Made by a program: the position numbers and the translations under genes | Assembly: GCA_003427395.1 (NCBI GenBank) | Contig: BFEA01000005.1 | Span: 8,461,063 to 8,524,259, forward strand | Direction: 5' to 3' | From: Chara braunii | Taxonomy: Eukaryota > Plantae > Charophyceae | DNA: 63,197 nucleotides | Notes under the pieces: generated by a model | Told to the model about the DNA's origin: nothing | What the model saw: the letters and a program-made list of their open reading frames with translations, nothing else | Databases searched by the model: none | In this document: positions 1-63,197 of the stretch, one piece after another | Numbering within the stretch: position 1 is the stretch's first letter | Layout: the number at the start of each line of letters is the position of its first letter

Positions 1-807
1 ACACACATGCTTTTCACAAGTTTCTCTCCGGATTCGGGCTCCTCTCAGCGAGCGCACTCCAACCCCATCTTCAAAAAAAAATAAAAAAAATTCCTGGGAT
101 GTTTTTTGGCTCGTCTGGTTTTGCCAGGCGGATCCCCCCCAGTCCGTCTGGCCCGGTCCGTCAGGCCCGGTCCGTCTGGACCGGGCGTCGGCTTAACCCA
201 GTTGTAAACTTTTTTTTTTTTTTTTTTTTGGAAAATCTCTCTTTGCAGTAAGCTTTGGGATTTGAAAATCCCAAAATCACATACTCTCATCGAAATTATT
301 CCGGATTATTGACATTTTTTTGTTAATTTGAAACTATATGAACTTGCGAAAATTATTTTTTTGCAGTTCGAACATTATTCTTTGTTTTTGTTAATCGTTT
401 GCAGTCTGAAATTCAGAATTTTTTTAATTTTTTTTCGGATTTATATTTCTGGGGATCGGGAGACCTACAGAACTTGCAATTTTATTTTTTTTACCTTCCT
501 CAATTTTTTTACAACAAAGTTTAAATTTCAAACTTTTCAATTTCATTATTGGCTCCTTATCTGGGTGACCATTGTGACCCCATGGGGTAGGGAAGTGCTA
601 GGGCATTGCATTCCCCCTCTCCCACCCACCTCTTCTACAAGTTCTACGTTGTTGTGTTCTCTCGACCCCCCCCCCCCATCTTCTTCCTTCCCGACGACAT
701 TGGTAGGTTGCCACGTCAGCACAGACTCAGCAGGCCATGTCAACGGCGACACGTCAGCCGACAGTCGTGCCACATTAGCAGCCAGTCAGTGCCAAGTCCT
801 GCGGCTT

Positions 808-2330
808 ATGCTATCAGTCACCCCCTCACAGATGGTCGACATGGACCAGAAGCAAGGGGAAACCGATGAGGCCTATGAGGCCCGTGTATTGGCCCAACAA
901 GCTGAATGGAAGAAGCAGGCGGAGGCGGCCACAACCGCACGGAAGAAGAGGGAGGAGGAGGCACAAGAACAGCGTCGCCTCGATGAGCAACAGCGATTGG
1001 AGGACGCAGACGCAGCAAAGAAGGCTGCAGGCCAACAACGTCGAGTACGCCAAGACACACTCTTCGAAAACGAGGGGGAGCTCGAGGTACTAGTCGGCGA
1101 GTGCCAGAGAAGATGAAGCATCCGACGTTGTGCGCGACATCGCAACCGCATTTAAACATGTGACCGATGTGGTCGCCACATGCACAGCTCAGCAAGAGCA
1201 CATTCTCTGCATCGACACACTGGTCAAACTGTAGGCTGAGCTCATCAACGACCTGTTGGACCGTGTGCGCAGGCTGGAACAGCAGTCTGCAGCAGTCACA
1301 CTCGCCGGATCCTCCGACTTCAGTGATCGCATCAACTCTCTTAAACATGAGGTAGGTACCTTAATGGACGACGTTCCACAACAACAAGCAACAAATCAGC
1401 AGTTTGCACAACAGATCTGTGCAGCAACCGCCAGTCCTACCACGTCACCTTGTGAGAGCATCCCGATGTTCGATGGCCTCCCGATCTTCTGCGATGCCAC
1501 GAAGACCGAGCCTATTCCTTAGTTTCATCAGTTTGAACTTAAACTGGAAATCCATCAGACCCGTGACGCCAGCCGACATATGTATTTATACTCATGATCA
1601 GGCGGCGTGTGCCAAGCCTGGTTGGACAACATGCTGTCCACGCACAAGGTTGCCGTGTCCGAGCTGCACACGAAGATCAGCTGGGCTAATCTCAAGGCAG
1701 CATGGCACAAGCGGTTCCAAGTGGAGCCGCCCAAGCTTCAGGAAATGGAGAAAACCAAAATTTCCATCAGAACACTTTGCCAAGCACGGACTACATTACC
1801 GAGTACCAGCGCTTGACGTCCACGTCCGACTTGCCGCTCGCCTTTTTGGGCATCAAGCATCTCTTCATCACGAGGTCGTGTCAGGCGTTGCAAAATGCAT
1901 TGACGCAGGTCGCGGAGACGCTCTCCACAAGTGAGCTATTATTCGACAAGGGCTCGCAGATTATTCTGACGACTACGGATGCCAAGAACGTCGACTCTTC
2001 GTCTTCAGCAGGCCAGGGTTGAGATCAACATCGGCCGAAAGTGGTCGTGGTCCCGACAACAACGCCAACCGACACTTCTAACGAGGCTATTTCTTCTGGC
2101 GAGGGAGACTGATTAGCAGCCACCCAGGTTGGTGGCCGCCTTGCCAACAAACGAGGACACGACAAATCGAAGACTACCACCGCTCCAAGCCCCGGGCCCA
2201 GCGCAGAAGCTCAAGAACCTTGGACAAGCTACGGTCTCTCAGAAGGCGTGTACAAGATACACACGAGATATCGATATTGCTTGTGGTGCAATAGTGACCT
2301 CCACGAGATGGTCTGCTGTCCCACAAGAGC
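808..2330 (+). pseudogene. gag: gag remnant (coiled-coil N-terminus, capsid-like region, CCHC knuckle)
   Basis: Charged coiled-coil ORF; WLDNMLS...WANLKAAWHKRF segment; CLWCNSDLHEMVCC (CX2CX4HX4C) at ~2278-2322; broken frames. Confidence 0.75.
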
Positions 2331-2849
2331 CAAGGGGAAGTCCTAGTCTGGAAAGTGAGCACCGCCGAGAGTGATGCGACGACACTCTCGACGCCTTTGG
2401 AACCGGTTGCTGCGCGAGCAACCTCCCTTAGTTATGAGGCACATGAGGAAGTCATAAGTCCTCCCATTCCTTATTCTTACGAGGATTATGCTGCCCGCCT
2501 CGTTCCTTCACTGGGTTCTCAAGCTCAAGGACAAGATGTGTGTGCAGTTCATCTCCATCCGAAAGCAGCGACATTTTATCGTCTTCAAGTGGTTCTTCAA
2601 GGGATTCGGCGCGCGAGTTCAACATAGAGGTCTTGGACCCGCTGACATTCGAGGATTTCGCATGGCTTCCTCTCCCTTCCACAGGTTGCTTTCCGGAACC
2701 GCAATGCGCAGCACTATGCGCCCATCTCCACACATACTTAACCTGCTATGCACCACCAACTTCGCTGACGGATGATGAAGTTGCGGTGAACGATCTCCTT
2801 GCGTATGTTACCAAGGGTGGCCAGCGAGTTTCGCATGCAGCGGTACAAT

Positions 2850-4399
2850 GACAACAACGCACTACTCCTCTATGTCCGCATCCAAGTTGGGCAAGCGCCT
2901 CGCAGTGCTTCGCTGGATAGAGGCGCGACTCACAACTCGCAACTTCATGAGCCAGTTCTTTATACAAAGGGTCGATCGGACGCAACAACTCCTTGATCAC
3001 TACTTAGAGGCTGTACTCATGCATGCGGGCCGATGACATTTGACGTCTTGGACAAGGACGTCAACATCATTTTGAGGATGCCTTGTCTTGCAAGTGCGGA
3101 TCACACGGACAACTTCCATCGGCAGACACTTACCGTTCGTGACGCCTTTGGCGCCGAGGTGTCGTGTATTATCCCTCTTCAGCACCCTTCGATCCGGTGC
3201 CGAGCTGTGACGACCAAGTCTTTTCGAGCCACATGTGCTTACGAGCGGACCGACGAGATTGACCTATGTTTTCTTCGAAGCGCCGCAGTACCCGACTCTT
3301 CACCCACTGACTTATCTTCGGACACCCGTGTGGTGCGGTTGCTTGACGAGTTCGCCGACATCTTTGAGTCTCCTACCGGTGTGGTGCCGGATCGACCAAT
3401 CTCCCATGAGATCATTCTTGAGGCTGGTGTCGTATCGCCAAAGAGATGCATCTATCGCATGAGCGAGGAAGAGCTCTCGTTTCTTCGCGCGCAACTTGAT
3501 AACTTGCTGGAGAAGGGTAGGATCTGCCCTAGTAGCTCACCATGTGGTACGCCAATTCTCTTCGTACGGAAGAAGAACAAGAATTTTCGCTTGTGCATCA
3601 ACTATCACAAGCTCAACGCACAAACTGTCAAGAATGCGGGGCCTTTTCCTCGTATCGATGATCTTCTTGAGCGTTTGGGTGGCGCAAAGTATTTTCGAAA
3701 GTTGGATTTGAAGTCGGTCTATCGCCAGATTTCGATACGCTCGCAATATTGCTACAAATCCGTGTTCAAGACGCGATACGGGCATTTTGAGTGAGTGGTC
3801 ATACAACTCGTACCTTTTGGCTTCACCAATGTCCCGACGACTTTTCAAACGGTGATGACCAACGAGTTTCGTGCAATGTTGGACCGGTTTGTGCTGGTCT
3901 ACTTGGATGACATTCTCGTCTATAGCCGGATATTGTAGGATTATCTGGCATCTGGAGCATCTTCCACGCGTGTTGGAGATGCTCCGTCACACCAAGTACA
4001 AAGCCAACCGCGACAAGTGCGAATTCGTACGACAAGAGTTGTAGTACTTGGGTCATTTTTTTGTCACACCGGACTACTGTCGACGTTTTATTAAAAGCCA
4101 TGCGAAGATCTCAGCCAGTTTGACCAAGCTTCAATGCGAGGATCGGTCGGTCAACTTCGACGACCATGCACGGGTTCTTTTTTTGAGCCTCAAAGTCGCT
4201 TTGCTATCGGCAGAGGTCTTGTGTATCTACGACCCACTTTTGCCGACACGTGTCCCTACCGATGCGTCTGGCTATGGCATTGGTGTCGTCCACGAGCAAC
4301 ACGATGGTGTAGATTGGCACCCAGTTGAATACCTTAGCATTCTTAGCAAGAAGGTGTCCGTCGTGCACTCGATTGACGATGTACGGGAGGAGTTTTTGA
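2850..4399 (+). pseudogene. pol: pol 5' part: aspartic protease, RT, N-half of RNase H
   Basis: SLDRGATHN (LDSGAT-like); FPRIDDLLERL; FKTRYGHFE; LVYLDDILVYS at ~3895-3925; TDASGYGIG. Confidence 0.92.
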
Positions 4400-4852
4400 T
4401 TACGTGACACCTGCGGCCTAGGTCGCGGGCAATTCGGCTGCCGCGGCCGAAAAAGTCGATCGTGGTCACGGCCAATGAGGCCCGGTTCACGGCCTGGTTT
4501 TTTAATATTTTTTTAATACCCCTAAAAATATGTAAACGACAAATAAAAAAATATAGGGTTGTAGGGCTTGGAAAATCCTACAATATCATATTTTTTATTT
4601 TGGAATCCAACTTCGTTTAAGATTTAAAAAAAATGCAAAACGAAATTTAATTTAAACAAATTACTATAAAAAAAAAAATGAAAAGTAGGATTTTTTTTTT
4701 CCATTTTTTATCATGAGGGACATGGTCGCTGATTTGTCCTGTATTTTTTGAGATTTTTTTTTCGGGTTTGTGTTGGGAAATTTGGTGTTTAAAAAAAAAA
4801 AAAAATGCAAAAATTGAAAACAAATAAAGAAAAAAAGGGTCAGGTTGGGGTT

Positions 4853-4876
4853 GGTGTGTGTGTGTGTGTGTCCTCT

Positions 4877-4930
<54 letters not shown>

Positions 4931-5451
4931 NNNNNNNNNNNNNNNNNNNNNNNNNNNNNNNNNNNNNNNNNNNNNNNNNNNNNNNNNNNNNNNNNNNNNN
5001 NNNNNNNNNNNNNNNNNNNNNNNNNNNNNNNNNNNNNNNNNNNNNNNNNNNNNNNNNNNNNNNNNNNNNNNNNNNNNNNNNNNNNNNNNNNNNNNNNNNN
5101 NNNNNNNNNNNNNNNNNNNNNNNNNNNNNNNNNNNNNNNNNNNNNNNNNNNNNNNNNNNNNNNNNNNNNNNNNNNNNNNNNNNNNNNNNNNNNNNNNNNN
5201 NNNNNNNNNNNNNNNNNNNNNNNNNNNNNNNNNNNNNNNNNNNNNNNNNNNNNNNNNNNNNNNNNNNNNNNNNNNNNNNNNNNNNNNNNNNNNNNNNNNN
5301 NNNNNNNNNNNNNNNNNNNNNNNNNNNNNNNNNNNNNNNNNNNNNNNNNNNNNNNNNNNNNNNNNNNNNNNNNNNNNNNNNNNNNNNNNNNNNNNNNNNN
5401 NNNNNNNNNNNNNNNNNNNNNNNNNNNNNNNNNNNNNNNNNNNNNNNNNNN

Positions 5452-5491
<40 letters not shown>
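4853..5491. repeat. (TG)n microsatellite spanning an N-gap
   Basis: Seen directly in the sequence. Confidence 0.95.
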
Positions 5492-5492
<1 letters not shown>

Positions 5493-5497
5493 TGATG

Positions 5498-5542
5498 TGT
5501 GTGAACACATTGTGGACACTTCAACACGTAACAAATATGCAC
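5498..5542 (-). pseudogene. Possible GIY-YIG endonuclease N-terminal fragment (Penelope-like)
   Basis: ICYVLKCPQCVHT resembles the 'IY.i.C..C...YIG' start. It lies ~480 nt downstream of a hammerhead on the same strand and is cut off by (CA)n. Confidence 0.4.
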
Positions 5543-6022
5543 TCCGATCCATCGTCAGTGATCAGGGTAAAGTTCCCAAGATGTTTCCTCCAACCATACT
5601 CAAACAACCAAGACATGGTTTTCCCCGAGGACTAGACTCAACATGACCTCCCTAAGATGTGTTCCAACGCTTCACAGTCAAGTGCACTCACAAGCAAAAG
5701 ACATCGAGTGCCCACAACGTAGATACTAAAGATACAACGGCTAGAGGGCACGGGGGAGGCAGGAGGGCAGACAACGCGCAAGCACACCAGCAGGCAAAGT
5801 CCCAAAAGGATGCCAAGACCAGACAGACAAGGAAAACATCAGAGCAAAGCAAGCAAAAGGACATCAAGGCAAAGGCTGGAGGGCACGAGGCAGGCGGGAG
5901 GGCAGACAACATGCAAGAACACGAAACAGGCACACAAGCACACGAAGGCAGACAAACCGAAAAAAATACAAGTCCCAAGTAAATCAGAAGACCGAAAAAA
6001 AAAAAAAAATTGATGATGACAA

Positions 6023-6078
6023 AGATTGTTTCGTCGGAATTGCACCGACTCATCAGGCGGCTGAACCCTCGACAATCT
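6023..6078 (-). ncRNA. Type III hammerhead ribozyme, intact core
   Basis: Minus strand reads AGAUUG-UC^-GAGG guucag CCGC-CUGAUGA-GUCGG ugcaauu CCGAC-GAA-ACAAUCU. Stem III is 7 bp, stem II 5 bp, stem I has one mismatch. Confidence 0.85.
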
Positions 6079-7000
6079 GCAAAAAGCCTGTATTGATGGT
6101 TTGGGTCATGCACCGTTTGACCCTTGTTGAAGGCAGACTGTCCCCAAGTGGAACATAGCAGCGGGCAGCAACCCTGCGGAGCACCAGGCAACGCAGTAGA
6201 GGCAACACGGCTGCACAACGTCAAAGACGACTTCAAGGAAAAACTTGGCATGCAGGACTCGCAGCACAGCAACCAAGCAGTGAAGCACCAGGCAACACCA
6301 CCAAGACAACCACACTGCATGGGACGACAGGGCGAGCGGACACGCAGCAGAGCAACCATGTTGTGAAGCACAAGGCAACGCCAACACGTGCAACCGAACT
6401 ACGCGACACGCAAGCAAAGGACACAAAAGGCTAGCCCTGTGGAAGGGCGGCGAGGCAACGGAGCAGCGAAGTGCAAGGCAACACCACAACCCAGCCACAC
6501 CACACAGCGAAGACAGCAGCTTGCCAAGAACGACCTGCGACGCAAGCGGGACGGGCAGCAAGGCAGTGGCGGAGGGCAGACGAGGCCGTCCACACATCCT
6601 ACATGGAGCAAAGCAGCACATCACCTACTCACATCACGGGTGAACCCCACAGACTGTTGGTTCCCACCACTCACTGAGCCAGGGAAACACTCCGACGAGC
6701 ATTCGTCATCACCTACAGGCAACACAGACAACCCGAACTGAGCGGCCCCCATAAGAGTGCAGTAGGCACTCCAAATGAGGAACCACCGACTGTTTGGCAC
6801 CACTTAAGGGTGCTCAGTTTGGGCAAGCAAAAACACTTAGAAAAAGATCAGGGGGAGGACNNNNNNNNNNNNNNNNNNNNNNNNNNNNNNNNNNNNNNNN
6901 NNNNNNNNNNNNNNNNNNNNNNNNNNNNNNNNNNNNNNNNNNNNNNNNNNNNNNNNNNNNGTCCATGTGTCGGGGGGAGGGGAGGGAGGACCCCTCCCCC

Positions 7001-7041
<41 letters not shown>

Positions 7042-7178
7042 CCAACCAATCAATCAATCAATCAAACAATCAATCAATCAATCAATCAATAAAAAAACAT
7101 TCAATCAATAAAAATAAAAATAAAATCAATTTTTAAAATTTTTTTTGCCACTTCCCCAAAGCCCCCCCCCCTAAATTT

Positions 7179-7222
<44 letters not shown>

Positions 7223-7366
7223 TACAGGGTGGCAGTGGCCGACGTGCGGAGGCGGGGCGCGTGCACCCCCACCTGGCCCTGTTGTGGCCGCGAGTAAACT
7301 CGGTCGTGCAGCCTTGGCCGCGGGCCCGCGGCCGGCCTCCTCGGCCACGTCGAAGGGGTCACGTAG

Positions 7367-9110
7367 GTTTTTGACCTTCATACACGGGCTTAAGCGGTGG
7401 CAGCATTTTTTTCTCGGTCGAAGTCAATTCCGATGGGGAATGGATGAAAGTTCGTTGGTCCTCTACAAAACCCAAGACACGGTCAATAGCACCATCACCC
7501 GTTGGATGGCCTTCATCAACTAGTTTGACTTCTTCGCTGATCACATTCTGGGAAAGTCAAACTGTTTTGCGGATGCTCTTTCACGATGTCTGGACCATTG
7601 TACCGCAGTCCACTCGACTTTCGAGATTGATGACGACTTGTGGGACAGCTTCATCCGCGGCTACCAAGCCAACCTCGAGTTTTGCGATAAGTACGTGAAT
7701 TGCTCCTCTCCAAATCCGGCGCCATCGCATTATCGGATCCAAGAGGGATATTTGCTCGTCCACTCGCGGGGGAAGGATCTTCTTTGTGTGCCAAGTGATT
7801 CACACTTGTGTATGCGGCTTCTTGGCGAGTTCCACGATGCTCCCGCCATCGGACACTTTGGCGCCAGTCGTACGACTAGTCGACTTCGTAAGCACTTTTG
7901 GCAGTCCGGCCTTCTCAGCGACATCACACACTATTGCGAGTCATGTGAGGATTGTCAACGTTGCAAATCCCGCAATCATTGTCCGTACGGCGAGTTGCGA
8001 CCATTATCGGTCCCCTTGCGACCAAGGGAAGTGATTGCCATTGACATCACAGCGTCGCTCCCCAAGCACAAGACCGGTGTGGATGAGATTCTCACGGTGG
8101 TCGATCGACTCACGAAGTTTGCCATGTATTTGCCTTGCCGCTATCACGCCAAGGCACCGGAGTTGGCCGAGGTTCTTTACGCTGGTTGGATTCAAACCAA
8201 GGGTTACCCCAAGGAGATTATTTGCGACTGCGACACTCAGTTCGTGTCCAATTTTTGGTAGACACTCGTCAAACGATGGACTCATCTCTCAAACCGAGTT
8301 CGGTTCACCACCCCCAAACCGATGGCCAAACGGAGAGGGCGCATCAGACCGCACAAGTTCTTCTTCCCACTCTCATCTATTACAGCCGAAAGGATTTGGT
8401 TGAGCGTCTGCTGGATGTCGAGTTGGCATACAACTTGTCCATTCATCCGGTTATCGGGATGTCTTCCTTTGAGTTCGAGTATGGTTCGCCCGTCACTTCT
8501 CCGTTGGACACGATTATCCCACGGGCCACCGAGAGCGACGGCCACCTTCTCTTTATTCGTTGTATGCAAGAGCTTCTTGTCAAGCCATGCAACCAGATGT
8601 TGAAGACCCAACAATGTATGAGCCAACAGGTGAATCGCCAGCATCTTCCTTGTCCATTCCGCATCGGCGACCTCGTACGGGCCTCCACCGCGGAGTTCAA
8701 CCTCGAGCAAGATATCTCTCGCAAGCTCCTTCTGAAATGGATGGGGCCCTGGCCCATTGTGACACCTGCTGGGGATGCACCCGAAGCGCCTTCATTTGTC
8801 ATTCAGATGCCTGCCCCACTTGCCCATCTACCCGGTATTTCATTGCTCTAAGTTAGCTCTGTTCGTTTCAGCGGAACACGTCGACTTTCCAGGAGGACGA
8901 TCGCAAGACCCACCCTCCATGGACGGTTTTCAGGAGGTTGGCGATATTTTCTCCCAGTGACGTTACGGAAACAGGCCGACAAAGTACTTGGTACATTTTT
9001 CCTATTGCATCCATAAGGTTGACCGTTGGTTGACCCACGCGGAACTTCAGGCAACAGTCTCCAACGTTCTCACACGTTACGAACGCAAGTTACAAGGCAA
9101 GTCAGTAGCT
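7367..9110 (+). pseudogene. pol: pol 3' part: RNase H C-half, integrase (HHCC, DDE, GPY/F) and chromodomain
   Basis: FHDAPAIGHFG...CEDC; VVDRLTK; HPQTDGQTER; KWMGPW; chromodomain-like QEVGDIFSQ*RYGNRPTKYLVHFSYC...DRWLTHAEL at ~8930-9080. Confidence 0.9.
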
Positions 9111-9202
9111 TCGGCTCCACACTGTACTCACGTCCAGGTTCCACCATCGGATCGTTAGCTTCACCCTCGCCCCAGCTTGACTTCCTAAGGGGGGGGGGGG
9201 GG

Positions 9203-10110
9203 TGTTACATGTTGAGCCTGCACACAGGCCCCATTTCAGGGGCCGACGATTGTTGAGCGACCCCTAGGCCGCACACCCTTCGGACGCGCTCCTTGGAGGC
9301 CCATGGCGACCCTTAGGCCGCAGGTATCGTTTTGAGACAACATTTGTTTATTTATTTGTTGTCCTATTTTTGTCTTTTCAAAAGTCATTTCTGACTTGCA
9401 GTTCCCAAGGCAGTGCCTTGAGTTGGGTACACCTGGAGGTGGGCCTCCGCTGTCCGGGTACAGCCTTTACAGGGTCTAGACGTTCGGCCGGAACCCAAAC
9501 CCTATAGGCCCACGTTTTGGGCACAGGTCGGTAGGCACAAAGAGGCAAACCGGTCGGCCTAGCGATGCATATAGCTGGGCCACATTGAGGGCAGACACAC
9601 AGTTCGAGTAGCTCACTTCTTGGGCGACACGCTGCCGAGCCAGCACTACAGCGCTACGTCGTTACACTGGAGTAGAGGAAAGGTGTAGGTAGGCAGAGGG
9701 GCGGAGTCCATACTTGCACCGCCGCCATAGTTGGGGTCTACATGGCAACCTGCACATGATGACGACGACAACAGTCAGTCTATGGCGGCAGTTACCTGCA
9801 GGTGATGTGGAAGAACTGTAAGCGCGCTACGCAGCTAGAATATTATTTTGCCCCACATAGTAAACAAGGCAGCACAACGCCACCCACCGTAGCAATGTGT
9901 TGCGTAGTTCTGAAGACAGGAACAGGACCGTCGCCAGTGGGACTTATCCCCTGGGGCCATGCCCCACTTGTCGAGGTTTGGTTCTAGTTTCAAGTATGCA
10001 GGGCTCCCTACCATCCGATCTGAAAATTCCACGGCCACAGTGTGACCACGTTGAAAAATACGCGAAACATAAACTAAGCCCCCGCTAGTGGGAAATGGGC
10101 CCCGGTAACG
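9203..10110 (+). repeat. 3' LTR of gypsy element 1 (end approximate)
   Basis: Starts with TGTTAC right after the PPT; GGTAAC(g) at ~10104-10110 is a candidate inverted end. Confidence 0.55.
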
Positions 10111-10844
10111 TGTCAAATCCACAAAAAAAAAAGAAAAGTTGCCCAAACGCGTCGCACCCGTACATAGCACCCCCCAAAAATAACAACTGCCAGATACGTA
10201 AAACAAATGGAAAATTGCAATCGTCGACTGTTTTTATTTTTTTCTGCCTACTACCGAAAAATAAAACAAACAAAGTAAAAAACGACAGACATCTACAATC
10301 GAACGATTCACCATGCGAGAAATTCATGTTGATCGATGGTGGCCTGCCAAACAAGCACTTGAGCGACGTCACGAGATGGCCCGAGAGAATGTGACAGTTC
10401 GGTAAGAAACGTCCGGGGTCGATTCCTTGCCAACGATCATGTGAATCGGACGGCTCCTTCCCACTTTCCAGTCGTGGGTCGGCGCGCAGCTAGCCACGGT
10501 CCTCCCCCCTGAGGCTGATACGTGTTAAGGGGTAGCATATATATATTACCTAAACGCCCGCGATGTGGGCCATGCCTGCAAAAATACGAAATGTTGTAGG
10601 CAACCTTACATGGACCACTCGCATAAACTAAGACAGACTTAAAAATAAAAAAAAATAAAAATAAAATAAAAATAAAAATAAATAAAAATAAAAATTAAAA
10701 AAAAACGAATCACAGGGTAATAAAGAATAGCCTAAAACTGGCTACAAAGTCTAAGTTTAATTGACAAATAACTTAGCGCCGCGGTGTGGGCGGTGCAGGT
10801 TACACTCGCAACCAAAACTACCGAAACGGTGAAGAAAGTATCAT

Positions 10845-12560
10845 AGAGTAGAGGAGAATGTCGTGTCATAGAGTGTCGTAAAGTGTCGTAGAGTGTCGTA
10901 GAGTAGAATACAGTCCAGTATAGTAGAGTATTGTAGAGTAGAGTGTCACACAGTAGAGTAGAGTAGAGTGTCACACAGTAGACTCTGTGTAGAGTAGAGT
11001 CTCGTTGTGTGTCATAGAGTGTCGTAGAGTAGAGTGTTGTAGACAGTGTCGTAAAGTGTCGCAGAGTAGAGTAGAGTAGAGTAGAGTAGAGTAGAGTAGA
11101 GTAGAGTAGAGTAGAGTAGAGTTGAGTACAGCACAGTACAGTATAGTACAGTACAGTACAATAGAGTAGAGTAGAGTAGAGCAGAGTGTCACAGAGTTAA
11201 GTGGAGTACGACATAGTACCATAGAGAAAAGTAGACTATAGTACAGTACAGTACAGTACAGTAGAGTACACTAGAGTACAGTAGAGTGTCATAGAGTGTC
11301 GTTGAGTAGAGTGTAGTAAAGTAGAGTAGAGTAGAGTAGAGTAGAGTAGAATGTCGTTGAGTAGAGTAGAGCAGAGTAGAGTAGAGTAGAGTAGAGTAGA
11401 GTAGAGTAGAGTAGAGTAGAGTAGAGTAGAGTAGAGTAGAGTAGAGTAGAGTAGAGTAGAGTAGAGTGTTGTAGAGTGTTGTAGAGTAGTGTAGAATAGA
11501 GTAGAGTATCGTAGAGTAGCGTGTCGTGGAGTAGAGTATAGTAGACCATCGTAGAGTAGAGTGTAATAGAGTAGAGTCGAGTAGAGTAAAGTACAGAAGA
11601 GTGTCGTAGAGTATAGTATAGTGTCATAGAGAAAGGTAGACTGTCGTACGGTAGAGTAGAGTATAGTAGAGTAGAGTAGAGTAAAGAACTGTAGAGTAGA
11701 GTAGAGTATCGTAGAGTGTCGTACGATAGAGTACGGTAGAGTGTCGTACAATACAGTAGAGTAGATTGTTGTAGAGTAGAGTCTTATAGAATAAAGAAGA
11801 GTGTCGTAGAATAGAGTGTTGTAGAGTAGTGTCGTAGAGTGGAGTAGAGTAGAGTAGTCATAGAGTTATGTACAGTAGAGTAGAGTGGTGTAGAGTGTCG
11901 TAGAGGAGAGAAAAGTAGAGTAAAGTATAATAGAGTAGAGTAGAGTAGAGTAGAGTAGAGTAGAGTAGAGTAGAGTAGAGTAGAGTAGAGTAGAGTAGAG
12001 TAGAGTTGAGTTGAGTTGAGTTGAGTAGAGTAGAGTAAAGTAGAGTAGAGTTGAGTTGAGTTGAGTAGAGTAGTGTAAACTCCGTAGAGGAGAGAAAAGT
12101 AGAGTAAAGTAGAGTAGAGTAGAGGAGAGTAGAGTAAAATACAGTAGAGGAGAGAAAAGTAGAGTAGAGTAAAGTAGAGTAGAGTAGAGTAGAGTAGAGC
12201 AGAGTAGAGTAGAGTAGAGTAGAGTAGAGTAGAGTAGAGTAAAGTAGAGTACAGTATAGTAGAGTAGAGTAGAGTAGAGTAGAGTAGAATAAAGCAGTGT
12301 AAAGTAGAGTAGAGTAGAGTAGAGTATTATAGAGTGTTGTAGAGGAGAGAAAAGTAGAGTAGAGTAGAGTAGAGTAGAGTAGAGTAGAGTAGACTAGAGT
12401 AAAGTAGAGTAGAGTAGAGTAGAGTAGAGTAAAGTAGAGTAAAGTAGAGTAAAGTAGAGTCTCATACAGTCTCGTAGAGTGTTGTATAGTAGAGTGTTGT
12501 AGAGCAGAGTACATTAGAGTAGAGTACAAAAGAGTAGAGTAGAGTAGAGTGTTATAGAGT
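10845..12560. repeat. (GTAGA)n pentanucleotide satellite, degenerate, ~1.7 kb
   Basis: Seen directly; it generates the STLLY pseudo-ORFs. Confidence 0.95.
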
Positions 12561-12618
12561 AGTTGTTCTTTTTCAAAGTTGCGGGTCAGCCCCCTAGCCC
12601 CCACACTTTGGACTGCGC

Positions 12619-12675
12619 CAGACTGTTTCGTCGGACTTTCACCTACTTATCAGGAGGTTGAACCCCGAGAGTCTG
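12619..12675 (-). ncRNA. Type III hammerhead ribozyme, degenerate (CUGAUAA)
   Basis: CAGACUc-UC-GGGG uucaa CCUC-CUGAUAA-GUaGG ugaaagu CCGAC-GAA-ACAGUCUG. Confidence 0.7.
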
Positions 12676-13081
12676 CCTAGGATGCATTTGACAGATGGAT
12701 GTGTGTGTGTGTGTGTGTGTGTGTGNNNNNNNNNNNNNNNNNNNNNNNNNNNNNNNNNNNNNNNNNNNNNNNNNNNNNNNNNNNNNNNNNNNNNNNNNNN
12801 NNNNNNNNNNNNNNNNNNNNNNNNNNNNNNNNNNNNNNNNNNNNNNNNNNNNNNNNNNNNNNNNNNNNNNNNNNNNNNNNNNNNNNNNNNNNNNNNNNNN
12901 NNNNNNNNNNNNNNNNNGTGTGTGTGTGTGTGTGTGTGTGTATGCGTGTGTGTGTGTGTGTGTGTGCGTACGTGTGTGCGTGTGTACGTATGTGTGTGTG
13001 TGCGTCTATGCGTGTGTGCATGTGTGTGTGTATTTGTGTACTGTCCTATTCGCTATACACTCAAAAAAGAGTGAGTGTGCC

Positions 13082-13136
13082 AGACTATTTCATCGGACTT
13101 TCACTGACTTATCAGGAGGTTGAACCCCGACAATCT
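13082..13136 (-). ncRNA. Type III hammerhead ribozyme, degenerate (CUGAUAA)
   Basis: AGAUUG-UC-GGGG uucaa CCUC-CUGAUAA-GUCaG ugaaagu CCGAU-GAA-AUAGUCU; a direct repeat of the 12619 copy. Confidence 0.7.
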
Positions 13137-13173
13137 TCCTATGATGCATTTGACTGATGGATGTGTCTGTGTG

Positions 13174-13469
13174 AACTGATATTTCGTTAAAACTGACATT
13201 CTTTTCTAAATTCACGAAAGTGGACTCAGTCAAAATTTCATCGCTCATTGGGTGAGAAAGTGGTTATCTCACTTTGTCTATCTGATGTACCTCAACGTAA
13301 AGTATCGTTAACATACATCCGATGATCAGATCATCGGGAGTTGCCACGACACCCGATGATCTGATCATCCGATGTCATGGGCACAAAAAAACACTAAAAA
13401 ATGTTGTTTTTTTGTACGCTCAATTTCGTGAATCTAGAAAAAATTATCAGTTTTAACGAAATGGCAGTT
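13174..13469. mobile_element. MITE with ~45-bp imperfect TIRs and a central hairpin
   Basis: ATTTCGTTAAAACTGA...TCAGTTTTAACGAAAT; perfect 18-bp internal inverted repeat GATGATCAGATCATCGGG/CCCGATGATCTGATCATC; sits in (TG)n. Confidence 0.75.
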
Positions 13470-13486
13470 TGTGTGTATGTGTGTGT

Positions 13487-13561
<75 letters not shown>

Positions 13562-13566
<5 letters not shown>

Positions 13567-15600
13567 TGGGTTTGTGTAAACACTGCCACCCGATATATAC
13601 AGGAAACAAGAACATCACATTTGTCATATCGCGACACGTTAGTAGCAGTTTAAACATAGTGGGTGTTTTAGCCATGAACTCATTTGTGAGGATGCAAGAG
13701 GGGTTTGTGATTTAGATTACGGCTGTTGAGGACAGCCATAGGGCGGGTGCATGCCCTGAACCATGCTTTTCGCCGCTTAGCACCCATAGCAGCTCGTTAG
13801 AGGGATGTAGTTCCACGTTAGTTTGTAGGTCAGGGAGGTTAGGGTGAGGTGAGGGAAGAGGGGGGTTGGGGAAGGTTAGGGCTATGTTCGAGTGAACCCA
13901 TACCTGTGAGTGGAATGCCTGTGAAGACGACATCTCTTCAACGGACGTCATTCTCCCTCTTTGTGTTAGGTCACTCGTAGAATGCAATGGAGCGCAACGA
14001 TGGCAGGAGGGGATTAGAGAGTGTTAGCGATGGCGCTGTAGGTCTGCGAGCATTACGTCGCTCGTGCTTGCTCGACACACGAGCATAGGCGAGGAAGGCA
14101 GAGTATGTTGTAGTATTGCGGAGAGGTGAACATGGGAGGGGGAGCGAGCGTCGAGCATTGCAAGTTTACCTTGTTGTAGTTGATGTTTGCAGTGGTAGTA
14201 TGTATATTATATATTAAGAGTATCATAGTGGTTTTAATGGGTTCGTATTTCTTTGATGTATGGTGAGTGGGTATGATATAATCAGGGTTTGTGCGTATTT
14301 GGTGGGGAGGGTGGCGGCGAGGGCCATAGCTATAGTAAATCCGAGGGGGGTTGTGGTGATTGTGTGTGATTTCTTCATGCAGGAAGGGGTAGTGCGGGTG
14401 GTATGCCTATGTGAAGCAACGTTTTGCATGCTTCGTGTTTTTTCAGTACATGTGCTTTGTTTGTCCTATTAGAAAACAAGTGTTGTTTAGTTTTTGTGTT
14501 CTCTTGTCGTTTTGGAGTTTTGAAATGGCTATGGCGTGTGTGCATGGTCGTTGGTGGGTTGGGATTTGTTCGACATGTTGCTTCTGTCATTGTCGAGTGT
14601 GGAGTCAGTGGCGTCCTTTGGGTTTGGTGATGTGTGTGGTTTACTCGTTTTGTTTGGCACGGGTGTCATTTTGGTTTGGGCCCGCGTGGGATATTTGTTT
14701 TTTTTAAAGGTTACTTCTTTTTGTGTATGTGATGGAGTGAGTGCTAGTGTTGTTAGAGTTTTGTTGTTGTTTTTTTGAAAAACAATTGTCTCATAACCGG
14801 TATCTGGCTTATTTTGCGTATGCTTATTTATGTGTTGTGGGTGTTAGTTTAGTTGTAGGTGGCGTAGGTGTGCATTCGATGTGATGCGTGTGTGGTTAAA
14901 AAGTTTTTCAGCTATTTTTCTGTAGACATTTTTAAATAAACATTGTTGAATTTTATGGGGAGCTTATATCTGGGGGGGGTGTGTGCCGTAAATAATTTTA
15001 ATTTTGTTTTTATTATTATTTAATTGATTAGTTTTTTTTTGTTTTTTTTTTTTTAAGTTTTATTTCATTATTGATTTATTTTTATATTACTTATTATTTC
15101 TTATTTCTTATTATTAATTATTGACTATCATTTATTTATTTTTTAGCTTTCATATTTATTATTTTATTTCTCTATTATGTGACTTTTTACTCTAATTATC
15201 AATGTAAGGGTTGCTTGCTTTTTATGTTTTTATTATTATTAAAAATTATAAGTTTATTTATTATTATTCTAGGCTACCAGAGTGGCCCGGGGTCACTTGC
15301 CCGCCCGGGCCATAGGTAATAAAAAAAATAAAAATAAAAAAATTATTTTTAAAATTTATTTTTGTTTCTAAATTTGGTGCAGAATTTCGATGTGCCCTGA
15401 GGCAAAAGTTGTTCAGTTTATTTTTCTGCATAACATAGTTTTTTTCGGATTTTTTTTTTTTTTTTTTTTTTTGCTGGGACCTTCCCTGGTCCTTGCACAG
15501 GCTGGCCACCGGGACCCGGGCGGCCCGGCTGGTAGCCTAGTTATTATTGTTACTTATAACATTTAAGAGGTAAAGTTTTGTTGGAATGTGTGTGTGTGTG
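13562..15600 (-). repeat. Copy 1 of a long dispersed repeat (probable decayed Penelope-like 5' region/ORF)
   Basis: Colinear similarity with ~19800-21490 (+26541-26600) and ~31850-33490. Confidence 0.85.
15269..15540. mobile_element. 272-bp MITE, TIR CTAGGCTACCAG, 8-bp TSD TTATTATT
   Basis: Perfect 12-bp TIR; TSD at 15261-15268 and 15541-15548. Confidence 0.92.
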
Positions 15601-15761
15601 TGTGTGTCCCTCCCCGTACCCTCGTGATGGAGGTCCCGACGGGATAGATGCTATGATAGTGGACCTACCCCAGCAGGGATAGGTCCTCCATCCGAACTAA
15701 GCCAGTTTTGTTGGCTTACATGCACACATAATATTTGTTACTTTTTATGATCGGGTAGTGA

Positions 15762-16115
15762 ACGACCATTTCGTCAAGATGGATATTTTTTATTTTTTGA
15801 AAGAAATTGAAACTGAGTTTTTTTTCCGAAAACTCGTCAAAATTTGATGTTCCTGAGGGTCCAGCGTTGGGTCCAGCGTTTTGCAAACGTTGGACCCCCT
15901 AGCTGTACATGGACCTAGCTTGAGACCAAACACCTCCAGGCAGGACTGCCTGGAGGTACCTGGTCTCAAGCTAGGTCCATGTACAGCTTGGGGGTCCAGC
16001 GTTTGTAAAACGCTGGACCCTCAGGAACAACAATTTTTGACGAGTTTTCTGCAAAAAAACTTAGTTTCAATTTCATTCAGAAAATAAAAGATGTCCATTT
16101 TGACGAAATGGCAGT
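15762..16115. mobile_element. ~350-bp foldback (nearly full-length palindromic) element
   Basis: Arms pair from CCATTTCGTCAA/TTGACGAAATGG inward to a centre at ~15944. Shares the CGAAATGGCAG terminus with the 13174 MITE. Confidence 0.85.
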
Positions 16116-16149
16116 GAGTGTATGTTTGCTCTCTTTTTAGTGTACATTT

Positions 16150-17600
16150 CTAGTTCTGCATTCTTCATTTTTTATTTTAATTTTTGACGTGGTGATGTTT
16201 TAGGTGTTGTAGTACCGTTTCTGGGTTGCATCGAAAAGGTTGGTAGTTGAAGGGGTTATTCATAACCTTGTTCACAACGTCGAGCAGTCTATTTTTTCTG
16301 AAGTCGTTATTCTGAAGTGTTTGAATTGTTAGTCTTATCTCATCTGCAGCATGGTCGGGTTCCGTTTCGATGACCATGATTATGATGATCTGAGGTATCA
16401 GGATGTTGAGTGATTGCTGGAGTGGACTGTTGGAATTAGCTTGGATGAAGCGAGTGATGGGGAAGTTAAGTTCTTTTCTTTTGTCATTTGTGATGTAGTG
16501 TCCAGCCTGCGGGTTTGTGATAGTTATGTGGTGTTTAAGAAGTTTGCTTGTGTTCCGATGATGTTATCATTTGTTTGTGTTTTTTGTGTGGTTTGTTCGT
16601 TTAAGGTTACGAGTTGTAGGGGGTATGGGAAGTATCAGCTGTGTGGGCTGATCACTTCTGGGTTAGAAATTCGTGAATCATGGGGTTGCATGGACGATAA
16701 TGAATTATAGCGTCATTAATTAGAGGAAATTATTATTTGTTGTTCTATTACACAGAAATTCTCACATTTGTCTTCAAAACAAGGGCTTGTGTTGGAAGAC
16801 ATAAGAAGCCGAATTCTAAATGCGTGTATATGCGTCCTATTGGATAAGGAACAGTTGTGGTTCGTCGAGTGCATGACTATTATTCAATTATCATCATCGG
16901 GGTGGTAGTTAGTTTTATTTATCTTTTGTGCATCATTATATTTTAGCGCGTAGTTGAGATTAGCGGCTGGATCGCTTTGATGGAGTCTCATTGGAAGGAA
17001 AAATGTGTCTGAGGGTTGCAGGCTGAATGTTTTTTTTGCGCGTATCAGGTGGTAGGGATATATGTGTATAAAACGTTAAGTTGTACATACATAATTATTT
17101 AGGTTGGAGACCTTAACGAATTGCAGCGGTAAAAAAATCGGTGGCCGATCAGTAACAGCGAGCCAACAGGAGACAAGGAGGGAGCGCCTAAAAGCCTAGT
17201 CTGAGGTTCAGAATCGGGTACCTAAAAGTACGTAATCCGTGTGTGGAAGAAGCAGTAATTATGAACGACGACAGACAAACATTTCGTTGATTGATTGATC
17301 GATTGATTCAACGATTGATTGATTGGCAAGGGCCTAGTGTAAGAGTTTGGGTGCACAAAGCTTTGATAGGGTAGCATAAGGTTAACGAGGGACTTAGCAT
17401 TAATTATATGGCAATTTTAATCCGAGGTTGTTTTTTTTGGAAGAAAGAATTGTACATGACTGTAGAAACACCTATATACATTTTACGAAAAGTCGGGTGC
17501 ACAGATGAGGGATGAACTAAATAGATTTCGTTAGGGCAGGCATACATAGTTTAGGGCATGCAAGAATTGGTTAGCATAAAGCCACTGTTTCAATATCTAC
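16150..17600 (-). pseudogene. Decayed Penelope-like (PLE) reverse transcriptase
   Basis: Motifs in the expected order across frameshifts: LPK..CHII (RPII-like), G.LMSSNTSP (GxPMGxNxSP-like, 16782-16802), LIND (YIDD-like, ~16712-16723), FPYPLQL, ANFL, NDKRKELNFPITRF..NSNSP (YDKRxxFxFxIxxF...SNxP-like, 16447-16485), LQNNDF (LxxNGY-like). Confidence 0.7.
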
Positions 17601-18479
17601 ATCGTCTATCTTTTGTTTTTATATATATATATGTATATTAATATTATTTGTTTGTTTGCGTAGCTAATCAACGAGGAGGCTAGGCAGGGCACTTGATCAA
17701 TCGTGCCGGACAAGAGTCCCGAAGTGAAGGCATGCCAATATGTGTATAATAACAAGGGACAGATTGTTGTATAAAAAGACTAGTACGAGTAAGACGATCA
17801 TCGTATCTCGTTATCTTTATGAGGGATACTAGAAGGAAAAACCGTTCCTATGTACGACCTACATATAGTGTCTTTTATGTTGATACATTAAAGTACCAAC
17901 CCAGGATGTGATGCTTTTGTTAACTTAGCTATCTTATTCTTTATGGTATCTAAGTCTCAAGTACTCAAAGGTAAACACTAGCGATGATCAGACAAAGCAG
18001 TCGATCCTATCAGAAGCAGCGGAGGGTACATTTTTATGTGGTATAGAAACCGGGGTGGCTAGGGTAGGAGAAAGTTCGCACAGATTTTCTGTGGTAAATG
18101 CGTCAGTCAATCTTTTCAGCTAACGGAAAGAGAATGTTAATATATCTCTTTTGGCATCATTGTGGCCTTCGCTAGGGGCAAAGTGTTCTGGAAGGTCGCT
18201 TACCAGTTTCTAGTGCGCATGTTATGATATTTGCGGGTCTACGCTAGTATTTATGTTGTATTGTAGTGTGGGTGAAAAAAACATTCGGTATGACGCGTAA
18301 GGGGTAGTAGTACTTAATCTATTGAATCCTCTGGAATGTACTAGTTAAAGCATGGTTATATTTAGTATGTGATTGATTCTCAAACAGCTAGATTGAGAGA
18401 TCTTGTCCGTATGACAGTTATATCTTAATGTGCTGCAGTCAGTGTGCATATTTCGGTCGGTACTTTCGATAATATTCTT

Positions 18480-18812
18480 GTTGCGAAAAAATTGATTAAC
18501 GAAACTCAGTCCAAGTTAATCGATTCATTTTGTGGAATCACTAAAGAAACAGCTAGTGCAGAGTGTTATATCTTATTCCTAGTGCATTGCTACCAATCCA
18601 AGCAAAGACAAAGTATAGCAACAGGCGAAACTGAAAAGGACGATGAAACTCACTAGATTGTTTCGAATACTGAAAAAAAAAGACTCAATTTGAGCTTGAT
18701 ACTAACCAGCCAGTGCAAAAAGTGCTATGTCCTATTACTTAGTAAAAAAAACAGGGGTGAATCTGACATAACGATGCAACACAATAGATTGTAATATTTA
18801 AAATGTTGTATA

Positions 18813-18905
<93 letters not shown>

Positions 18906-18906
18906 N

Positions 18907-19001
<95 letters not shown>

Positions 19002-21321
19002 AACCTTTTTATCGGCGCCAGGGTTAACTTTGTCCCCGAAGGGTTAACTTTCTTATATATTTATTGTCATAACATATATCTAATTATAGCATGCTTGCTA
19101 TCAGAGAACAACGATCCGAAAAAACGAACGGTTAACTGTAACTTGACAACGTCTATATCATCAATCTAGTAACGTATAATGCTATCTTGTGCGTGGTGGT
19201 TGGGTTGGAGCTGTAGGAAGAAATGCTTTTAGGCAAGGGATGGTTCATCGTAGTATTATCATGGGGGGGTTGGGGAATGCGTACACATCAAGCGTTTCTT
19301 CTCAAAGAAATCGTTTGTTGAAGGTCAATCGATTGCTAGAACCAATTGGTGAACTTACTTATAGTATAGACGAAGGGGAGTTAATGCGCATTTTTTTTGA
19401 AGTGTTTCTTTAACTGTAAGGTTATCATAGAAGCGTGCGATGTTGCATTTGCGACGTGCAACGATGTTATATTTGCGCAGCAGCGTAGTCACTCACATCT
19501 AGGATGTCTGGAAAGCACTGGGATTATATATGAATGTATAGCGATTACTCGTGATGGTATATGCGTAGTAGGGGAATGATTGAGGTATGCACATGATAAT
19601 GGTGTGCCTGTTGGAGGATTGAACTAAGAAGGGGGGTGGATAATGTGGGGGAGTATGTGGTGGTAGTGGTGATGGGGAAGCATTAGTATGTTTCATTGCG
19701 AGGAGTTACAGATCGTGGATATAGCGCAGATATGGGTTGTCTTGTCAGCGAGAGAGTCGACCCTAGCTTGGCAACTGGATAGATCATCCGGGTATGTGTG
19801 TACTGGGTGTGTGTAAACACGGCCACCCCGTATATACGAAAAACAAGAACATCACATATGTCATATCCCGACAGGTTCATAGCAGTTTAAACATAGTGGG
19901 TGTTTTAACCATCAACTCATTTGTGAGGATGCAAGAGGGGTTTGCGATTTAGATTATGGGGGAGCATTTTAGTAATTAGAGTCAGTAATTAAGGTTAGCG
20001 ATGGTTGTTGACGACAGCCATAGGGCGGGTGCACGCCCTGAAGGGCGTTTTTCGTCGCTTAGCACCCATAGCAGTTCGTCAGAGGGATGTAGTTCCACGT
20101 TAGTTTGTAGGTCAAGGAGGTTAGGGCGAGGTGAGGGAAGAGGGGGCTTGGGGAAGGTTAGGGCTATATTAGAGTGAACCCATACTGTGAGTGGAATGCT
20201 TGTGAAGACGACATCTCTTCAACGGACGTCCTTCTCCCTCTTTGTGTTAGGCCACTCGTAGAATGCAATGGAGCGCAACGATGGCAGGAGGGGATTAGAG
20301 AGTGTTAGCGATGGCGCTGTAGGTCTGCGAGCGACCTAGTGCTTGCTCGACACGCGAGCGTAGGCGAGGAAGGCAGAGTATGTTGTAGTATTGCGGAGAG
20401 GTGAACATGGGAGGGGGAGCGAGCGTCGAGCATTGCAAGTTTACCTTGTTGTAGATGTTGTTTGCAGTGGTGGTATGTATATTATATATTAAGAGTATCA
20501 TAGTGGTTTTGATGGGTTCGTATTTCTTTGATGTATGGTGAGTGGGTATGATATAATCAGGGTGTGTGCGTATTTGGTGGGGAGGGTGGCGGCGAGGGCC
20601 ATAGTGCGGGTATGATTGTGTGTGATTTCTTCATGCAGCAAGGGGTAGTGCGGGTGGTATGCTCGTGTGAAGCAACGTTTTGCATGCTTCGTGTTTGTTC
20701 AGTACATGTGCTTCATTTGTCCTATTAGAACAAACGTTGCTCGTGTGAAGCAACGTTTTGTGTTCTCTTGTCGTTTTGGAATTTTGAAATGGCTATGGCA
20801 TGTGTGCGAGGTCGTCGGTGGGTTGGGATTTGTTCGGCATGTTGCTTTTGTCGTTGTCGTGTGTGGAGTCTGTCGTGTCGTTTAGGTGTGGTGATGTGTG
20901 TGCTTTATTCGTTTTGCTTGGTGCGGGTGTCGTTTTGGCTTGGGCCCGCATGGGATTTTTGTTTTTTTTCAAAGGTCACTTCTTTTTGCGTATGCGGTGG
21001 AGTGGGTGCTGGCGTTGTTAGATTTTTGTTGTTGTTCTTTCGAAAAACTTTTGTCTCATAACTGGTATCTGGCTTATTTCTCGTATGCTTATTTATGCGT
21101 TGTAGGTGTTAGTTTAGTTGTAGGTGGTGTGGGTGTCGGGTATTACCTTGATCAGGGAGTGGGCATTCGATGTGATGCATGTGTGGTTAAAAAGTTTTTT
21201 AACTCTTTTTCTGTAGACATTTTTAAATAAACATTGTTGAATTTTATGGGGAGCTTGTACCTGGGTGGGTTTGTGTGCGAAAAATAAATTTTATTTTGTT
21301 TTCTATTTTATTTAATTGATT

Positions 21322-21360
<39 letters not shown>

Positions 21361-21490
21361 ATCGTTTATTTTATTTTTAGTTTCCATATTTATCATTTTA
21401 TTAATTTATTATGTAACTTTTTACTCTTGTTATCAATGTATGGGTTGCTTGCTTTTTATGTCTTTATTATTAATAAAAAATTATAAGTTT
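18480..21490 (-). repeat. Copy 2 of the long repeat plus flank; duplicated with ~30700-33490
   Basis: Colinear match that includes the GGGTTAACTTTGTCCCCGAAGGGTTAA junction; (TA)n expanded at 18815-19000. Confidence 0.85.
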
Positions 21491-22009
21491 ATTTTCAGGT
21501 TGTTTTATCGGACGTCCGGGCGACCCTGGGACGTCCGGGACGTCCAACCGGACGGCCCCTGCAGAAAATAGGCGCCGGGCCTCTAAGTGCCTGCTGGGGG
21601 TGGGGGATGGTAGTTGTCTAGGTGGAGGGTCCTGCTGGACCTCAGTCCCCACCATCCGAGGCCAGCAGGGCCTACGAAAATTGAAAACATTAAGGCCTGA
21701 CCTGGGCCGTCGGATCGATCCGATCGACAACCCGATAGGGCAAAATTCAAATTTGAATGGGGGGGTACCGCCCGCCCGCGTCCACCGCCGCCCCAGCCCT
21801 GGCCCTGCTTCCCTATTCCAGCCGGCCACTCGACGACGAGCGCGTGTGTGCGCTTGCGAGGACGCGGCACTCCAGCCCTTGCATCCACACCGCCATCTCC
21901 AGGTAAGTGTGTGTGCCTTCGCCCACCTCCTCTTCCACCTCCTCCTCTACGTCGTCCTCCACCTCCTTCGGGTTGTCCTCCGGTTCTTCTTCGTCTTGGT
22001 CTTCTTCTT

Positions 22010-22016
22010 ACTCCTC

Positions 22017-22102
<86 letters not shown>

Positions 22103-22462
22103 GTATCCTAGTCCTCTTCCTCCTCCTCCTCCTCCTCCACCTCCTCTACTTCTTCTTCTTCGTCGTCCTGTAGTTCTTCTTGCTCGTCGTCCACTTCTTC
22201 TTCGTCGTCGTCCTCGTCTTCGTCCTCGTCTTCGTCGTTGTCTTCTTCGTCGCCGTCGTCTACTTCTTCTTCCTCATTTTCTTCTTCTTCTTCTTCTTCT
22301 TCTTCTTCTTCTTCTTCTTCTTCTTCTTCTTCTTCTTCTTCTTCGCCTTCTCCTTCTCCTTCTCCTTCTCCTTCTTCGTTCTTCTTCTTCTCCCATCTCC
22401 GTCCATATCCGCCCACCCCCGCTCGCCCTCCCTCCCTCCCTCCCTCAATCAATCAATCAATG

Positions 22463-22507
<45 letters not shown>

Positions 22508-22535
22508 GTCGATTGATTGATTGATTGATTGATTG

Positions 22536-22577
<42 letters not shown>

Positions 22578-23327
22578 GACGTAGGGTGATGAGGGGGAAG
22601 TCGGTGTAGGGGGAGTGGGGATTGAAAGATCAATCAATTAATCAATCGAAATGATCGATTGATTGATTGGTTGATTGATTACGTAGGGTGGTGAGGGGGA
22701 AAGTCGGGGTAGGGGGAGTGGGGAAGTTGGGATAGGGCGGGGTAGAGTCGGGATACGGGGAGGAGGGAAGTCGGGATAGGGATGGGGAAAGTCGNNNNNN
22801 NNNNNNNNNNNNNNNNNNNNNNNNNNNNNNNNNNNNNNNNNNNNNNNNNNNNNNNNNNNNNNNNNNNNNNNNNNNNNNNNNNNNNNNNNNNNNNNNNNNN
22901 NNNNNNNNNNNNNNNNNNNNNNNNNNNNNNNNNNNNNNNNNNNNNNNNNNNNNNNNNNNNNNNNNNNNNNNNNNNNNNNNNNNNNNNNNNNNNNNNNNNN
23001 NNNNNNNNNNNNNNNNNNNNNNNNNNNNNNNNNNNNNNNNNNNNNNNNNNNNNNNNNNNNNNNNNNNNNNNGGGAGGGGGGAAGTCGGGATAGGGGCGAA
23101 AGTTAGGGAGGAGGAAGAAGAAGAAGAAGAAGAAGAAGAAGAAGAAGAAGAAGAAGAAAAAGAAAAAGAAGAAGAAGAAAATGAAGACGAAAAAGAAGAA
23201 GAAGAAGAAGAAGAAGAAGAAAAAATAAGAAAAAGATCAATCAATCAATCAACCAAACAGTCAATCCGTCGATGTCGACAGATGATTTCGCTCAAGATTC
23301 GTCGAGATCGACGGATTGATTGATTTG

Positions 23328-23373
<46 letters not shown>

Positions 23374-23395
23374 AATTGATTGATTGATTGTTCGC

Positions 23396-23442
<47 letters not shown>

Positions 23443-23850
23443 CTTCTTCTTCTTCTTCTTCTTCTTCTTCTTCTCCTTCTTCTTCTTCTTTCTTCTTCTT
23501 ATTTTTCTTCGTCCACCCTCCTCCTCTTACCTCCGCCCGCCTCCGCCCGCCTCCGCCCACCTCCGTCCGCCTCCGCCTGCCTCCGCCCACCTCCGTCCGC
23601 CACTTCTTCCTCCCGCCTCCGCCCGCATCTTCCCCCCCCCCCCCCCCCCCCCCCTTCCCGCCAATCTCCGCCCGCTACCTCCTCCCGCCTCCGCACGCCA
23701 CCTCCTCCCACCTCCGCCCGCCTCCACCTCCCGCATCCTCCTCCCACCTCCGCCCGCACCTCTCCCCACCTCCGCACCCCTCCGTCTGCCTCCGCCAATC
23801 TCCGCCCGCACCTCCTCCTGCCTCCGCCCACATCCGCCCACCCCCGCTCG

Positions 23851-23912
<62 letters not shown>

Positions 23913-23990
23913 ATCTCGACGGATCGTTTCCTTCAAGATCCGTCGATATCAACGGATCTTGAAGGAAACGATCCGTTGAGATCGACGGAT

Positions 23991-24027
<37 letters not shown>

Positions 24028-24030
24028 GTG
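22010..24030. repeat. Microsatellite cluster: (CT)n, (TTC)n, (AATC)n/(GATT)n, (GAA)n, CCTCCGCCC repeats
   Basis: Seen directly in the sequence. Confidence 0.95.
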
Positions 24031-24051
24031 GCGTGGGGGTTGGCGAGAGGC

Positions 24052-24891
24052 GTGCGAAAACGACGTTTGTGAATCAAACAATCAATCAATCAATCGTTGA
24101 ATGAATGAATGAATGAATCAATCAATCAATCAATCAATCGATGATTGACTCCGTCGGTATCGACGGTTCCTTTAGTTCAAGAATCGTTGATCTCGACTGA
24201 TCTTGACAGAGTGATAGATTTACGAGAATAAGATAGGGGAGGAGAAGATGGACTGGGTGGAGGAGATGGAGTAGGAGATGGAGGAGGAGATGGAGTAGGA
24301 GGAGATGGAGGAGGAGATGGAGTACGAGATGGAGGAGGAGATGGAGTAGGAGATGGAGGAGGAGATGAAGTGGGAGGAGATGGAGTAGGAGATGGTAGGA
24401 GATGGAGTAGGAGATGGAGTAGGAGATGGAGTAGGAGACGGAGTAGGAGAGATTGAGTAGGAGAAGGAGTAGGAGGAGATGGAGTAGCAGATGGAGTAGC
24501 AGATGGAGTAGGAGATGGAGGAGGAGATGAAGTAGGAGGAGATGGAGTATGGAGGAGGAGATGGAGGAGGAGATGGAGGAGGAGATGAAGTAGGAGATGG
24601 AGGAGGAGATTGAGGAGATGGAGTACAAGGAAATTGAGGATGACATGGAGGAGGAGATGGAGTAGGAGATAATCTGAAGCAGGTGGTACGCATTGCAGGC
24701 AGAAGGTACGTTTGCAAATATGTTACTTGTGGTACATTTGTGGCACTTGTGCAAAGATGACATGCACCAGGTGGTGTGGTAGCAGGAAACAGGTTGCTCT
24801 TTTTCATACCTACACCTGTCCTAACCAGCAAACGGTGCGAAAACGACGTTTGTGAATCAAACAATCAATCAATCAATCGTTGAATCAATCG

Positions 24892-24923
<32 letters not shown>

Positions 24924-26034
24924 ATGATTGACTCCGTCGGTATCGACGGTTCCTTTAGTTCAAGAATCGTCGATCTCGACTGATCTTGACAGAGTGATAG
25001 ATTTACGAGAATAAGATAGGGGAGGAGAAGATGGACGGGGTGGAGGAGATGGAGGAGGAGATGGAGGAGGAGATGGAGGAGGAGGAGATGGAGGAGGAGA
25101 TGGAGTAGGAGGAGATGGAGTAGGAGATGGAGGAGGAGATGGAGTAGGAGATGGAGGAGCAGATGAAGTGGGAGGAGATGGAGTAGGAGATGGAGTAGGA
25201 GATGGAGTAGGAGATGGAGTAGGAAATGGAGTAGGAGATGGAGTAGGAGATGGAGTAGGAGATGGAGTAGGAGACGGAGTATGAGAGATTGNNNNNNNNN
25301 NNNNNNNNNNNNNNNNNNNNNNNNNNNNNNNNNNNNNNNNNNNNNNNNNNNNNNNNNNNNNNNNNNNNNNNNNNNNNNNNNNNNNNNNNNNNNNNNNNNN
25401 NNNNNNNNNNNNNNNNNNNNNNNNNNNNNNNNNNNNNNNNNNNNNNNNNNNNNNNNNNNNNNNNNNNNNNNNNNNNNNNNNNNNNNNNNNNNNNNNNNNN
25501 NNNNNNNNNNNNNNNNNNNNNNNNNNNNNNNNNNNNNNNNNNNNNNNNNNNNNNNNNNNNNGGAGTAGGAGATGGAATAGGAGATGGAGTAGGAGATGGA
25601 GTAAGAGACGGAGTAGGAGAGATTGAGTAGGAGAAGGAGTAGGAGGAGAGATGGAGGAGGAGATGGAGGAGGAGATGAAGTAGGAGGAGATGGAGTAGGA
25701 GATGGAGAAGGAGATGGAGGAGGAGATGGAGTAGGAGGAGATGGAGGAGGAGATGGAGGAGCCTAGGAGGAGATGGAGGAGGAGATGGAGTAGGAGATGG
25801 AGGAGGAGATTGAGGAAATTGAGTACAAGGAGATTGAGGATGACATGGAGGAGGAGATGGAGTAGGAGATAACCTGATGCAGGTGGTACGCATTGCAGGC
25901 AGAAGGTACGTCTGCAAATATGTTACTTGTGGTATGTTTGTGGCACTTGTGCAAAGATGACATGCACCAGGTGGTGTGGTAGCAGGAAACAGGTATGCTC
26001 TTTTTCAGACCTACACCTGCCCTAACCAGCAAAC
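24052..26034. repeat. Tandem duplication of two units containing a GGAGAT/GGAGTA minisatellite
   Basis: Units begin GTGCGAAAACGACGTTTGTGAATC (~24052 and ~24836) and end CCTAACCAGCAAAC. Confidence 0.9.
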
Positions 26035-26615
26035 CCTCCCACCACCCCCTCACCCCCCCCCCGCCCCCTTAAGTACTATTTCTTTACCTATGTGAAAGGC
26101 CTTCACATGATTGAGCACCGTCACGATGTGCCAAAGAATCAATGGGATTCTCTACCTTGGAATGCACGAGGTCCTATAGACGCAGAAGGTGCTTCACATG
26201 CACAACGTCATGCACCTTGAGGATCTGCTGCACATGGTGCAGGTGCTGCAGATGTAGCAGGCAGCAGAAGATGAAAGAGGTAAGTCCTTTCTCACCCCCC
26301 TAAACCCCTCACCCCACCCCCCAGTACTAATTATTTCACAAAAGTGCTCTTTTTCACGTCAAATTTGGTGAGGGGGGGGGACTAAACCAGCGCAAGACAA
26401 CCTTTTTTTTTTTTTTTTTTTTTTTTGACCTTTTTTCCCCCCGAAAAAGCCGTCGTCCAAAAATCTAGACGACTTGGACCACGGACGTCCGAGGAGACGT
26501 CCGGGGGAGACGACCGGCTCCCGGACCATTGGTAACCCAGATTATTTATTATTATTGTTACTTATAACATTTGGGAGGTGAAGTTACGTTGGAATGTGTG
26601 TGTGTGTGTTTGTGT

Positions 26616-26619
<4 letters not shown>

Positions 26620-26669
<50 letters not shown>

Positions 26670-26800
26670 CCCTTGTTTCAGCGGTGAATATTTAGAAATT
26701 TGTGAAACCTGCCATACACCTCTCCCCTGCTCTTTGCATGTCATACTATATCCTGCCCTCCACATATGTGTGTGTGTATGTGTGTGTGTGTGTGTGTGTT

Positions 26801-26845
<45 letters not shown>

Positions 26846-26958
26846 CCCTCGTTTCAGCGGTGAATATTTAGAAATTTGTGACACCCGCCATACACCTCTC
26901 CCCTGCTCTTTGCATGTCATACTATATCCTGCCCTCCACATATGTGTGTGTGTATGTG

Positions 26959-26990
<32 letters not shown>
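26620..26990. repeat. ~176-bp tandem duplication embedded in (TG)n
   Basis: Core GTTTCAGCGGTGAATATTTAG...CCTCCACATAT occurs twice. Confidence 0.9.
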
Positions 26991-27012
<22 letters not shown>

Positions 27013-28290
27013 CGTTCGTGTGTGTGTATGTGTGTGTGTGTGTGTTTATGTGTGCTCCTGTATGTATGTGTGTGTGTGTCTGTGTGTCATATGTGTGTGC
27101 GGGTGTGTGTCGTAGAGTAGTTTTTTTTCAAACTTGCGGGCCAGCCCCCTGCCCCCCACACTTCAGACTTGGATCCTTATCATGCGTTACCATACACAAA
27201 ACCCACACCCCCTAAGAAGTGTCCGTGAATTTATTTTGTTTTCCTAATAAATAGCTAAACCACCACTGCCCTCGCCGTCCAAAATTTGGGGGGACCGGTA
27301 GCAAAGGTTCATGAGGGTTACAGGTAGCACAGTGGGGAGAACCGGCAAGCAACAAAAATGTACATGCATCGAATTGCCGCTATGATTTTTTCGCAGTTGA
27401 ATTTTTCATAGAAAGATCAAGACGAAATCTACACACCCTCCCATTTTCAGACTTCCTGGGGTATTGTGTTAGACAGGAAAAATCGTTGAAGTCGGGGTAC
27501 TTTTCCCGTTGGCCGACACGTAAGAGAGCAGCAAAAAGAAGCAAAAATTGTTTATAGGATGAATTGGCGCGATATTTATATCACGATCCTTCATTTTTTT
27601 TTTTAAATTTTAAATATTTTCCATCGAAAAATGACGACCAAATCTCCAGGCCCATCAATTTGCAGAGTTGTTGATTCATCCTTCTGAGCGCAAACAATTG
27701 CGAAAGTTGGGTTTTTTTTCCCATTGGCCAACACGTGCCAGGATGGCAAAAATGGAAAATGCAATGAAACGGCGCGGCATTTATTTCACGGTCTAATTTT
27801 TTGTTTTATTTTTTTTCATATTTTTCCTCGAGAGATCACAAGCTAATCTACATGAACTCAAAGTTTCAGATTTTTTATTGAATTATTTTGAGCGATAAAA
27901 ATCGTCAAATTTGGCGCTTGAAAATTGTGGGACTGGACCTACGTGCATTAGTGTGCAACGTTAGGGTTTGACTATGTATCCGATTTTCGATTCAACGTGG
28001 GTTTCGCGTTGAAAAATTCAACGCGCGGTGAATTTGCATCGAATGCAGTTATAACGCACGTTAGACGTGAATAAACGAGTTCCGCGAACTGTGATTTCGC
28101 GGGTTTGGGGGGGGGGTCGGGGGTTTTGAGGGCCTAGGGTGGTGCAGTGGTGTGTTGCGTACCACCTCATGCCCTCATAATTTTTTATTTTTTTTTAAAA
28201 TTGAAATTAGTTAAAAAAACAACCCCGGCGTCGTGCAGACACTGCAGGGCCTTTTCGGGGTACCGATGTTGGGTGGGCTGCTTGGGGAAC

Positions 28291-28302
28291 GGCTATAAAG
28301 AG
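28291..28302 (+). promoter_or_regulatory. Possible TATA box (GGCTATAAAGAG)
   Basis: Consensus match in a GC-rich context, followed by a (GA)n leader. No downstream ORF is evident. Confidence 0.25.
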
Positions 28303-28392
28303 GGCCGTTTCACTCGGCCGCACTCATTTGTCACGCGAGCAGAAACTCAGAACGTGACGAACACGTGTTGTGCACGACGTCCAATGCGCGTA

Positions 28393-28447
<55 letters not shown>

Positions 28448-30699
28448 CAGACGACAACGACCAAATGATACTTGTTTCTTAGTTTAAGAATCTGTGGGTG
28501 ATGTCTCAGGGTTCCTACTACTTTTAATTTCTAAGGGTATTTCTTTTCTCATTTTTTTTTCCTTTATTTTATTTTTTACTTATTTGATTATTTTGTATTT
28601 ATGTGTATGTGTTTTCTTAATGGCGCATTCGTCTGAGTTAAGTGTATGCTGTGACTTAATTGTATGTGTTCGTAATGACGCATTTATTTGAGATCACTTT
28701 ATGCCACGACTTTATTTTACGTTGAACCTATTTTTGCTTGTATCTATATTTTTATTACTTCGATGTGTGTTGATTTCTAGGTGGCGTGTTTTTTTTTATT
28801 GCGGTTTTGTTTAGAAGATGTGGATGTTGTGTATTGGTTTTGGGAAAGTGTTTTAAGGAACAAGGTGTCATGCAGGGGTTCTCCTTTTTGCCGATTATAT
28901 TAGGAGACAATTGGTTGTTGGGGCTACTCATCTAATTGCCCTGAATTGGATCAACCAGGATGGTTTAAAAATTATGAGTGGCAGCGGAGCATTAGTGAGA
29001 GCTAGCTGCCATAGCCTTTTATCGCTATGTTCTGCTTCATTTTATATGTCATCTTACGCGTTTAGGTTCGGTTATGAACTTATTATTCCTATTTTTTATT
29101 TGCTCCATAGCTCACGATCGGATGAGCTGAAGAATTTCACACCTTGCTAGAAATTTCGCAAAACTTCGCAAAACATCGTCCACTAATTATATATGAAGTT
29201 GAATGATCAAAGATCTGCATACATATTTTTATACGAGGCTAAGGTTGTATACATAGGTGGGGGTTTAACTTATACTTAATCAATATGCCATTGATTATAT
29301 AGAGAGACACATAGTCAATGCTTAAGCTGCATACGTAGGCTTATCAAAAGCAAAGGAAATATTGTCAAGCCGTCATAAATACTAAGAAAGTTTGCAGATA
29401 ACCAGTCAGCCTAAAACTGTTATATCTTATTCGTAGTGCAATATTAATCAGAAAAAGAGCAGGATCCCAGTCAAAACTGAAAGAACGATTGATCACCCCA
29501 TGTACTTTTGAACACTGAGAAATAATTGAATTAATTTGAGCATAATACTAGGGAAATAACCATCGTGGCAGTGCTATATCCTATTCATAGTGCGTCACCA
29601 ATCTGAGCAAAAATAGAGCAGAACATCAGGCGAGCCTGATGGAACCATGAATCGCAGCAGATTGTTTCGAATATTGATTCAGTCTGAGCACGATTCTAAA
29701 CAACTAGCACAAAAGTGCTCTATCTTATTTCTAGGGCATTATTTGAAAAATTTTGGGCCAAATCTGAAGATTGTTGAAGCGTAATAGCTTATGATATTAA
29801 AACAACTTACAGAAAAAACCTTCTTTCTGGCGCCAGGGTTAATTGTGTCCCCGAAAGGTTAAGTTATATATATATATATATAAATATATATTTATAAGTT
29901 TATTTATTATCAGAATATATGTTTACATACGATTATATTGCGCTTGTCAATTGGCGAACATACGGAGTGCACCAACCCGAAGAAGAAAAGAGAGTGTTTA
30001 AACAATTGGTTACTTGTGACAAACACTCGAAACTTTTATATCGTCAACCGAGTACAACGGTGTCTTGTGCATGGTGGTTGGGTTGTGACACTAAAGAATT
30101 CATTGCTTCTGGGCAAGGGAAGGTTTATCGTAGTATAGTCGTGTCCTTATTCGGCTAAGATAATTGGTTCAGTTTGAGCAGAGCGAACATAAAGAATGTG
30201 CATCATAAAAACTAAAAAGTGTTGATGTTCATGTTGTATCTCAAATTTGGGAAAATCTAACATAAAACATCAAAAGGTTAAGCAGAACAATCACGGGAGT
30301 TGTCTTGTGATATTAGAAACGAATGGCGAAAAACTCCATAAAAAAAAAAAAATTAGAAATAAATAAATAACAACTCTTTTAGTGATCGTAAATCAGCGCA
30401 CTGCTTTAGTTTATATAACTCGAAGAAGTTTGTGGAACTCCTTATTGTTACGGTGTTTCCTCAGTATAGGTCTATCAAAGGGTCAAATCGGGTCAGAAAA
30501 TAAGCTAAACAATTCATATCGTATTAAATCAAACTTAGCAGATAGGCTAATTCCTACATGTCAATTCTCATATGCAGGCCCCGCCGCCACGTCACGACAC
30601 ATGTGTACTGTAATCCATATAGTGCAAATGTTTCGCATGTATTAAGCAGATGATTACTTGGTAAGATTTGATACTAATCCTGTTGAGAAAAAACAGATT

Positions 30700-33078
30700 A
30701 ACAAAACTCAGCCGAAATAATCGATTCATTTTGCGAAATCATTAAAAAAATAGCCAGTGCAGAACTGTTATATCTTGCTCCTCGTGCATTGTTACCAATC
30801 CGATAAAAACCAGAGTATAGCAACGGGTGAAACTGAAAAGGACGATGAAACGCAGTAGATTGTTTCGAATACTGAAAAAAATAGACTCAATTTGAGCGTG
30901 ATACTAACCCGTCAGTGCAGAAAGTGCTATGTCCTATCACTTAATCGAAAAAACAGGGGCGAATATGACAAAACGATGCATCACAATACCTTGTGATATT
31001 TAAAATGACTTATAGGGAATTATATATATATCTATGAACTTTTTTATCGGCACAAGGGTTAACTTTGTCCCCGAAGGGTTAACTTTCTTATATATTTATT
31101 TCCAAAAATATATATAATTATAGCACGCTTGCTTATCAGAGCACAACGATCCGAAAAAACGAAGGGTTAACTGCAACTTGACAACGTCGATATCGTCAAT
31201 CTAGTAAAGTATAACGATATCACGGTATCTTGTGCGTGGTGGTTGGGTTGTGGAGCTGGAGAATGCAGTGCTTCTAGGCAAGGGATGGTTTATCGTAGTA
31301 TTATCAGACCGTTTTTTGGGGGGGTTGGGGAATGCGTACACATCAAGCGTTTCTTCTCAAAGAAATCGTCTGTTGAAGGTCAATCGATTGCTAGAACCAA
31401 TTGGTGAACTTACTTATAGTATAGACGAAGGGGAGTTAACGCGCATTTTTTTGGAAGTGTTTCTTTAACTGTAAGGTTATCATAGAAGCGTGCGATGTTG
31501 CATTTGCGACGTGCAACGATGTTATATTTGCGTGGCAGCGTAGTCACTTAAATCTAGGATATCTGGAAAGCACTGGGGATTATACGTGAATGTATAGCGA
31601 TTAGTCGTGATGGTATATGCGTAGTAGAGGAATGATTGAGGTATGCACATGATAGTGGTGTGTCTGCTGGAGGATTGAACTCACAAGGGGGGTGGATAAT
31701 GTGGGGGAGTGTGCGGTGGTAGTGGTGATAGGGAAGCATTAGTATGTTTCACTGCGAAGAGTTACGAATCTCGGATATAGCGCAGATATGGGTGGTCATG
31801 TTAGCGAGGGAGTCGACCCTAGCTTAGCAATAAGATAAATCATCTGGGTATATGTGTAGTGGGTATGTGTAAACACGGCCACCCCGTATATACGGGAAAC
31901 AAGAACATCACATCTTTTATATCACGACAGGTTAGTAGCAGTTTAAACATAGTGGGTGTTTTAGCTATCAACTCATCTGTGAGGATGCAAGAGGCGTTTG
32001 CGGTTTAGATTAAGGGGAGCATTTAGAGTTAGTAATTAAGGTTAGCGATGGTTGTTGAGGACAGCCATAAGGGGGTGCACGCCCTGATGTGCGCTTTTCG
32101 CTGCTTAGCACCCATAGCAGCTCGTCAGAGGGATGTAGCTCCACGTTAGTTTGTAGGTCACGGAGGTTAAGGGGAGGTGAGGGAAGATGGGGCTTAGGGA
32201 AGGTTAGGGGGGTATATTCGAGTGAACCCATACCTGTGAGCGGAATGCCTGTGAAGACGACATCTCTTCAACGAACGCCATTCTCCCTCTGTGTGTTAGG
32301 CCGCTCATAGAACGCAATGGAGCTCAGTGATAGCAGGAGGGGATTAGAGAGTGTTAGCGATGGCGTTGTAGGTCCGCGAGCATTAGGTCGCTCTTGCTTG
32401 CTCGGCACACGAGCGTAGGCGAGGAAGGCAGAATATGCTGTAGTGTTGCGGAGAGGTGAACGTGGGAGGGGGAGCGAGCGTCGAGCATTGCAAGTTTACC
32501 TTGTTGTAGATGCTCTTTGCAGTGGTAGTATGTATATTATATATTGAGAGTATCGTAATGGTGTTGCAGGGTTCGTATTTCTTTGATGTATGGTGAGTGG
32601 GTATGATATAATCAGGGTGTGTGCGTATTTGGTGGGGAGGGTGGCGGCGAGGGCCATAGCTATAGTAAATCTGAGGGGGATTGGGGTGTTTGTGTGTGAT
32701 TTCTTCATGCACCAAGGGGTAGTGCGGGTGGTATGCCCGTGTGAAGCAGCGTTTTGCATGCTTTGTGTTTGTTCACTAGTTGTGCTTGGCCTATTAGAGT
32801 GCAAGTGCTGTGTAGTTTTTGTGTTGTCTTGTCGTTTTGGAGTTTTGAAATGGCTATGGCATGTGTGCGTGATCGTTGGTGGGTTGGGATTTGTTCGGCA
32901 TGTTGCTTCTGTCGTTGTCGTGTGTGGAGTCAGTCATGTCGTTTGGAAGTGGTGATGTGTGTGGTTTATTCGTTTCACTTGGCGCGGGTGTCGTTTGGTT
33001 TGGGCCCGCGTGGGATTTTTGTTTTTTTCGGAGGTTACTTCTTTTTGTGTATGCAGTGAAGTGGGTGCTAGCGTTGTT

Positions 33079-33112
<34 letters not shown>

Positions 33113-33394
33113 GTCCCATAACCGGTATCTAGCTTATTTCTTGTATGCTTATTTATGTGTTGTGGGTGTTCGTTTAGTTGCAGGTAGCGTGGGTGTCGTG
33201 TATTACCGTGAATAGGGAGTGGGCATTCGATGTGATGCGTGTGTGGTTTAAAAGTTTTTCAGCTCTTTTTCTGTGGACATTTTTAAATAAACATTGTTGC
33301 ATTTTATTGGGAGCTTGTATCCGGGGGTGTTGTGTGCGGGAAATAATTTTGATTTTGTTTTCTATTATTATTTAATTGATTAGTTTCTTTTATC

Positions 33395-33425
<31 letters not shown>

Positions 33426-33496
33426 TTAATTAATTATTATTTATTTATTATTATGAATTATTTACTATCATTTATTTAATTTTTAGTTTTCCATAT
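30700..33496 (-). repeat. Copy 3 of the long repeat plus flank (resumes at 34327-34400)
   Basis: Colinear with 18480-21490. Confidence 0.85.
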
Positions 33497-34326
33497 TGCA
33501 ATCAGAACACTTTTCATGCATGTAAACAGCAACGCAGCAAACTGGCGACATGCGGCCACTCAAAACTCAGAGATATGGCTTCCAGATACGAGTTCACTCT
33601 CAATTGGATATGGCGACTCAGCGCCCAAACAACTCACTGTTCACACACACTGGATCACCCTCGATATCCCACACGCGTAACTCTGAGCACTCGCACTTAC
33701 ACACACACTTCACACTAACTACAGCTATGGCAGCTATGGCTGCCTCTACCCTATCGCTATACTAAGCTCCTTCTCTCTCGCCCACTGCGTCCTCCGGGCT
33801 CACTGCAGACCTCCTTGCACAAGTCGCTGTGACAGCGCTTCCGCATGGCTCACGCAGGAATGAATGAAAGGCTGGGCGCTGCCTCTTGATTTATACTTCG
33901 GAAACTCGTTGGTCTGCCCTTTGCCATCGGCCCATGGTGTGCACAGTCCCCCGTGGTACTTGCTGGACCGGACTGGGACTGACTGGACTTCACCGCTGAC
34001 TGTCTGTGGACTCACTGCTATCCTACCGTCGTCGTACTGCGATTGCACTGCAGTTTAGTCCACCACTTGCCTCGCCACTTGACCACTTGCCCAGTTGCCG
34101 ACCTTCTAGAAGGACTACAGCTAGACTTCTGGAACTTGCTAAGACTTCTACCCTATAGACCTACATGCTTATGGACCTACGACAGACCTACCAACTGTCT
34201 ACGAATACACAGGTCACAGGTTCAACTCTCGGGGTCTACACCGATACTGTACATGGGTAGGGCGAGGTCTAGGGATCGAGCCCTGGGTACTGCATCTGCT
34301 ACTGCTAAAAGGTGAAAACCGTTTCA
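33497..34326 (-). mobile_element. Solo LTR (~830 bp)
   Basis: TG...CA termini flanked by ATAT; absent from the other copies of the host repeat; TATA-like GTATAAAT on the minus strand at ~33890. Confidence 0.75.
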
Positions 34327-34442
34327 ATATTTATCATTTTGTTACTCTATTATGTGACTTCTTATTCTTATTATCAATATATGGGTTGCTTGCTTTTTAA
34401 AAAAAATATATATATATATATCGTCAATATATATATATATAT

Positions 34443-35264
34443 CGTCAAATAGAACTGCCCGGTAAACCGTAGGCAGAGAGGGAGAAGAGGACAACAAATG
34501 AGGGGCTGTGACAAAGTAGACTATCACTCACCCACACCAGATGGAAAACTCTACAGACTGTCGGTTCACACCCCATCACAAGCCAGCAAAACATCCACGA
34601 AACAAAGAAAGGTCTGTCACAGCCAAAAAATACACTCCAGACNNNNNNNNNNNNNNNNNNNNNNNNNNNNNNNNNNNNNNNNNNNNNNNNNNNNNNNNNN
34701 NNNNNNNNNNNNNNNNNNNNNNNNNNNNNNNNNNNNNNNNNNNNNNNNNNNNNNNNNNNNNNNNNNNNNNNNNNNNNNNNNNNNNNNNNNNNNNNNNNNN
34801 NNNNNNNNNNNNNNNNNNNNNNNNNNNNNNNNNNNNNNNNNNNNNNNNNNNNNNNNNNNNNNNNNNNNNNNNNNNNNNNNNNNNNNNNNNNNNNNNNNNN
34901 NNNNNNNNNNNNNNNNNNNNNNNNNNNNNNNNNNNNNNNNNNNNNNNNNNNNNNNNNNNNNNNNNNNNNNNNNNNNNNNNNNNNNNNNNNNNNNNNNNNN
35001 NNNNNNNNNNNNNNNNNNNNNNNNNNNNNNNNNNNNNNNNNNNNNNNNNNNNNNNNNNNNNNNNNNNNNNNNNNNNNNNNNNNNNNNNNNNNNNNNNNNN
35101 NNNNNNNNNNNNNNNNNNNNNNNNNNNNNNNNNNNNNNNNNNNNNNNNNNNNNNNNNNNNNNNNNNNNNNNNNNNNNNNNNNACGAAACAGTTTGTCACA
35201 GCCCCTCGTTTGTTGTCCTCTTCTCCCTCTCTGCCTACGGTTTACCGGGCAGTTCTATTTGACG
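34443..35264. mobile_element. MITE with ~73-bp near-perfect TIRs inserted in (TA)n
   Basis: CGTCAAATAGAACTGCCCGGTAAACCG.../...CGGTTTACCGGGCAGTTCTATTTGACG; interior is gapped. Confidence 0.9.
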
Positions 35265-35320
35265 ATATATATATCGTATATGTATATATCGTCACAATGT
35301 ATATATATCATCAAACAGAT

Positions 35321-35380
<60 letters not shown>

Positions 35381-36399
35381 AAAGTCACGTCACAAGAATT
35401 ACCTATGCCAGCAACTGAATTTTCAATTGAATCAAACATTTCAGCCCCAGAATCTGATATGCACATGCTTAGACAAACACAATAATCATGGTGGAACGAG
35501 CACTGCAATGTCCAGAGTACCAAGGTCACTGTTGCTGCCCACTGATGGTGGAGGGGGTTGGCGAGGCATTCACAGGAAGAGGTGAACAAATCCAGTCTTT
35601 GTTTTGCACTGCCTTAGCTCCCAACCCCTCAAAACACCTGGAGCCCGTGCTGACCTCAAACCACTTGCCAGTGTTGACACCTAACCTTCTGCGGCCCCCT
35701 AAGTCTCCACTCGAGCAAGATGCCTTAAACCACGACTACCACAGAAGAACAATGGTAAAGTGGGTCATTCACCCACGTCCTAAAATCTATGAGATTCTGC
35801 ACCCCCACTCTGATTGAAAATCTGATGCAACTTTTCAGTTTCAGAGGTCTGGGTGCCCGAACCAGATGCCTTTATTTCTCAAATGGTGAGAGGCTTAAGA
35901 TTCATCCACAGTGACTAGGCCCAGGTTGATTGGCAAATAGGGGACCGTAACTACCTCCAAAGAGTTCAGAATGGTTTGGACATAGTTGAACCTAGAAATT
36001 GTTTGGACAGAGTGGAATTATCAGGAATCAGCTCACCAGCACAACTCGATGGCATGTTCCGTGTCCTCGTAGGCAATTTCAACCAGCAGATCTCATTCAA
36101 GTTGTGAACCTGAGTGAGCCTCGAACGCTGGAACTCTCTGGTGCACCTTGGCATGCAATCATGCAGGCTACGCAACCGGGCAAAAGAAATCACCAGCACC
36201 AGAGAAGTCCCACAGCGAAGCCACTATATGCGGGAAAGTCCTAACCTATTTATTGAATGAATTTCAATATACAATGGATAATCCGCAGGAAACCAACATA
36301 TGTCTGTGTAGGATCCTCAGAGACTAAAGGTGAAGAATTCTAAGTCCGAACAAAAAGCAGAGGCGGAACATTTATCAGGCACCAACCCCACAGTCTAAC

Positions 36400-36836
36400 C
36401 GAAAATCCAATGAGCCTTTTTGTTCCGGTGGTCTGAGGATGGCCACCTTGTAACAAGGAAGGCTGCTCTTTTGTAAACTGCTACTCCCAAGGTATCGACA
36501 CTGCTCATCCCTTCATCCCTGGACTCATAACACAGAAGAAGATGGAGGAGAGATTTTTCAGCGAGACGTCTACGCTGGGCCTCAGTCTGACAGAAAATCC
36601 AATGCCCCTTTCCGTTCCACCGGTCTGAGCATGGCCACCTTATAACAAGGAAGGCTGCTCTTTTGTCCTGGTGCTTTCGGACTTGACCCTCTGGTGCTTT
36701 CGGACATGACCCTCATCAAACACACATAAACTGCTACTTCCAAGGTATCTACACTGCTTATCCCTTCATCCCTGGACTCATAACACAGAAAAGATGGAGG
36801 AGAGATCTTTCAAGGAGACATTCCAGCCTGGGCCTC
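36400..36836. repeat. ~190-bp tandem duplication; second copy has a ~60-bp insertion
   Basis: GAAAATCCAATG...CTGGGCCTCA occurs twice. Confidence 0.85.
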
Positions 36837-37252
36837 ATACATATATATGGATGCAGTCTGTCAAGGATTCGGCCTCCTGACCAGTGAGTAAAAGTCCAAC
36901 GAAACTGTCTTTCACAGCCCCCTTTTCTTGTGCTTCCTCCCTTTCTTCCTCGTCCCCCTAAGGCTTCCTGCCTGCTATGGCGGTTCTTTGTGACTAACCC
37001 NAACGGGAGTCCAGGCAGGGATTCAGACCCAGCAGATATTGCTCCCCAGATGGTCTTTTACTTCTCTACTTCATTGCGCCTCTCAATCTCCCTATCTCTA
37101 TGGACTTGAAATACATCTCAGCCGTGACTGGGTGCCACAGAAACTTGGGGGATGGATTCCACCACGCCCATAAATAAAGGGCCAAGTTTCCCCATTCCGT
37201 AAAGTACTGTTCAGACTTTGCCCTTTCCACCAGCAACACTTCATCTACGCAC

Positions 37253-38648
37253 CTGCCAACGGTAATCCTTTCCAGGCACCGGCTCCGCTGCAATGAACGC
37301 CCTGGAGGCAGGTGGACCCACCAATTTTCGACCACAAAGGGGTGAGCCCTTCGGCGTGCTAGGCACAGCAGCTGTGAAACCTGAAACAGCAAACTCTGGA
37401 GCACTAGGTGCAAGGTCTCCTTCGGATTTTTCAGTCATAACGTTTGCTTCATGTTCTTCTACGACAACCCTTTGTCGGTCGTTGCTGTCTGTCGAATCCG
37501 ACCTGGGTTCCCCCCGGCTGTCCCCAGGCAACTGTACAAGAAGTCCATGCTCGTGAGGAAATCCATGCAACTCTGACTCACATCGTGATTGTTTGACTAG
37601 CATGTCCTGCTCAACAGCATCTTTGCCTGGCACTAAATTCTCACGGCGGACTGGAGAGTCCCCCAGCAACTGCTCAAGAAGTCCATGGTCTTGAAGGAAC
37701 CCATAACCTTCTGACACTGCTTCTGTTTGTTTGACTAGTGCTTCCTGCTGCACCGAATCTTTCTCTGGCATGAAACTGCTGCAGTAGACTGCAGAGTACC
37801 CTGGCAACGGCACAAGATACCCATGCTCTTGAAGAAATCCATGCCTTTCTGACTCACTTTCTGATTGTTTGACTAGCGCCTCCTGCTGCAACTGATCTTT
37901 CTCTGGCATGAAATTGTTGCTCCGCACCGGAGAGTCCCCCAGCAACTGCACAAGAAGTCCATGCTCTTGAAAGAATCCATGCCCTTCTGAAGCAGCTTCT
38001 GTTTTGACTGGTGCCTCCGGCTGCTCCGCATCGTTCTTGGGCATGGAATTGTCTCTGCGGATCCCAGGGTCGCCCAGCAATGTCACAAGAAGTTCACTCT
38101 CTTGAAGAAATCCAGGCCCTTCTGACTCACCTTTCGATGGTTCGACTAGCGCCTCCTGCTGCGCTGGATCTTCCTTGGGCTTGAAATTGTCACTGTGGAC
38201 CGGAGAGTCCCCCAGAGACAACGCAAGAAGTCTATGCCCTTGGACTTCTGCTTGCGACTCTACTCTTTGTCCATCTTGCTCTACGATTCCATCTGCCCTG
38301 CATTTCCCCTGGCTGTCCCCAAGTAACGCTATAAGGAGTCCATGCTCTTGAAGATATCCGTGCCCTTCTGACTCCGCTTCCGACTGTTTGACTAGCGCCT
38401 CCTGCAGCTGTGGCGGGTCTTTGTCTGGCATGAAGTTGTTATTGAGGGCCGATGATTCCCCCAGCAACTGCACGAGCTCGCCCTGACACTGCACTGGGTC
38501 ATACTCCTTTCTTTGCAATCCCAGGTTGGCAGTGCTTGGTACCTCCGCGGGGTTTGCTGCGAATGTAGATCGGTTTTCCTCAGCTTTGCTTGTGGGCGTC
38601 AGCAAAGGCTGGTGTTCAGCTGAAGCAAGCCTAACAGGGATGCATTTC
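37253..38648 (-). CDS. Large coding exon of an unknown host protein with six 46-aa tandem repeats
   Basis: Open ~1.4-kb frame; acceptor TGCAG| at 38649/38648; donor CAG|GTGCGT at 37253 (or stop at 37241); repeat indels preserve the frame. Confidence 0.7.
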
Positions 38649-40238
38649 CTGCAGCATCACAATTTCCGACACAGAACACCGAATCTCTGTCACTAATGGC
38701 ATAATACTAAAAAACTAGAACTTTCCTGAAATGTAGTAGAGCAAGATTACATCCGAATTCAATTGAAACAGTCCAACTGTGAATGGTAAGCAAATAAACT
38801 CAACTGAGAGATGTTTAGAATCAACTCTTTTAAAGCTTACTCGTACTAATTCCGATTCCGACTAAACCCTCCCTATGCATGGCAGGGTCGGACGTGCAAG
38901 GCGGGAAAGGAGAAAAGAAAAAAGAGTTGGCCAAGTCCCATGATCGCCCCCAGCGCACTTAGCGCCGACACGGATATGATTGTGAGCGTGAGCGGGTGGT
39001 GTGATGTGCATGAGAGAGTGGTGGCCATAGCCACCGCTGCTACTTGACCGGGGCGGTGGGGGAAGTAGATGTGAAGTGAAGCTATTGGCAAAATGGACCA
39101 TCTTTGCGTAGTTATGCTTGTTGGGGTCCCCTGCATAGGTTAGGAGCAGTGGTAGGTAGATCGTGAACCGTGAAGTTGAGAGGAGAATATAGAGTAGTTT
39201 CGAAAAGAAAGAAAAAAATGGCAATGTACATTTCCAGTTCCAGCGGAGGATTCAGTCACATTTTGCACATTTGAAGAGCTCCGGTCCGATCGGAGCTTTC
39301 TTCCAGCGGAGGACTGAGGGCCTGGCTCAAATACTCTCCAAATGCGGAAATAATACCCAAATGCCACTTTTTTTTTTCTTTTTTTCCTTTAAGCCCAACC
39401 AATTCAATTACCTGTAGAATCTGGACAGGACGGCCTTTCGGGCGTTTTTTATTGTCATTATAGTATTATATGGGGAACCTCGTAGCATCCACATCCATGC
39501 TCAAGCCTCCAACGAGGGAACATGCGGGAGCTGCACCCACCAGCAGGTGCGATACCTGCTACAGCAGGTGGGCTATACCGGCCAGGGGTCAGCCGGTAGC
39601 ATCAGGACCGACTTCTTCTATCGGCCAGTCACTGTGTTTTGTGGATGTCCAGAGTAGTGGAGGGAAGCCCTCAGTCCCTTGCGCTTGCACCACTGCTGTG
39701 GTGCCAACCTACCCTGTGCGCTAGGGAGAGATCCGGGTTGGTTGGTGTTTTCCCGTACTACACATAAAAAGAAAAAAAAAAGTGGATTGGAGCTCAGGGG
39801 CCTGGCTCCGCTTTTCTCTACATGCACAACAGACAAAAATCATGGCAACAGACAAAAATCATGGCAGTCCAACACGTGCAGCTCCCCGCAAATAGAATGG
39901 AGCCAGTGTTTCACCTAAAAAATAATAATAATAATAATAAAACATCATGGCAGTGTCATGTTGTGCCGAACGATTCACTATCATTTTGCCCATGTCGAGA
40001 GAGTGAGGCCCTGGGTCCTATTTCCACAGTTCGTTACTGTACCAACAGACCCAGAGGAAGACCAAAAAAAAAAAATCAAGTGTTTGCAATCCATCTTTCC
40101 ATGTTCCAGAAGAGGATTCAGTCTCATTTCGCATATCTGGGGAGTAGTGGAGCTGGAATCGTTTGTAGTGACCAACGAATGCCCTCTGACGTTAGAGGTT
40201 ACTAGTTGGTGCTTGTACTTGGTAACTATGGATAACTA

Positions 40239-40343
40239 CCGTCTTCCCCCGAACATAACGCACCCTGAAAATGATCGTATACAAGGTATGTTTCCGGCCA
40301 GATACAGGTAAAATGGGGGTGCGTTGTGTTCGGGGGAAGACCG
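40239..40343. mobile_element. 105-bp Tc1/mariner(pogo)-type MITE, TA TSD
   Basis: TA|CCGTCTTCCCCCGAACATAACGCACCC ... GGGTGCGTTGTGTTCGGGGGAAGACCG|TA. Confidence 0.8.
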
Positions 40344-40779
40344 TAGCGATATTCATTATCTGTGATTGGGTCTTTTTCTTTACTGTCTATGAGTTTCTCT
40401 AAGTTACTTTGATGTTTGTGGATGATCCTATCCCCGCCTTCACAGACCGAGTGCTAACGGCGGTACTTGCTTTGCTTAGATCAGGCGAGCTCTGCTGTAT
40501 AATTCTGATAGCGTATGCAGCAGTTTGAGCCCTGAACCACTAGCCTGCGAACAAGAACGCGTTATCCTCTCTGTGAAAAGTAGAGGGGCGGTGCGCTGGT
40601 AAAAGAGAGGAAATGGTAAACCTTATGATGACGTGAATGTGTTTTCCCCTGTATGACAAAAACTTTACTCATGAGCTACAGGACTTCAGTTCTGAGAAGA
40701 ATTGTTTATCTCCTAGCTAAGTTTCTCTTGGATGGAGACTAATGACATCCCACGTTTTGTATAGAAAATGTTTGTGTGA

Positions 40780-40902
40780 CTTGCCGGTGGAATAGGAACC
40801 GGACTTACGCTCCCCAGAATAGAAGGAGCCAGGACCAAAAGGCCTGTTTTNTTAAAAAAAAAAAAAAAAAAAAAGAAAAGAAAAAAAGAAAAGAAAAAGA
40901 AA
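40780..40902 (+). mobile_element. Extremely 5'-truncated LINE tail plus poly(A), 17-bp TSD
   Basis: TSD AGAAAATGTTTGTGTGA at 40763-40779 and 40903-40919; body matches the reverse complement of the LINE 3' end at 43261-43335. Confidence 0.88.
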
Positions 40903-41239
40903 AGAAAATGTTTGTGTGATTGAACCAAGGAAAATCATTCAGTTTGTTCCATGCCGTAAATGAAAGTGAAGACTAGTCATAAGCAGCACTTTCAAGCTAG
41001 GCTACCAGCCGGGCCGTCCGGGCCACCCTATTTTCCTGGACAGTCCGGCCGTGCAAGGACAAGGGAAGGTCCTAGCAAAAAAAAAAAAAAACAGAAAAAT
41101 CCAAAACAAAATTATGTTATGCAGGAAAATAAACTGAACAACTTTTGCCTCAGGGCCACATCGAAATTCTTTACCATTTTTTTTTTTTTGCTTCAAGGGT
41201 CACATCGAAATTGTTCAGCAAATTGATTTTGGAAAACAA

Positions 41240-41710
41240 GAAGACGGCTGTGCGTTACGTTGCGGTAACGCTAACGCGCCGCCCCAGTGGCAGCGTTCGG
41301 GCGCTATGGAATCACTCACGGGGCCGACAACATCTGTCTGCTTCGATTGCCAAAACTTGGCGCTGGCGGGACCATGGCAGCGCAGGGAAGGACACTGGGG
41401 TGTTAGGGGGGTGTGCCGAGGGAGCTGTGATATGCTCCTGGTCGTTGCTGGTCTCACTTGACTTCTTTCAGGAATCCTAGTTCGGTGGAGGAAGGAGAGC
41501 GTGATATGTGGGGGCCGTCGGCGGGTGGGATGATGGGATCCGGACGCTGCACCATACCTGACGAGACTGATCGGGGGTGCTGACCCCTCAACCTTTGATA
41601 TGGAGGTTTTTGCGGGGGTCTCCTGCCCTGACACTGTTGTCAGGGTTAGCCCGCGAAGGTGAGGAAGACAGGAGCTATGGGCGTGCTCACCTGTCATGGT
41701 CCGTGTTAGG

Positions 41711-41785
<75 letters not shown>

Positions 41786-43150
41786 GTACATAGTGGACTG
41801 TTTGTGTTGGATTGTTTGTTGGTTTGGTGTAAGTTTTTGGTTTGGCTTGGAAATTTGCCACGAATAGGTGAGTGTCGCTCCGTGGGGATTCCATCATGGT
41901 GGGCGGTGGGGTCTCTTTGGGAGCCGACACAGATGGGTGGAGTAGTTTAATACCCTGAATCGCGCGGAGGAGGGTGGGTTAGTGGGGTCTTTGACCCCTG
42001 CCGTGCGGGTGGCGGGGTATCACTGCTGGTTTATGAAGATATTGGGCTTGGTGACATATTCGGGTTGGGCAATCGTGGGTTTGATCTCCATCTTTTTTTT
42101 ATAGGATTTGGTTTCTGTTTCGCTGTTTGGGTAATAGTTGTTGTAATTTGTTGCGATTTTTGTGTAGTGTTTTGCATGCGATGGAATGAAAGAGAGAGTG
42201 CTGCTCTGTAGAAACGCCACTATGGTGGGCAGTGGGGTTTCCTTGTGAGAAGGTGCAGATTAGAGGAAGTGGTTTTCCCTAAATCGCGAGGAGGCGGGTG
42301 GGTTTGCGGGGTCTTTGACCCCTGCCGTGTGGGAGGTAGGGTATTACTGCTGAGACGTTGAATTTGGGTCAGATATTCATTTCATCCTAATAGGCTGCTG
42401 TTTGCTGTCATCTGAATTCTCAAGGAGAAGTGGCGAGCATTGCTTCACAGGGGCTTCGTCATGGAGGGAGGGGAAGCATCCATAGGGGGTATATGCAGAT
42501 TGAGGGAGAGGCTTACCCTAAATCACGAGGAGGTGGGTGGGTTTTGCGGGGCTTTTTAGCCCCTGCCGCGCGGGAGGTAGGGTAATCCCCTGGTTAGTGA
42601 AAACAGCCTCGTCATGGGAGTTGGTGTTTGTAATGACGAGTGTGGGGAGGTGCTATCCGCTTTGAATCGCGAGGAGGTGGGTGGGTTTGCGGGGTCTCTG
42701 TCAGCAGTTTGGGGCCTGTGGGCACAGACCCCTGCCGCGCGGGTGGTAGGGCGGATTGGCAGGGGTTGGTAATAACTCCAGATGAATGGTGGACATGATC
42801 ACGCAGCACTGATCGCTCGTTTCTTTTTTGTGGCTTTGATTCGTTTTCTCCGGTAGGTGGAATTTAGGTCACTAACTTAGGGTTGACATGACTATTGTGA
42901 TTACAGTTTTTAGTGATGAACTTTAGATTTTCGTAGTATTTTCATTTCTTAGGGATAATCTAGATTGTGATGATAATTTTCGTTCACTTTTGGGGCTGTG
43001 GAGTTGGTTGTGGAGTTGGCTGTGGGGTTAAAACTAGTGGTGCCCTCTATGTGCTTGGCCGATGATGCCTTGCCCACTGAGGTCCCCACCTAATTTTGTA
43101 AGGGACGCCGGGCCCGGTTCCCGGCTTTTATTAAAAAAAAATAAAAAAAT
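41240..43150 (+). mobile_element. Poly(A)-tailed, apparently non-coding retroposon or long LINE 3' UTR
   Basis: Inserted within the MITE; ends GCCGGG..CCCGGC hairpin followed by an A-rich tail; TSD not resolved. Confidence 0.5.
41950..42760 (+). ncRNA. Four copies of a conserved G-rich structured RNA motif, family unrecognised
   Basis: Copies at 41950-42020, 42268-42348, 42512-42586 and 42652-42760 show compensatory changes and G-U pairs. Confidence 0.6.
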
Positions 43151-43238
43151 GTTCAGTTATTAAATATATATATATTTACCATATTTAAACTAAAAAATAA
43201 AGTTTTTTTTTTTTCTTTTGAATTCTTTATCTTCCCCG

Positions 43239-43974
43239 TTTTTTTTTGTTTTTTTTTTTTAAACAGGTCCTTATGGCCCTGGCTCCATTTCCTTTCTGGG
43301 GAGCATCAGTCCGGTTCCTATTCCACCGGCAATTCAAAATACAATGTTACATCATGACACACACTCACGCTTCCTCCCGTCTGGCGGAAGGACCCATGAC
43401 CAGCATTGATTACTCCGGCCTCGTGGAGGATTGACTGTCAGCTTGCCCTACTTCCACCTTCCCTCTCAGGTCCACATCATGAACCTGTCAGATAAATAAC
43501 AAAGAGCAAAAAAGGTAAAAGGAGCTGCGGCGGATGCACTTTCGGAAATTGCCCAACAATATTATGTGCCCTGTGATGGATCTTGTCCATCTGCTGGCTG
43601 GGATCTCTGTCTTCTCCACCCTGCTTCTAAGTTATGCCAGTTTTTCCACTGTATGCGACGGTCATTTATCTTTGCTACTTTGCCCCCTGCGAGCCACACC
43701 TTAGTGAATTTTGCCGAGATTCTTCTCTGTTGCTCTTCGTCGTCTGGCATGGAGTGTCTCGTATTTTGCCACTTGCACAGAATCTCTGCCTGAATCAAGG
43801 TTCTTGTCTCTGCCCATACCTTCTCCCTTGGAATTGAGAGTCCCTCTATGGTTCTGCCGCACCTTTCCTTCCAGATGGACCGCAGCGTTACCTTTCTGAT
43901 CATTCCGAACCACGTTTTCTCTGTCTTGTGGAATTGAGTTGGGATGTTAGTCCATAGACGGAGTTGGATGGGGT
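43239..43974 (-). mobile_element. L1-type LINE 3' segment: ORF2 C-terminus, 3' UTR, poly(A)
   Basis: WFGMIRKVTLRSIWKERC (LW.IWKERN-like); stop at 43562; T-run at 43239-43260. Confidence 0.85.
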
Positions 43975-46900
43975 CGACAAAGAAGAAAAAATGAATGACA
44001 TAATCAAAGGACTGACCGTTCACACGAATAAACTGGCAAATATCCTTTTGCTGCAAGAAACTCACCTCACCTTCTCAGGAGAACATAACAAAACTCGAAA
44101 ATTTTTATCAAGGAAACTGGGAGGAATGAGGGATGAAGTTTGGTCCTCAGATAATACATCAAGCACGAAAGGAACCGCCATCCTTATACCTAAATCATCC
44201 TGTCTATACACGGCAGGGTCCATAGTAGGCAAAGAGGCGGATACGATAGATGGTAGATGGTGCCTTATGGATGTAAAATGGAAGGATGAAGAGTTCATAC
44301 TAATCAATGTCTATGCACCAAACTACTACTCAGACATATCAACATTTATAACAAACATCGGCCAATGGATCCCCCCTCTGTCGGCCTGCATTTTGGCCAG
44401 CGATTGGAATGCAACTATAGACCCCGCCACGGATCGTATATCTAGGTCTATGACTGGTCAGCCTACACAGGAGGCAGTGCCTATCCAAAAGTTGATGATG
44501 GACCACGATCTAGTCGAACCATACCGAACGTTACATCCGGGGACAAGAGCATTCGCATTGCTTAAAAAGAACCATACCCATCAGTGGCACAGCGCTTTCT
44601 CCTTCATTGATTACTTCCTGATTTCAAGGACACTAATTGGGACAACTAAAAGCGCTGAGATTCTGCCCGTTGCACTGTACCTGGGTCTGGACCACAAACC
44701 CATAGAACTCATAATCAGCTTCGAACAGTATGTCAAAAAGGGGTCCAGCTTCCACAAACTCAACAATTCCCTCCTACTGAGCCCAACTTTGGAGTAAACC
44801 TCCCCCTTAAATCCTTTCGTAATGTGCAAGTAACCGTTATGGCACACGGGGATGTGGGCAGCTTGTGCTCGACCGCAATCAGTGCGGCAAGCATTGTACA
44901 TTAGAGACACAGTAAAACGGGAGCTGCACGAACATATATGATGCAATCAGACTCGCCTTCTTCCTTATTCCACATGCATGCAAACAGATGGCAATCCACA
45001 CTGGCGACAGGCGCCCACACAAAGCTCAGAGATATTAAGGCCGAGAACACAGTTCAGATGCAAACTAGCTTGAAATTGGCTTTGGCGCCTGGGCGCCTAC
45101 ATATCACCCTTCCGACTCTGTATTCACAGGAACTGTTCACACTCACTCTACCCCGGATCTCCCTAAATGTCCCACGCACGCTCACACTGTACCACACACA
45201 CACACACAGACAACCCTGAAGATTGCGGAGACAAATCTCATTGATAACCCCTCTACTGCACTTTACACCCAATTTTTTGAAAAGGCAAGAGAAGAACTCA
45301 CTATGTGGAGATGGTGGGAACTAAAGGGTCTACAAATAAGAGTCAGAATGAACGAATACGAGCTAAGTGAGTCAATGTCTAAACACTTCTTCGCAAGAAT
45401 CAAAGCAAACTCAAGAGCCAATGCAATAGAAAGCATGAAAACCCTCGCAAATCCAACTGAAACAGTGACAAATAATGAAGGAATGTTGAACGTAGCAAAG
45501 GAATTCTACGAAGAGCTCTATCACACGAAGACCTCTGTGCCTACTCCGCCCAGCACCAGCAAGGCACGAACTCGGATGCTACAATACTTGGAACAAACGA
45601 TATCTCAGGAAAAAGCAGAAGCTATGGACAAACCCATCACCAGGGAAGAACTGCAATCTGTTGTCCAAAGTATGAACAACAATAAGTCACCAGGAATTGA
45701 CCGACTGACAAAAGAATTTTGGGCAAAATTATGGCCGCTCCTAGGGGCGATCTGTTAAACTTCTACAACGACAGCTGGTTCAAGGGGGGACTGAGAAACT
45801 TAGTGAGTCGCAGTGTGGTCACATTGTTGTACAAAAAAGGGGAGAAGATATCAGGAACTATAGACCCATCTTTCTTTCAACCCTTCCCTATAAGATCCTA
45901 GCCAAAGCTCTGGCCTTTCGAATCCTAGACCTGACAGACAAATGCTTTCATATATACCAAACAGGCTTCATCCCAAGGAGGTACGTTTTCGGACAACGTA
46001 CTGACCCTTAACGAAGCGGCCAACAAAGTCAAAGAAAAAATGATAAATACAGCAATTCTGTTTTTCGACTTTGAAAAGGCTTATGACCAAGTCAACTGGG
46101 CCTTTCTCAATGCAAGTATGAAAAAGATGGGAGTGGGCCCAAATTTTAGGAAGTGGGTGCGCATTCTATATAATGATGCCATAGGGTGCGTCCACGGGAA
46201 TGACTTGCTCTCTGAGTGTTATCGAATCTCTCGGTCAGTTCACCAAGGGGACCCGCTAGCCCCTCCAATCTTCCTCTTCGTGATGGAATCGATAGTCTCA
46301 TTCCTACGCAAAGATCCCTCCATACACAGGCTACCAAAGGTCAATGTAGGAACAACCCATCACCTGCAGTTCCCGACAGTTATAATGTTTGTAGACGATC
46401 TCATGGTCCTCATAAGAGTTTCAGACTCGTCGTTTAGTGTGTTAGTAAGAGCAATGGAAGCATTCAGACTTGCTTCAGAAATGAAGAGTAATTGGAAGAA
46501 AACAATTGGCTGGTGGATATCTGAGGAGGAGATTCCCCAACTTCAAGGCCCTGAGGCAGATATGATTTGGGAGACACCGGAGACCCCTACGGAATATCTA
46601 GGCATTATCTGACAAAAGACGACTTTGCACCCCAAATGGCCCAAAATGTACTCGTCAAACAAATTAACAAACTTGGCAGATGGGGTCGCACATTCACATC
46701 ATTACTAGGCCGAGCACTTGCCATCAACACATCAAGTTTTCAATGATGTGGTATATAGCGTCAATCTGGACAGTTCCGGATGATATAATCAAGGAACTTA
46801 ACCCCAAAGCAAGAGCGCACTTGTGGTTGGGAGACCCCAACAAAGAGAACTGTATACCAAAGAAAGTATGGCATTACATCACAAGGAAACGAGCCAGAGG

Positions 46901-48221
46901 AGGTGTTGGTATCATCGACCCCAAACAGGAAACCAAAGCCTTACAAGTTAAATGGATAGTCAAATTACTAACTAAATATGGGACGACATGGAATAAATTG
47001 GCCTTGGACAGCATCAGGGGCCTAGCACCGACAACCTCACCAATAGATATGTCTGGTCTGTTCTGGGTAATGACCAAGGAATGGAGTCTAAGAACAGGGC
47101 GCAGAAATCAGAGAAGAAGAATCCGTCTAAACGAAGTTAGGCCCCCCACACCATATTGGACTGCATTGCTAAGGATATGGTGGGAAGTCGTGCCGAAGAA
47201 GGTGGGTAGACCCAAATCCAAAGAGGAGATATTGAGATAACCCCTTTTTGGTAATCCATGGGTAAGAGACGAAAGTGACCACCAACTATCCCTTAAGCCG
47301 AGAGGAAGGAGATGGATATCGTGGATCAAACATGGAGTTTGGAAAGTGAGACATTTGTGGAACGAGGAGAAAAAGGACTGGGTGACAGAGCAGGAACTGG
47401 CCTCCCAGCTCAAAGGATGTCACCGTCGCGAAGAGAACCTACAATCCATTATCAACTGCATCCCAGAAGGCTGGAAGGAGTTGTTGAGCGAAGCCTGAAC
47501 CCGGAAATCGGGTGAATGGGGAGTGAGGGTGCAGGATTTAACCCCTTCAAGGGCCTATCAATTGTCCCATAAACAACAAGGGTCGGATACCCTAGTTGTG
47601 TTTACCTCTTTCCCAATTACCTCCTCCACGCAAGGCCTCCCATCTATCATAAATAAGGGCGTGGAAAGAACTATCCGAAACCCTTTTGTTCTTTGAAAAG
47701 TAAGAATGTTGGGATCTTGGCCAAAAACAATCGTCAGAATAGATACGGCGATTCAAGACTTCGAATTTGATCCATTAGAATGGGTTTGGACACAAGATAG
47801 AAACAAAAGTCTCAAAGTGAAGGTCCCCATCGAGGAATACACAGTCAAACTGGGATACAACTTACTACTCAAAACAAAGGATCCTCACCCAACGATCAAT
47901 AACAGATGGCACAAGTTATTAGGTCAGGACGCTAGTGAGATCCCACAAATACCATGGAAAAAATTCAAATCAATCTGTCCGGTGAAAATCAGAAGCCTCC
48001 AATGGCTCATATCATACGTGGCTCTACCGGTTAACCAGTGGCTGCATATCTGAAGAAGTAAGAACGACCCCAACAACTCAAATTTATGTGTGGTATGTTC
48101 ATAAAATGAACCACAAGATATGCTACATTGCTTGATACGCTGTAGAGAGGCAACGAAATACTGGGCGAGGGCCTCGAATCTCTGGAATTCCCTTTTCTCG
48201 ACTCCCCTCCCTGAACACCCC
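43970..48221 (+). pseudogene. L1/Tx1-type ORF2 (APE endonuclease, RT, CCHC), inverted relative to its own 3' end
   Basis: LLQETH, INVYAPN, IDYFLIS, LDHKPI; KSPGID; DFEKAYDQV; HQGDPLAP; FVDDL; CVVC...HCLIRC; multiple frameshifts. Confidence 0.93.
44791..45268. mobile_element. ~480-bp unrelated insertion in LINE ORF2
   Basis: Breaks ORF2 after KLNNSLL; flanked by CCCAACTTT/CCCAATTTT; short GGAGTAAA/TTTACACC inverted ends. Confidence 0.45.
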
Positions 48222-50375
48222 TTAAAAAATATTTTTTATTTTCTTATTTTTTTACTTTTTTTTGGCCCGGTTGGGCAAGTGGCCCCAGGCCACTCTTGAA
48301 GCCTAGCTTTCGAGGTATTCGAGTAGGAACAAATGTTAGTAGCAATTTGTTCAACCCAATTGAGAGAAGAGGTTCCAAGTGGATTTCTTTGGCTTGTCAG
48401 ACTAATCAAATCTATTCACGTAGTATTTACATGTTCATTCACTTGCTACATATTCACCGGCCGAATTTGCTTGGCCTGCTCAAGTGAGGACATACGGTCA
48501 AATCGACTCGAATTCTGGTATCCGACGGGTGGGAGCGGAGGTATCCAGGTCCGAAAGTTCATTGGAAGAGCTCCCACGTTGCGGGAGAGATCCAAAAAAA
48601 ACGGATGGAGCCCCTCGTACCCCAGTACCAACCTGAGCAACCTCCGCCAAGAATACGAGTTTTCGAGCCAGCACCATCTACAATTAAATTGGGACTTCCA
48701 CATGGCGTGTGCTACAGACTAGGGGAACACTGCTAAATCGGTGTAGGCATAATAAAGATCGGTCCGCAAAAGCGCCCTCCGCACATCCACGTCACAGTAA
48801 AGATCGTCATCATCTGCGATCGGGAAAGATCGCTATAACGGATCGATGTGGGGGTCGGGCTTAGGCAATTACCCACACTCACATTCAAATTAACAAATCT
48901 CAACTTGTCCTATGCCAACCCGATCTCCTATCAGAATGGAAGCGGATCATCCGTGATAACTCCAATCAAAATTGTCATCCCGACAAAATGGCGCGGCAGT
49001 GAGATCAAGTGGAGCGCCCAAGTCCCTTCATCCGATCCCACTGGTCGTCCGACCTTACGCACAAGTGACTAGGGAGGGTGACAGTGGCACTTGCGCGCAA
49101 AGAGAAAGGTGACAAGAAAGTTCAATGACAATCTCGCACGCACGCTAGGTGTGGGGATCGGCAATTGGTCAGGTGAAAAAAGGGCCTCAACACACTCATA
49201 CACTCAGGCAGACGTCCAAAACCGAATTTACCCCATGAGCGCACCCATGCGCACATGCATGACAAGGACCATCACACAGTCATCAACCATCCATATATCG
49301 ATAGACTTTTTGACAGTGAAGCATTCAGCATCCACAAACACTTGCACCCAAAGCCATCCACACGACTGAGTATCCACACTTAGTCTCCAACACACGCGAC
49401 ACTTGGAGAAAGCAGCGATGAAGAAGAGCGAGTCGCTCGCTATTCAAAAATCATAACAAGGCTTGCACTCCGTGTGCACAGCCACCATATCGAACCAAGC
49501 ACAAGCCAGCATAGCCTCAGGGCGCTACCGCCAATTGCGTTTCTGTGTCCACCACCGTTCAGTCCCTCCGACTGCCTTATCCTGAGTCTATCGCTAATTC
49601 CACCCAACGCCGTCACTCCGCCCGTTCCTTGGGCACGACAAGCCTGTTGGGTGCCCTTGTCTTCGTGCATAGCTCGCTCAGCATTGCAGCCGAGATCAAA
49701 GAGGAGGAAAGGAAGGGGCTGCGCAAATTTACAGCGCGGAAGGCGGTGAGGCACCAGCGTGTAATGTGGGCAGCGAGGGGTGTAGATGAGGAGGATAAAA
49801 GGAAGAAGGTTCTGGAGAGTCAAACAAGTCGGGGCGATTGAAATTTTTGGAATTTTTTGCACAAAGGTGGTCATTGAAGCCGCGCTCATAAGTTCGTTCT
49901 TACCGCTTGATCCGACCATCTCAATTGGCGACCAATCAATCGCGCCAACGATACAGGGGGAGGATAGGACAAAGTGGTGGGAGGAAGACGAAGGGGTGTG
50001 TGTAGAGGGACATCAGCAAGAAAAGAAGCTGGCGTGCATGCGCAAAATGGGAAGCAAGTTTGCGTAGTGATCAAGAATTTGAAAATGACCACACGTGCAC
50101 ACATTGATCCAAAGAAATTGAAAACACCCTCAGCCGAATTCATGACCGTTTTCTTGATTTTCCCATGTGGTCGCTAGTCGCCTATGCGAGGCTAATTGGA
50201 ACAAGGACAAGGGGAAACCACAAAGGACTCATGCAGATGACCATCGAAAATTCAAAACGGACCCCTTTATTTGAAATGAGTCAAGAATCAAGATCTGTAC
50301 TTCGGGGCTTACTTCGGGGTTGGGTACACAAAGCCGCAAGGTATGGAGCTTGGCTTATCACAATCCTCCATCGTC

Positions 50376-50413
<38 letters not shown>

Positions 50414-50523
50414 NNNNNNNNNNNNNNNNNNNNNNNNNNNNNNNNNNNNNNNNNNNNNNNNNNNNNNNNNNNNNNNNNNNNNNNNNNNNNNNNNNNNNNN
50501 NNNNNNNNNNNNNNNNNNNNNNN

Positions 50524-50567
<44 letters not shown>

Positions 50568-50649
50568 GTGCCTATATACTTGGATATCAGATATGTTATG
50601 TTTGTGAAGTCGGGATCCCTATTTCCTAAAGACAAGAAAGGCTGTGTAC

Positions 50650-51186
50650 GCCGGCTCCGGTGGCATGGGTCCGTGCTGCACCAAGATGGGTCCATTTGCT
50701 AAAGAAAAAGGAAAAGCTCCCTTTTTCACTGTTGATAAATTTGAGTCTGGTGTTACAATCAGGAGGTTGTGGGTTGGTTCCTGGTCAGCTCTCAGTCGCC
50801 TGCATGCACGCACGCCACTTTGTCTTTCGGGTTGACTCCCCGCACACTCACCCCCAGTCTGGCACAGTCCGTTCTGTGCTGTCAAGTGTAGGGTACAGTC
50901 TGCCCTTATCTCTCTCCTGCTCTAGAAGAAGAGTACTCTATGTTAGGGCTTATATCTGTTGCTTTTATGTGTGCCTTTCATTGAGCTTTCATGTGTATCA
51001 ATGGGACACGGGACCCCGTTTCCAGCAGGTGCTGCTCCCCACCAATAGATGGAGCAGCTTGACAGATAGGCCCTCAATTCGGACGGTTCTCTTATCACCG
51101 CCAGGATCGAGGGCTTGACCCCTGCACAGTTCAGAATTCGCATAAATAACATTCCATTGCAAGCTTGGGCGAAGACCAGTTAGAAA
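50650..51186 (-). CDS. Two possible small host exons
   Basis: Acceptors TTTTTCTTGCAG| (51186) and GCATGCAG| (50799) followed by open non-repetitive frames; donors are uncertain. Confidence 0.25.
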
Positions 51187-51361
51187 CTGCAAGAAAAACA
51201 ATAAATCATGCGTTCGACGGCCTACCGGTTCAATAATTGGCAAAAACGGGAGGTGGCTGTACTGGTACAACTCTTTTTCCCATGGCCTCGCCAGGGAGCA
51301 GTTACCGGTAACAGATCCTCCCGTTTTCCCCAGGGGTGTGGCCTAGGCATCTCGGCAATGG

Positions 51362-52365
51362 TGTGACAAACTACTTTCTGTAATTGCGTGACTTTCTGCG
51401 CGAAGTTGCTTTGAGGGGAACGGGACGGGCTGGTCGGGTGAAGTACGTAGGAATGGGTCGGTCGGGCGGGTTGCATGGATGCCCTCTCTTCTTTTTCGTT
51501 TTACTTTTTGATTTTTGGGCCATTACCGGGAAAAGTGCGGCGTAGGCAGTTAGGTGACCGCGCCTTAGCGGGAGCGAGAAATAACTGTTGCCATAGCTTC
51601 TTTCTTGTTCTGCTGTCCGCACTGGGAATTTTTGGCGCGATCGTCGCGCAGGAATATCGTTTTTGAATTTTCGAACTCGTGACGAGCCCCCGCGGGCTTT
51701 CGAAATTATTTTTCTTTCGGAATTCTTTTTTGCAATTAGGATTTAGACTAGGAATTCAGGTACCTTGCAATTTGGCTGCACGGCGCATCTTGCTTGCATG
51801 CACCGTGCCTCGGCAAGATCTGGTCTCTACCTGTGCGTCTTAATCTTGCATGTAACTGTAATTTTTGGCGGGCGCAATTGCAACCGTAATCTTCTTGTTC
51901 TTGACGTCCCTCGTGTTTCCTCTTTCCCGCCTCGCCCTCGCTCGTGTATCACGGTGTATGCACATCCCTTCCTCAGTTCTAATTGGTCCCCATATTGCAT
52001 GACTGGATCGACGCCTGGCCGCGGCCTGGCCACGCAAACGTAGACACCTCCTCCTCTCTTCTACTTTGCCATAATCCCAGGTCCCTTGCGCAAGCATGCA
52101 TGCTATAAATTTCGCAAGTGCGATTAGTTGCCTCTCTCTGAGTTTGGAAGGTTAGCGTGGTCAGTGAGGATCGGCTAACGAGTAACTTGGAAGGTGAGTT
52201 GAGTGAGTCGGGGGACCCGGCGAGCTGGTGCCGAGTAAGCGGGGTTGATGTGCGGGCCACAACGGACTGTGGCGCACGGGCAAACTTGGCCTGCGTGCTC
52301 GGACTAAGCGGGGTGATGACTCAGTGTTGGTGCGAGGCGACGGACTGCCCACATCGGAAGTGATG

Positions 52366-52454
<89 letters not shown>

Positions 52455-52484
52455 NNNNNNNNNNNNNNNNNNNNNNNNNNNNNN

Positions 52485-52549
<65 letters not shown>

Positions 52550-53266
52550 TGTCGAGGTGGTGTCTTTTCCTCCCTCATCTCTGTGGTTTTGACAAGTGGT
52601 GCCAGCCATCTTCTTACCCATGACTATCTTTGGTTTTTGTCCTTCTCGATGATTGGCTTGATCTTCCTTCTTTACTCCTGCTTGTATTGCAAGTTTGTCG
52701 AGATCGGGTACGACGATTGTCTATGTATGGCTTCGATGAGCTTGGGCTATGACGATGTGGTCTTATTCGGTTGCGAAGATTGATGCATGAACCTTGTCGA
52801 TTTCCCGTTCGGTTTTCCTGGTCCTTGAATGTCGATCAATGCATGGGTATCACCGTATCAGGTCTAGGGGAAAAATGGGTATTCAAAACTAAGCTATCGG
52901 ACGGAGGCCGAACAGCGAACGCACAACCTCCGCCTGAGGCCAGCCTCGTCGGATTCCGAGGCTTGCCACGAGCGACACCAGCGATTGATCAGACAACGTG
53001 ACACCCATAGCGTTACGCCAGTACACCAAATTCGAGTCCGGCCTCGGCAACAAAACCTGCGAGGATGGTGATGACATCCCTCGAGGCGTAAGAGTCAGCC
53101 ACGACCCGTGCTTACCATCTTGCACAATTGTCCTAGAGACTTTCCACAGGAGATCCCAGTTCCGACCTGGGACTCCAACCCTACTATCCTAAAATCCTTG
53201 GCACACCCCCTTTCGCACGTTCGGGCCTCCATTTCACTCCGATCAGGAAGTCGCGTTGGGCGTGAG
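51362..53266 (+). repeat. 5' LTR (~1.9 kb, contains TATA at 52104 and (GA)n)
   Basis: 51362-52331 is colinear with 61386-62372; the repeat ends just before the PBS. Confidence 0.8.
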
Positions 53267-53268
53267 GT

Positions 53269-53281
53269 TGGTATCGGAGCC
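53269..53281 (+). promoter_or_regulatory. Primer binding site, tRNA-iMet type
   Basis: TGGTATCGGAGCC versus canonical TGGTATCAGAGCC. Confidence 0.85.
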
Positions 53282-53429
53282 AGCACGTGGCAAACTCACG
53301 AATTGACAAGCGGGTAGGCCCCCCTAGTTAAAGCGATCTGGCAAACGAGGGTGACCTAGGCAAAGGAACACGCCGAGACGCGACCCAATATTGACCCGGT
53401 GTAGGTCGGTGGGTCGGCAGGTCGTCAAC

Positions 53430-56400
53430 ATGAATGCCAATCAAGCGCAAAACGCTAATGTACAACTAGGAGGGTACCTATTACCGCGCCACCAGTCCGA
53501 TCCCGCGCACCTGTGGCTCCGCCTGATTTGTATCTCTCTGACCCCGCACATCACCTAGCCGGGGCATGGATGGCCACATTGCGTGCACAACAATGCGACA
53601 ATGATGAAGCTCAAATTAACATCCCCGCCAGGTTGGGAGGGGATGCACACCACTGGTTCAGCACTTACGTTTGGGTGGATCTCCCGACCTTCGAGCGGGA
53701 TTTCTTAAACCGATTCGATTATATCCATCCGGAACAGGCACTTTTTATGATCAAAGATCTGGTTCAGAAACCACTCGAATCCATCACTGAATATCAGAAT
53801 CGGTTTTATAGGATGTTCGTCAAAACGCAGAGAGGGGAAGAGGTCGACAGAGATCTATTCATTGACGGGTTTCGAAGTCGGACAATGAGGGCGAAATTGT
53901 GAAAGCAGTTCTTCTCGATCAATCATACCCTACAGCAGATCATGTCTGCTGCGGAGGAAATGGAAAGGAAATTTGTCGCCAACTTCCTAGAAGGAGAGGA
54001 TTACCCCAAGGAAGGGGATTCCTCAGAACTGGCCAGAGCAAAGTCCGAGCTAGCTGCACTTCAAAACAAATTCGAAAACATGGGCTTCATCTCTGGTCCT
54101 GTCACCTATCTAGAACAAATCGCAACCAAGAGGCCAGTGTCGGACACAGCTACGGGACTGCCTGTACCTGTTATGGTCGCCTCTGCACTCCCCCGACTCC
54201 TCGGCAAGGCCAAGCGAATAGAATGCGATACTAGAACTGACTTGAACCTTAGTTAGCTTGATGCAGGAACGTAAGAAGGAACAACGTGAACACAATGCCA
54301 GGATAGAATCATTGATGAGATTGATGTGTCCATTGTCGTCAGGGCCGCGCCAGTGCCACAAGGAATCGCCCCCGCTCAGGCCATGGGTGGAGAGGCGGCC
54401 AATTTGAACGTTTGTTACACGTGTCATCAGCCGGGCCACATAACCCGAGATTTCCCACACCGACCTGCACAAGCTCAAGTTGGAGCCGCCCTTGTGGCCA
54501 CTGCACCTGTGGCCAACGGGCCAGGACGGGTAGGTACGATGATTGAAGAAATAGAAGGTGGAGGAAGTACGGTAGCCGCTACTGAGGAAGCGGCAGAACT
54601 CATCCCGCTTGACCAATACATCGCCTTGGGTTATCCGGGACTGGGAATGATAGGAACCATCCGCCCTGCGAATGAAAGGCAAGAGGTATCCGAATGGAGA
54701 CCGTCTCCGTGGGAAATGGAGTCAGGTGGCCCTACCTTTGTTACTAGGGAGATCGATGTTTTGGACATCGTCCAAGCCTTGGATCACCGAATTCCGTTGC
54801 CCATTGGGCACCTGTTGTCCATATCCGAACAAACCAACGAACGGATACTGCAGCATTGCAAGACAAACAGGAAACAGTTTGCTATTATCAAGTTAGTAGC
54901 ACAAAAAGGGAAGGCCCCTGCTCTCGAAGACAAGCCAAACACTCTTAATACTTCGGACCCGATACGGTTAGGAATAATTCAAAAGGACAACCATTTTCGG
55001 CGGATTGCCATTCCGTGGAAGTCCACAGAATGCGATATCGAGGTTTGGGGAATTTCGTATAATGCCATTATGGATTCGGGAGCTGCAGTCTTGGCTATCT
55101 CGTTGAGAGTCGTAGAGCGGGCAGGAAAAAGAAATGATCTAATTACATTAACGGAAGGAGATCATCTTGTCTCAGCGGATGAAGAGAAAATCAAAGCGGT
55201 AGGTAGAATGACGAACGTTGCTTTTCGATTAGGGAAAATTCACGCCCTAGGGGATGTCGTAGTACTAGATGTGAACAGTAAACACATACGATGTCCTTCT
55301 GAGACTACCCGCCCTCACAACATTACGGGCTAACCTGGACTTTGAGAGGAGATCAGTTATCCTTCGAAACACAGGCGGAAAGCCGTATGTTATTCCGATG
55401 CGATTAACTCTTCGGACCACGCTGCCCCCGACTCCGAAAGCCCCGCCTGGAACCAAGGAACCCCTCCGGGTGATCATGTGGAAGGAACCAATCCATGAAG
55501 AGGATCAAAAGGGAAAAGAACACGAGTCACCTTGCAGCTCATCCGATAGCGACAATGGTACGGATCCCATAATCCAGGATATGACGCACCAACTGATCCG
55601 CTACCCCATCCGACAAAAGATGACGAAAATGTTCGTCCTTACGGAGAAAAACGTCCAGCGAACACGGGCTCTGATCTTCGGAGAGCCGCTCGTACAAGTA
55701 TCCCGGATGATCGATTCTTCGGAGCCCCCTCGAACCCTATACGAGGCCACCTCCCCACTTCTCTCGAGATACCGGGAGAAGAAGACGTTTTGTGACATTA
55801 CAGGGCTACCTTATTCCTTGTTGTCTTCGGGAAAGGAGGTGCGATTATTACGGTAGGGGGCCGAGAGCGAAGCTTTGGAACCCCCTCGGCGTAGTGACTC
55901 TACACCCTATGAACTCATAATCAATATCGTTGAGAAGCCAATATGTTGGCAGGACATCAGCGATGGCCCCGAAAAAACACGTGGCCATCCGAGAGGAAGA
56001 TGCTCAAATGGTCGCAACCGTGTTTTCCTAGCGGTCGGACAACTCCTTTATCTCTGCTCCCCCTGCGGAGAGCAGCAATAGAATGGGCACGAAACAAGTA
56101 ACGGTCCACATACAGGGACAGTCGTACGAGCTGCATGTGCCTCAGTACATGCCCGATGAAACCCATCGACTGATCGCTGAAATCTTGACCGAGTACCAGG
56201 GGGCGATTAGTGTAAAGGATACAAATATCGAGCTATCGTTAGTTATTCAGCCGGTCCAGGGCGTTAGTACCAGGGGACGCACCCGCCGATTCATTGTAAG
56301 CCGTACCAATATTCTCTTGCGGAACGGAAAATAGCATTACAAAAAATTAGAGAATTTGAGGCTAACGGGTGGATCGAACCATCAACCGGTCCTTGGTCAT

Positions 56401-59031
56401 TTCCCGTGGTCTTAGTCCCGAAGAAAAATGGGTCGATTCACATTTGCATTGATTACAGAAAGTTGAATGAGATCACGATCAAGGATGTGTACCCCCTTCC
56501 CCGGATTGATGATCTGTTGGATGCGATTGGGTGTGCTAATTATTTTAGTAAGTTTGATATTCGCCATGGATTTCACCACATTCTGGTTAAGGAGGAGGAT
56601 CGGTCGAAGATGGTCTTTGCGTTATTCAACGGCACCTGGCAATGGGTTCGCTGCCCGATGGGAATTTGCAATGCACCTGCTACTTTCCAGAGAGCGATGA
56701 ACGTCACGTTTCAGAATTTCGTCAACAAGACCAGGCTGGCATGATTAATTTTTGCGTTATTGTGTACATGGACGACATCCTGGTCTACTCGGAATCGTTC
56801 CACGGGCATGCGCAGCATATCGAGTGGACACTCAGAGTATTCTAGGGCGCTGGCTTCAAGATTGCACTGGAGAAAAGTGAGTTTTTCCTCTCGGAGATCT
56901 CGTTCCTGGGGTACGTGGTGACCCGGGGAGGCTTACGACCAGATTCGAGAAATGTCGCAGTCGTTCGATAAGTCCCTACTCCTACAACGTTGACACAAGT
57001 CCGGGCCTTTTTGGGGCTGGCCTCGTACTGTCGCCGATGTATCAAGGGTTTTGATGTCATCGACTCGAAGAAGCAGTTCATACTCATTACGGACTGGCAG
57101 CCTGAAGCAATCTCCGCTATTTTGGCTTAGAAAGGGCAGGACGGTCGCAAACACGTCATCGAGTATGCTTTGCGAACGGTACCGGACGAGAGGAGAAACG
57201 ATTCGGCTCCTCAGGGAGAATGCAACGTGGTTGTTTGGGGGATTCAACACTTCCATCCGTATCTGTACGGACAAAAGTTTCTCCTCGTCACGGACCATAA
57301 GCCCCTACTGACTCTCAAGAGGCTTACCAACTACACGGGCATGATTGGACGCTGGGCTGTGCAAATGCAAGAATATGATTTTGATATCGTCCACCGGAAG
57401 ATAGAGAAGCACAGTAACGCTGACGGACTGACACGATTGCACCGGCCTAACAAGGTGGTCAAGGGCGAAGAGATTACACCGTGGAAGAAACCGGAACCAA
57501 CCAGCGGGCCCACGTACGGACATGTGGCCATCCTCCCTTGAAAGAAATGATCGGCAACCACAATGGCGATGGAGCATGAAGGTAATCTCGAAGGTTCTCT
57601 TTCTCCCCTCTCGACTTCGTCTTTTCTCTCCATACCCGACAAATTTTGCTATTTTTGTGAGGCAATCTCGAGAGTCTATTTGGTCCTATGCGTCCTCGTG
57701 GAGAAGGGTATGTCGAGTGGGTAGACTTTCAGCGGTGTGTCTCCCGAGCTCACGGTTCTTGCATTTAGTACAGAAAGATGGACAAATCCTAGTTGTGTCT
57801 CTTATGTCGAACCGATAAAATTCCGACGGAAGCTCGATTTCTCAAAGCCACGTCTGAAGGGTTGGAAAAGACCCGACGGTTTAGAAGGGCCGAGGTATGG
57901 ACATATGTCGTTTTGATAGCCGCGGTGGTTGGGAACTCCCTCCGAGATTTCACTAAGGAGGACCGGAGGAGGGCCAATGAGAGGGCACGAGACTATCGAT
58001 GGAACGAAGGACGGTTAGAAAAGCGAAAGACGAATGGTAGTGGGATCTGGATGTCCGTGCCTCATCCGTTCATGAGGTATGACTGGGTTAAATCGGCCCA
58101 CAAGGAGACTCCGGTTCACTTCGCCGTCCGGATCACGGAGGCGGCGATTGATAGAATGAATGGTATTGGTCCAATATTCGCGACAATGTTAAATTCATCG
58201 TCCGAAATTGTCCAGTCTGTGCCGTTGACAAGGCGCCGATTCAACCGTCTAGAACGATAGTGCCTACCGTAGTTGAACGGTCGTTCCAGAGAGTGAGCAT
58301 AGATACCACTGATATTGGCGTGCCCTCTGGACCGAATAGTTGTGAATATTCAATACTTTTGGTGTTTGTAGATCATTTTTCAAAATGGATTGAGGCGTAT
58401 CCTTGCAAGACACGACAAGCAGCGGAGATCGCGCGGTAGTCTTAAAAAATCTAGTCCTACATGGTGTCTCCATCGCAACATTTCCTCTCATACGTCGCAA
58501 TCGAACGGACTGGTCGAAAATGCGAACCGAGTAATTAAGACGGCATTACGACGTAATATAGAGGCGAGAGACACCAGACCCTGGCCTAATATCGTGGATC
58601 ATATCTTGACCATTCATCAGGGGACACCCCATGAGTCCACTAGCCTGACCCGGTTCCAATTACAGGCCAATAGCGTGACCTGTATAGCCCTACCGAGCAT
58701 AAATGACGAAACGACCCTTCCGCGACGAGCCACTAGAACGACGGTCAAGGATAAGGCCCAACGCCATCTGGAATTAATGGAAAAGGCCCTCCCCCGATTA
58801 GCCCGAAAAAGACAGCGGATGACTGAAATGTCCCACGGACGACAGATCCGGAGCTACGACGCCCGAAATGGGAACGTTGGGCCTCGGCCCCAATACAAAT
58901 TAGGGGACATAGTGCAGGTGAGGAAATGTGCTCGCCGGGGTAAGTTAGCGCCACGATTCTTCGAGCGATTTCGCATTGTTGAGCTCGGTCCTAGCGGAGT
59001 GAACACGGTGCGGCGTGCGTCGGAGGTGTAG
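53430..59031 (+). pseudogene. gag-pol: gag-pol polyprotein remnant
   Basis: LGGDAHHWF...FLNRF; CYTCHQPGHITRD knuckle; AIMDSGA; YPLPRIDDLL; VYMDDILVYS; LVTDHKPL, NADGLTR; QSNGLVENAN. Confidence 0.93.
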
Positions 59032-59199
59032 GGAAGTCGATCGGCTCGCCCGATCATTCGACACGTGTCCTACCTTCATCCCCTCCCCTTTTCCTCTCCT
59101 CCCTCATCATCAACATCATCTCTGGTTCGCGAAGTAGACGACGACGATCCTGAATCCTCTTTTTCCTCTCAACCTTCGTCTCTACCTTCACCTCCATCG

Positions 59200-61281
59200 C
59201 GATGAGCTTTACCACTGAGTAGGTGAGCAGTGAGCGGCTAACGAGACCCGGAGGGCATATCTCGGCAATTCAGCAGGTGCATCGGCCACGATTAAGCCCT
59301 GATCTCCTTTGTTTCGCGGCTTTCTTCAGCACGACGGCCATCCACGCGGCGTCGGAATTTCGGCTTGTGCAGGCCAACCGGCTAGCACGGGTATTGGTGG
59401 AAGTCTCGGCATTTCGGCGGCTGTCTCCCCCAAGTGTCAGCCACGTGTCCGTCGTCATCACCTTCACGGGCGACCTTACGGCATTACATCCGGCGACTCA
59501 CACGACCATTTTCAGGCAACTGCAGTCTTGGGCGCGAGATATTATGGGCGCGTGGGTGCAACTGTTGGCGCAACCAGACGATCGGATCGTCTCCACAGAC
59601 GACGTCGATCTCAGCCAGATCCGAGTCTCTCCTGCCGTGCCAGAAGTCGTCATCCCGGATCTCCTCTGCTTTGCGCCGCCTGAATGAACCATCACCGCCT
59701 CTCCCTCTTCACTCTTCCGTCTCATCTCCCCACCTTTTGGCAATCTGCCATCGACGCCCTTCTATCGTTCTGAATCAGGGAGTTGACCGTGCCGATCTTG
59801 GACAACGCCAAGTGGGCGGAGTGGTGGCACGCCTACACCGCCCTCAGCTTCTGCCTCCTTGAAGTGATGTTTCACTGGGCGGAGCTGACTAATAGGGACG
59901 AGGAAGACGAGATCCCGAACGTCGAGATAGAGTTATTGATCGCGCAGGTTTGGCGGACGAATACAGAAGGGGAACTACTGGGGATACTGTGCAGGAAGGT
60001 AAGAGAGGGTCATCTGGGCGCAATCACGAACGAGCTGCTCGTATTTCTGACGCAGCTGGTGGACGATCTGCCCCTCGACATCCTGTCACGCTGCAACGAA
60101 GAGTCGGGGACGACCACGCTCACTTGTACGCTGGCGCCGCACCTCGTGTGGTCCACGTGTACTGAACTGGACGAGGTTAACTGTGTCTATCCTTCCACGG
60201 ACCTCTACCTCTCGATCGACGTTACCGATCTTAATCTGTGGGATCCGATCGTCCGGAGGACGGACTTATGCGGGTCGACGGACGAAGAGGACGAAGAAGA
60301 GGAGAGAGAAGGAGAGAGGGAAGAAGAAGAAGACAACGCGGAGGAAAGATCAGACGATCCTGATTATCGCGAATCGGAAGGAGGAAAGATCGGCAGAGGA
60401 GGAGCCAGAAGAAAGCGGATCGGGCGAGTCAACCGGCCACGCCGAGCTGAGTAAGGAGGAGGACGAGATCGCAGAACAGAGGAGAAGGGAAAAGGCGGAG
60501 GGGAAGCGACCGATCGAAGAATCGGAAAGACCATCGATGCAAGACGATTCGACGCGCAATCCGGAGCCGCCGCAGGAGGAGTTGGAGGGTAATGAAGCCG
60601 CCGCCACAGAGGGATCCAGAAGTCGCCGCCGTCAAAGAGATCAATAGCCGGCTCAATCCCCTTCATCATCGTGGCCCTCCGTTCGCCTACGTGGAAATGC
60701 GGGCGCTCGGGCTTCGTCCCCGGTCGTTATCCCGTCGCCCCCGTGACTTCCTCACCGTCCAACAGCTCCTAGGTCGCCCCCCGTTTCCCTCTAGCTGGGA
60801 CCCGTTCCCGCCTTCCCTCTTCCACCATCGCTATTCCTCCCGTCTCCTTATCACCGTCTTCCCACATGCCGCGACTCACTCCCTCGCTGCTTCCTTCCCC
60901 CTCCACGTCCTTCTCTTTAGTGTCGCATGGCAGGAGTTCAATAATATGGAGCTTAATTGCATGATCTTGGGTGCAATCCCCACCTGCGAAGAATACGAAG
61001 ACTTTCGTGCCGCGATCCCTCGCACCCTCGGCACCCTTTTCCCCAATTACCTCGCTTCTCTCCCCCATCAAGAGCAACGATTCCCCTACACCCACCGAAC
61101 CATCCACTACACACGGATCCCTGGTAATGATCATGAGCTCCGTCGCTTCATGCCTCCCCTCCCTCAAGTCCATCCTTCGCCTCCTCCCCCGGTGATAAGA
61201 TTGCCTTTCCCCGGTAACTTGCAGAAATTGAAGCCCATGATTGCCACGTTGGATGACTTCCACACTCGGATCCTACGGTAA
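59200..61281 (+). pseudogene. Additional sense ORF remnants between integrase and the 3' LTR
   Basis: Consecutive ORFs 59223-59687, 59783-60454 (acidic tail) and 60592-61281. Confidence 0.55.
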
Positions 61282-61385
61282 GTGGCACGTGCAGGCTCCA
61301 CGTCGATCATCGGATCACAGATCGACGCCTGATGAAGGAGCAAGCAGCAGCTTGCTCAAGATTGGAACCCCCTGGGCATCAAATA

Positions 61386-62372
61386 TGTGACGAACTATTT
61401 TCTGTAATAGCACGACTTTCTGCGCGAACGCCGCGAAGTTGCTTTGAGGGGAACGGGATGGGCTGGTCGGGTGAAGTACGTAGGAATGGGTCGGTCGGGG
61501 GGGTTGCATGGATGCCCTCGCTTCTTTTTCGTTTTTCTTTTTGATTTTTGGGCCAGTACCGGGAAAAGTCCCGCGTAGGCAGTTAGGTGACCGCGCCTTA
61601 GTGGCCGCGAGAAATAATTGTTGCCATAGCTTCTTTCTTGTTCTGCTGTCGAAACTGGGAATTTTTGGTGTGATCGTCGCGCGGAAATATCGTTTTTCAA
61701 TTTTCGAACTAATGACGAGCCCCCACGGGCTTTCGGAATTATTTTTCTTTCGGAATTCCTTTTTGCAATTAGGATTTAGACTAGGAATTTAGGTACCTTG
61801 CAATCTGGCTGCACAACGCATCTTGCTTGCACGCACCGTGCCTCAGCAACATCTGGGCTCTGCGTGTGCGCCTTAATCTTGCGTGTAACCGTAATTTTTG
61901 GCGGGCGCAATTGCAAGTGTAATCTTCTTGTTCTTGACGTCCTTCGTGTTTCCTCTTTCCCGCCTCACCCTCGCCCATGTATGCACATCCCTTCCTCTGT
62001 TCTAATTGGTCCCCACGTTGCATGATTGGATCGACGCGTGGAGAGTGGTTCCGTCCCCCACGTCGCGGCCTGGCCACGCAGACGTAGGCACCTCCTGCTC
62101 TCTTCTACTTTGGCATAATCCCGGGCTCCTCGCGCAAGCATGCATGCTGTAAATTTCGCAAGCGCGATTAGTTGCCTCTCTCTGAGTTTGGTAGGTTAGT
62201 GTGGTCAGTGAGGATCGGCTAACGAGTAAGTTGGAAGGTGAGTTGAGTGAGTCGGGCGACCCGACGAGCTGGTGCCGAGTAAGCGGGATTGACGTGCGGG
62301 CCACGACGGACTGTGGTGCACGAGCGAACTTGGCTTGCATGCTCTGACTAAGCGGGGTGACGACTCGGTGTT
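61386..62372 (+). repeat. 3' LTR, interrupted
   Basis: Matches the 5' LTR up to GACTCGGTGTT. Confidence 0.85.
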
Positions 62373-63197
62373 TGTAGCGAACCCGCCAGGTGTGGTGCTC
62401 CGCTAGTGACAGAGATGGAGATGGAGGAAGAAGGGGGAGCAAGTTGCCACAACGCAGCTCCCCACGCAAGACTCCAACGCACGTACTCCAAAATGTGCAA
62501 GTGATGAATGAGGCTGAAAACAGACAATGGCTGGGGTATACCCCAGCGGACTGACGGGACTGGACTGGACTGGCTGGTACCGACAGAGGTACCGGCCTGG
62601 ACTGGCCTACCCCGAATACACACAGGCCTGTGAGAACAGGCCAAGGGGCTGGTCTCACAGGCCAACCCGAGGTCCGCTACACGATCCTCGGCCTGTGATG
62701 GATCGCCTAGATACAAACATGCTTCCGGCAAGAAGCGGAACTCTACCAAAGAAAAGAAAACCTGAGTAGTCTAGGATGCGGAGCAAGCTCCATGCTGAGT
62801 CCATGCGATGCAACCTAGGATATGAAATGTCACAATACAGCAATGTCACAGCTAACAGCCTAAGTGAAAGCAGAAGCAACTAACTAACATACATGTCCTA
62901 GGAAAGCAAAAAGTAGTGACAACTAGATCCTAGAATGTTGGAGGCACTAGCCTCAGTCTGGTAACAACTGACTAGTGTATAAGTCCTAAGAACAGCAAAA
63001 GCAGAACAACTAAATCCTAGAATGTCTGAGGCAGTAGCCTCAGTCTGAGAGCAACAAAGCAATCAACAAGACAACCATATGTCACATGAGAAGTGTGTCG
63101 CACACCAAAGGGTGGGATGGTCTCTGAGGGTGGCGAATGCAGCCTAGGGGTCGAAACTCCTAAGGGCATCCACACATAGTGACAGGGGAAAACACAT
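62373..63197. mobile_element. Further LTR-like insertion nested in the 3' LTR; runs off the window
   Basis: LTR homology is lost abruptly at a TG (TGTAGCG). GGACT repeats resemble those in the solo LTR at 33.5 kb. Confidence 0.55.

Follow-up and report, generated by a model that had tools for sequence, protein, structure and literature searches.

To our knowledge, the copying of non-coding retroposons by LINE machinery has been worked out in detail for very few systems, namely Alu with SRP9/14 and the SINEs that carry the 3′ stem-loop of a LINE. In the strict sense, a SINE carries a tRNA-, 7SL- or 5S-derived Pol III head and is shorter than about 600 nt. The repeat units of the hominid SVA retroposons are 35–50 bp long and are arranged head to tail, and we know of no description of nested helices in these units. 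The VNTRs of SVA are G-rich and prone to form quadruplexes (PMC3667099, PMC12053379). In L1, G-quadruplexes of the 3′ UTR modulate retrotransposition, according to a passage of PMC7952902 that cites Sahakyan 2017. Furthermore, the reverse transcriptases of stringent-type LINEs recognise 3′ stem-loops that are common to these LINEs and their SINEs (PMC5135761, PMC7952902).

Here, we analysed a repeated G-rich motif in a 63,197-nt stretch of DNA from a streptophyte alga, referred to below as the window. The motif is ~75 nt long and occurs four times on the + strand, in the region 41950–42760. Each copy comprises an outer helix (P1), a short helix (P2), a G-tract and an inner hairpin (P3). The copies were located at 41948–42024 (c1), 42272–42348 (c2, with a U-U mismatch in P1), 42511–42589 (c3, in which P3 is swapped to GGGGCU/AGCCCC and P2 contains an A-C mismatch) and 42655–42758 (c4, in which P1 has a different and longer sequence and P3 is extended by 27 nt). 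The consensus of the 5′ half, GGAGGNGGGTGGGTT, was found in the window at 41966, 42290, 42529 and 42673 with 0 mismatches, that is, four times versus an expectation of 0.41 even when up to two mismatches were allowed. The consensus of the 3′ half, CCCCTGCCGYGYGGGWGG, was found at 41995, 42319, 42560 and 42729, with an expectation of 0.00. The array that had been noticed in the sequence-only reading is thus present as described, with each half of the consensus occurring exactly four times on the + strand where nearly none was expected. A covariance model was built from the four copies, as that reading had proposed, and was run over the whole window without filters. It recovered these four copies alone, with scores of 96.2, 100.3, 89.1 and 80.0 bits for c1 to c4, respectively; the next best match scored 13 bits (E 0.5), and no fifth copy was found in the window with the filters off. 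Two G-rich pieces of the same element, at 41520–41540 and 41602–41628 on the + strand, show 74–76% identity to parts of the motif and may be decayed units; the covariance model does not pick up either of them.

The array lies inside a non-coding, A-tailed retroposon copy at 41219–43149 (1931 nt, + strand), which has an A-rich tail and a high contig depth and in which no Pfam domain or tRNA was found. The A-rich tail of the sense strand was read directly at 43130–43149. The 7-mer TGTTCAG precedes the element at 41212–41218 and is repeated directly after the tail at 43150–43156, forming a putative target-site duplication. In one DNA contig, position 41154 is followed directly by 43157, the insertion being left out. 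The left flank belongs to a very abundant repeat that recurs near 15.3 kb, and the right flank weakly resembles the continuation of the same repeat (z about 2). Within the element, the array occupies an internal position, 650–1540 nt from the 5′ end, and its modules stand 390–1200 nt 5′ of the tail.

Several other repeats were observed in the window. A 5′-truncated LINE tail at 40780–40903 (+ strand) ends in a long A-rich tail and is bordered by a perfect 16-nt duplication, GAAAATGTTTGTGTGA, at 40764–40779 and 40904–40919. Over its final ~80 nt it agrees with the 3′ end of a minus-strand LINE, whose tail lies at ~43240–43262, and judged by depth it belongs to a very abundant family. The 3′ end of a further retroposon at 41010–41093 (+ strand) consists of a GC-rich palindromic segment and a poly(A) run, and its tail sequence is unlike that of the element with the motif and also unlike that of the abundant LINE. 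An extremely abundant short repeat at 41100–41180 (+ strand) and 15377–15440 (− strand) had a summed DNA contig depth of ~389,000, versus 12–16 at 40453–40754; it adjoins A/T-rich tracts, is partly duplicated at 41192–41218, the place of the retroposon insertion. In addition, an ORF of 454 aa at 37241–38605 (− strand) contains about five tandem repeats of 46 aa (138 nt) rich in E, Q and L.

We searched the element for coding capacity and for known heads. No Pfam domain was found in its 10 ORF pieces at E up to 1, save one chance match, so coding capacity for a reverse transcriptase or endonuclease is absent as judged by Pfam; homologues of two ORF translations over the element were also not found. 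A protein-coding repeat was rejected, as the start-to-start spacings of the copies are 324, 239 and 144 nt, the copies contain indels and there is no Pfam match. ARAGORN found no tRNA in the element and Rfam 15 gave no match to 7SL or 5S. A tRNA-derived SINE was rejected on the Rfam and ARAGORN results, and a SINE in the strict sense was rejected because a tRNA-, 7SL- or 5S-derived Pol III head is lacking and the element is 1931 nt long. In a blastn search of the element against the window, only its internal repeats were recovered and no other segment resembled it. Likewise, no partner LINE sharing its 3′ end or the motif was present in the window, where the tails of the neighbouring LINEs differ from that of the element. 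The motif pattern gave 0 matches in metagenome contigs (two scans), viral contigs and prokaryote genomes.

In X1, a DNA run from this organism, the element had a summed contig depth of 127–12,000, compared with 12–16 at 40453–40754; this 10- to 800-fold difference is one of summed contig depth and not an exact copy number. Many distinct contigs of this run carried variants of the element. The raised depth indicated that the element is a member of a multi-copy family. The earlier description of the host as a poly(A) retroposon is therefore correct, subject to two reservations: the target duplication is short (7 nt) and no partner LINE was seen in the window.

Conservation is concentrated in the motif itself. 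The pairwise identity was 77–86% in the motif versus 44–65% in the ~80 nt upstream of each copy, the spacers scored like shuffled sequence except for one T-rich pair, and conservation fell abruptly at the motif edges. The sequence-only reading had named spacers as conserved as the motif as the mark of a plain tandem duplication. The spacers are far less conserved than the motif, and the array therefore does not bear this mark. The claim that the copies are set apart by unrelated spacers needs one amendment: the spacers do not align, but c3 and c4 nearly abut, with little spacer between them. Inside the motif, the G-tracts were indeed the most conserved part, since 15 of the 15 interior unpaired G columns are invariant, compared with 10 of the 16 non-G columns. 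Within the element family, the most frequent changes are G-to-A and C-to-T, yet the G columns of the motif are invariant. The plant telomere unit CCCTAAA, present as a single copy in c2 and c3, was dismissed, as it is not kept in c1 and c4.

The repeated unit proved to be larger than the motif, because the ~80 nt upstream of each copy can also be aligned; the unit is ~160 nt long and consists of two folded parts. The upstream part of units 1–3 folds by itself into a common hairpin of ~60 nt with a G-rich 9-nt loop, AUGG(U/A)GGG. In the consensus fold, the hairpin of unit 1 lies at 41872–41930 (MFE −32.8 kcal/mol, z −2.7), and those of units 2 and 3, at 42198–42256 (z −0.55) and 42437–42496 (z −1.8), have the same architecture. 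The hairpin of unit 4 at 42606–42651 (z −1.6) is shorter and different, being only partly alignable to those of units 1–3; all four are on the + strand.

Pairing was counted on a model-guided alignment of the four copies (A4). A fold with three nested helices, P1, P2 and P3, pairs 74 of 76 cells, compared with 40–53% of cells for control structures slid by 1–3 columns. Five pairs are changed on both sides, three of them in P1 and two in P3. The exchange of GGGGUC/GACCCC for GGGGCU/AGCCCC in the inner stem was confirmed as a change of P3 on both sides, and the lengthening of this stem in c4 was borne out by the 27-nt insertion, which folds into three stacked helical segments above GGGG/CCCC. 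In a DNA contig of a second family member, P3 contains 31 letters of other sequence, which likewise fold into three stacked helical segments; the two extensions are both helical and differ in sequence. For the outer stem, which had been said to keep pairing through changes of sequence, the stems quoted for c1, c3 and c4 are correct, while P1 of c2 contains the U-U mismatch. The CGCG/CGYG helix (P2) could not be upheld as a supported stem, as it never covaries and has the A-C mismatch in c3. In shuffled data, 12–14 of 500 shuffles matched the observed covariation. With four sequences and this frequency, the covariation is modest, suggestive rather than proof; the statistical basis is four paralogous units and one contig fragment. 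The z-scores of the folds of single copies were weak (−0.4 to −2.2).

The strand of the folded RNA was also examined. Of the 76 cells, 74 pair when the + strand is read versus 68 on the − strand, and seven G-U pairs are formed on the + strand, which become A-C mismatches when read on the − strand, versus one on the − strand. The G-U excess and the better pairing indicated that the RNA is the sense strand of the A-tailed element, as had been proposed from the G-U pairs.

These data bear on a rival account in which the array is no more than a diverged internal duplication (VNTR) without an RNA function, its units having arisen by unequal exchange or template switching, its core having been homogenised and its stems matching by luck. 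Retroposons commonly carry internal tandem arrays, and the family behaves as this account expects: DNA contigs jump between units with skips of 121, 299, 341, 411 and 744 nt, indicating that family members differ in unit number, and one recombinant contig fuses the 5′ half of the P3 of c2 (42315) to the 3′ half of the P3 of c4 (42727). The covariation, moreover, is drawn from four sequences. Homogenisation, however, does not account for the complementary changes on both strands of P1 in c4 and of P3 in c3, nor for a P3 extension that has remained helical in two elements despite its different sequence in each, nor for the sharp drop of conservation at the motif borders. We regard plain duplication as rather unlikely, though it deserves to be taken seriously, and the fold of the motif looks to be under selection.

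The G-tract was considered separately. The pattern GG-A-GG-N-GGG-U-GGG, four runs of at least two G with short loops, is present in 4/4 copies. When quadruplex energies were included in ViennaRNA, a two-layer G-quadruplex (GG-A-GG-N-GG..GG) was predicted in the MFE structure of 4/4 copies. The predicted quadruplex sits inside P1, between P2 and P3, in the order helix, quadruplex and hairpin, and the fold containing it is 4–8 kcal/mol below the quadruplex-free fold. A G4Hunter score of ~1.7, as obtained for the motif, is nothing unusual in this window, where 66 regions reach 1.5. A quadruplex of similar sequence has been designed: the oligo s2-A is a synthetic DNA intended as a parallel G-quadruplex with single-residue linkers (PMC3575790). 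This DNA oligo contains the 13-mer GGAGGTGGGTGGG of c3 and c4. The two differ in that the oligo is synthetic DNA, has four G in its first tract and assembles into interlocked dimers (PMC3575790), whereas the motif would act as RNA in its context and has a two-G first tract.

The same G-tract can also be paired. Together with the invariant ACCCCUGCCGYGYG it forms an imperfect helix of 13 bp in which 98% of cells pair, and the G-tract varies at precisely those positions that this helix leaves unpaired. The conservation of the G residues hence needs no quadruplex. The helix is the RNAalifold consensus and, when quadruplex energies are left out, the MFE structure of c1 and c4. A second rival explanation builds on it: each module would be a long imperfect hairpin without a quadruplex, in which the G-tract, on the 5′ side, and the C-run make up a 13-bp helix that stacks on P1, and it would be bound as dsRNA or act as a stability element. 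This helix has 0 pairs changed on both sides, leaves the second invariant G-rich segment, GGGUU(U)GCGGGG, unexplained in a loop, and disregards both the altered P3 of c3 and the P3 extensions that form helices. We consider the long hairpin as the whole explanation unlikely. As to the state of the G-tract itself, the modelled folds would be compatible alike with a quadruplex, with the G-tract/C-run helix or with a switch between both. The sequence-only reading had treated the G-tracts as unpaired, which is not necessarily so given the C-run helix. Its suggestion of a quadruplex embedded in a duplex matches the prediction in all four copies, and an ordinary imperfect helix explains the G conservation equally well.

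We compared the motif with known RNA families using Rfam 15, whose covered classes include hammerhead, HDV-like, twister, pistol, hatchet, SRP, snoRNA and tRNA-like RNAs. The search at gathering thresholds gave 0 matches in the whole window, and a search of both strands of 41400–43200 with permissive filters and E up to 10 gave nothing relevant, the sole overlap with the motif core being a chance match of 15.9 bits to a lncRNA. As a positive control, a type III hammerhead (Hammerhead_3) was detected at 6023–6078 (− strand) with 41.1 bits and an E of 7.6e-8 in a 301-nt search; its gathering score is 48.5, so that it was missed at the gathering threshold and clear with permissive filters. Another, weak match to Hammerhead_3 was observed at 13082–13136 (− strand; 24.9 bits, E 0.01). 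Because a like search detected the hammerhead at 6023–6078, the lack of an Rfam match is not a problem of sensitivity for the hammerhead class. The Rfam comparison advised at the outset thus matched no known family, in agreement with the sequence-only reading, in which it had not been recognised as hammerhead, HDV-like, twister or pistol.

Other structured RNAs were rejected in turn. A cluster of snoRNAs or miRNAs was rejected, as there are no boxes and no Rfam match. An HDV-like fold on the minus strand was rejected because the topology is nested and not pseudoknotted and no model matched; the likeness to that fold presumably lies in the string CCUCCUCG alone. The Alu domain of SRP has adjacent helices 3 and 4 with a UGUAAU-type turn between them and loop-loop pairing. 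It was rejected, since no SRP model matched and the nested pairing is unlike two adjacent hairpins with kissing loops. Furthermore, the strand expected to make up helix 3 of an Alu domain changes together with a distant 3′ strand, as P1, and its change in c4 is unmatched upstream.

The array was thinly covered in two poly(A)+ RNA-seq runs, in which the depth reached at most 12 reads (X19) or stayed below 2 (X18). First mates of X19 were 2.5–4-fold more frequent on the + strand over 42265–42717, at low depth and in a library whose type is not known. The bias has the same sign as that over the +-strand LINE tail (40785–40905) and is opposite to that over the minus-strand LINE from 43239 on; it fits sense transcripts and is only suggestive of them. 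No pile-up of read ends was reported over the array at this low depth.

A new self-cleaving ribozyme, which had been raised as one possible meaning of the motif, or a divergent SRP Alu-domain fold could also be imagined; other elements of the window carry hammerhead-like motifs. Nothing points to the motif being a ribozyme. No ribozyme or SRP model matched either strand at E up to 10 in searches that found the hammerhead control, no site with a pile-up of read ends was seen at the low depth, and an Alu-type helix 3 would require the 5′ strand of P1 to covary with the G-rich segment upstream, whereas it covaries with its 3′ partner. We hold both to be very improbable. A role at the DNA level, with the units serving as promoter or enhancer monomers like the 5′ monomers of mouse L1, as G-box sites or as DNA quadruplexes, also appears improbable. 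The invariant GGGTGGG-type boxes, the variable unit number and the G-richness resemble such elements, and the likeness is one of resemblance only. Against it, the array is internal to the element, and the complementary changes and the G-U excess on the + strand indicate RNA.

The way in which conservation is distributed, the complementary changes of P1 and P3 and the difference between the strands suggested that the motif is a selected RNA module of the retroposon transcript. The motif is real and uncatalogued and is probably functional, and its host is probably a new retroposon family. The explanation that we tentatively put forward, and which is quite possibly correct, is that selection maintains the four copies as a cis-acting RNA module of the sense transcript, repeated in a VNTR-like manner in an abundant non-coding A-tailed retroposon and offering a protein multiple docking sites. 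P1 would close each module, so that the module could fold alone whatever the spacers. The invariant G-runs and the single invariant C-run would then give either P3 with a two-layer quadruplex between P2 and P3, or one long imperfect helix. The repeated module may serve as a docking site for a protein of a partner LINE or for a host binder of G-runs, and docking would improve the odds that the RNA is stabilised and reverse transcribed. A more specific proposal is that the covarying helices hold a two-layer quadruplex, or switch between a quadruplex plus hairpin and the long helix, and that several such modules in a non-coding retroposon of a streptophyte alga capture the reverse transcription of a LINE; this proposal is speculative and has, in our estimation, a low chance of being right. 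If it were true, the quadruplex-holding or switching module would represent a new family of RNAs and would do by means of a G-quadruplex what Alu does through SRP. If the array is a decaying internal duplication alone, it is ordinary repeat anatomy.

Compared with the known systems, the element resembles the hominid SVA retroposons in being ~2 kb long, non-coding, poly(A)-tailed, bounded by a target duplication (a putative one here) and multi-copy, as well as in carrying internal repeats that are rich in G, prone to form quadruplexes and variable in number from copy to copy (PMC3667099, PMC12053379). It differs from them in that its units are ~160 nt long with two folded parts and unrelated spacers, it resides in an alga and its sequence is unrelated to theirs. 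As with the L1 3′ UTR tract, the G-runs lie in the 3′ portion of the sense transcript of a poly(A) retrotransposon. That tract, unlike the motif, is a single polypurine tract without framing covarying helices, is not repeated and belongs to an autonomous element, and the quadruplex here is a predicted one. The module may be a natural RNA quadruplex framed by helices. Like the 3′ stem-loops of stringent LINEs, the module would be a folded RNA signal within the non-coding 3′ portion of its retroposon, but those stem-loops are single and stand at the very 3′ end, whereas four modules are present here, 390–1200 nt from the tail. Being compact, repeated and evidently constrained, the module is a tractable candidate for another LINE-capture device, in an abundant algal retroposon.
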